14,505 nucleotides of DNA. Source: Candidatus Aenigmatarchaeota archaeon. Lineage in GTDB: Archaea; Aenigmatarchaeota; Aenigmatarchaeia; Aenigmatarchaeales; JACQIB01. Below are positions 1-14,505 of the stretch, piece by piece (within the stretch, counting starts at the first letter, position 1; every line of letters starts with the position of its first letter). The DNA lies in assembly GCA_043799675.1 (NCBI GenBank), contig JAZDNN010000002.1, positions 1 to 14,505 on the forward strand. Direction: 5' to 3'. The position numbers and the translations under genes were made by a program. The notes beneath the pieces were generated by a model. It saw only the letters and a program-made list of their open reading frames with translations. It was not told the DNA's origin and did not search any database.

Positions 1-37
1 TTACCAAAGGGAGAAGCAGGCGAACGGACATTCCCAT
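1..37 (-). CDS. Possible 5' end of a divergent gene running off the window (MGMSVRLLLPLV..., signal-peptide-like)
   Basis: ATG at 37 (alternative at 31) on the minus strand, open to the window edge; only 12 codons visible and no well-spaced TATA. Confidence 0.3.
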   Translation of the reverse strand, partial: MGMSVRLLLPLV

Positions 38-44
38 GCATAGA

Positions 45-50
45 TTTAAA
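45..50 (+). promoter_or_regulatory. Archaeal TATA box (TTTAAA) of tRNA-Ser
   Basis: First T lies 27 nt upstream of tRNA G1 (72). Confidence 0.75.
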
Positions 51-71
51 CTGCAATGCTTCATCTCGTCT

Positions 72-234
72 GCCGTCGTAGCCTAGCTAGGTAAGGCGCT
101 AGATCAGCGTTGAGGCGTATCTCGAAAACTAGTGCTCGCAAGGGCTCGCAGGTTCAAATGAGCACCGCAGTGCCAAAATATGTTTTGGCAACCTCCGGGT
201 TGCAGTGCTCTGAAGTATCCTGCCGACGGCGCCA
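72..234 (+). tRNA. trnS: tRNA-Ser(CGA) with two non-canonical introns (30/31: 103-119; 59/60: 159-217) and encoded CCA
   Basis: Acceptor GCCGTCG(72-78)/CGACGGC(224-230), G73, CCA 232-234; D-stem GCCT/AGGC; spliced anticodon arm CTAGT-CTCGAAA-ACTAG; long variable arm GCTC-GCAA-GGGC; T-arm GCAGG-TTCAAAT-CCTGC. BHB at 30/31: helix CGCT(97-100)/GGCG(114-117), bulges AGA and TAT, inner stem TCA/TGA. BHB at 59/60: helix TTCA/TGAA, inner stem GAGCAC/GTGCTC. Confidence 0.93.
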
Positions 235-243
235 GATCATTTA

Positions 244-504
244 TCAAGTGCTGGACTGTGAATATCCTTTTGCATCGCCTATTACAGGCAGCGGATGCAG
301 GGTATAGCCCGCCTTACGGAGCATGTCGGAAAGCAACTTCATCTCCTCATCACCTTGCTTCGGGTCGGTATCGTTCACTTCCAGCTTGACCAGGCATTCG
401 GGGTCGCCCATGCAGTACACTATTTCGACTATCCGTCCCCGTCCGATTCTGGCCAATCCGGCCGGGTTGGCATCGTGTCCGCTCTCAAGCCTCGCGTATC
501 GCAT
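244..504 (-). CDS. Small hypothetical protein (86 aa, MRYARLESG...)
   Basis: ORF track gives 244..519; start moved to ATG 504 because a minus-strand TTTAAG (534-529) begins 30 nt upstream. Confidence 0.6.
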   Translation of the reverse strand: MRYARLESGHDANPAGLARIGRGRIVEIVYCMGDPECLVKLEVNDTDPKQGDEEMKLLSDMLRKAGYTLHPLPVIGDAKGYSQSST

Positions 505-540
505 GCAATACCAAAGCACGGATAGGTTCTTAAACCGATG

Positions 541-1839
541 CTAGATTGAAATCAGATTCAGTTTCCTCAGTGACCAGTAAGCCGCCAACCCGGCCCCCAT
601 CACTGCGGCCCCCGCGAAGAATATCTCCTTGCTGAAGAAGAAAAGCATGAACATGTTGGCGGCAAGGCCCAATCCGGCCAGCACAGGGAACCTTCCTATA
701 TTAACTGGCATTTGGAACTGCCCAGGATGCCAGTGATAACTGGGCGTCCGGTAACGGAGCACTATGACCGAAAGGTTCACGACCGCGAACATGAGGAACG
801 CGCCGAAATCCGAAAGCTTAGCCACAGTCTCGATGCTTCCTATGGTCGTGAACGAGGCGGTGACAACCAATACCAGTATGATTGCCACCCACGGCGTCTG
901 ATGCTTGGGATGGACCTTTGACAGTATCCGCGGCATGCCGCCTTCCGCCGCCATGGACCGTATCATCCTTGAAGCGGCTATCATGGAAGCCAGGACGGTC
1001 GTAAGGGTGGCGCCGAACGCTATGAATGACAGGACCGGCCCGAGGCCCGGCATCGCGGCCTCTGCCACTACGGCAAGCGGTGCATCGCTGGCGGCAAGCA
1101 CGTCCATGGGTACCACGCTTACCGCCGTGATTGAAACCACCATGTACAGAATTGTTGATATTCCGAGCGCTATCAGAATACCGTGGGGTATGACGTTCTT
1201 GGCGTTCTTGGTCTCATCCGACATGTTCGCCACGTTCTCGAACCCCAGGTATGCGAAGAAGACCAGCAACGCCCCCGTCATCACGCCCCCGAAGCCGCCC
1301 TTCGGAACGGTATAATCCACGCTGCCAATGTAACTCCATCCCAGCGCCACGATTATGAGCAATCCGATTATCTCCACGGCCGTCAGCAGCATCTCGAAGT
1401 CGACGGATGCCCTGATGCCCTTGAAGTTCAGCATGGAAAGCAGGATGATGAGGACGATTGCCGCCGTCAGGATGGGAACGCCCGTCATCGCCGAGAAATA
1501 GCCGCCGAAGCCCAGCGAAACGGTGGCGGCGGTCGCTATCATGTTGTATATCGCCAGCCAGCCTATCAGGAACGCGAACCATTTCCGCCGGAAGGCGTGA
1601 TCGGTGTACGTGTACACCGCGCAGGACTTGGGAAAATGGCTGGAAAGCTCCGCAAAACTGAGCGCGGTAAGTCCGGCGACTATCGCCGCCACGCCATACG
1701 ACATCCAGACCGCCCCGCCGGTTATTCCAACGGCTTTTCCCAGCAAAGAATAGATTCCGGCGCCGACTATGATTCCGAGCCCGTAGACCGTTACGTCAAA
1801 CCTTCCGAGGACGCGTTTTAACCCCACCTTTCTTTCCAT
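541..1839 (-). CDS. APC-superfamily amino acid permease (432 aa)
   Basis: TM1 GIIVGAGIY, FAELSS..PK motif, TM6 FFAYLGFE, about 12 hydrophobic segments. Confidence 0.93.
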   Translation of the reverse strand: MERKVGLKRVLGRFDVTVYGLGIIVGAGIYSLLGKAVGITGGAVWMSYGVAAIVAGLTALSFAELSSHFPKSCAVYTYTDHAFRRKWFAFLIGWLAIYNMIATAATVSLGFGGYFSAMTGVPILTAAIVLIILLSMLNFKGIRASVDFEMLLTAVEIIGLLIIVALGWSYIGSVDYTVPKGGFGGVMTGALLVFFAYLGFENVANMSDETKNAKNVIPHGILIALGISTILYMVVSITAVSVVPMDVLAASDAPLAVVAEAAMPGLGPVLSFIAFGATLTTVLASMIAASRMIRSMAAEGGMPRILSKVHPKHQTPWVAIILVLVVTASFTTIGSIETVAKLSDFGAFLMFAVVNLSVIVLRYRTPSYHWHPGQFQMPVNIGRFPVLAGLGLAANMFMLFFFSKEIFFAGAAVMGAGLAAYWSLRKLNLISI

Positions 1840-4800
1840 GCGGAAGGTTGTCGAAAGGGACTAATAAAACATCCTTTTTCACCGCTTTGCGGGGCTTCTT
1901 TACGGAAGACGTTTCCGGCCTGGCTGCAAGAGGTAACGACGATGCAGGCAAAGGTCTTTGCCGGGCCATCCTGCCGCCGTATCCCTGCGGGGACCTTTCA
2001 TGCTTCCAGTATTGCCACGTGAATATCGTCATCACTATCAATATCACCACTATCCACAGGAAATCCACCACAGCGCAGGTTCCTTCCTCCTGCCATGCGG
2101 TGCACTGGTAATCCGTCTGACTGTCGCAACGATAGTTGGTCCTGAACCATATGCCTTCCGTGCAAGCGCCCCACGGACCCGGCGGCTGACAGGTCTTGCA
2201 TTTGTCGGTCAGTTCCGTGTTGAGGTCGTATCTGGCCGTGGCGCTGTTGCTGCGGGCGGTGAAATTGATGCCGTAGACGGCGAACGGCGCGAACTGCGGG
2301 ATGCTGATTGTGGCGCTTATCGGCACGCTCTCCTTCGGCTGCAGTTTCTCGATGAACGAAGGGCTTATCGTGACCCATTCGGAAGGTATGCCCTCGGCCG
2401 TGACGGTTATGTCTTCCAGCACGCGGTTTCCGGTATTGGTGAGCGTGAGGTCCAGCGGTTCCGTAGAACCCCTGCCGACCGTCACCTGGTTGATGCCGTC
2501 CACCACCGTGATATCGCCGTCGCCGGAAAGATTCATGTTCCATACGGGTATCTGTCCGGAAAGGGACTCGTTGAATATGGTCACGGTGCCCGGACCGGAG
2601 GGCCCTGACGGAGGAGATGAGCCTGTTCCGGTGACGGTGAATGTCCGGTTTATCGTGTCGTTCCTGACAAAGAAATCCGCGCTCGCGTTCAGGGTGGCTG
2701 TCCACGTGCCGGGGTCGTTTGTCAATGCCAGCGTACCGTTCCAGAAGTACGATGTGCTCGATGAGTTGGTGAACACGATGAACGTCCAGTCGTCACCCTC
2801 GGTTCCGGGCGTGCCCGTGCACCCGCCCCAGCCGCTCAACTGGAAGTAATCATAAATTCCCGCCCACCAGTCGGGAGAATCGGACCCTATCAGGTTGTAA
2901 ACGGCGTTCGCATAACCGGGACAGGTGCCGGAACCGCAGGTAAACCTGAAATAATAAGGCGGGGTTTGTGAGCCCGAAAACGAGGGCACCGAACCCGGAA
3001 CCAAGTTCTCATCGAACGCCAGCAAGTCGCTGCCTCCGATGTCCCAGCAGGAGTTGCCTGTTCCGCTGGTCAGGTTGGTCGTTGTAACCGTGGTGTTCGC
3101 CCGACGATACAGGCCGGAATGCAATCTGCTTCCGTCGGGCTTGGCCAAGCTGATGTTATAATTCAGGTTGTAGTTGCTCTGCATCACAGAAAGACTCTCG
3201 CCCCACGGGAAGGTTATGTCGGCCTTTGCGGTCAGGTTGTCTGTGGAATTGTAGCTCGTTCCAGGATAGCTGCCCGCAAGCAGGAAACTGGTATTGAGGC
3301 TTCCGTAAACACGCGCAGTCGGCTCACCGAGCGTGTTATAACTGTCGTTGACTGCCGTCCAGAAATAGCTTCCGGCGTAGTCGTGGTCGTCGGCCGGGCT
3401 CCACCAGTACGTCGCCACCCCGTTCACGCTGGTGTTGCTGCCCAGGGACCAGTAGGAGGATTCATAAGCGGAAGGCGCGGTCTGGTTTATCTCGAATGTG
3501 ACTTCCACCCCGCTCGCCCCGTCCGACAAGGTCGCTACGAGGGGGATTGCATCCGGATAGACGTTGCTCACGGAGTCCCTGTCGATTATGGAATTGTTGT
3601 ATCCCATCGAAAGCGTCAGGTTCTGTTTGGGCCCGAACTGGTAGAGATAGGCGTCGCTGTCAACGACGTACAGCATCCCGTTGTACGGGACCATGCTCAT
3701 CGGCCTTTTTGTGATGTGGTGGCTCCAGAGCAGGCTGCCGTCTGATGCATTCAGTGCAAGCACGTAGCTCCCCCACGGTGGCTGGTTCAGGTCCGCACCC
3801 ACATACAGGACCCCCTTGTTGTCCTGGACAGGTCCGGTCATGTAGGCCACGTTGAGCCCCAGGTATGACGACCATATTTCGGACCCGGTGACGGCATCGT
3901 GAGCGTAGCAGTATGAACCGTAGCAGAAATACACGGCATTCCCGTATACTTGGAACACCGCGTTGAGACCGGATGCCACCCCGTGCGCGACCGACCACGA
4001 CTCGGTCATGTTCGATATGTTGTACGCGTGAATCATGCCGTTGTCCTGGTCCCCGAAGAACACGTTCCCGTAGCCTACGGACGGGACCGTGGGAATCCGG
4101 CCGGTGAAGCTCTGGTTCCACAATCTTGTTCCGGTAAGCACGTCCAGCGCATAGATTTCGCCTGCGAATGCCCCGCCGGTCGACTCGTACGCGGTCAGGT
4201 AGAAGGTGTCGTTGTATATCGCCGGCGGGTCCCACACGAGCCCCCCGCCGGGAACGTTCCAACCGGTCACGTTTTCGGGCGTGAATTCCCATACCTTGTC
4301 GCCCGTAAGGTAATTCCTGCCCGTTATGGTGGTATGGTTATCGTTGATCAGGATGCCGTTGTGATAACCGGTGGCGAACATGTCGTAATAGAAATCATCC
4401 GTCACGTTCCACAGCTGGGTGCCGTCCGTGACGTTGTACGCGAATATTCCCGGAGCCCCGTAACTGGCCACGAACAGGACCCCTCTTGCAACCGTGGCAT
4501 CCATGGCGTTGATGTAACTGATATCGGCTATTTCCCATATCTCGTCGCCGGTCGTGGCATTGACCGCAACAACATAGTCCTGCGTGGGCACTATGATCAT
4601 GCCGTCCGTCGCCAGCATGGTATGATAATTTGCCACGCTGTCGCTTTCCACCCTGATCCTCCAGAGGACTTTGCTGCCCAACGGTCCCGATATGTTTGTA
4701 TTCGCGTATCCCCACCTCTCGTTGTTCTGTTGGGCGGTCGGCCAGTCAACGGCAATGCTGCTGTTCAGCCTGCTGTAACCCTTGTTCCCGCCGGTGACGT

Positions 4801-5188
4801 TGTCCGGGTCCACAATCACATGCACGTCATGGAGCTCGCTGGTTGCCGTCCAGGGCATGCTGGCGCTGGCCGTGGAACCGGCAGCCAGGGAAGGCAGCGT
4901 TCCGTTGGCCACGTTGCTGTCGTCGATGTAAAGCGCAATCACGAATGTGGCTGCCGGATCCTCGGTACCCACGTTCTTGACGGTGATGTTGAACTCGACA
5001 TTATCCCCTGTCTGCGGTCCTGCCGGGCTGTAGCTTATGGAAATCGGTCTTAAGTCCCCCTGGAAATCGGCGGGCGCAAAGGCGGTCACGACCGGCCCCT
5101 GTCTCATCATGGCACCGAACGCAAAGAATGCCGCCAGGACTGCGATGGAAATCACGGCAAGAATTCCCGTTTTCTCTGCTCCTTTCAT
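1796..5188 (-). CDS. Large membrane-anchored surface glycoprotein (~1130 aa): N-terminal TM/signal, CARDB Ig-like domain, PQQ/BamB-like beta-propeller repeats, further Ig-like domains, Cys-rich module, C-terminal TM and basic tail
   Basis: CARDB-like DLRPISISYSP...VEFNITVKNVG; repeats AVNATTGDEIW, AYNVTDGTQLW, ALDVLTGTRLW, AHDAVTGSEIW, ALNASDGSLLW; many NxS/T sequons; TM FLWIVVILIVMTIFTW. Start moved from TTG 5203 to ATG 5188 using the TATA at 5217-5211. Confidence 0.85.
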   Translation of the reverse strand: MKGAEKTGILAVISIAVLAAFFAFGAMMRQGPVVTAFAPADFQGDLRPISISYSPAGPQTGDNVEFNITVKNVGTEDPAATFVIALYIDDSNVANGTLPSLAAGSTASASMPWTATSELHDVHVIVDPDNVTGGNKGYSRLNSSIAVDWPTAQQNNERWGYANTNISGPLGSKVLWRIRVESDSVANYHTMLATDGMIIVPTQDYVVAVNATTGDEIWEIADISYINAMDATVARGVLFVASYGAPGIFAYNVTDGTQLWNVTDDFYYDMFATGYHNGILINDNHTTITGRNYLTGDKVWEFTPENVTGWNVPGGGLVWDPPAIYNDTFYLTAYESTGGAFAGEIYALDVLTGTRLWNQSFTGRIPTVPSVGYGNVFFGDQDNGMIHAYNISNMTESWSVAHGVASGLNAVFQVYGNAVYFCYGSYCYAHDAVTGSEIWSSYLGLNVAYMTGPVQDNKGVLYVGADLNQPPWGSYVLALNASDGSLLWSHHITKRPMSMVPYNGMLYVVDSDAYLYQFGPKQNLTLSMGYNNSIIDRDSVSNVYPDAIPLVATLSDGASGVEVTFEINQTAPSAYESSYWSLGSNTSVNGVATYWWSPADDHDYAGSYFWTAVNDSYNTLGEPTARVYGSLNTSFLLAGSYPGTSYNSTDNLTAKADITFPWGESLSVMQSNYNLNYNISLAKPDGSRLHSGLYRRANTTVTTTNLTSGTGNSCWDIGGSDLLAFDENLVPGSVPSFSGSQTPPYYFRFTCGSGTCPGYANAVYNLIGSDSPDWWAGIYDYFQLSGWGGCTGTPGTEGDDWTFIVFTNSSSTSYFWNGTLALTNDPGTWTATLNASADFFVRNDTINRTFTVTGTGSSPPSGPSGPGTVTIFNESLSGQIPVWNMNLSGDGDITVVDGINQVTVGRGSTEPLDLTLTNTGNRVLEDITVTAEGIPSEWVTISPSFIEKLQPKESVPISATISIPQFAPFAVYGINFTARSNSATARYDLNTELTDKCKTCQPPGPWGACTEGIWFRTNYRCDSQTDYQCTAWQEEGTCAVVDFLWIVVILIVMTIFTWQYWKHERSPQGYGGRMARQRPLPASSLPLAARPETSSVKKPRKAVKKDVLLVPFDNLPHGKKGGVKTRPRKV
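1862..1879 (-). promoter_or_regulatory. BRE/TATA for the APC permease, inside the 3' end of the upstream surface-protein CDS
   Basis: Minus strand AAAAAGGATG-TTTTATTA; first T (1869) is 30 nt from ATG 1839. Confidence 0.6.
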
Positions 5189-5237
5189 GGAACCAAATGG
5201 CAAGGCACGCTTAAAAATATCGGCACCGGCACCAACC

Positions 5238-5244
5238 TTAATAA
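5238..5244 (+). promoter_or_regulatory. TATA box (TTAATAA) of tRNA-Gly, back-to-back with the divergent TATA (5211-5217) of the surface-protein gene
   Basis: First T 28 nt upstream of tRNA G1 (5266). Confidence 0.65.
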
Positions 5245-5265
5245 GTTCTGTTGGCTACTCTGGAT

Positions 5266-5407
5266 GCGCCGGTAGTCTAGTGGTAGGATACGAGCTTGCC
5301 AAATCACGTGCAATTAGCTCGCGACTCGGGTTCAAAATAGCGCGCAGCGCCAAAAGCGCTTTTGCCGCCGATGCGGCGGTGCTATGATTGTCCCGGCCGG
5401 CGCACCA
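5266..5407 (+). tRNA. trnG: tRNA-Gly(GCC) with a canonical 37/38 intron (5302-5315), a non-canonical 59/60 intron (5337-5390) and encoded CCA
   Basis: Acceptor GCGCCGG/CCGGCGC, A73, CCA 5405-5407; anticodon arm CGAGC-TTGCCAA-GCTCG; BHB at 37/38 with helix TTGC/GCAA and bulges CAA, TTA; 59/60 helix TTCA/TGAT (one T-T mismatch), bulges AAA and TGT, inner stem TAGCGC/GTGCTA. Confidence 0.94.
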
Positions 5408-5468
5408 TCTGAATTCCGTGATGCGGTACCCTTTTTGCCTTTAAATCCTTTCCGTCGGTTCGACATGT

Positions 5469-5636
5469 ATGAACATAATCGAATGGCTTGACGGCCGCAA
5501 GGACGTGCAGGACTACCTGAAGGTCGGGTTGATATTGCCCGAAATAATGGACGCATATTGTACCGAAATGAAGGAAATGAAGAAAAACCCCATGGAAAGG
5601 GGGCATGCGGCCGTTTATATCAATGAAAATAATTAG
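5469..5636 (+). CDS. 55-aa ORF (MNIIEWLDGRKDVQDYLKVGLILPE...), possibly the 5' fragment of a disrupted 185-codon gene 5469-6026
   Basis: TTTAAAT at 5440-5446, first T 29 nt upstream of the ATG; in frame with the 5715-6026 ORF across two TAGs (5634, 5661); below the ORF-track size cut-off. Confidence 0.5.
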   Translation: MNIIEWLDGRKDVQDYLKVGLILPEIMDAYCTEMKEMKKNPMERGHAAVYINENN

Positions 5637-5714
5637 GTCATCCCTCTGGAAAGGGTCGTTTAGAGGCAGGCCGGGAGGTATTTTGACGGGTTTTCCGGCA
5701 CCATCAGCAGGAAC

Positions 5715-6026
5715 ATGCGGTTGATTGCAACGAACGAAAGGCAGGGCATCATAAGACCGTATTATGAAATATGTGATGCAGGCACCGCCTGCGCGCCCGT
5801 AAAACTCCTCGCTGAAATAGGAAGGCTCGGCAAGCCGCGCCATGCGGATTTTAGGATAACTTACGGAAATTACGTGTTCGACAAGCTGAAGAAAATGGAC
5901 CTGTTGAGGATTGAAAACGGCGATTGCGTGCTTGCAGGAGATGCATTGCAGATTTTCGACAAGGAGACCGTCCGCATATGGAACGACCTGAAAGAATGGA
6001 AGTATCGCAGGAAGTTCTTCGGGTGA
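5715..6026 (+). CDS. Hypothetical protein (103 aa) with a loosely winged-helix-like C-terminal half; possibly the 3' fragment of a disrupted gene
   Basis: ORF track; FDKLKKMDLLRIENGDCVLAGDA resembles a wHTH helix plus wing; no own TATA seen. Confidence 0.55.
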   Translation: MRLIATNERQGIIRPYYEICDAGTACAPVKLLAEIGRLGKPRHADFRITYGNYVFDKLKKMDLLRIENGDCVLAGDALQIFDKETVRIWNDLKEWKYRRKFFG

Positions 6027-6032
6027 ACCTGT

Positions 6033-6266
6033 ATGGGGTACGGTTCGTTCGTAAAGTCAAAAGAAGCCGTTCTGGACAACCCGAAACGGAGAAAGATGTA
6101 TGACATCATCCTCAAGAGCGGCGGGAAGACCGCGGATGAAATCAAGAAGGAGACAGGCTTGACGATGGAATCCGTGGATTATCATCTGCATTACCTGCAG
6201 ATGACCGGTTTCATACACACGACGGAAAGGAACCCGTACACTTATCGTCCCGTCAGGGACCCGTGA
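6033..6266 (+). CDS. ArsR-like winged helix-turn-helix protein (77 aa)
   Basis: LDNPKRRKMYDII...TADEIKKETGLTMESVDYHLHYLQMTGFI; Shine-Dalgarno-like GGGTGA (6021-6026) 6 nt before the ATG. Confidence 0.85.
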   Translation: MGYGSFVKSKEAVLDNPKRRKMYDIILKSGGKTADEIKKETGLTMESVDYHLHYLQMTGFIHTTERNPYTYRPVRDP

Positions 6267-6276
6267 CGCGGAACGG

Positions 6277-6292
6277 GGAAATAGTTTAAATA
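6277..6292 (+). promoter_or_regulatory. BRE and TATA (GGAAATAG-TTTAAATA) of tRNA-Leu
   Basis: First T (6285) 30 nt upstream of G1 (6315). Confidence 0.8.
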
Positions 6293-6314
6293 GGGTCCGC
6301 CCCCAAGCAAGTTT

Positions 6315-6436
6315 GCGGGAGTCGCCAAGCCAGGTCTAAGGCGCAAGGCTCAGACAGTGAGTGCGATGCTTAGGAAGACCTTAAGAAACCTTGTGGGTTA
6401 GTCCCTTCGCAGGTTCGAATCCTGCCTCCCGCACCA
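6315..6436 (+). tRNA. trnL: tRNA-Leu(TAG) with two introns (30/31: 6348-6367; 37/38: 6375-6387) flanking a 7-nt anticodon micro-exon; encoded CCA
   Basis: Acceptor GCGGGAG/CTCCCGC, A73, CCA; long variable arm; T-arm GCAGG-TTCGAAT-CCTGC. BHB1: helix CGCA(6342-45)/TGCG(6362-65), bulges AGG and ATG, inner stem CTCA/TGAG. BHB2: helix CTTA(6369-72)/TAAG(6382-85), bulges GGA and AAA. Spliced arm CAAGG-CTTAGGA-CCTTG has the G37 typical of Leu. Confidence 0.9.
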
Positions 6437-6499
6437 TCCGTGAAACGTGGTGCGCGCACCCGACAATTGATATAAAAACGGGCTTCTCCAAACTTCTCC

Positions 6500-9133
6500 G
6501 TGAACGGCAACTCCGTGAAGGGCCTGACGAACGAGGAGGCGAAGGCGCGGCTGAAGAAGTACGGCTTCAACGAGATAAGGGAGCTTTTTCACATATCGCC
6601 GCTCCGGATACTTCTGAAGCAGGTGAAAAAGAACTTCATTATATACCTGCTGCTCGGGGCGATGCTGATTTCGTTCCTTGTCGGCAAGGTCATAACCGCC
6701 TACACCATCATGGGGGTCATAACCCTCGTCATCCTTGTCGGTTTCATACAGGAATATCGGGCCGAAAGGGCCGTGAAGGCGCTGAAGGCGATGATGATGC
6801 CGGTTTCCGTCGTGATCAGGGACGGCCGTGAACAGGACATCCCTTCGAGGGAAATGGTCCCGGGTGACGTCATTGTCCTTAGGGCGGGCGAGAAGATTCC
6901 GGCGGACTGCGTCGTCCTGGAGGCAAAGGAGCTCAGGGTCAACGAAGCTATGCTGACGGGTGAATCGCATGAGGTGGAGAAGACCGCCGCACGGGATGCC
7001 GGAAGGCCGAGAAAGGAGAGCCTTGTTTTCATGGGGACGTTCATCGTCGGCGGCAGGTGCATGGCCAGGGTCCTCCACACAGGCATGAACACGGAATTCG
7101 GGAAGATAGCCGGAATGATTTCAACGGCGGAAAAGGAGCTTCCGTTGCAGGCCAAGGTGAACAGGATTGCGAAATTCATGGCAACGACCGCGATCATCGT
7201 CTCGGTCCTGACGGGCGTCGTGATGGTTGCCCGGAGCGCGACCTTCTCTTACGAGCTGCTCGTGGATGTCCTGATGGTCGTCATCGCCCTGTCCGTATCG
7301 GCCTTCCCGGAGGGCTTCCCGGTCGTCCTCATCACCACGCTGGCCTCGGGCGCGTACAGGATGGCAAGGAAGAACGCCATAGTGAACAGGATGTCCGTGA
7401 TAGAGACGCTCGGCGAGACCACTGTCATATGCACGGACAAGACGGGAACGGTGACGACGGGCGAGATGACCGTCAAAAGGCTGTTCGCGGACGGAAAGTT
7501 CTTCGATGTCACGGGCGCAGGCTTCAGCGCAAAAGGGGGCTTTTTCCGCGGCAGGAAGGGGGTGGACCTGAAGAAAGAATCTGTCCTGGGCCTGCTGCTG
7601 AAAGCGGCAATACTTTGCAACGATTCGCGGGTCGAAAAGAAGGGGACCGACAAAGAATACTGCGCGACAGGCAGCCCGACGGAAGCGGCATTGTTGATAA
7701 TGGCCGCAAAGGCGGGCATGTTCAGGGAGGACCTGAAGTTCTCCAGGATGCAGGAAATACCGTTCAGCTCCGAGCGGAAGATGATGTCCGTTCTCTGCAG
7801 GGAGAGGACGGAAAAATATGTCTACGCGAAGGGGGCCCCGGACATCCTGCTGGGAAAATGCAGGTTCATGCAAAAACAGGGCAGGGTAATCAGGCTTGAT
7901 GATGCCGAAAGAAAACGGATACTGGCGGTGAACGGCAGGCTGACATCGGACTGTTTCAGGGTCCTGGCACTGGCATACAGGAAAACGGGTTCGAAAAGGA
8001 GGGGCGGCCTTGAGGAATCGCTGGTGTTCCTGGGACTTGCGGCACTCGAGGACCCCCCGAGGGATGAGGTAAGGAGCTCCATAAGGATGTGCAGGACCGC
8101 GGGAATAAGGGTCAAGATGCTGACCGGTGACAGCAAGGAGACCGCGGTGGCGATAGGAAAGCAAGTGGGCCTTTCCGGAAAGGTCATGGACGGGGAGGAG
8201 CTGGACAAGATGACCGATGACGAGTTATCGAAGGCCGTTAACGACATCTCCTTCTTCGCGAGGGTGAGGCCGGAGCACAAGATAAGGATAGTCAGGGCAC
8301 TGAAGAAGAACGGTGAAATAGTCACCATGACGGGCGACGGCGTGAACGACGCCCCGGCGCTGAAGGAGGCCCATATCGGCGTCGCGATGGGCAAAGGCGG
8401 GACCGACGTGTCAAGGGAGGCGGCCGACCTTACGTTGAAGGATGACAACTTCGCCACCATCGTTTCCGCGGTAAGGGAGGGCAGGACCATTTTCAACAAC
8501 ATCCGGAAGTTCGTCACCTACCAGCTCTCGTGCAACTATGCGGAACTCATGATAATTTTCATAGGGGTACTGATAGGGCTGCCTTTGCCCCTGCTGGCGC
8601 TGCAGATACTCTTTATGAACCTTGTGACGGACGATTTGCCTGCGATTACGCTGGGCTTCAATCCGCCTTCCCGCGACGCGATGAGAGAGAAGCCGCGGAA
8701 GAAATCGGATATACTGGACCGGAACCTCATCGTTTTGCTGGCAATCGCCGGGATCATAATGGCATCGGCCACTCTGGGGGTTTTCCATTACACCCTGAAC
8801 GTCCTTGGCAAGGACCTGGCAACGGCGAGGACCACCGCCCTCGTGACCCTGATACTGTTCGAGATAGCGAACGCGTTCAACTTCAGGTCATTCAGGCATC
8901 CGGTATGCAGGCTGAATTTGTTCGCGAACAAGTACCTGATATACGCCTCGATTGCCTCAATCATGGCAACGGCCCTTGTGGTTTACACCCCGCTGAACGC
9001 GGTCTTCGGGACGGTTCCGATAAGTCCTTATTACTGGCTGTTGGCCGCGGGAGCGTCCCTGTCCGTGATTATCGCCTTTGATGTCCTGAAGGTATTGAAC
9101 AGGAAAAAGAGGTTCATGGCGGACCTTCTGTGA
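6500..9133 (+). CDS. P-type cation-transporting ATPase, type IIA (SERCA/PacL-like, probably Ca2+), 877 aa
   Basis: LTGES, TM4 PEGFP, DKTGT phosphorylation site, KGAP, TGD, GDGVNDAPALK; Ca-site-equivalent residues in SCNYAE, NLVTD and FEIAN; TATAAAAA at 6471-6478 before the GTG start. Confidence 0.95.
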   Translation: MNGNSVKGLTNEEAKARLKKYGFNEIRELFHISPLRILLKQVKKNFIIYLLLGAMLISFLVGKVITAYTIMGVITLVILVGFIQEYRAERAVKALKAMMMPVSVVIRDGREQDIPSREMVPGDVIVLRAGEKIPADCVVLEAKELRVNEAMLTGESHEVEKTAARDAGRPRKESLVFMGTFIVGGRCMARVLHTGMNTEFGKIAGMISTAEKELPLQAKVNRIAKFMATTAIIVSVLTGVVMVARSATFSYELLVDVLMVVIALSVSAFPEGFPVVLITTLASGAYRMARKNAIVNRMSVIETLGETTVICTDKTGTVTTGEMTVKRLFADGKFFDVTGAGFSAKGGFFRGRKGVDLKKESVLGLLLKAAILCNDSRVEKKGTDKEYCATGSPTEAALLIMAAKAGMFREDLKFSRMQEIPFSSERKMMSVLCRERTEKYVYAKGAPDILLGKCRFMQKQGRVIRLDDAERKRILAVNGRLTSDCFRVLALAYRKTGSKRRGGLEESLVFLGLAALEDPPRDEVRSSIRMCRTAGIRVKMLTGDSKETAVAIGKQVGLSGKVMDGEELDKMTDDELSKAVNDISFFARVRPEHKIRIVRALKKNGEIVTMTGDGVNDAPALKEAHIGVAMGKGGTDVSREAADLTLKDDNFATIVSAVREGRTIFNNIRKFVTYQLSCNYAELMIIFIGVLIGLPLPLLALQILFMNLVTDDLPAITLGFNPPSRDAMREKPRKKSDILDRNLIVLLAIAGIIMASATLGVFHYTLNVLGKDLATARTTALVTLILFEIANAFNFRSFRHPVCRLNLFANKYLIYASIASIMATALVVYTPLNAVFGTVPISPYYWLLAAGASLSVIIAFDVLKVLNRKKRFMADLL

Positions 9134-9137
9134 ATTT

Positions 9138-9635
9138 TTACTTCCCTTTTGAGAACTTGTAGACCCACAGCAGGAACAGCATGCCCAGCCACATTATGAC
9201 GAACACGGGGTTTATGTGTTCCTCCGGGAAGGCCAGATCGAGGACCATCTCCACTCCCGAGTAAATCACGTATACCAGGATGGTTACAACGAAGAACAGC
9301 GGGAACCGTTTCCATTCCGCCACCTTCCGCCCCCTGGAAAGGAGCGTGGTCATGGTCGTGCCGGTCATGCCGAACACAAGCGGCTCGAGGTACCAGAATA
9401 TCAGGAAAAGGACGCTCATGTTTATCATCTGTTTGACGTAGCCCCTGAAGAACATCATCGTCAGTATCAATGCCACGATGAACGCTATCCAGATGTACGT
9501 GAACACGTCGTGACCTATTTCGTTGCATTTTCTCCTCATTATGACCGTCGGATGGATGGGCTCTATCCGCTCCTCGCCCTTTTTTCTTACAATCGGCTCT
9601 GACACCTTCTTTTCCGCCGGTTTTGCCTTCGACAT
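9138..9635 (-). CDS. Hypothetical membrane protein (~165 aa, about 4 TM)
   Basis: ORF track gives 9138..9698 (TTG start); ATG 9635 (or 9641) preferred because a minus-strand TATAAAA begins at 9665. Confidence 0.7.
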   Translation of the reverse strand: MSKAKPAEKKVSEPIVRKKGEERIEPIHPTVIMRRKCNEIGHDVFTYIWIAFIVALILTMMFFRGYVKQMINMSVLFLIFWYLEPLVFGMTGTTMTTLLSRGRKVAEWKRFPLFFVVTILVYVIYSGVEMVLDLAFPEEHINPVFVIMWLGMLFLLWVYKFSKGK

Positions 9636-9731
9636 GGGCATATTGGAACTTGCCCGCCTTTTATACTTTCTGTCCGCAGCATTTCGCTTCCGTACCAATC
9701 ATCTTAAATCCCTTTCCCTGCAATGCTCATC

Positions 9732-10181
9732 ATGAAAGTTCTTCCTCGCTTATCTGAAATGTCGCCTTTGCAGGCGGTGTATGGCAACAGCACAAGGGAA
9801 CTTATAGTAGGACATCTCCTCGGCACCAAGGACGGCACGGATTTTTTCAGCAGAATTAAGGAGAAACTGGCTCTTCAGAACGGCTCCGCATCTTACCACC
9901 TGCGAGCGCTGGAAAAGATGGGCGTCCTGACATCCTATCCCAAGGACAACAGGAAATGGTACCGCCTGAAAAAATCCGGCGGCCCCGAGGATATAGAAGG
10001 CGACATTCTCTCGGTTGTCAACAAGCACGAAGACGGTCTCTGCGTCGGGGAGGTGGCACGGTTCGTGTTGGCGAGATATGGTACGGTCGCGAACCGCCTG
10101 CAGAAGCTTTCCGAAAACGGGGATATAGTTTACGACCGGCACGACCGGCGATATTATCCGGCTACGCGACACGATTCATAG
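9732..10181 (+). CDS. Transcriptional regulator with tandem winged-HTH domains (149 aa)
   Basis: FSRIKEKLALQNGSASYHLRALEKMGVL...RKWY and VGEVARFVLARYGTVANRLQKLSENGDIVY...RYY; TTAAAT at 9704-9709 favours ATG 9732 over 9723. Confidence 0.85.
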   Translation: MKVLPRLSEMSPLQAVYGNSTRELIVGHLLGTKDGTDFFSRIKEKLALQNGSASYHLRALEKMGVLTSYPKDNRKWYRLKKSGGPEDIEGDILSVVNKHEDGLCVGEVARFVLARYGTVANRLQKLSENGDIVYDRHDRRYYPATRHDS

Positions 10182-10250
10182 ATTCATCGCCCCATATTTA
10201 CGCTAAGCTAACTTCCGCTTTGACCTCTTAATTCAACACGCACAAACGCA

Positions 10251-10257
10251 TTTAAAG
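10251..10257 (+). promoter_or_regulatory. TATA box (TTTAAAG) of tRNA-His
   Basis: First T 28 nt upstream of G-1 (10279). Confidence 0.75.
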
Positions 10258-10278
10258 TGCCCGACCCGATTCTTGCAC

Positions 10279-10400
10279 GGCCGGGATAGTGAAGCGGTAT
10301 CATGCGGGCCTGTGGGCACTTTTTGTGCGATGCACAAAAACCTGCACTAAAAAGCGCCAGAAAGCCTAAGTCCCGAGTTCGAATCTCGGTCCCGGCCCCA
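10279..10400 (+). tRNA. trnH: tRNA-His(GTG) with encoded G-1, a 47-nt 37/38 intron (10316-10362) and encoded CCA
   Basis: G-1 at 10279; acceptor GCCGGGA/TCCCGGC, C73, CCA 10398-10400; anticodon arm CGGGC-CTGTGGA-GCCTA (C27-A43 mismatch); relaxed BHB helix CTGT/CCAG; T-arm CCGAG-TTCGAAT-CTCGG. Confidence 0.92.
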
Positions 10401-10405
10401 TTCAC

Positions 10406-10411
10406 TTTTTT
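10406..10411 (+). terminator. Oligo-T terminator after tRNA-His
   Basis: TTTTTT 5 nt after the CCA. Confidence 0.55.
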
Positions 10412-10451
10412 CCTATATTTGCTTTAAGTACCGGTTTTCCGTATCATCAGT

Positions 10452-10862
10452 ATGAAAGAAATCGTGTTTTACGCGCTGGTCGCCGTGCTGACCGCGCTGG
10501 AATGCAGCCTGATACTTGTCGGTATTTTGCCTCCGATGTCTTCCTATTCTACCAGTCAGCTGGTTCTCAACATTGCGAGCATAGCTGCAGTGATCTACAT
10601 GGGCTGGACGTTCACGAAGACCGGCATGAAGAAAGTCGCAATGAAGGGTGCCATCGCCGGTGGCATCATCGTCACCATCACCCTCCTGTCCGCAATTATC
10701 GGCATCAGCGCCGGAATACCCGTGCTCGGGATGGCAATCCAGCACGAAATGCTGCCTTTGGCATTCCTCTCGATAGCCGTTTCCAACGTCCTTCTGTTCA
10801 CGATATTTGCGGTCTTGGGGGCATTCCTTGCACGAAAGCTGCAGAAGAATGCCAAAAAGTAG
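10452..10862 (+). CDS. Hypothetical membrane protein (136 aa, about 4 TM)
   Basis: Four hydrophobic segments and a basic C-terminus; TTTAAGTA at 10423-10430. Confidence 0.8.
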   Translation: MKEIVFYALVAVLTALECSLILVGILPPMSSYSTSQLVLNIASIAAVIYMGWTFTKTGMKKVAMKGAIAGGIIVTITLLSAIIGISAGIPVLGMAIQHEMLPLAFLSIAVSNVLLFTIFAVLGAFLARKLQKNAKK

Positions 10863-10912
10863 CTTCTCCAGAAAACAATTGTTTTATATGTGAGTTTTTT
10901 CTTTCACCTAGA

Positions 10913-11077
10913 ATGCCCATGTCAACTATGATAGGTTCGGATGCCTATTACATCTGCACTCATTGCGGGAACGCCTTCAAGGACCCGAAGCTGGCGTTCG
11001 AATGCGAACAGTTCTGCATATCGCACCACAAGGCCAACCCTGAAATAACCGCCCGGGCCGCAAAATGCCCCTGCTGA
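10913..11077 (+). CDS. Cys4 zinc-finger microprotein 1 (54 aa; C-x2-C-x12-C-x3-C)
   Basis: MPMSTMIGSDAYYICTHCGNAFKDPKLAFECEQFCISHHKANPEITARAAKCPC; TTTTATAT at 10882-10889; it is the 3' part of track ORF 10502..11077. Confidence 0.8.
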   Translation: MPMSTMIGSDAYYICTHCGNAFKDPKLAFECEQFCISHHKANPEITARAAKCPC

Positions 11078-11111
11078 AAACGATTTATGTGACCTTTGCA
11101 TTAGTAATCGC

Positions 11112-11279
11112 ATGCCAAAAGCAAAGCTCTTCGGAACGAAGAACATCTGGGCCTGCAGAAAGTGCGGAATGGTGTATAAGGACATAGTGACCGCACAGGA
11201 TTGCGAGGATTTCTGCGAAAAGAACGGCAAACGCTCCGAAGTCATCGCCAAGAAGTCCTTCCAAGCCAACAGGATTTGA
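11112..11279 (+). CDS. Cys4 zinc-finger microprotein 2 (55 aa), paralog of the preceding gene
   Basis: MPKAKLFGTKNIWACRKCGMVYKDIVTAQDCEDFCEKNGKRSEVIAKKSFQANRI; same Cys spacing; TTTATGT at 11084-11090; absent from the ORF track. Confidence 0.8.
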   Translation: MPKAKLFGTKNIWACRKCGMVYKDIVTAQDCEDFCEKNGKRSEVIAKKSFQANRI

Positions 11280-11295
11280 ACCGCCCGACGGAATC

Positions 11296-11316
11296 TTTAT
11301 ATACTACTCAGTAGTA
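11296..11316 (+). promoter_or_regulatory. TATA box (TTTATATA) overlapped by the palindrome TACTACT-C-AGTAGTA, a candidate operator
   Basis: TATA at 11296-11303; perfect 7-1-7 inverted repeat at 11302-11316. Confidence 0.6.
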
Positions 11317-11334
11317 ACTATACCATAGATTGAC

Positions 11335-11886
11335 ATGTTTCAAAGCCTCAGCTACAAGGGCGACTGCGCAGCGATAAGAGCGCTTGTCGGTGACGAAAGG
11401 CCGGGACCCGTCGGTTGCGGCCGGACCTGCGGATTCAACGTTTATATCGGGGAAGACGGAGGGGCCGTTTCTGGCGACGGAGAAAAACATGAACCTGACA
11501 TGAAGGAATGTTTCATATATCGTACGGTTTATGATAAAATGAAGGAAAAATTCGGTGACGACATCATACCCAATAATATCGGTGTTGCATTCACCAACAG
11601 GTATGCCGCGATGAAGTTCTTCAGTACCGATGACGGGACCGTTGCCGGAATCAACGTATACAGGGACGATTCCAAGCAGCAGAAGATCGAGAGTTTCTGT
11701 GACGAAAAAAAGGAGGACGGAAAGCCCAGCGATCTCACGATAAAGTTCTCCGTGAAAGGGAATGCCGAAAATGCCGTCCTTGAGGAGCTGCGCCTGATAA
11801 TGGATGGCATAAAAGGGCTGAAATGCACGGAGGATACGGGGGACAGGACCGTCGGGCAGGCGGTGCTGGCAGCCTACGGGCAATAG
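11335..11886 (+). CDS. Hypothetical protein (183 aa)
   Basis: Long ORF with plausible composition downstream of a strong TATA; no family recognised. Confidence 0.7.
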   Translation: MFQSLSYKGDCAAIRALVGDERPGPVGCGRTCGFNVYIGEDGGAVSGDGEKHEPDMKECFIYRTVYDKMKEKFGDDIIPNNIGVAFTNRYAAMKFFSTDDGTVAGINVYRDDSKQQKIESFCDEKKEDGKPSDLTIKFSVKGNAENAVLEELRLIMDGIKGLKCTEDTGDRTVGQAVLAAYGQ

Positions 11887-11895
11887 GTGAAATCC

Positions 11896-12342
11896 ATGCG
11901 TGCAGTCTATCTTTTCAAAAACGAACCGGACATTTCGGCCATACGGAAGGAGCTCGACAGGACGTACGGACAGGACAATGCCTTCTTCGGGACGGTGAAC
12001 GGGCATCCTGTGAGTTTTGTCAGGAGCAGGATAGAATCGCCTTCGGCCGGTTTTTCGGTCACATATCAGATTGACGGCGTGATAGACGGCACCATAGCCG
12101 GATACTTCAACAATGTCCTCGAAGGCATGGGAGGCAAGGTCAGCCCCCAACCCCAGAAGCTGCCCTCGGACGGGATGGACATGGAGCGGCTTGAAAAGAA
12201 CGCCGGCACAGCCAACTGGAGGAAAGAAGAAAGACTGGCACGGGATATACTGGATGGCGGGGCAAAAGTCACAGACGTAACGGAAAGCCCCGACGAATTC
12301 AACGAAATCCCGATTCCGTACGTCATGCGCAGCAAGCTCTAG
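11896..12342 (+). CDS. Hypothetical protein (148 aa), second gene of a likely operon
   Basis: SD-like AGGTGA (11885-11890) 5 nt before ATG 11896; the track start GTG 11887 lies inside the SD. Confidence 0.7.
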   Translation: MRAVYLFKNEPDISAIRKELDRTYGQDNAFFGTVNGHPVSFVRSRIESPSAGFSVTYQIDGVIDGTIAGYFNNVLEGMGGKVSPQPQKLPSDGMDMERLEKNAGTANWRKEERLARDILDGGAKVTDVTESPDEFNEIPIPYVMRSKL

Positions 12343-12815
12343 CTTCCCAGGGCCTCGATTATGTCCGCCCGCGAAATGATTCCAACCAACTTGCCGTCTT
12401 TTGTGACCACCGGCAGTCTTTTCACCTTGTAATGCACCATCCTTGCCGCGGCAGCCTCAAGCCTCGCCTCCGGCTGGATGGTTATGACCCTTTTCTGCAT
12501 GAAATGCCGGACCCTGATCTTCCCGCTTCCGATGACGTCCTTTTTTATCACGTCAAACTCCTTTCCGCGCACGCCGTGTTTCAGGACCGCAAAAACCACC
12601 GCAAAGGCCTCGTCCGTGTCAAGGCGTATCTGGGGGTCATAGGCGTTGATCGCCTTTATCACGTCGCCTTCGGTGACCAGTCCGACCACCTTTCCCTTCT
12701 CCACCACGGGTGCGCCGGTTATCCTGTTCCTGGTGAGCCTTTCCAGGACCGTTTCCAGCGTATCTTCAGGCTTGAACGTGATGACCTTCTTTGTCATCGC
12801 TTCGCCCACTAGCAT
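12339..12815 (-). CDS. CBS-domain pair protein (158 aa)
   Basis: VGEAMTKKVITFKPED...ITGAPVVEKGKVVGLVTEGDV and VRHFMQKRVITIQPE...VKRLPVVTKDGKLVGIISRADII; minus-strand TTTTATT at 12843-12837. Confidence 0.93.
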   Translation of the reverse strand: MLVGEAMTKKVITFKPEDTLETVLERLTRNRITGAPVVEKGKVVGLVTEGDVIKAINAYDPQIRLDTDEAFAVVFAVLKHGVRGKEFDVIKKDVIGSGKIRVRHFMQKRVITIQPEARLEAAAARMVHYKVKRLPVVTKDGKLVGIISRADIIEALGS

Positions 12816-12845
12816 GGAAGAAAGTAGGCAGGCCGCAATAAAAGC

Positions 12846-14505
12846 TTACTTTCCGGTCGCGGTTATCAATATCCATTCGCGCAGCGGCTTCCGTATGTGC
12901 TCGATTCTTACGCCTTTCCAGCCAGCCTTCGTGAAATTCGACCTTATCGCATTGTCCTTGTGGAGGAACGGATGGCTCACTATGCCCGGGGAACGCACGG
13001 CCAAGAACACCGCCCTGCCCCCTTTCCTCAGCGTTTTCCGCAACGCTGAAAGTTCCCGCCCCGGATTTACGAAGTAGTTTATGGCAATGGTGCAGATTAT
13101 CCTGTCAAAGCATCCCTTCGGGAACGGTGCCGGTCTCGTATTCTTGACCCACATGACGTTGGGCGTTTCAATCTTTCTTATGTCGGTCAACGCCCTCGAT
13201 AACTGCTCCCGGCTTATGTCCGCGGCCACCACCTTCCCGCGCGGCAGCATCCCTGAAAGTATGGCTGTGGTGATGCCGGTCCCGCAGCCGTAATCCAGCA
13301 CGCACATCCCATCCTTGAGTTTCGCCGCAGCAAGGACCTTCTGCTGCATGCCTTTCCTGTAAAGCACGGCAGGCCAGTACCATGCCCAGAACCAGCTTAT
13401 CCTGTCCCACCATTTTTCTATGAATTTCCGGTCGGTAATCAGTTTCACCAGGACGTATGCAGGCAGGCCCGCGATTATCAGCAGCCAGCCGGTAGCCAAA
13501 ATCTGGGGCGGGAGGGAAACCAGCATGAACACCAATGTAACGACTCCGAGAACAGGGAACAGTTTTGGAACGGGGAACAACGCCGGCCTTGTTCCCTTCA
13601 GCTTGAGCAATGAAATGAACACAAGGATGTACATCACAAGGCCCACCGACAACAAAAGGATTATGGCCAGCTCAAAGCTTCCCGTGGCAGCTATCACCGT
13701 GGCAATCCCCAACTGAAGCATCAGCGCCCTCGAAGGCGCCCCGTGACTGTTCAGCTTGTCCAGATATGCCGGGAACAGCTTCTGCCTGGCCATGACATGT
13801 GGCAGCCTTGCGACGGTCGTGGTCCAGCTGTTCATCGCGCTCAGCCCGACAAGGACTGCCACCAGGGAAAACAATCCGGCCAGGGAAACGCCGAACGTTG
13901 CCGCAGTGGCGGCAAGCGGGTTGGCCTGGGTTGCCGCGACCGTCAGGTCCGTGTTACCCAGGAAAACCGTTATGATTCCGACGTACAGCGCGGCCATAAC
14001 CAGCACCGTCAGGAGCAGAGCTTTGGGCAGCAGCTTCTTCGGATTTTTCACTTCCTCGGCTATGATGGTCGCGGTCTCCCACCCTATGAACAGTTCGAAA
14101 CCTATCACGGCAGCGAGTCCGAAATTAACGTTTTCAGGGAACTCGAACGAAAACCTCGACCAATCGACCGTCGGCAGTCCCGTGAACACATAGATTGTCA
14201 TCAGCAAAATTGCAAACGCTATGAGGACCGCTTCCACGCGGGCGCTCAGGCTTATGCCCCGCAGGTTGACAAGCGTAAATACTACCAGCAATACCACCGC
14301 CAGCAACACGTTATTGACCGCAGCCATTGGCAGCATGTCCCTGATGAATTGCGCGGTTATGACAGCAAGGGCGGCTATCGCGGTGGTCGAGTATATCCAC
14401 GTGGACCACCCGGTGACGAATGCCGCAAGGTCCCCGAAGGCCGCCCTGACGAAGACCACCGGCCCCCCGGACTTGGAAAACATGCTTGCCAGGCTCGCGA
14501 AGCAG
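12846..14505 (-). CDS. APC amino acid permease fused to a C-terminal class I SAM-dependent methyltransferase (5'-truncated by the window)
   Basis: Frame is open to the window edge (CFASLASMFSKSGG, an APC motif), FIGWETATIIAEEVKNPK; methyltransferase motif I VLDYGCGTG (13275-13301), VVAADIS, FDRIIC, LRKGGRAVF. Confidence 0.9.
   Translation of the reverse strand, partial: CFASLASMFSKSGGPVVFVRAAFGDLAAFVTGWSTWIYSTTAIAALAVITAQFIRDMLPMAAVNNVLLAVVLLVVFTLVNLRGISLSARVEAVLIAFAILLMTIYVFTGLPTVDWSRFSFEFPENVNFGLAAVIGFELFIGWETATIIAEEVKNPKKLLPKALLLTVLVMAALYVGIITVFLGNTDLTVAATQANPLAATAATFGVSLAGLFSLVAVLVGLSAMNSWTTTVARLPHVMARQKLFPAYLDKLNSHGAPSRALMLQLGIATVIAATGSFELAIILLLSVGLVMYILVFISLLKLKGTRPALFPVPKLFPVLGVVTLVFMLVSLPPQILATGWLLIIAGLPAYVLVKLITDRKFIEKWWDRISWFWAWYWPAVLYRKGMQQKVLAAAKLKDGMCVLDYGCGTGITTAILSGMLPRGKVVAADISREQLSRALTDIRKIETPNVMWVKNTRPAPFPKGCFDRIICTIAINYFVNPGRELSALRKTLRKGGRAVFLAVRSPGIVSHPFLHKDNAIRSNFTKAGWKGVRIEHIRKPLREWILITATGK

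Follow-up and report, generated by a model that had tools for sequence, protein, structure and literature searches.

The two introns that interrupt tRNA T-loops at position 59/60 in the window, by which we mean the whole 14,505-nucleotide stretch of DNA analysed, are best read as members of one young, multi-copy family of bulge-helix-bulge (BHB) introns that was probably copied among tRNA genes at this site, and as a branch of a wider family of small insertion elements. We give this reading, which draws on sequence comparison, a probability of roughly 0.7. The intron family, here termed family A, comprises 13 copies at T-loop position 59/60 in a 749-kb DPANN genome, the window pair included, and occupies at least eight tRNA types.

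Both window introns (Table 1) matched exactly the letters quoted in the first-pass annotation, and each splits its T-loop such that TTCAAA precedes the intron and a T, the 3' T-stem strand, the acceptor strand and an encoded CCA follow it. That annotation had regarded the two as homologous because of shared blocks (CGCAG(T/C)GCCAAAA-N4-TTTTG, a second GC hairpin, and GTGCT-N-TGA), all of which we found in both introns. Their global alignment scored 43, compared to 13.3 +/- 5.7 for dinucleotide shuffles, none of which (0/2000) reached the observed score, and 34 of the 59 columns of a MAFFT alignment were identical, with the likeness extending into an interior that is free of splice-motif constraint. 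Homology of the pair is thus upheld by the shuffles as well as by their membership of the 13-copy family. That the likeness instead arose by convergence, from the splice motif and GC-rich hairpins without any family behind it, has almost no probability in our estimation. The BHB motif does constrain the 3' tail and closing stem, and unrelated 59/60 intron families in the same genome carry similar YGAR-type tails; however, the identity runs through the unconstrained interior, near-identical copies occur in 13 genes, and three other 59/60 families (B, C and D) occupy the same site with different sequences. We rejected convergence, which the shuffles and the 13-gene family contradict.

Table 1. 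Positions of tRNA genes, introns and predicted pairing elements in the window
Feature	Position	Strand	Support
Class II tRNA gene with encoded CCA; Ser (first-pass annotation) or Leu-CAA (ARAGORN, 59/60 intron removed)	72..234	+	
Second intron of this gene, 19 nt, in anticodon loop; unrelated to the 59/60 family	107..125	+	ARAGORN i(35,19)
5' T-stem GCAGG, outer helix h	148-152 (within 148..158)	+	
T-loop TTCA, 5' strand of the 4-bp helix H; AA, first two bases of bulge 1	153-156; 157-158	+	
Family-A 59/60 intron, long type, 59 nt	159..217	+	CM R2 E 1.3e-6
Hairpins of this intron: Ha; Hb; Hc	162-165/170-173; 174-178/183-187; 188-193/198-203	+	
Alternative closing stem P1 (= h'); H' strand TGAA	160-165/205-210; 211-214	+	
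3' exon: T60, 3' T-stem CCTGC, acceptor 3' strand, GCCA	218..234	+	
tRNA-Gly(GCC) gene with encoded CCA	5266..5407	+	
Second intron of tRNA-Gly, 14 nt, past the anticodon loop; unrelated; borders ambiguous by 1-2 nt	5303..5316	+	ARAGORN i(37,14)
5' T-stem TCGGG; T-loop TTCA (H strand); AA	5326-5330; 5331-5334; 5335-5336 (together 5326..5336)	+	
Family-A 59/60 intron, short type, 54 nt	5337..5390	+	CM R1 E 4.9e-21; CM R2 E 3.1e-8
Hairpins of this intron: Ha; Hb; Hc	5340-5343/5347-5350; 5351-5355/5360-5364; 5364-5368/5373-5377	+	
P1 (= h'); H' strand TGAT, 3/4 positions paired	5338-5343/5379-5384; 5385-5388	+	
3' exon: T60, 3' T-stem CCCGG, acceptor 3' strand, ACCA	5391..5407	+	

The first window tRNA had been named tRNA-Ser, an assignment that only partly stands. 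With the 59/60 intron removed in silico, ARAGORN assigns the gene to class II and reads its anticodon as CAA (Leu), while its discriminator G would presumably suit Ser better than Leu, so that the isotype is either Ser or Leu. The flanks of its 19-nt anticodon-loop intron form, by hand reading, a clean BHB, with AGAT/ATCT as the 4-bp helix and CAG and CGA as the bulges.

Across the genome, each of the 13 host genes regained an intact T-arm once the family-A intron was removed, with both T-stem strands around a 7-nt T-loop (TTCRAAT), and in 11 of these genes ARAGORN then recognised a tRNA, representing at least eight isotypes. Three DNA contig sets were found to hold small shares of the sequence. 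Eight of 16 pattern matches in metagenome contigs were the same intron at 59/60, including one (L164) with a 3' exon identical to that of the window's first tRNA. Long and short subtypes each occur in several isotypes, two 31-nt deletion forms lacking hairpins Hb and Hc still reside at 59/60, and one copy is nested inside an anticodon-loop intron. Neither window intron matched a known family in Rfam. In a tree based on 59 usable columns, all 20 tRNA-borne copies that were placed formed one branch (support 100/99); with so short an alignment and only a midpoint root, the tree fits introns derived from free-standing elements as well as free-standing elements derived from introns. Spread of the intron from one tRNA gene to another at a fixed T-loop position, as proposed earlier, agrees with the 13 genes, the eight metagenome copies and this single branch.

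At every tRNA copy, the T-stem, the T-loop TTCR and the YGAG tail at the 3' end of the intron form a BHB motif. Among 21 copies tabulated, the outer helix (the T-stem) was paired at 5/5 positions in all 21; the central helix was paired at 4/4 positions in 17, or in 18 if the window's Ser copy is given a 4-nt bulge, and at 3/4 in three, among them the Gly copy; and the inner helix was paired at 5/6 or more positions in 18/21. T-loop and intron tail co-vary (TCCG/TGGA, TCCA/TGGG, TTCG/CGAG and TTCG/CGAA). Against the motif, thermodynamic folding of the T-arm plus intron placed the enforced BHB 0 to 5.7 kcal/mol above the most stable structure. The genome also encodes two adjacent splicing-endonuclease (EndA) paralogs, each with tRNA_int_endo_N and tRNA_int_endo domains, a pair that appears to resemble a two-subunit enzyme. 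From these features we infer that family-A inserts are BHB tRNA introns spliced by the endonuclease.

Related elements also exist outside tRNA genes. About 21 homologous elements of ~60 nt, each with three hairpins, lie directly 5' of start codons in the same genome: for 18 of the 21, a same-strand ORF of at least 60 aa starts within -10 to +3 nt of the element. Six occupy intercistronic positions in a single cluster that includes ribosomal-protein genes, and many carry a mini-ORF, often of 17-20 codons, that stops at the start of the next gene. To avoid circularity, CM R2 was built solely from 12 non-tRNA copies and CM R1 solely from five introns. Genome-wide, CM R2 detected 10 T-loop introns at E 2.8e-10 to 2.5e-5, and an eleventh with filters off, whereas CM R1 matched non-tRNA copies at 1e-5 and 1e-3, E-values that are rough since calibration was shortened. 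An nhmmer profile from eight non-tRNA copies found introns at 4e-5 to 5e-3. As the sequence-only intron profile matched non-tRNA copies only marginally (E 0.02-0.3), it is the structure-aware models and the reverse nhmmer profile that carry the link between introns and non-tRNA copies. A consistent BHB was not found in the non-tRNA copies, and hence one mechanism need not cover both contexts. An intron family having non-tRNA relatives next to start codons is a new observation; a search of full-text literature, whose coverage did not extend to the original 2010 paper on transposed tRNA introns and its supplements, found no tRNA-intron family with such relatives.

The conserved fold of the whole family is three tandem hairpins with compensatory changes. 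When this fold was imposed on 12 non-tRNA copies, 92.1% of cells were paired, relative to 78.2 +/- 1.7% in shuffled alignments (0/500 reached the observed value) and 20-47% in slid controls, and 8/15 pairs had changed on both sides; 12 tRNA-borne copies preserve the same hairpins. The branched fold was previously taken as a sign that the excised RNA has a function, an argument that our results do not support: the closing stem of that fold serves as h', the inner helix of the BHB, and the 'TGA' at the intron's 3' end is part of the 4-bp central helix with T-loop bases 54-57. As hairpin Ha overlaps that closing stem, the two are alternative pairings.

We consider it improbable that the excised intron is a functional, stable and probably circular small RNA whose fold is kept by selection, with the non-tRNA copies as further genes or sites. 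Such a role would fit the retention of three hairpins through compensatory changes in both contexts, and passages of two reports describe excised archaeal tRNA introns that can be circular and stable (PMC3326292) and a stable intron-borne C/D-like RNA in Nanoarchaeum equitans (PMC3491384). However, the lack of a consistent splice motif in the non-tRNA copies means that the same RNA would not be released from them, the two 31-nt forms persist at 59/60 without Hb and Hc, and relatives in the same family do without the family-A intron in tRNA-Gly. The absence of an Rfam match and of a recurring C/D box pair further argues against it. Intron-borne box C/D guide RNA occurs in tRNA-Trp of Euryarchaeota. 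We rejected a box C/D guide RNA here, having found by eye no recurring pair of RUGAUGA C box and CUGA D box in the alignments; family-A introns begin with UGAGCRC, and a 3'-end CUGA is present in the first window copy only.

The insertions appear to be young. Among 42 genomes of the order, matches at E <= 1e-4 occurred only in this genome (G000; 33) and in two relatives, G003 (1) and G004 (2); at E <= 1, CM R2 gave 36 matches here against 1-3 in the two relatives, and CM R1 gave none at E <= 0.01 in 40 relatives. Two orthologous sites were compared for an empty state, and relatives were empty at both: ahead of the L18-like gene the junction measures 67 nt in this genome and 1, 4 and 4 nt in G001, G003 and G004, respectively, and the Pelota leader of G003 lacks the element. 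In same-family genomes, tRNA-Gly(GCC) either has no 59/60 intron (G003 and G001) or has an unrelated one (G002, G004 and G005). Inserts related to the family also lie in or beside the rRNA genes of relatives. Together, these comparisons suggest that the family-A intron was gained recently relative to the divergence of the related genomes. The copies outside tRNAs and the two empty sites speak in part for the first-pass annotation's idea of a mobile mini-element. It had also proposed to look for copies in viruses; three pattern scans of viral contigs found none.

A Y1 (IS200/IS605) transposase was not found in the 83%-complete genome. Most copies are bordered by 3-nt direct repeats (AAT..AAT in T-loops and ATG..ATG before genes), which could reflect the needs of the splice bulges and of the start codon rather than target-site duplications. 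The intron might have spread among tRNA genes only, by gene conversion or ectopic homing via the conserved T-arm rather than by transposition, possibly triggered by free-standing LAGLIDADG endonucleases, with the non-tRNA elements forming an older sister family; we regard this as possible though somewhat unlikely. The single branch of tRNA-borne copies would then reflect one entry into tRNA genes followed by spread within them, and the constancy of the 59/60 site among T-loop copies, the nested copy and the distribution of both subtypes over several isotypes are in keeping with it. About 12 LAGLIDADG_3 loci are present, several of them adjoining tRNA genes (for example, C10:22276-22509 beside the tRNA at C10:22539-22682). 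However, none of these genes adjoins a host of a family-A intron, with 1-2.7 kb separating even the closest, and the flanks shared between hosts amount to only ~8-12 bp (GGTTCRAA, and T plus stem). Spread by homing concerns only the mode of dispersal, and is compatible with our main reading.

An RNA route, in which reverse splicing or ligation places the excised intron at a BHB-like site of another RNA, and a DNA copy of the product made by the reverse transcriptase recombines into the genome, seems to us very improbable. The genome encodes both the splicing endonuclease and one reverse transcriptase (C16:60554-61198), but the non-tRNA copies lack a BHB, and DGR reverse transcriptases are template-specific, which we count against this route. 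CCA is encoded by every tRNA gene found, whether or not it has a family-A intron, a result that weighs little here because the census itself demanded encoded CCA. Portions of a preprint on Asgard archaea report no support for such a route (10.64898/2026.10.13.758758).

Under our preferred reading of family A as a branch of a small-insertion-element family, the T-stem of the precursor would serve as the outer helix, and the central 4-bp helix would arise from pairing of TTCR (54-57) with YGAG/TGAA at the intron's 3' end. Cleavage would take place in the two 3-nt bulges, which are mostly AAT, and the closing stem AGCRC/GTGCT would form the inner helix; the cuts would be made by the two-paralog splicing endonuclease, and the exons then sealed by a ligase. 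The intron lineage would be one branch of the ~60-nt family of three tandem hairpins, and the same elements would have inserted directly before start codons, forming a mini-ORF that ends at the start of the next gene. The element would thus persist where it is harmless, being spliced from tRNAs or translated through between genes, and the likeness among introns would reflect recent common descent plus splice-motif constraint rather than a demonstrated function of the excised RNA. More tentatively, harmlessness may have been achieved in two ways: an element landing in a T-loop could form the splice motif from its own tail and the conserved TTCR and so be removed as an intron, and one landing at a start codon could form a short translated mini-cistron, with its stop adjoining the start of the gene, that maintains translational coupling.

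The mechanism by which archaea gain non-canonical tRNA introns is described as unknown in the relevant passages of PMC4090602 and PMC4033280, where 'snapshots' of insertion are wanted. A young family in 13 genes, its free-standing relatives and empty sites in sister genera make a donor-and-landing-site model testable, to which the occupation of 59/60 by unrelated introns in different genera adds. The non-tRNA copies are a possible source for such introns; if this is true, dispersed elements of this kind would be their long-sought donors, and perhaps those of the small rRNA inserts of relatives as well. The mini-ORF arrangement, if real, would be an unusual way of keeping an insert neutral within an operon.

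Transposition of tRNA introns is already known from the Thermoproteales (Fujishima, Sugahara, Tomita and Kanai 2010, Mol Biol Evol 27:2233; summarised in PMC4090602 and PMC4033280). As those summaries describe them, the transposed groups resemble family A in being near-identical introns, non-canonical ones included, at the same position of different isotypes, and were read as recent copying between genes enabled by the BHB requirement. The summarising passages call the mechanism unknown and mention no copies outside tRNAs, whereas family A resides in a DPANN genome and has non-tRNA relatives before start codons, as well as in or beside the rRNA genes of related genomes. A second parallel is the 59/60 hBH intron in pre-tRNA-Cys of Candidatus Micrarchaeum (ARMAN-2), a substrate for broad-specificity EndA according to excerpts of PMC5829648 and PMC3239211. 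It shares with family A the T-loop site, a DPANN host and, as we suppose for family A, dependence on an endonuclease tolerant of non-canonical sites; however, it is described there as a single intron with a relaxed motif, while family A has 13 copies with a nearly canonical hBHBh' and is accompanied by two adjacent EndA paralogs.

MITE/REP-like repeats, as portrayed in parts of PMC3184786, are likewise short, structured, multi-copy and intergenic, with short direct repeats at their borders, and the absence of our element from the two orthologous sites compared in relatives is a MITE-like trait. Unlike those repeats, most copies here have no clear terminal inverted repeat (only the G003 copy does, GAGC..GCTC), the copies lie at a fixed distance from start codons with a mini-ORF, and one branch is probably a spliced intron. 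The last comparison is with the tRNA-disruption model of Caldiarchaeum, outlined in sections of PMC3293823. Although the element there is 1.8 kb long and encodes a recombinase, whereas that described here is ~60 nt and encodes no enzyme, that model, like our reading, ties the gain of a tRNA intron to a mobile DNA element.

We confirmed the two introns that the first-pass annotation had described at T-loop position 59/60; they lie exactly at 159-217 and 5337-5390 of the window. Each is inserted in a T-loop directly behind TTCAAA, and T, the 3' half of the T-stem, the acceptor strand and an encoded CCA come after it. Their pairwise alignment scored 43, relative to 13.3 +/- 5.7 for dinucleotide-shuffled sequences (0 of 2000 shuffles reached 43), and an Rfam search returned no known family within either. 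With the T-loop intron removed, ARAGORN assigned the first host gene to Leu-CAA and placed another intron, of 19 nt, at 107-125. The flanks of this intron form a clean bulge-helix-bulge (BHB) motif when read by hand; the label 'Ser' given to this gene earlier is doubtful. The second host, Gly-GCC, also has an additional intron of 14 nt (approximately 5303-5316). These additional introns, in or beside the anticodon loop, are unrelated to the T-loop introns.

All four tRNA genes of the window contain introns and encode CCA. The other two (6315-6433 and 10280-10397) gave the only Rfam matches in the window, in alignments that place 35 and 50 nt of insert in the anticodon loop. ARAGORN detected no tRNA in the window at default settings and, with introns allowed, only the two with an intact T-arm. 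Between the two tRNA genes with T-loop introns, the minus strand has a 1135-aa ORF (1796-5203) for a probable surface protein with CARDB, PQQ-like beta-propeller and NPCBM-associated domains. The window is contig C38 of the source genome, which comprises 749 kb in 45 contigs (54% G+C, 83% completeness, 0.08% contamination) and whose P-type ATPase has its best relatives among DPANN MAGs (Nanoarchaeota, Woese-, Pace- and Aenigmatarchaeota; 55-70% identity).

Both window introns belong to a family, here family A, of which blastn-short, a covariance model built from five introns (R1) and a regular-expression census found 13 copies in the source genome, all at 59/60; 11 of these span 54-59 nt, and the other two are deletion forms of 31 nt. 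Once the intron was removed, 11 of the 13 host genes were recognised by ARAGORN as tRNAs (two Leu, Gly-GCC, Gly-UCC, Ile, Gln, Asn, Pro, two Ala and Lys), these isotype calls being unsure for host genes with further non-canonical introns. The census, which demanded an encoded CCA and from which obvious false positives were dropped by eye, suggests that about 23 tRNA genes carry a 59/60 insert, compared with 18 that have an intact T-arm. A family-A element at C16:18408-18463 is nested within the long anticodon-loop intron of a tRNA gene with a CAT anticodon; this gene has three inserts, in the D region, in the anticodon loop and, from another family (C), at 59/60.

A pattern scan of metagenomes returned 16 loci, eight of which are family-A introns at 59/60; the remaining eight were set aside as an unrelated sequence recurring across those contigs. 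One metagenomic locus (L164) has a 3' exon identical to that of the window's first tRNA and the same long intron subtype, with a first hairpin of GCGC/GCGC instead of the GCAC/GUGC of the window copy. Three sediment DNA contig sets (shares 0.05-0.09) yielded fragments only. Not taken as evidence were sediment contigs in which the tRNA of other organisms runs uninterrupted past position 159, and a contig in which a family-A intron tail is joined to the 3' exon of another tRNA. Three pattern scans of viral contigs gave 0, 0 and 1 match, the single match being read as chance, with no flanking hairpins.

The borders of family A are, as judged from sequence, an hBHBh' motif (a BHB with outer helix h and inner helix h') with predicted cut sites at 59/60. 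In the 21 copies compared (13 genomic and 8 metagenomic), the T-stem was paired at 5/5 positions in every copy, and T-loop bases 54-57 paired with the four intron bases preceding the last two. This central helix was complete (4/4) in 17 of the 21 copies (a 4-nt bulge in the first window copy would make it 18) and paired at 3/4 in three, including the Gly copy; the next inward helix was at least 5/6 paired in 18 of 21. AAT is the prevailing sequence of both bulges, and the central helix, most commonly TTCR/TGAG, covaries (TCCG/TGGA, TCCA/TGGG, TTCG/CGAG, TTCG/CGAA). Enforcing the BHB cost 0 to 5.7 kcal/mol relative to the RNAfold optimum across all 13 genomic copies. We infer splicing at these predicted borders, which would join 158 to 218 and 5336 to 5391 in the window. 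The source genome encodes two adjacent splicing-endonuclease paralogs (C10:51469-52295 region), each with both Pfam domains, a pair that recalls the two-subunit endonucleases reported to cut non-canonical introns in a study that also used an ARMAN-2 59/60 intron as substrate (PMC5829648).

The first-pass annotation had proposed a Y-shaped fold, with a closing stem and two hairpins. RNAfold did give this shape in the precursor context for 11 full-length copies (-30 to -35 kcal/mol), but the family as a whole favours three tandem hairpins (Ha, Hb and Hc; see table) instead. In 12 copies lying outside tRNA genes, the three-hairpin fold paired 92.1% of cells, relative to 78.2 +/- 1.7 in shuffled alignments, and 8 of 15 pairs were changed on both sides (26 cells). 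None of 500 shuffles reached the observed pairing values, and slid controls paired at 20-47%. The same hairpins are retained in 12 tRNA-borne copies, with Hc as GCCGC/GCGGC, GCAACC/GGTTGC or GCTGC/GCAGC, in an alignment that was fitted to the model and is biased towards structure. Ha and the closing stem are alternatives, because both use the same 5' bases, and the variable base (G or A) in that 5' strand fits either structure. In our reading, the closing stem corresponds to the inner helix of the splice motif, and the 3' 'TGA' belongs to its central helix. RNAalifold on a MAFFT alignment of nine introns gave a poor, mixed structure, in which MAFFT misaligned the two forms of the third hairpin; hand-set structures and covariance-based alignment were therefore used.

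The relatives of family A outside tRNA genes were reached from both directions. R1, built from introns only, matched non-tRNA sites at E-values of 1e-5 and 1e-3. A second model (R2), built from the 12 non-tRNA copies only, matched 36 places in the source genome at E <= 1, ten of them T-loop introns (2.8e-10 to 2.5e-5; the window copies at 3.1e-8 and 1.3e-6), with the next-best unrelated match at 0.58; an eleventh T-loop intron was matched with filters off. An nhmmer profile from eight non-tRNA copies found introns at 4e-5 to 5e-3, and the reverse sequence-only profile, from introns to non-tRNA copies, was marginal (0.02-0.3). At E <= 1e-4, R2 matched only three of the 42 genomes of the order: the source genome (33 matches) and the same-family relatives G003 (1) and G004 (2).

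Behind 18 of 21 non-tRNA copies, a same-strand ORF of 60 aa or more starts within -10 to +3 nt downstream. Pfam confirmed the genes behind seven copies as S4e, L35Ae, L31e, prefoldin, Pelota/eRF1-like, topoisomerase VI B and a HerA-type ATPase; others we take, from reading their N-termini, to be L18, L19e, L22, L32e, S8 and L14e, the L14e candidate having no Pfam match at 1e-5. Six copies occupy 60-70-nt intercistronic gaps in one gene cluster with ribosomal-protein genes on contig C43. The topoisomerase VI B gene (C10:55714-57609), which lies behind a tandem pair of elements, has by eye an apparent extra ~100 residues between its N-terminal region and the ATPase domain. The matches in G003 and G004 map within rRNA genes or next to them. 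In the G004 16S gene, a 62-nt copy is inserted into a hairpin loop near Rfam model position 246; other copies are located within a 23S gene, at its 3' end, and some 275 nt 5' of a 16S gene. The source assembly contains no rRNA gene. We do not call the non-tRNA and rRNA-linked copies introns, because a strict BHB search found no consistent motif in the 21 non-tRNA copies and no clean splice motif in those in or near the relatives' rRNA genes.

Family A elements, relatives and other loci (G000, source genome; C, contigs; L, loci)
Feature	Location	Description
Ha		GC-N2-4, 3-4-nt loop, complement
Hb		CAAAA-N4-TTTTG
Hc		GC hairpin of 5-6 bp
Three-hairpin elements, gene cluster	C43:9646-9708, 12437-12497, 13930-13994, 14933-14993, 15867-15927, 21916-21977	
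Further three-hairpin elements (examples)	C10:57610-57730; C16:9535-9595, 10094-10153, 43020-43080	~60 nt, 5' of start codons
rRNA-linked copy L146	G004:C2:202920-202980	
rRNA-linked copies L140	G004:C5:31722-31781, 32870-32933	
rRNA-linked copy L139	G003:C19:2894-2955	
Family B	G000 C4:14998-15137, C6:28315-28453, C23:3002-3173	59/60 introns
Family C	G000 C10:22539-22682, C16:18316-18568, C44:1312-1540	59/60 introns; the C16 locus is the CAT-anticodon tRNA gene
Family D	G000 C12:9633-9808, C45:5786-5952	59/60 introns
LAGLIDADG_3 loci (examples)	C10:22276-22509, C10:53588-53842, C6:12867-13088, C12:433-1002, C16:95730-95957	

The non-tRNA copies look like insertions when compared with related genomes. 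A gap of 67 nt precedes the L18-like gene in the source genome, versus 1, 4 and 4 nt from stop to start in the same-family relatives G001, G003 and G004; the insert itself is 63 nt long and starts with ATG, and taking it out returns the junction to TGA-5 nt-ATG. The element is missing from the Pelota leader of the nearest genome, G003 (64% protein identity). Sixteen non-tRNA copies begin with ATG, and 12 of these have a frame of 17-20 codons that closes, stop codon included, 0-4 nt short of the downstream start, where shuffles predict 0.55; as the copies are related by descent, this is a count and not a probability. The pattern is present in all three length phases, each with different stop codons. 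A conserved small peptide was rejected, as the stems stay complementary while the residues (VNKVD, VHEMN, VDFVN) and frames differ. Because complementarity is kept while residues change, we think that what matters is the fold of the RNA or DNA and where the stop falls, not the peptide. The mini-ORF may be a translationally coupled mini-cistron.

In a midpoint-rooted maximum-likelihood tree of 45 copies (59 columns), all 20 tRNA-borne copies formed one branch (100/99), and the free-standing copies and those of the relatives fell outside it. Both intron subtypes, the long form of the first window tRNA and the short form of tRNA-Gly, are present in several isotypes. These results, with 13 copies at 59/60, support the earlier claim that the two introns are homologous and spread between tRNA genes, and the history is consistent with a single entry into tRNA genes and later copying from one to another. 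Introns have landed at 59/60 repeatedly, as tRNA-Gly(GCC) of five same-family genomes shows: G003 and G001 lack an intron at this site and G002, G004 and G005 have unrelated ones. The source genome also has at least three smaller 59/60 families (B, C and D; 2-3 copies each), for which blastn-short found no non-tRNA match; the C44 copy of family C contains a nested extra insert (96 nt versus 44).

That the intron acts as a mobile mini-element, as first proposed, is plausible given the non-tRNA copies and the empty sites in relatives; the accompanying proposal of a functional excised RNA is unsupported and of low probability. Candidate routes of spread are transposition, gene conversion through the T-arm and an RNA-level route. 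We found no Y1 transposase in the source genome (83% complete) and one reverse transcriptase gene. About 12 LAGLIDADG_3 loci were found in its 749 kb; several free-standing frames of ~220 aa adjoin tRNA genes, and those in very long frames (908-1581 aa) are probably inteins.

Four points are new here: a non-circular link between an intron family and a family of start-codon-proximal inserts of the same genome, sites left empty in relatives, a history in which all tRNA copies share a single branch, and the pattern of mini-ORFs. Full-text literature searches, whose coverage did not extend to the original 2010 paper and supplements, yielded no description of such a link. The kind of process is already known as tRNA intron transposition, and family A is of this kind: for Thermoproteales, likeness between introns of different tRNAs has been interpreted as large-scale transposition of unknown mechanism (PMC4090602, PMC4033280).

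Follow-up and report, generated by a model that had tools for sequence, protein, structure and literature searches.

A single tRNA-Leu gene of a DPANN archaeon would, on balance, seem to yield both tRNA-Leu(UAG) and tRNA-Leu(CAG), by alternative splicing of mutually exclusive micro-exons. The gene lies at positions 6315-6436 (+) of the window, by which we mean the whole 14,505-nucleotide stretch of DNA that was analysed, contig C38 of the source genome G000 (748,753 bases, 45 contigs, 54% G+C, 83% complete). In the proposed mechanism, one transcript would carry the common tRNA nucleotides 1-30 and 38-76, with the alternative cassettes GCUCAGA and GCUUAGG between them, and the pre-tRNA would take either of two exclusive folds, each offering BHB motifs to the tRNA splicing endonuclease. 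In a cloverleaf-like fold, with the anticodon stem as outer helix and CUCA paired to UAAG, one cut-and-ligate step would excise 6355-6387 and produce tRNA-Leu(CAG). The alternative fold would pair nt 22-28 (6339-6345), which cover the D-stem 3' strand and the first part of the anticodon stem, with the CUU and UGCG around the second cassette. The first excision would then be that of intron 6348-6367, with the CAG cassette inside it, after which CUUA would pair with the same UAAG and excision of 6375-6387 would produce tRNA-Leu(UAG). The exons would be sealed by RtcB and leucine charged onto both products. We infer endonuclease cutting and RtcB sealing from motifs and gene content, and the use of both routes in the cell, in some ratio, from sequence.

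The gene comprises the acceptor strand GCGGGAG, a Leu-type D arm, a long variable arm, a T arm, A73 and an encoded CCA. The Rfam tRNA model matched positions 6315-6433 (+) at 43.9 bits (gathering score 29), and the alignment left an insert of about 35 nt unaligned within the anticodon loop. By direct reading of the sequence, 40 nt separate the anticodon-stem halves CAAGG (6344-6348) and CCTTG (6389-6393), where seven are expected. All gene parts lie together in an uninterrupted 122-nt stretch of one strand, with one TATA-like box upstream. A scan for sigma-70 promoters near the gene gave no match, the sigma-70 model being uninformative for an archaeon. The neighbouring genes encode a P-type ATPase, permeases and a surface protein, and have no tie to tRNA biology. 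The features of the locus are as follows.

6285-6292 (+): TATA-like box TTTAAATA, 23-30 nt 5' of the tRNA start, found by reading of the sequence; probably an archaeal promoter.
6315-6347 (+): common 5' exon, tRNA nt 1-30 (acceptor 5' strand, D arm, nt 26 and the leading four anticodon-stem nt, CAAG), from the Rfam alignment.
6339-6345 (+): 5' strand of BHB1, with AGG of the outer helix and CGCA of the central helix (tRNA nt 25-28), from the BHB scan.
6348-6354 (+): CAG cassette GCTCAGA (G31, C32, U33, anticodon CAG, A37), adjoining the 5' exon, from the sequence and the BHB scan.
6355-6367 (+): spacer CAGTGAG-TGCG-AT, from the BHB scan.
6368-6374 (+): UAG cassette, the 7-nt micro-exon GCTTAGG (G31, C32, U33, anticodon UAG, G37), from the BHB scan and the shuffle test.
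6375-6387 (+): intron 2, 13 nt, with the common 3' half-site TAAG (6382-6385) and the bulge AA/A (6386-6388), from the BHB scan.
6388-6436 (+): common 3' exon, with A38, the stem strand CCTTG, the long variable arm, the T arm, the acceptor 3' strand, A73 and CCA, from the Rfam alignment.

A BHB motif consists of two 3-nt bulges with a 4-bp helix between them and flanking helices, and is cut after the second bulge nucleotide. Such motifs were located by a geometric scan of the gene sequence. BHB1, which defines intron 6348-6367 (20 nt, position 30/31), is a perfect hBHBh' motif: a 3-bp outer helix (AGG 6339-6341 with CTT 6369-6371), a central helix paired at 4/4 positions (CGCA 6342-6345 with TGCG 6362-6365), bulges AGG and ATG, and a 4-bp inner helix (CTCA 6349-6352 with TGAG 6358-6361). 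In the spacer, TGAG is thus taken up by the inner helix and TGCG by the 3' strand of the central helix, while AT together with G6368 makes up the 3' bulge, placing the cut after 6367. BHB2 defines intron 6375-6387 (13 nt, position 37/38), with a central helix of 4/4 pairs (CTTA 6369-6372 with TAAG 6382-6385); its outer helix, the anticodon stem, is complete only once the first intron is out. The original prediction had proposed these two introns around a 7-nt micro-exon with anticodon TAG and G37, and each element was reproduced by the scan.

The single-intron route that had also been proposed was recovered as well. Its intron, 6355-6387 (33 nt), has a 7-bp outer helix, a 2-bp inner helix and a CTCA/TAAG central helix with 3/4 pairs, the exception being one C.A mismatch; TAAG pairs at 4/4 positions with CUUA of the UAG cassette and at 3/4 with CUCA of the CAG cassette. 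The CAG cassette is kept by this route and lies within intron 1 in the UAG route. As had been predicted, CTT 6369-6371 serves both as outer helix of BHB1 and as central helix of BHB2, so the two folds are mutually exclusive. Read from the pairing pattern, 6339-6345 is a 'docking' strand, the partner of the NGCG ahead of the downstream cassette. Splicing in silico gave the loop CUUAGGA (UAG, G37) by the UAG route and CUCAGAA (CAG, A37) by the CAG route. ARAGORN identified the spliced forms as tRNA-Leu(tag) and tRNA-Leu(cag), of 89 nt each, and the two differed at positions 34 and 37 only. For the unspliced gene, ARAGORN made no call with default settings and miscalled Leu(CAA) when introns were allowed, and Rfam read the gene as CAG. 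The motif geometry, and the canonical cloverleaf with a 7-nt anticodon loop left by excision, are those of BHB introns, and with two of them, one at the non-canonical position 30/31, the gene is of the multiple-intron kind.

Chance occurrence of such an arrangement was gauged by controls. BHB1-grade motifs occurred in G000 at about 2e-5 per position and length (6326 on both strands, lengths 10-220). Shuffling of the 40-nt insert 3000 times produced a strict BHB solution with a Y32-U33-R37 loop in 5 cases and a two-intron solution in none. Under the same strict rules, the sole solution for the real sequence was the two-intron one, with loop CTTAGGA. Folding energies, as determined with a nearest-neighbour model, were -43.5 kcal/mol for the unconstrained minimum, -39.1 with BHB1 constrained and -31.5 with the CAG-route BHB constrained. 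The CAG-route fold thus lay 7.6 kcal/mol above the BHB1 fold, and the CUCA/UAAG helix had an ensemble probability of about zero, in a model that leaves aside tRNA tertiary structure and protein binding. Folding predicts that the UAG route is favoured in the G000 gene; with so improbable a CUCA/UAAG helix, tRNA-Leu(UAG) should be its preferred product.

Relatives with stand-alone genes allowed the CAG loop to be assessed. The genome G001, of the same family, has tandem intronless genes for Leu(UAG), with loop CTTAGGA, and Leu(CAG), with loop CTCAGAA, and the same CTCAGAA loop occurs in a stand-alone Leu(CAG) gene of a further relative (G005). Leu(CAG) of G001 aligned with window positions 6315-6354 plus 6387-6436, which is the junction of the single-intron route. 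The 5' exon was 95% identical to nt 1-40 of this intronless gene and the 3' exon 98% identical to nt 40-89, and the predicted cut positions within the bulge agreed with its exon boundaries. Over the whole sequence, the CAG-route product matched it at 86/89 positions, as compared with 75/89 for the exon body against Leu(UAG) of G001. In pattern matches across the class, stand-alone CAG loops had A37 in 8/9 cases and stand-alone UAG loops had G37 in 81/82. A37 is therefore normal for Leu(CAG) in this lineage. The original prediction described the CAG loop of the present gene as a decoy anticodon, and in this it was mistaken: judged by the G001 gene and the class norm, a CAG loop with A37 is the lineage's normal Leu(CAG) feature.

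The distribution of the arrangement was surveyed by pattern searches over 371 genomes of the class, from 170 genera, with the backwards pattern as control. The order UAG then CAG was found in 37 genomes from 24 genera, and the order CAG then UAG in three genomes from three genera (G000, G010 and G154), with 0/371 for the backwards control in both cases. Both cassettes thus occurred within one Leu gene in 40/371 genomes, or about 50 when variants were counted. The three CAG-first genes come from three families, and all of them retain an intact CAG cassette. Ten further genomes had variant cassettes: G007, G025, G207, G236, G238-G241 and G363, detected by a relaxed pattern, and G017, detected by similarity search. 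Their CAG cassettes included GCTCAGG, GTTCAGA, GTTCAGG and, in G363, GCCCAGA, whose C33 was the only defect among the variant cassettes; the UAG cassette of G017 was GCTTAGA, and the spacer of G207 was CGAA only. The CAG triplet was always kept in these ten genomes, U33 was present in all except G363, position 32 was C or U and position 37 was A or G. Judged by these positions, the variant cassettes change as genuine anticodon loops do.

A motif-independent search was made in 61 genomes (G000 and 60 relatives), by similarity followed by a D-arm and acceptor-closure parse in which the cassettes play no part. It recovered 26 Leu-type genes, 14 of which contained both GCTTAGG/A and GCTCAGA, the CAG cassette reading GCTCAGA in 14/14. 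Among the 41 distinct dual genes, in relatives too contiguous in cis, the UAG cassette was invariant, with G37 in 41/41, and the CAG cassette had A37 in 36/41, so that position 37 follows the anticodon in the cassettes as it does in stand-alone genes. Information content was about 2 bits in the cassettes and the preceding GCG and 0.03-0.35 bits from the second base after the cassette, a profile that is partly circular in that the genes were found via the cassettes. The intron sequence flanking the cassettes was not conserved, and spacers varied in sequence and length among the assemblies. In family f3, a third cassette copy stands just after nt 30, reading ATCTTAGGA, ATCTTGAA, ATCTAGAA or ATCTAAAAA by genome; this copy is visibly decaying, as would befit an unused pseudo-cassette. 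A wider scan of genome contigs returned at least 118 stretches, mostly chance matches in GC-rich bacteria. Among the matches listed, at least 29 passed a tRNA-context filter, and the 23 titled ones comprised 11 Candidatus Aenigmatarchaeota, 7 'uncultured archaeon', 4 'archaeon' and 1 'Nanoarchaeota archaeon'. A Vulcanisaeta-titled match, also among those listed, failed the filter and was rejected. A search of metagenome contigs for further CAG-first genes, with a relaxed first cassette, gave 6 matches, of which none lay in a tRNA.

Sequence variation in the dual genes was informative about the splice signals. Each cassette not contiguous with the 5' exon was preceded by NGCG plus 2 nt, and this NGCG is the pairing partner of CGCN at tRNA nt 25-28. 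Nucleotide 28 formed a standard pair with its first base in 53/56 instances, with five pair types (A:T in 36, U.G in 12, C:G in 3, G:C in 1 and U:A in 1); the remaining 3 were A.G. In UAG-first genes, the NGCG signal of the CAG cassette would have no role unless the CAG cassette is joined to nt 30. The common 3' half-site before A38 was surveyed in the 41 distinct dual genes, and its pairing with the two cassettes is given below.

TGAG, 16 genes: CUUA 4/4 (one G.U); CUCA 4/4.
TGGG, 3 genes: CUUA 4/4 (two G.U); CUCA 4/4 (one G.U).
TAAG, 15 genes: CUUA 4/4; CUCA 3/4 (C.A).
TAGG, 5 genes: CUUA 4/4 (one G.U); CUCA 3/4.
GGAG, 2 genes: CUUA 3/4; CUCA 3/4.

Half-sites able to pair with both cassettes, TGAG and TGGG, were thus present in 19/41 dual genes. 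All three CAG-first genes (G000, G010, G154) have TAAG, so the C.A mismatch is always present in their CAG-route 4-bp helix. The same mismatch-bearing TAAG also occurs in 12 UAG-first genes that keep CAG-specific splice signals. The original suggestion that one gene might give two Leu isoacceptors gains strongly from the presence of both cassettes in one gene in 40-50 of the 371 genomes and from the covarying splice helices, and loses from the weaker motif of the CAG route in the G000 gene; we continue to infer it, like a strict order of splicing, from the sequences. That the dual-cassette family as a whole uses alternative splicing is, in our judgement, more likely than that the G000 gene itself makes both tRNAs, mainly because of the covarying CAG-specific signals in UAG-first genes.

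The genomes with dual genes were also compared with those having stand-alone genes. The search pattern, a UAG or CAG loop with the 3' stem and variable arm immediately after it, matched 88 of the 371 genomes, 0/40 of the dual genomes and 0/50 when variants were counted. One-sided Fisher tests gave p = 1e-5 and p = 4e-7, respectively, with phylogeny ignored. Within the order, stand-alone loops were found in 0/22 dual genomes and 8/20 others (p = 0.001, phylogeny again ignored). Genes whose variable arm is interrupted by an intron, or in which one follows the loop, escape the pattern, and dual genomes are intron-rich; since the pattern is blind to further introns, absence is weaker evidence than the p-values imply. 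Contrasts between dual and stand-alone genes were also seen inside single genera and families (g13, g2 against g3, g92, f29, f32). A BLAST-type search of five good dual genomes returned 2-8 Leu matches each, a method too insensitive for intron-laden genes, so claims on Leu gene sets are confined to G000. Taken together, these patterns are suggestive of complementarity between dual genes and stand-alone UAG and CAG genes.

The Leu census of G000 combined a blastn-short search, for which four intronless Leu genes served as queries, with a D-arm regular expression and a stem-loop scan. Only four Leu loci were found: the dual gene, GAG (contig C16), CAA (C23) and UAA (C12). A separate Leu(CAG) or Leu(TAG) gene, for which the original prediction had asked to check, was not found in this 83% complete assembly, where such a gene could be unassembled. 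Codon counts in 431 long ORFs showed CTG to be the most frequent Leu codon (37.4 per 1000) and CTA to be rare but used, at 2.1 per 1000 (355 counted); CUG is 18 times commoner than CUA. A crude scan of G000 for twin U34/C34 loops among 66 acceptor-closed candidates found no convincing second two-anticodon tRNA, the other matches being chance-like.

The splicing machinery is encoded in the same genome. Two translationally coupled genes on C10 matched the splicing endonuclease family PF01974 at 84.5 and 56.6 bits, TIGR00324 (endA) also scored above its own cut-off for both, and the subunits correspond to the two halves of the two-repeat EndA model. An intron joining the two ORFs was considered and rejected: no BHB was found and the ORFs overlap at ATGA, which indicates two genes. 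The RtcB ligase is encoded on C16 (PF01139, 524.5 bits).

Several other explanations of the locus can be weighed against this evidence. The most serious is that it is a plain two-intron Leu(UAG) gene, in which only the micro-exon route is used, the CAG loop is a relic of an ancestral Leu(CAG) that now serves as inner helix of BHB1, and CUG is read by the UAG tRNA via wobble. We consider this unlikely, though far from negligible. The quality of the motifs in the G000 gene speaks for it, since BHB1 and BHB2 are perfect and the CAG route is mismatched, folding prefers BHB1, the UAG product is the only solution under strict BHB rules, and the TAAG of all three CAG-first genes is optimal for UAG alone. 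The class-wide stand-alone matches, 82 UAG as against 9 CAG, also indicate that CAG may be dispensable. Such a gene would not, however, account for a CAG cassette that has stayed intact in the CAG-first genes of three families, or for the covarying 3' splice signal that this cassette has of its own in 38 UAG-first genes and that would be roleless without a CAG route. Position 37 of the CAG cassette keeps to the stand-alone CAG habit, unlike that of the UAG cassette, and the unused f3 copy shows that a cassette out of use decays fast. The excess of CUG over CUA codons in G000 also counts against a host that relies on the UAG tRNA alone.

Conversely, the gene might be an ordinary single-intron Leu(CAG) gene, the UAG-like heptamer and its BHB having arisen by chance within a 33-nt intron. 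The Rfam alignment, which puts CUCAG in the loop with one insert, and the CAG-type exon body, closer to the Leu(CAG) than to the Leu(UAG) gene of G001, would both fit. Nevertheless, we regard this explanation as very improbable: none of the 3000 shuffles produced a perfect hBHBh' together with another 4/4 BHB around a canonical loop, GCTTAGG after NGCG plus 2 nt is conserved in all dual genes, and without another Leu(UAG) gene, of which none was found in G000, its CUA codons would go unread. Least probable of all, and scarcely credible, is an assembly or binning artefact, a chimera of two similar Leu genes. The draft genome is fragmented into 45 contigs, but nothing specific points to an artefact; the same layout and matching splice signals turn up in about 50 assemblies whose spacers differ, and a collapsed gene pair would not create NGCG plus 2 nt signals that covary with nt 28.

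Splicing of alternative micro-exons therefore remains our preferred reading, and a wider proposal, which we offer as doubtful, may be built on it. Aenigmatarchaeota may have true cis alternative tRNA splicing, with one docking strand (nt 25-28) and several selector copies, in which the balance of folds sets the ratio of Leu(CAG) to Leu(UAG) and might shift with temperature, modification state or growth. The cassette with its splice signals may even be a mobile or recombining module that makes two-anticodon genes, an idea prompted by the differing cassette order within one family, the decaying third copy and the tandem UAG and CAG genes of G001.

If alternative splicing is indeed used, the gene would represent a new means of encoding two decoders in one gene, with conserved cis anticodon micro-exons, and the first archaeal analogue of docking-and-selector exon choice. 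For annotation, standard tools show one anticodon or none for such genes, so DPANN tRNA sets look short of Leu(UAG) or Leu(CAG), and this apparent lack distorts inferences on codon reading and genome completeness.

The docking-and-selector principle is familiar from exon 6 of Drosophila Dscam, where mutually exclusive exons are chosen via a docking site and selector sequences through competing RNA pairing. The same logic would apply here, the docking strand (nt 25-28, CGCN) pairing with one NGCG selector copy so that exactly one cassette is kept. Unlike Dscam, the tRNA-Leu gene would depend on the endonuclease and RtcB instead of the spliceosome, and the substrate is a tRNA instead of an mRNA.

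Full-text literature searches outside the subscription journals found no report of cis alternative tRNA splicing or of two-anticodon genes. A preprint on Asgard tRNA introns (10.64898/2026.10.13.758758) says nothing of isoacceptors, cassettes or micro-exons, and the accessible text of PMC7080975 concerns hypothetical trans hybrids. BHB introns and multi-intron tRNA genes are established (PMC4033280, accessible text), as are tRNA splicing endonucleases of broad specificity (PMC4033280, PMC5829648, accessible text). The multiple-intron tRNA genes of Thermoproteales, ARMAN and others (Sugahara et al. 2008, in PMC4033280) resemble the tRNA-Leu gene in that their BHB introns are short, number several per gene and sit at non-canonical positions such as 30/31. 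Unlike it, they encode one tRNA each, and the part of that review available to us reports no second conserved anticodon loop in their introns. In the split tRNA-Glu of Nanoarchaeum equitans, one 3' half is used with two 5' halves (Randau et al. 2005, in PMC4033280), and, as would be so in the present case, two isoacceptors with different nucleotides at position 34, there UUC and CUC, have one part in common. According to the accessible account, those tRNAs, unlike the tRNA-Leu gene, are trans-spliced half-molecules with the whole 5' half duplicated, and have neither a micro-exon nor a choice within one transcript.

Closest among the known systems is the tri-split tRNA-Gly of Caldivirga maquilingensis, which is spliced in trans (Fujishima et al. 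2009), as it is described in the accessible text of two reviews (PMC4390854, PMC4033280). Synonymous isoacceptors arise there, as they would from the tRNA-Leu gene, when alternative anticodon-loop pieces are joined to constitutive 5' and 3' parts at BHB motifs by endonuclease and ligase. In Caldivirga, as far as those accounts go, the constitutive pieces are a 5' quarter and a 3' half, and the pieces come from separate genes and transcripts that are joined in trans via leader sequences. The tRNA-Leu gene, by contrast, lacks the separate loci and complementary leaders of split tRNAs; its anticodon pieces lie in cis, with one 5' and one 3' half-site in common, the choice would be made by competing folds, the split sites are 30/31 and 37/38, and the host is a DPANN archaeon and not a crenarchaeote. 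It is thus probably the cis counterpart of the Caldivirga system.

Most tRNA genes of the archaeal genome that contains the window are interrupted, many of them at more than one site, and for this reason only 16 pass the E-value threshold of the Rfam tRNA model. The 3′ CCA is encoded in all the tRNA genes recognised across this genome. Besides the dual-anticodon tRNA-Leu gene, the window holds the following tRNA genes:

Window 72-234, + strand: class-II tRNA gene, probable Ser(CGA), parsed by eye.
Window 10280-10400, + strand: tRNA gene matched by Rfam at 44.6 bits.

The gene near the window start was matched by neither ARAGORN nor Rfam. It is of class II, with G73 and an encoded CCA, and parsing by eye placed a 17-nt intron at 30/31, where a CGCT/GGCG helix follows the same design as in the dual-Leu gene. 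The anticodon loop, read in the same way, is CTCGAAA, and the gene is therefore probably a Ser(CGA) gene. An intron of approximately 57 nt interrupts its T-loop, and introns of this family also occur in the Leu(GAG) and Leu(CAA) genes and in one further tRNA gene of the genome. The second gene was assigned as His(GTG) by ARAGORN when introns were permitted, and it appears to contain several introns.

The Leu(UAA) gene lies elsewhere in the genome:

Contig C12 5799-5959, − strand: Leu(UAA) gene, with relatives at loci L029 and L039.

This gene and its relatives carry a D-loop intron together with a complex insert in the anticodon region, in which the palindrome CTTAAG is present twice. The second CTTAAG is taken to be the putative strand with which the loop pairs, rather than an additional cassette.

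Sequences from related loci bear on the possible origins of the dual-cassette genes:

L047 (contig C5 of the same-family genome G001) 207-292 and 578-663, one common strand: a Leu(UAG) gene and a Leu(CAG) gene, both without introns.
Immediately 3′ of tRNA nt 30 in dual genes L025, L027, L030, L031, L067 and L068 (family f3): degenerate third UAG cassette unit.

The intronless genes stand in tandem, separated by 282 nt, and one possible origin of the dual genes with the UAG cassette first is a deletion that joined the anticodon regions of such a tandem Leu(UAG)/Leu(CAG) pair. In the f3 dual genes, the third UAG unit takes the form ATCTTAGGA-TGCGAA, along with decayed forms, which suggests tandem duplication of the cassette unit.

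Genes for tRNA splicing and ligation were located in the genome that contains the window, as follows:

Contig C16 57796-59134, + strand: RtcB gene, Pfam model match in two pieces.
Contig C10, locus L133 1474-2552, − strand: two tRNA splicing endonuclease genes.

The RtcB match is split between profile positions 1-27 and 25-426. The endonuclease genes are translationally coupled through an ATGA overlap, and a search for a bulge-helix-bulge intron between them found none. They correspond to the N- and C-terminal repeats of the two-repeat EndA model NF006795, covering positions 3-163 and 165-348 of its 350.
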